Source: Candidatus Hodarchaeota archaeon
Lineage (GTDB): Archaea; Asgardarchaeota; Lokiarchaeia; Sigyniarchaeales; SOKP01
Direction: 5' to 3'
DNA: 12,725 bases
Assembly: GCA_048886685.1 (NCBI GenBank)
Contig: JBHLKM010000037.1
Location: forward strand, 1-12,725
The position numbers and the translations under genes were made by a program. Numbering within the stretch: the stretch's first letter is position 1; each line of letters starts with the position of its first letter. Shown here one piece after another: positions 1-12,725 of the stretch. The notes below the pieces were generated by a model. That model saw nothing but the letters and a program-made list of their open reading frames with translations, was not told where the DNA came from and ran no database searches.

Positions 1-1
1 T

Positions 2-79
2 TTAATTCGAAATGCAATTAGACGAGAGCTAAACCTTGAAGAACAAGAAGGTCAAAAACTTGTATATGTTATAAAATGA
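2..79 (+). CDS. 3' end of a gene running in from the left edge (partial, unknown product)
   Basis: Frame +2 is open from the window edge: LIRNAIRRELNLEEQEGQKLVYVIK, then TGA at 77-79. Composition is protein-like; converges on 306..1019. Confidence 0.6.
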   Translation, partial: LIRNAIRRELNLEEQEGQKLVYVIK

Positions 80-147
80 AATTTTGTTTTATCTACTAAA
101 ATAATCCGTTTCCAAGTTTTTGAAGTATAATGCAAATTATAAAAATA

Positions 148-281
148 AAAAAAAGATATATAGAATGGAGGAAAATTGTTTAGATGTGGTCATTCGAGAA
201 GCCATTTGCCCCAAAAATTTCCTCCTTTTTCTATATTGTAATTTAGAGATTTCAACCCTCATTTGATATATCTCCTTTAAT
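148..281 (-). ncRNA. Conserved structured 3' element, copy 1 (multi-stem RNA with terminal U-tract; putative regulatory RNA or terminator)
   Basis: ~87% identical to 1104-1237. Long imperfect hairpin at 158-236 (AUAUAGAA/UUCUAUAU, GGAGGAAAUU/AAUUUUCCUCC, UUUGG/CUAAA, UGG/CCA). Possible closing stem AAAGGAGAU/AUCUUUUUU with G-U pairs on the - strand. Followed by a U-rich tract. Begins ~25 nt after the stop of 306..1019. Confidence 0.6.
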
Positions 282-305
282 TAGCTTTCTAATGATTTTC
301 TGTAT

Positions 306-1019
306 CTAATGGAAATTTATGTTAGTTATTAATGTTATCTCAAGCAAACCAAGGAAGTTATAATATGGATTAGGCCCTGTATAATCTGCACCTACTTTAA
401 CGATAAAGCTAATTACATGCATTTTTCCTGTGTCTCCCGCTTCCCAACCGTCGTATGAATTTAGAAACTCGCCTGTTGCATGGCCACACAAGAAAACTGA
501 TTCGAAGGTGCCAAGTTCCCAGACATAATAGTCCCATGGGCGATATATAATATTTCCATCCTCGTCATAGTCATCAGGTCCAAGTGTATCTAAGTCAATA
601 GTAAATTGTAACTCATATGTAAAGTCCATTACTCCTGTAAATATTGGTGTAGCCATTGGAATTGGAAGGACAAAATTTGTAATATAGAATGGAACATCTT
701 TTGCACGCATATGGACGGTAACTAGCAAAATATTATCTTTTAGTTCTCTTTCAATTACATATCCTTTAGGATTGTAGTCTAATGCGGAGGCCCAATGTGG
801 AATTGTTGGATCATCAAGAAAAGTCCATATAAGTAGACCATTATCATAATCTGGCATTGCTCCTAGGGAGTGTCGTACAACAGGAGCTAACCAATCCTCT
901 ATTGGTCTTATAATTGTTTTTCTTTTTCCGCTATCTGCTGCAGCTGCTGGGATGAAACTCAAAAGGACAGTTATTGCTATTACCACTAATACTAATCTTT
1001 TTATGTTCGATCTTTTCAT
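306..1019 (-). CDS. Secreted hypothetical protein, paralog A (237 aa, signal peptide, DxDxDG loop)
   Basis: Basic N-terminus, hydrophobic stretch and AAA cleavage motif (MKRSNIKRLVLVVIAITVLLSFIPAAAA). GAGTTGA RBS-like motif before ATG. Shares motifs with 1245..1898. Confidence 0.9.
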   Translation of the reverse strand: MKRSNIKRLVLVVIAITVLLSFIPAAAADSGKRKTIIRPIEDWLAPVVRHSLGAMPDYDNGLLIWTFLDDPTIPHWASALDYNPKGYVIERELKDNILLVTVHMRAKDVPFYITNFVLPIPMATPIFTGVMDFTYELQFTIDLDTLGPDDYDEDGNIIYRPWDYYVWELGTFESVFLCGHATGEFLNSYDGWEAGDTGKMHVISFIVKVGADYTGPNPYYNFLGLLEITLITNINFH

Positions 1020-1047
1020 TTTTATATCAACTCTAAATTTTGTTTTT
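1020..1047 (-). promoter_or_regulatory. Conserved 5' leader / RBS region of paralog A
   Basis: AAAAACAAAATTTAGAGTTGATATAAAA-ATG; 25/28 identical to 1899-1926. GAGTTGA resembles the archaeal SD GAGGTGA. Confidence 0.6.
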
Positions 1048-1103
1048 TCTTTTTTGTTTTTTCTTTAAATGATATCATGGCACCTGTTTATACAGTAAAA
1101 AAT

Positions 1104-1237
1104 AAAAAAAGATATATAGAATGGAGGAAAATTGGTCTAGGTGTGGTTAATCGAGAAGCCATTTATCTAAACACTTCTTCCTTTTTCTATATTTAAATTT
1201 AGAGATTTTAATCCTCATTTGATATTTCTCCTTTAAT
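1104..1237 (-). ncRNA. Conserved structured 3' element, copy 2
   Basis: ~87% identical to 148-281, with the first 31 nt identical. The hairpin is retained (AUAUAGAA/UUCUAUAU, AGGAAGA/UUUUCCU, GUUUAG/CUAGAC, UGG/CCA) plus the U-tract. Starts 7 nt after the stop of 1245..1898. Confidence 0.6.
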
Positions 1238-1244
1238 CTTAGTT

Positions 1245-1898
1245 TTAGCCTACTTGATAAACATTTAATATTTCATAAGGCCAGATCTCTTCGCCTTTTT
1301 GATTTACATACCAAGTTTGGAATAGAAATACTCCAGCTTCTTTATATGGAGTAAATCCGAAGTCCCCAGCATGTTCCGTGAATGTTCCAGAGGCAAAACC
1401 AATTACCATTCCTGATATCCATTCACTTATACCAAATTGGAAAGGTATCTCTTGATTAGGTCCAGGAAGGATAAATTTAAATATTGCATAAAAATCCATT
1501 CTAGTATTTTCAATAATATCCTCGGGCCATGGCCCTCCCCCGAAATAATCAAAAAATTCTTGTAATCGATAAACCGATCTAGGGCTATTTTTCCCAAAAA
1601 TGTAGACAGTGAGTTCAGCTCGTTTTTTATTCAATACCTCTTCACGTATATAGCCACCATATTCACCATCATCTGCAACGTCAAAATTAGGGCGTATTAT
1701 CCAACCTTCTGGGAGAAGATCCCAATTGGTAGTATATCCTAAAAGCACACGAGGATTATTTAAGGTCCAATCACTAAAAGGTCTATAAGTCACATAGCTT
1801 TTATAACCATACGCGTTTGGCATTGCTGGGAAACATAAAAAAAAGAGACCTACTACTAGAAGTCCATAGAATATTTTTACTTTTTTAGTTTTATTCAT
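1245..1898 (-). CDS. Secreted hypothetical protein, paralog B (217 aa, signal peptide)
   Basis: MNKTKKVKIFYGLLVVGLFFLCFPAMPNAYG signal peptide. Motifs RPFSDW, GYIREE, MDFY and GFASGTF match RPIEDW, GYVIER, MDFT and GHATGEF of paralog A in the same order. Confidence 0.9.
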   Translation of the reverse strand: MNKTKKVKIFYGLLVVGLFFLCFPAMPNAYGYKSYVTYRPFSDWTLNNPRVLLGYTTNWDLLPEGWIIRPNFDVADDGEYGGYIREEVLNKKRAELTVYIFGKNSPRSVYRLQEFFDYFGGGPWPEDIIENTRMDFYAIFKFILPGPNQEIPFQFGISEWISGMVIGFASGTFTEHAGDFGFTPYKEAGVFLFQTWYVNQKGEEIWPYEILNVYQVG

Positions 1899-1926
1899 TT
1901 TTATTTCAACTCTGAATTTTATTTTT
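1899..1926 (-). promoter_or_regulatory. Conserved 5' leader / RBS region of paralog B
   Basis: AAAAATAAAATTCAGAGTTGAAATAAAA-ATG; 25/28 identical to 1020-1047. Confidence 0.6.
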
Positions 1927-1964
1927 AAATTTTTTTCATTTCTTACGGTATTATAGCGCTTTTA

Positions 1965-1991
1965 ATTAAGTGAACAAAATTTCCACTTAAT
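1965..1991. promoter_or_regulatory. Inverted repeat ATTAAGTG-N11-CACTTAAT in the divergent intergenic region (candidate operator or 5' UTR hairpin)
   Basis: Perfect 8-bp arms at 1965-1972 and 1984-1991, between the secreted-protein pair and the divergent wHTH regulator. Confidence 0.35.
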
Positions 1992-2193
1992 GATTGAACG
2001 TGCCATAACAATATAAAAACAGAACGTTACATATTTAAATATTATGATCAGATTTTTATACTTTAAAAAAATATGTATTATTTAGGATTAAAATTTAATA
2101 ACGTTTTATGAAATTTCTTATAAACATTTTAAATTATAGGGATAAAAAAGTGGTATTTAGGGAAATAATTAAGACTTAGATAAATTATTAGTA

Positions 2194-2952
2194 TTGAATT
2201 CAGAAAAGGGTGTGGAAGATAAATTGAATGGAAAAAAAAATAATATTCATGAAGGGGAATGGGATAAATTAATAGCTAAACATAAATTACGATTCGACAT
2301 TTGGGCTATCCTTGAACTTTATACAGAATTAAATGTAACTCAAATTACTCATTATTTAGAACATAGTAAATCCACTATTGCTAGACATCTTAAGTCAATG
2401 GAACAAGATGGTCTTCTCGTATCTAGGATAGGAGAACAACCTGTAAAAGGAAGAATACCACCAAAGATCTATAGAATTAATCCAAAGTATAAAGAAGAGG
2501 ATATAGATATGGAAGAAAAGGATTTTTCAGAAGATCCTGAGAAACTTCACCAATTTTACAAAAGAGAGATCAATAACTATCGAAAGTTAAGTTATAATAT
2601 TACACAGCTACTTGATTATTTAGATCCGTTTTTAGATCTTCTTCAAGACCAGTTAGTAGATATTACAAAAGCGAAAAATACCTATGATGAATATTTGTCA
2701 TACATAGATGAGCCAGTTTTTTTATATTTTGATAAAAAACGGGCTCGAAAACTTATGGATTTACGTACAGAATATGTTTTCAAATTGCATAGACTCGCTA
2801 TGGAAGAAGAGTTAAATACTGAAGAGGCTTTTGTATATTTTGATATGTCTTTACCCCTTGCTGCGCTATTTGAATTAAAAAGGAAAATTAAGCGAGCTCG
2901 AATAGATGAGCAACTGATAGTTAAATTAGAAACCTTAATCAATAACGTTTAA
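2194..2952 (+). CDS. ArsR-like winged helix-turn-helix transcriptional regulator with helical C-terminal domain
   Basis: HKLRFDIWAILELYTELNVTQITHYLEHSKSTIARHLKSMEQDGLLVS...PKIYRIN matches the ArsR/HTH_20 pattern. TTG start is uncertain. Confidence 0.85.
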   Translation: MNSEKGVEDKLNGKKNNIHEGEWDKLIAKHKLRFDIWAILELYTELNVTQITHYLEHSKSTIARHLKSMEQDGLLVSRIGEQPVKGRIPPKIYRINPKYKEEDIDMEEKDFSEDPEKLHQFYKREINNYRKLSYNITQLLDYLDPFLDLLQDQLVDITKAKNTYDEYLSYIDEPVFLYFDKKRARKLMDLRTEYVFKLHRLAMEEELNTEEAFVYFDMSLPLAALFELKRKIKRARIDEQLIVKLETLINNV

Positions 2953-2980
2953 GGTTAATAATTTTATTAAATTCCGTATT

Positions 2981-3096
2981 GTTCTCGCTTTATATAAACT
3001 TTATATAGAGGAAGATTTAAATACTGAAGAAACTTTTGTTTATTTTGACATATCTCTACCTCTAGTTGCTCTATTTGATTAAAAGGAATAATTAAA
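2981..3096 (+). pseudogene. Truncated duplicate of the C-terminus of the 2194..2952 regulator
   Basis: VLALYKLYIEEDLNTEETFVYFDISLPLVALFD* aligns to VFKLHRLAMEEELNTEEAFVYFDMSLPLAALFEL (2776-2892). No start codon; a 1-nt loss (GAATTA to GATTA) creates a stop. Confidence 0.8.
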
Positions 3097-3151
3097 ACCG
3101 AAATGAAAATAATATTAAAAAGTTATTAAAAATTGCCACAGGCTCAAATTC

Positions 3152-4576
3152 ATGTTACATCCAATTACGAACGAGTTATCTCAAGCAAAAAGGTTAATGA
3201 ATGAGAGTAAATTTAAAGAAGCTATAGAAGTTATTAATAAGCTTGAGGATAAAAAAGATCTTACACTTCAAGATCAATTCGAAATCCACCATCTTAAGAG
3301 TTCTCTCCTTTCTGAAATTGGATATTTTAATGAAGCTCTTAAATATGTTGAATTAGCTCATAAAGAAAGTCAACAAATGAAAAGGGATCTTCAAATAATT
3401 AATGTCCTAATTTCCAAGAGTAGCCTTCTACTTAGATTAACTAGGCTAAACGAAGCACTAAGGACTATTATTAAAGCTGAACAAATACTAAAAAAGATCA
3501 ATCAAGTATCATCAAAAGAATACAAAGAGAAATATGCATCTTTAATTTTACTTAAAGGACACTATCATTGGAACATGGGTGATTTCAATCGTTCTCTAGA
3601 GTATGCTCATGAGGTTTTAGCTATTGCTAAAGAAATTAAAAATGATATACTTAAATTATCCGCAGCAAGGCTGTTTGCTTTTAATTATGGGCTTAAAGGT
3701 GAATATGGACGCAATCTCGAAAATACTAAACGTTATTTAGCACTTGCAAAGAAGGTAAATGATAAACAAGCGATAATTGGTGCACTTAATAGTTTGGGAA
3801 TTATGCTCACTGAAAAAAACGAGTTTAATCAAGCATTAGGTTATCTGAAGCAAGGATTATCAATATGTGATGAAATTAATAGTTTTAAAAAAGCCGCGGT
3901 TCTTAGCTCTCTTCTTGATTTATATCTGGAAATGAATAATCTTGATGAAGCACATCAATGCTTAGATCGAATAAAACAAATCAAAAATCAAGAAAATATT
4001 AAGTGGTATAATGATCTTTATCAGCTTGAAAAGGCAGGATTGTTGAAAAAGAAACCACAAGACATCAATCACCTTAAGGCAAAGGAAATATATAAACAAA
4101 TTGTTAATGAAGAGGATACATTTATTGAGTTCTATTACGTTTCCCTAATAAATCTGTGTGATTCATATTTAAAAGAATTACATAAAACAAATGATTTAAA
4201 AGTATTAGATGAGATTCAACCTTATATTAAACGATTAATGAATATCGCCAAAAGTCAAAACTCTTTCTTGTTACTTGCTGAAGGTTATTTATTTCAGGCA
4301 AAATTGAAACTAATAATCTTCGAATTTAGGGAAGCTGAAGATTTTTTAACTCAAGCATTAATTACTGCTGAAAGGTATGGTCAAGACCTGTTGGTTAAGC
4401 GAATAATAAATGAGCAGGGTGAATTATCAAAAAATTTTATCAAATGGAAAAAATTAAAAGATACAGGAGCAAATGTGTCAGATCGTATGGATTTAGCCCG
4501 CATAGATGAACAGATCGAACTTCTACTCCAAAAGCGTAAATATTTAAAGAGTATTAAAATATTTCATGAATCATGA
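3152..4576 (+). CDS. Tetratricopeptide-repeat (TPR) protein, 474 aa
   Basis: Repeated TPR-type helices (GYFNEALKYVELA, KGHYHWNMGDFNRSLEYAHEVLAIAKE, ALNSLGIMLTEKNEFNQALGYLKQGLSI). Confidence 0.9.
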   Translation: MLHPITNELSQAKRLMNESKFKEAIEVINKLEDKKDLTLQDQFEIHHLKSSLLSEIGYFNEALKYVELAHKESQQMKRDLQIINVLISKSSLLLRLTRLNEALRTIIKAEQILKKINQVSSKEYKEKYASLILLKGHYHWNMGDFNRSLEYAHEVLAIAKEIKNDILKLSAARLFAFNYGLKGEYGRNLENTKRYLALAKKVNDKQAIIGALNSLGIMLTEKNEFNQALGYLKQGLSICDEINSFKKAAVLSSLLDLYLEMNNLDEAHQCLDRIKQIKNQENIKWYNDLYQLEKAGLLKKKPQDINHLKAKEIYKQIVNEEDTFIEFYYVSLINLCDSYLKELHKTNDLKVLDEIQPYIKRLMNIAKSQNSFLLLAEGYLFQAKLKLIIFEFREAEDFLTQALITAERYGQDLLVKRIINEQGELSKNFIKWKKLKDTGANVSDRMDLARIDEQIELLLQKRKYLKSIKIFHES

Positions 4577-4797
4577 AGAAATGCTATAATAACGGCAATC
4601 TGCATATTCTGAATTTTGTAATTTCTCAAATCTAAAATACCAATGTAAATTGATATTTTTTGTACCCGAGATTTATTAAAAATAAAATTATTATCGAAAA
4701 ATCATTAAAAGCCTTCATACATAGAATAATTATTTTATACTCAATAAATGTTAAGTTCTAATTGAAGTATGGACAATCATTACATAGGTGAGTAAAT

Positions 4798-6951
4798 ATA
4801 CCAACCGTCGCATGTTCAACATCTTTTTGTGAAGAAAATGAGGAGGAACTAGAGGAAGAATCTTTTTTTGAAGAATATTTTTGGTACTTCCTTATACCGG
4901 CAGGGCTAATATTAGGACTCTCAATTTTTATAGAAATAGCTTTTGAATTGATATTTGTTGATCAAATTTTAGCTATTGTGTCAATTTTTCTTTCAAGTTC
5001 AGGGGTGATAAAAGAAGCAATTGAAGATGTTAAAAATAAAAGAATTACTGCAAATATTTTGATGTTGATAGCCGCAATTGCCTCATTTTTTATCTTTCAT
5101 GGTCAAGAGGGGGCAACAGCATTGTTTTTATATGCAATAGCAGAAAGATTAGAAGAAATAACTGCTGTAAAATCTAAAAATGCCATCAAAGAACTACTAG
5201 AATTAGCCCCTGATGATGCTTTATTGAAAACCGAAAATGGATATCAAAATGTACCATCTAGAGAAATCAAAATTGGAAATATAGTAGGGATAAAACCCGG
5301 GATGAAGGTTCCATTGGATGGAGCGATTGTTAAGGGAAGTTCCTATTTTGATGAAAGTGCGATAACAGGGGAATCTGTACCGGTTTTTAAAAAAGAAGGA
5401 GATGAAATTTTTGCAGCGAGTCTAAATTCAGATAGTTTTGTGGATATTGAAGTTACTCGAGAAAGTACAAATACAATTGTGGCTCAAATTGCTGAGAGTG
5501 TAAAAATTGCTCAACAAAATAAAAGTGAACATGAGAGATTTATTGAAAAATTTGCGAAATATTATACACCAATTATTATTTTATCATCTATTTTTGTTAT
5601 TTTAGTGCCTCTTATATTTAGTTTAAACTTCTATGATTGGTTTTATCGCGGATTAGTGCTTTTAGTAGTATCTTGCCCTTGTGCTCTCACATTGTCAACT
5701 CCCTTAGCAAATATCGCATCTTTAACGAAACAAGCAAGAGAAGGAATTTTAGTGAAAGGGAATAAATTTATTGAAAAAATTCAAGAAATCGAAGTGTTTG
5801 CGTTTGATAAAACAGGTACTCTAACTGAAGGTAACTTAAAGCTATTTGACATTTATGCTTATAACGGAGCGAATAAGTCAGATATTATTACAATTGCAGC
5901 TAGCTTGGAATCTCTCTCAGAGCACCCAATTGGAAAAACAATAGTTAACCAAGCAAAAGATATGGGATTATCATTCCAGCCTGTTGATAATTTTGAAGTA
6001 ATTAAAGGAAAAGGAATAAAAGGAAAAATAAATGGTGAAATATTTTATGTCGGGAGTCATAGCTTTATCGAAGAATTAAACTATAATTTACCTACTGATG
6101 ATATAAAAGAAATCGAAGAATCAGGTACGATTCCAATTCTGTTAGGAAATACACAAAACTTATTAGGTATTCTTTCTATCCGAGATGTACTAAGAGTTTC
6201 AGCACCAATTCTAATAAATGGCCTAAAAAAGAGAGGATATGAAACCATTTTAATATCAGGTGATAATCAAAAAGTGTGTGATTCAATAGGAGCTTGTTTA
6301 AGTATGGATCATGCATATGGTGAACAATTACCTGATCAAAAACTCCAAGAGATCCAAGATTTGAAAAAACAATATAATGGAGTAGCGATGGTTGGTGATG
6401 GGATAAATGATGCTCCAGCGCTAGCACTTTCAGATTTGGGAATAGCAATAGGGGCATCTGCTACTGATATAACATTAGAAACTGCAGATATCATTATTAT
6501 TAATGATGATTTAAAGAAAATCCTTACTTATGTCGATATTGCGAAAAAAACTAATAGAAAAATAAAACAAAATATATGGACTTCAATAATCGTAAAACTT
6601 TCTTTTGCCATTTTAACAGTCATAGGTCTAATGAATCTATGGATTGCTGTAGGAATTGGAGATATGGGTATTTCAATTATTGTGCTTTTCAATAGTCTTT
6701 CAATCTTTAGATTCAGGTTCCAATATAAGGATATCTCTAAAGAAGAATTAGAGAATGAGGCTAAGTTAGTTATATGTGAAAGTTGTTTAACTAAAGATAT
6801 TATTCCGCAACATCATGGTCGAGATATGATTCAGAAAGGAGATAAGTTAGTTTGCTGGAAAAATATCATAAGTAGTGATGATTTGGAAACTTGCTATGAG
6901 GAGCTACCACTCCATTGTCCTTATTGTCAAAATAAGATGGAATTACAATAG
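4798..6951 (+). CDS. zntA: Heavy-metal P1B-type ATPase, Zn/Cd/Pb (ZntA/CadA) subtype, with Cys/His-rich C-terminal extension
   Basis: TGES, CPC, DKTGTLT, SEHP, GDGINDAPALA motifs; Lys in QNIWTSIIVK and Asp in GDMG fit P1B-2. The frame is open from 4792. Start placed at ATA 4798 after AGGTGA; the ORF track start is TTG 4948. Confidence 0.92.
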   Translation: MPTVACSTSFCEENEEELEEESFFEEYFWYFLIPAGLILGLSIFIEIAFELIFVDQILAIVSIFLSSSGVIKEAIEDVKNKRITANILMLIAAIASFFIFHGQEGATALFLYAIAERLEEITAVKSKNAIKELLELAPDDALLKTENGYQNVPSREIKIGNIVGIKPGMKVPLDGAIVKGSSYFDESAITGESVPVFKKEGDEIFAASLNSDSFVDIEVTRESTNTIVAQIAESVKIAQQNKSEHERFIEKFAKYYTPIIILSSIFVILVPLIFSLNFYDWFYRGLVLLVVSCPCALTLSTPLANIASLTKQAREGILVKGNKFIEKIQEIEVFAFDKTGTLTEGNLKLFDIYAYNGANKSDIITIAASLESLSEHPIGKTIVNQAKDMGLSFQPVDNFEVIKGKGIKGKINGEIFYVGSHSFIEELNYNLPTDDIKEIEESGTIPILLGNTQNLLGILSIRDVLRVSAPILINGLKKRGYETILISGDNQKVCDSIGACLSMDHAYGEQLPDQKLQEIQDLKKQYNGVAMVGDGINDAPALALSDLGIAIGASATDITLETADIIIINDDLKKILTYVDIAKKTNRKIKQNIWTSIIVKLSFAILTVIGLMNLWIAVGIGDMGISIIVLFNSLSIFRFRFQYKDISKEELENEAKLVICESCLTKDIIPQHHGRDMIQKGDKLVCWKNIISSDDLETCYEELPLHCPYCQNKMELQ

Positions 6952-7423
6952 TACCTTATGAAAATTTGGAGATACTCAATATCATCAGTGGATAAAAACT
7001 CGTGTAAAATTTTAAAGTCTTTTCTCTCAAACTCATGTTCTATGATCTGTTTATAGTCCTCTTTCCCTTTCTTTTTTATATAAACTTTTCCGATGATTTC
7101 TTGAGCGAAGGTAAATTCATTAAGTGCCTACATTTTTATAAACGCAGTAATATCACGGAGATCTAATATCCTTAAGTTAAATTCCATTGAGATGATATCC
7201 ATTCGGATGTTTTCTTTGGTATGTGGGTTTTTTACTAGTTATTCTAATCGTTGGAGCTTTAATCCATCTAAAACACAAAATAGCGATCTTCAAAAAGGAG
7301 TTTTAGTTCTTCCTTGGTGGTAATTATGTGAGATTTTTTTGTTGGAGAAGGAGACATGCCAGGAGAATAGGTAGTAACACTTGTAGAAAGCTCCCCTTTT
7401 TGAAGAATCTAAAAAAAGATCAT
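6927..7423 (-). pseudogene. Decayed protein-coding gene (several stops and a frameshift)
   Basis: Reads MIFF*ILQKGELSTSVTTYSPGMSPSPTKKSHIITTKEELKLLFEDRYF/[frameshift]CVLDGLKLQRLE*LVKNPHTKENIRMDIISMEFNLRILDLRDITAFIKM*ALNEFTFAQEIIGKVYIKKKGKEDYKQIIEHEFERKDFKILHEFLSTDDIEYLQIFIRYYCNSILF*. Confidence 0.5.
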
Positions 7424-7474
7424 ATTTATATTCCTAAATGATAAAATAAGAATCATCTAAGGTGAAGCCTTCTC

Positions 7475-8689
7475 ATGAATACAGAATCTAAGAGAATAAG
7501 GTACCTTTTCCTTGATAATATAAAAGTCCTTTTTACTATAATAGTGATTTTTTGGCACACGATGGTCACTTATTTTGAAATAGGGTGGTGGTACTATAAA
7601 GAATCTAATCCAGTTGATCCTTTCAGTGAAATTTTCTTTCTACTTGTAGCTTCAATTGGAGGTGTGTTTCAAACTTCACTATTAGGATTATTCTTTTTAT
7701 TAGGGGGTTATTTTACTCCAAAAAGTTATGATCGAAAAGGTGTTCGTAGTTTCTGGAAAGAACGACTTATTCGTCTCGGTATTCCTCTCTTTTTATATAT
7801 CGTAGTAATTAATCCTATTACAATTTATATCCTATCCAAATTAGGAATTTCTCCATGGAGCACCAACCCAATGTTGCAAGGGACTTTTCTAGATTATTAT
7901 TTCAGCAGTTTTTTATCTTGGGAAGATTTCATTAACTTTATATCATTTGGGGGACCTATGTGGTTTCTCAGGGTTTTACTAATCTTTACTGCATTTTATA
8001 CTTTTTGGCGTCAAATAACCAAGTTAGACTCATTACAGCGAAAAATCCCAAAGGTATTTTCCATCCCACGATATTTTTATTTACTTCTTTTAGCTATTGG
8101 TTTAGGATGCCTTACTTTTTTAGTACGTATAGTCTTTCCTATAGATGTACGCCCGCTGGAAATACCATGGGGTCAACTCATTCAGTATCTAACGATGTTC
8201 AGTATTGGTGTTATCTGTATTAGGTATCTTTGGTTCGAAAGGATGACTAAAAAACATGTTAAAATCTGGTTAATTACAATAATAATTTCACTTGTAGTAA
8301 TTTATATCGACTTTTTTATAGCTATAGCAAAAGATGTAGATTTTATAGATTTTACAGGAGGAGCCAATTTGCATGCTTTTCTTTTCGCCTTGGTAGACAA
8401 TATCGTTTGTATGGGAGTTATTTTTGTCTTGATCAAGGTTTTTTACACAAAATTCAACAAGCAGGGACCTATATTAGGAAACTTATCCACTAGCGCGTAT
8501 CATATGTACCTTCTTCATCCAATTATCCTTATGATTGTATCCCTTGGATTTTCATCCTTAAGCCTTTATCCTATTATAAAACTAACCATTGTTTTTCCTT
8601 TAACTGTCCTGTTATGCTATCTAGTAAGTCATTATGTCCTCGAAAAAATTAATTTGAAAAAACGCATAAGAACTACTCAGAATAGTTAG
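7475..8689 (+). CDS. Acyltransferase family 3 membrane protein (OpgC/MdoC-like)
   Basis: R..FLDNIKV...VIFWH, LFFLLGGYF, FWKERLIRLGIP, GPMWFL and SAYHMYLLHP motifs; ~10 TM segments; AGGTGA RBS upstream. Confidence 0.92.
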   Translation: MNTESKRIRYLFLDNIKVLFTIIVIFWHTMVTYFEIGWWYYKESNPVDPFSEIFFLLVASIGGVFQTSLLGLFFLLGGYFTPKSYDRKGVRSFWKERLIRLGIPLFLYIVVINPITIYILSKLGISPWSTNPMLQGTFLDYYFSSFLSWEDFINFISFGGPMWFLRVLLIFTAFYTFWRQITKLDSLQRKIPKVFSIPRYFYLLLLAIGLGCLTFLVRIVFPIDVRPLEIPWGQLIQYLTMFSIGVICIRYLWFERMTKKHVKIWLITIIISLVVIYIDFFIAIAKDVDFIDFTGGANLHAFLFALVDNIVCMGVIFVLIKVFYTKFNKQGPILGNLSTSAYHMYLLHPIILMIVSLGFSSLSLYPIIKLTIVFPLTVLLCYLVSHYVLEKINLKKRIRTTQNS

Positions 8690-8761
8690 AGTATCGTGGT
8701 ATTTTTAAAACACAGAAAATGATAATAAGGAACATTTAAAAAAAAGATAAGTTTTAGAATT

Positions 8762-9808
8762 TCATTCTAATTGTCTCATAATGATTCTTTCAAAATAAGG
8801 AATATTTAGTAGGAATAAATCTTTCTTATCGGTTTTCTTTCTAACCAATAAATTACACTCACGAAGTTTTTTGAGATAATTAGTGATGGTGTCGTAATGC
8901 ATATGAAGTGCTTTTGAAACTTGATATTTTGTAATCCCCTCTTTATTATCTTTTAATAACTCAATAATACTTTTGCATTTCTCCCTTGAAATTATATGAT
9001 ACAATTCATCGTTTTTAGTGCTCATTGAGAACTCGAAATAACTGAGATGACTATTTATAAGGTGTTCTCGGATTAAGTTAAATTTCACTAGCATTGATAA
9101 ATGCCAATTTATTATGAATAGGCTTAGATTTAGTCTTTTTGATAGGTTATTCTTATAAATTCCAGGATTTTCTTTAACAGTATTAAAGATTTGTCTTCTA
9201 TTCTCATTAAGCAAAATTGTCATTCTTGTTAATTTTGATCCCTCCACTATTATGTTCTTTTTTATAAGAGAGTCAATAACAGTTTTTATTCCATTATAAT
9301 TCAAATTCCCATTTAATCGATATCTTGATGTTATATACATAGCTACCTTTTCTTTGTTAAATACCCTATTATAGCTTAGAAATTCTTGTATTAAATTAAA
9401 TACTCCCATTTCTTCTTTTGTTAAATAAACTCCTTCTACTTCTTGAGAGTGACATTTTCCAGAGGTCTCATTTTGTGGAACATCTTCAAAAAATACGAGA
9501 AGCTCAAAAGAAAAGAAAATACCAGTAAAACATATAAAGAAAAAGGTTTCATCATATTTTTCAAAAAGATTTTCGAATACACTACTACTTTCAATAAATA
9601 GAGATTTATCAAATAAATCTATACTGAAAATTTCATAGGAAGTATCAAGGTTAATTAATTCATCAAAATGATACTCCTCATTGTTAAAATTAGTATTTGT
9701 ATTATCTAAATTTTCTATTCTAATAATAGTAATGTAATAGAAAGCCGAAAGAAAAAGACTACTTATTAATATTGGGATAAGAATTCGAGGTAAAATTCCT
9801 TTCTTCAT
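8762..9808 (-). CDS. Membrane-anchored protein with tandem C-terminal winged-HTH domains (putative transcriptional regulator)
   Basis: Hydrophobic segments at aa ~8-30 and ~89-107. NENRRQIFNTVKENPGIYKNNLSKRLNLS...WHLSMLVKFNLI and SIIELLKDNKEGITKYQVSKALHMHYDTITNYLKKLRECNLL are two wHTH units of the archaeal double-HTH type. Confidence 0.85.
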   Translation of the reverse strand: MKKGILPRILIPILISSLFLSAFYYITIIRIENLDNTNTNFNNEEYHFDELINLDTSYEIFSIDLFDKSLFIESSSVFENLFEKYDETFFFICFTGIFFSFELLVFFEDVPQNETSGKCHSQEVEGVYLTKEEMGVFNLIQEFLSYNRVFNKEKVAMYITSRYRLNGNLNYNGIKTVIDSLIKKNIIVEGSKLTRMTILLNENRRQIFNTVKENPGIYKNNLSKRLNLSLFIINWHLSMLVKFNLIREHLINSHLSYFEFSMSTKNDELYHIISREKCKSIIELLKDNKEGITKYQVSKALHMHYDTITNYLKKLRECNLLVRKKTDKKDLFLLNIPYFERIIMRQLE

Positions 9809-10018
9809 AAGAAATAACTAATTTTTTAATATTGATTTTATTTATTTTGGTTTTACAAATATAGGTGAATTCTACTTCAAAAAGCAAATATACAAAAATG
9901 TATTTAAATTTTACAAAATCTATTTTATTTTGTTTTTATATCTAATCAGAAGTTTAACTTTCACTTCAATTATATTGATAAATATTTCAAATTTAGTAAT
10001 ATATGGAGTTTATTGCAT

Positions 10019-10050
10019 ATAAAAAAGCATCAATATAAAAATTGAATATA
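10019..10050 (-). repeat. 32-nt direct repeat, copy 1 (TCAAT-N6-ATTGA hairpin plus U-tract on - strand; terminator-like)
   Basis: ATAAAAAAGCATCAATATAAAAATTGAATATA, 31/32 identical to 10763-10794. Confidence 0.75.
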
Positions 10051-10116
10051 TTAGATTTTAACCATAATTTAAAAGAAAATGAGATTCTTGGATCTATATT
10101 TTTTAAATAATTGAGC

Positions 10117-10653
10117 CTACCTTTTTTTAAAAAATCTTGTTTTTTCTAAGAGGACAAATTCTGCTAAAACAAGAGTAATAACAATAATGGCCAAATAAAA
10201 ACCATTTAGCAATATTAAATTAAAAGAGAACGATGTAATAGTAGTAGGTGGAATCTCGATTATTAATAATGTTAAAAAAGTAGAAAAAACACTCCCAAAC
10301 AACCCTATACTCATCAAGAATACACTAATTATATCCAAGTTTCTTCTTATTCTTGATAACTTTTGTTTTTTGAAATACCCGAAGTTAAGAAGAAATCCAA
10401 TGATAAATATTGTTATGAAGATAAAATAGACAACAAAATTATAACATATCTCATATCCTGAACCAACAATACGAGAGGGGAAAGAAATCACCCCAAAATG
10501 AAGGTTATGGATAAAAAATTCCGTAGGATTAGAAATAACTCCTGAAATTTCTACGCGTTCAAAACCTAAAAAAACACTCGCAATTCCAAAAATCAATATT
10601 ACGATTTTAAAGGTTATATTAAATACTTTTGATTCCATATGAATCACATCCAT
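10117..10653 (-). CDS. Hypothetical integral membrane protein (~4 TM)
   Basis: Four hydrophobic segments, basic loop and tail. True start may be ATG 10638 (MESK), preceded by GATGTGA. Confidence 0.8.
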   Translation of the reverse strand: MDVIHMESKVFNITFKIVILIFGIASVFLGFERVEISGVISNPTEFFIHNLHFGVISFPSRIVGSGYEICYNFVVYFIFITIFIIGFLLNFGYFKKQKLSRIRRNLDIISVFLMSIGLFGSVFSTFLTLLIIEIPPTTITSFSFNLILLNGFYLAIIVITLVLAEFVLLEKTRFFKKR

Positions 10654-10762
10654 AAATTTAGATTCTCTCCAAGCAGAAACTTAGTTATTCTTAAAGGATC
10701 CAATTTAATTTCAGTTTTATAATTAAATTACTTAAATATAATAATACTCAAACCTCTCTCAA

Positions 10763-10794
10763 ATAAAAAAGCATCAATAAAAAAATTGAATATA
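10763..10794 (-). repeat. 32-nt direct repeat, copy 2
   Basis: ATAAAAAAGCATCAATAAAAAAATTGAATATA, 31/32 identical to 10019-10050. Confidence 0.75.
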
Positions 10795-11141
10795 ATAAAA
10801 AATATTTGTTAACATACTTGTTTTTATAGAATATATCCTCTTACCTTATCGATTTGAATTCAATGTCAACACATAGTTACTCTTTTAATAGAATCGTTTG
10901 GGGGGATTTACTCATTATTCATAATGCAAAATTTTTCTCTATTATTCTTGCAGTTCGCTCATATTCAATAAAAAGAAGTCTCAGTTTTTCTTTCTTTGTC
11001 GTAGTAACGGTCGCCTAGGATCCCTCCACTTTCTATATGGATCATAGGAATTTAAATTTCTTTATTCTTAAAAAAGGTAAAAATTTAAAAAAAAGTTTTG
11101 TATGAATAATCCCTACAGGATCTAATTTCTACAAGAAAAAA

Positions 11142-11885
11142 TCACTCAAATCTCTTTTTATACTCTTTTGTATTTTCAGGTGGCCATGCTTTAGGGGTGA
11201 TCCCATTTCTGGTGAATCTATGATCACATCCCGGACCACCATTCGCGAGAGTATGATTACGCCATAATTTGAACCCCAAAACGTGCGATTGGGCGAGATC
11301 AAGAAGACAGGCGAAAGGTACATATTTTTCTGCTCCAAAGTTCTTATATGCCTTAAGAATTCCACATTCAGATACATTTAAGCCATAATCAAAATCCTCA
11401 TTTGTTCCATCAACGAATTCCATGACCCAATTATCTGGATATTCTCTTTTCTGTGAAGTAGCGCAATGTTTTTTTAAAAAATTAATATAAGCTTCACCAA
11501 AAACAACATCTATAAGTTTTGTTCCTTCCTTATCTGCTCTTTCCATCGCAATTTTAGTTTCTATCTCTTTATATCCATTACTAAACTCCCCAATCTCTCG
11601 ATATGAATAGCCTTCCTTCTCAAGAATACGATATACTGCTAATAAAGATACCTTTTCTATGAGGACTGAAATTAAAAAATTCCTCCTTCCCCCAATATTC
11701 GTCATATTCCCTAACATCTCTTCATATTCTTTTCGCATTTGATTGATCAAATCTTTTGCTTTAGATTCACCAACATTCTCACTCTCGAGTAGGAGATCTT
11801 TCACAATTTTTAACATGTTTTCAAATTGATTAATCAACATCGGCTTATTCTTTATATAATAGTCTTTACCTTTCTGACTTGACAA
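11142..11885 (-). CDS. L-2-amino-thiazoline-4-carboxylic acid hydrolase (ATC_hydrolase) family protein
   Basis: DYGLNVSECGILK...PFACLLD...RNHTLANGGPGCDHRF three-Cys pattern typical of the family. TTG start after ATGTGA. Actual substrate unknown. Confidence 0.85.
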   Translation of the reverse strand: MSSQKGKDYYIKNKPMLINQFENMLKIVKDLLLESENVGESKAKDLINQMRKEYEEMLGNMTNIGGRRNFLISVLIEKVSLLAVYRILEKEGYSYREIGEFSNGYKEIETKIAMERADKEGTKLIDVVFGEAYINFLKKHCATSQKREYPDNWVMEFVDGTNEDFDYGLNVSECGILKAYKNFGAEKYVPFACLLDLAQSHVLGFKLWRNHTLANGGPGCDHRFTRNGITPKAWPPENTKEYKKRFE

Positions 11886-12360
11886 AAAATATCACATTTA
11901 GCATGATGTAATTGATTATTCGGTTAATAAACAAATAAGTCAAATTCTCATTTAAAGTTGATTTAGAACAGTTATTTGAAGAACTCCTATATAAGAGCTT
12001 TTCAGAGTTCCTAGAGGAACATTAAATTCACAACTCTTTCACTTGCTTTTATTGCCGGTCAATTGAGATATTAGTTTATTTCAATTCTACTAATTCATTA
12101 ATTAGACGTTAGATTGATGAATAATAACAATTTAATCAAGGATAGATTAGTACGCTTACCACTTGCTCCTACAAATTTATAAATTTTATTTTTCTTATAA
12201 GAAAGATAATTTAAAAATTATAAGCATTTTTTTAGGCTTCTTATTAAGATTTAATCTTAAATAATACATGAGCGTATCCTAATAAATACATTAATTAGAT
12301 ATGTTCTACGGTTTAGTTTGATTCTCAAAATATTTCAATTTTAACGATTTTAGGAAATCT

Positions 12361-12477
12361 CTATTGCTTTTTACCTTTTTCTTTTAATTTATCAATTTCT
12401 TCCAGTTATTCTTTAATCTTAGATAGTTTAGAGGATTTTGATTTATCAATTGGTTCATTACATGCCCAACAAGCATT
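12361..12477 (-). pseudogene. Remnant of the C-terminus of a zinc-finger protein
   Basis: NACWACNEPIDKSKSSKLSKIKE*LEEIDKLKEKGKKQ*; has CxxC, no start codon, and an internal TAA at 12406-12408. Confidence 0.55.
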
Positions 12478-12725
12478 TCAGGTAATTTTTAAATTTATAG
12501 ATTATATGATCTCATGACTATAAGAAAACATACATTTTGGTAGGTTTCAGTCCTATATATAAGTAGAATACTTTCTGGATAATAACCTGATATGAGCAGA
12601 TGATAAGTAAGGACACAAAGGTATTTTTTTTTACCAAAAAGGAATCAATGTCTAAAAATATATAAATACACTATGAATTGAATGTATTAAGAAGGTACCG
12701 AATTTAAGATCCGTATTTATGCTTA

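Follow-up and report, generated by a model that had tools for sequence, protein, structure and literature searches.

What is the sequence that stands behind two neighbouring genes of a Lokiarchaeial genome, and what keeps it so much better conserved than the genes themselves? The window in which this question arises is the whole of a 12.7-kb contig (C37; 12,725 nt) from a genome of 4.4 Mb with 30% G+C. The homologues of the proteins encoded on this contig carry the labels Lokiarchaeota or Promethearchaeota.

Two copies of the element in the window

Copy A occupies 148..281 and copy B 1104..1237, both on the minus strand. Global alignment of the minus strands showed 118 identical columns among 135, with 15 mismatches and 2 gap columns, in agreement with the ~17 differences counted in an earlier note made from the letters of the window. 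The borders of the similarity are sharp: identity is 53% in the 60 nt past the T-run and 46% on the side of the stop codon, with unrelated AT-rich DNA at ~49% as the yardstick. Copy A forms the 3' flank of the ORF at 306..1019 and begins 24 nt past its stop codon. Copy B begins 7 nt past the stop codon of the ORF at 1245..1898 and lies between this ORF and the ORF at 306..1019. Both ORFs are on the minus strand and encode paralogues of one family, termed X, namely P0001 (306..1019, 237 aa) and P0002 (1245..1898, 217 aa), each with a signal peptide and no Pfam match. The coding sequences are 53% identical at the DNA level, and the proteins share 22% identity over 114 aa (E = 1e-4). The gaps of 24 and 7 nt bear out the earlier placement of the copies just past the stops of secreted-protein genes, and the low identity of the products agrees with the note as well.

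The members of family X are exported, uncharacterised proteins of about 230 aa without a Pfam match. The AlphaFold model is all-beta and confident (pLDDT 82). A Foldseek search of the PDB with this fold gave zero matches at E<=0.001, and the protein atlas was uninformative. Its detected range covers only about half of the genus. The window holds other repeats as well: a 38-nt intergenic direct repeat (92% identical, 10016-10053 and 10760-10797) flanks the ORF at 10117..10653, and a 105-nt direct repeat (76% identical, 2775-2879 and 2980-3084) covers the end of the HTH-protein ORF at 2194..2952 and the stretch just beyond.

The whole element measures ~95-135 bases and has a U-run at its end. 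The best conserved core, of ~94 nt, lies on the mRNA-sense (minus) strand and consists of an imperfect hairpin of ~80 nt followed by T7-10. From 5' to 3', the core shows three nested stems around an apical region of ~26 nt in which CUUCUCGA is nearly invariant, then four bases, and then U7-10. The hairpin core of copy A (159..235, minus strand) contains the stems UAUAGAA/UUCUAUA, GGAGGAA/UUCCUCC and GUUUAG/CUAAAC-type, with UGGCUUCUCGAAUGACCA in the conserved apical region, and the core of copy B (1115..1191, minus strand) has the same architecture. The covariance model matches copy A at 146-238 (97.7 bits) and copy B at 1102-1194 (101.4 bits). Read from the sequence, a U8 tract (A8 on the plus strand) stands 4 nt past the hairpin of copy A at 147..154, minus strand, and is the presumed termination signal; copy B has a U7 tract at 1104..1110, minus strand.

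A 5' domain of ~42 nt (GGAGA..GAGGGUUGAAAUCUCUAAAUU) precedes the core in part of the element family only. In the window it lies at 236..281 in copy A (GGAGA..AUAUCAA..GAGGGUUGAAAUCUCUAAAUU) and at 1192..1237 in copy B, both on the minus strand. The copy A domain holds the reverse complement of a motif in the family X leader: immediately 5' of the core, its bases are reverse-complementary to the leader motif AAUUUAGAG, and UUGAUAU/AUAUCAA adds to this match. In each family X gene the leader (AAAUUUAGAG UUGAUAU), which lies around the ribosome-binding site, is reverse-complementary to two blocks of the 5' domain, the positions being 1020-1040 for the leader and 1195-1225 and 240-270 for the 5' domains. 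A second subfamily in relatives has another matching pair of leader and 3' flank, of 14-15 nt. Inverted matches of at least 9 nt were found in 19 of 81 genes, compared with 9 of 81 in the direct-repeat control, a weak enrichment. The leader and 5'-domain motifs are AT-rich and partly self-complementary.

A palindrome, TGATCATCA-N(4-6)-TGATGAT, was seen 25-45 nt before the start codon of 11 of the 87 element-linked genes (e.g. L075, L085, L126 and L135), some of them genes of family X, of cluster-5 and of beta-helix proteins. It may be an operator. As the sign of a regulon, this ATCATCA..TGATGAT promoter palindrome was rejected on that small share of the genes and on its lack of specificity in the present genome (G000).

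Distribution, gene context and inheritance

Seven copies were found in this genome by nhmmer. Genome surveys with a covariance model built on the core (R1) showed ~115 copies in 38 of the 52 genomes of the genus, with 1-9 copies per genome. A second genus of the same family has matches in 16 of its 31 genomes and a third genus has one match, and 19 genomes of the order's three other families gave zero matches with this model.

The context of every copy was surveyed over ~2.6 kb on either side. In 93 of the 114 copies of the genus, an ORF on the same strand terminates no more than 150 nt before the core, mostly at a distance of 20-80 nt, and the stop codon is therefore located just before the full element. 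The stop codons of these ORFs are TAA (57), TAG (18) and TGA (18). Family X accounts for 61 of the 93 upstream ORFs; among the others are NosD/beta-helix proteins, beta-lactamase-like proteins and several families that Pfam does not match. A crude rule based on hydrophobicity assigned a signal- or TM-like N-terminus to 79 of the 93 ORFs, compared with 12% of background ORFs. The element follows each of the four family X genes of this genome and about 42 of the 47 that were detected across the genus. In the two clear exceptions, the X gene is the first of a pair with a beta-lactamase-like gene, and the element stands after the second gene. In genomes without family X the element is mostly absent. 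In the second genus, 20 of the 24 copies follow a same-strand gene for an exported protein, which in 17 cases belongs to family X. Gene-element-gene-element arrays exist, and the genes that come after the element are of diverse kinds and of either orientation (TPR proteins, SBP_bac_5, Rab-like GTPase, suhB-like). The link to family X among the upstream ORFs and in all X genes of this genome supports the idea, raised in the earlier note, of a dispersed element tied to a gene family.

Family X genes often adjoin winged-helix and TPR proteins, both at 2194-4576 of the window and in relatives, and a TPR protein of ~650 aa lies downstream of 24 copies. These neighbours may be regulators of the locus. 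Many contigs of this and related assemblies have an end no more than a few hundred bases away from the element (the window at its position 1, L066, L067, L079 and L091, and further L097, L128, L208 and L209), and short public contigs with relatives of P0001 stop 48-90 nt past the stop codon, that is, with the break inside the repeat. The element seems to break short-read assemblies in the manner of a dispersed repeat.

Between orthologous loci, identity is 80-91% in the core, compared with 64-91% at the four-fold sites of the upstream gene and 57-71% in the next 100 nt. The element evolves more slowly than the four-fold sites and is under purifying selection. Copies behind unrelated proteins, or behind proteins less than 30% identical, have a mean identity of 71%. 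Orthologous copies are 82% identical, and copies within one genome (72%) are no closer than non-orthologous copies of different genomes (71%). Because of this high identity of orthologues and the lack of closeness within genomes, the copies are old; they predate the species, were inherited with their loci and are constrained. Neither concerted evolution nor genome-specific bursts were seen in the comparison of copy identities within and between genomes. Adjacent copies, namely the two in the window and two on contig C4, share private variants, which points to local duplication.

An orphan copy without a same-strand upstream gene lies between convergent suhB-like and divergent mpg-like genes and is kept in five genomes of two genera (L059/L158, L082/L163, L146/L162, L189 and L192). 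In three other genomes the suhB-like and mpg-like genes are adjacent and the orphan copy is absent. The 5' arm has decayed in two of the five genomes, with the loop, the 3' arm, the T-run and the following ATTTAAA almost invariant. This points to a function that needs neither an upstream gene nor, at the suhB/mpg locus, the full hairpin. The orphan copy may be an other-strand terminator for suhB, a promoter for mpg or a source of its own transcript. A divergent copy elsewhere in the present genome (C11:8747-8847; orthologues G059:C161 and G047:C24) has its loop oriented opposite to the family X gene, and its arms and flanking A/T runs fit both orientations. Recombination between the arms may have inverted the loop of this copy.

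A selfish origin of the element is unlikely. According to this explanation, a MITE-like or terminator-like repeat (cf. the pneumococcal SPRITE, and REP) once transposed into 3' flanks and is now immobile and a partly domesticated terminator. The element resembles such a repeat in being a long, nearly end-to-end inverted repeat with many copies, whose arms reach almost both ends of the core, and in its presence behind several unrelated gene families. Orphan copies occur, one locus shows a presence/absence polymorphism, and breaks at or near the element, as in the contigs of many relatives and in the window's own, are typical of dispersed repeats. However, flanking direct repeats are found at 13% vs. 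10% and at 33% vs. 36% when compared with permuted partners, and neither target-site duplications in this control nor precise filled and empty sites at the suhB/mpg locus were found. The sole filled/empty pair, at that locus (G005 vs. G008), is an indel of ~150 nt whose limits do not coincide with the element ends. The 1-9 copies per genome show no excess of within-genome similarity, and bursts are not seen (same-genome 0.72 vs. 0.71). Neither a longer element with the same ends, as searched by nhmmer, nor an autonomous partner was found in this genome. The orientation of the element follows the upstream gene, and the element co-occurs with one gene family. The earlier note had named random contexts with target-site duplications as the mark of a MITE; since the contexts are non-random and such duplications were not found, this outcome did not occur.

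Folding of the element and the strand that matters

The 80-nt cores of copies A and B have folding energies of -20.8 and -15.0 kcal/mol and rank in the strongest 0.6% and 3.8% of the sequences preceding a T-run in this genome. The generic 80 nt before a T-run fold with -8.4 +/- 3.7 kcal/mol, compared with -15 to -21 kcal/mol for the element, and only 42% of the genes of this genome have T6 or longer within 150 nt of the stop codon. Over 104 copies, the mean z is -3.4 relative to dinucleotide shuffles. The long hairpin with its terminal U-run is thus real. In line with what had been proposed, the element is more structured than the usual 3' ends of the genome and better kept than these.

The evidence for selection on the pairing itself is mixed. 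Standard pairs fill 88-94% of the pair cells, double changes number 71 compared with 23 in column shuffles, and in one divergent copy (G056:C46) an internal loop is swapped for a fully complementary stretch. However, a control in which the partners were slid by +1 yields as many double changes as the true pairing, and the helices contain about as many G-U (83) as A-C (95) oppositions. In 97 of the 104 copies, the antisense strand has a more stable fold than the sense strand (-23.5 vs. -18.5 kcal/mol) because conserved A.C oppositions turn into G.U pairs in it; these 97 copies share one consensus feature and therefore do not count as independent evidence. The closing stem AAAGGAGA/UCUUUUUU is a mere purine run opposite the U-run and is therefore beyond the reach of covariation. 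The sequence of the apical loop is conserved to the same degree as the stems. Across the family, covariation is weak to modest, and the support for a selected RNA structure on the sense strand is weak, moderate at most. Of the structural claim made earlier, the part that stands is a hairpin stronger than the generic one. The pairing-preserving substitutions invoked for it turned out to be few once the whole element family was examined, and the modest covariation, the slid control, the wobble and mismatch counts and the stronger antisense fold weigh against a selected structure on the sense strand.

Which strand matters is decided by the context. The T-run columns are 80-99% conserved over 105 copies and belong to the best conserved parts of the element, and the T-run always has the same strand as the coding sequence upstream of it. 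On the antisense strand, the U5 tracts sit in less conserved columns.

These observations bear on an independent small-RNA gene on one strand, forming the whole element or contained in it, which is improbable. In one version, an antisense hairpin RNA of ~45 nt would start ~25 nt downstream of an A-run/TATATAG box and end at the U5 tracts of the descending arm; in the other, a small RNA with an anti-Shine-Dalgarno-like UUCCUCC would derive from the 3' UTR. TATA-like boxes can be read on either strand at ~25 nt from the inner stem, the antisense strand is the better folder, the apical loop is as conserved as the stems, and two genera retain the orphan copy, which has no upstream gene on its strand. 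The contrast between the less conserved antisense U5 columns and the highly conserved sense T-run speaks against the antisense version, and the orientation that follows the upstream gene in 93 of the 114 copies argues against an independent gene. As targets of the conserved loop, the genome offers only chance complementary matches of up to 13 nt, and small ORFs are not conserved on either strand. On the antisense strand, an ORF beginning with ATGGAGG is missing from 50 of the 104 copies and ranges from 3 to 45 codons; a 9-codon ORF in the loop occurs in only 27 copies; and on the sense strand the AUG position varies (ATG, TTG, GTG, ACG, TCG). A small protein gene was rejected on these grounds.

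The best hit in Rfam 15 is mir-268 with 24.2 bits, compared with a gathering threshold of 47, a few others are weaker, and all of these hits, mir-268 included, have E>0.1, in line with the earlier impression that the element belongs to no known RNA family. ARAGORN found neither tRNA nor tmRNA. Rfam and ARAGORN gave no support for a tRNA-like structure, a SECIS element, a bulge-helix-bulge motif, a K-turn, or a C/D or H/ACA RNA, and on inspection none of these fits. A bacterial intrinsic terminator consists of a short G+C-rich stem, a loop of 3-8 nt and a T-run. A consensus scan of 1-2400 of the window found none, and of these parts the element has only the T-run, its stem being long, AT-rich and interrupted and its apical region measuring ~26 nt. 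An archaeal or eukaryote-like SECIS element is a hairpin in the 3' UTR of a gene with an in-frame UGA, and two helices enclose its GAA_A or AUGA..GA core. However, no in-frame stop interrupts the upstream ORFs, and inspection showed that the GA dinucleotides of the loop are just 2 nt apart, therefore with no second helix between them. A bulge-helix-bulge motif has a 4-bp helix flanked by two 3-nt bulges; the inner helices of the consensus fold are, by inspection, of 6-7 bp with asymmetric internal loops between them.

The attC sites of integrons have an R'' box (RYYYAAC) first and an R' box (GTTRRRY) last, in terminal positions, and occur in arrays of unrelated cassettes with an integrase nearby. 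In the element the box order is reversed, with GTTTAG first and CTAAAC last, the boxes are internal, and the upstream genes are mostly of one family. A DNA-level site, whether a palindromic binding or recombination site (attC-like) or a terminator/promoter spacer that insulates neighbours, is very improbable: the two strands have symmetric wobble and mismatch types, sequence conservation outweighs covariation, gene-element-gene-element arrays exist and the antisense side could give mpg a promoter at the suhB/mpg locus, but the conserved apical region of 26 nt is not palindromic, the GTTTAG...CTAAAC boxes are read as inner rather than terminal stems in the reverse of the attC order, the arrays hold one gene family instead of unrelated cassettes, and the strictly one-sided T-run suits transcription better.

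A candidate 3'-end module and its known counterparts

The best explanation, to which we give about an even chance, is that the element is a conserved terminator and 3'-end hairpin module that was duplicated together with a gene family. It would be the 3'-terminal module of the transcription units of family X and of a few other exported proteins, with family X patchily distributed within a single Lokiarchaeial family. Transcription would proceed from the upstream gene across the imperfect hairpin of ~80 nt and end in the U7-10 tract, helped by aCPSF1, which would place the hairpin at the very 3' terminus of the mRNA. In archaea, tracts of 4-7 U signal termination, and a Lokiarchaeal aCPSF1 showed similar U-tract behaviour (PMC8716108). 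An archaeal U-tract terminator has at least four U downstream of the gene, at the 3' end of the transcript; in the element a tract is present and conserved at the place where the transcript would end. Archaeal termination works without a hairpin (PMC8716108), and a function of the hairpin is therefore something that we infer. Most likely, the hairpin would slow 3'-to-5' decay and/or be a common binding platform, so that the mRNAs bearing the element would share one 3'-end behaviour. The module would have been duplicated with its gene, sometimes copied locally behind neighbouring genes, and since passed on vertically under purifying selection. The anatomy, position, orientation, distribution and conservation on which this explanation builds are directly observed, and from them we infer termination at the U-tract, stabilisation and factor binding.

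A more specific possibility, which we regard as doubtful, is a shared 3'-UTR tag that marks the mRNAs of exported proteins for a dedicated trans-acting factor. This factor would control their stability, translation or location, possibly reinforced by the pairing of leader and 3' flank. If this were true, the tag would define a post-transcriptional regulon like those of eukaryotic 3' UTRs.

As a terminator and 3'-end hairpin module or otherwise, the element is well delimited, occurs in two genera, with ~115 copies in one of them, and is tied, in relatives of the eukaryotic ancestor, to mRNAs for exported proteins. It is a substrate for testing mRNA 3'-end formation, protection and recognition by dedicated factors in Asgard archaea and a candidate for a new RNA family model, and its presence would explain why the assemblies of these genomes often break here. 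Archaeal gene 3' ends are thought to require a U-tract only, and to our knowledge conserved 3'-UTR elements common to a whole gene family have hardly been described in archaea. Literature searches turned up no account of an element of this kind from Asgard archaea.

Among known systems, the element comes near to the archaeal U-tract/aCPSF1-FttA terminators (PMC8716108), with which it shares a U7-10 tract shortly past the stop codon, on the coding strand; this tract is its best conserved flank. The known terminators have no required hairpin and no sequence common between genes (PMC8716108), whereas the element has an 80-nt hairpin with a conserved loop before the tract that is common to ~115 loci. 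The bacterial terminator-like and extragenic palindromic repeats (SPRITE, REP/BIME, ERIC, Correia) are likewise dispersed intergenic palindromes in 3' flanks that fold in the transcript, and hairpins of this type can terminate or stabilise a transcript (PMC10969869, PMC3184786). These repeats have tens to hundreds of copies, stand behind any gene and bear marks of mobility. In contrast, the element is archaeal, has 1-9 copies per genome, follows one family of exported proteins and is inherited vertically, and duplications or bursts were not found.

Two further systems resemble the element in part. In the icaR mRNA of Staphylococcus aureus the 3' UTR pairs with the 5' UTR. The likeness concerns the 5' domain only, in which the stretch 5' of the hairpin (CUCUAAAUU, with AUAUCAA in the window) is the reverse complement of the leader; unlike the icaR pairing, that of the element is putative, with a weak enrichment of the leader matches and with motifs that are AT-rich and partly self-complementary. 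The stem-loop at the 3' end of animal histone mRNAs measures 26 nt, is bound by SLBP and marks the cleavage site. As a functional analogy only, and with no homology, it is like the element in that a gene family has one conserved 3'-terminal hairpin that is much better kept than a generic 3' end, whereas the 3' end of the element would be set by the U-tract.
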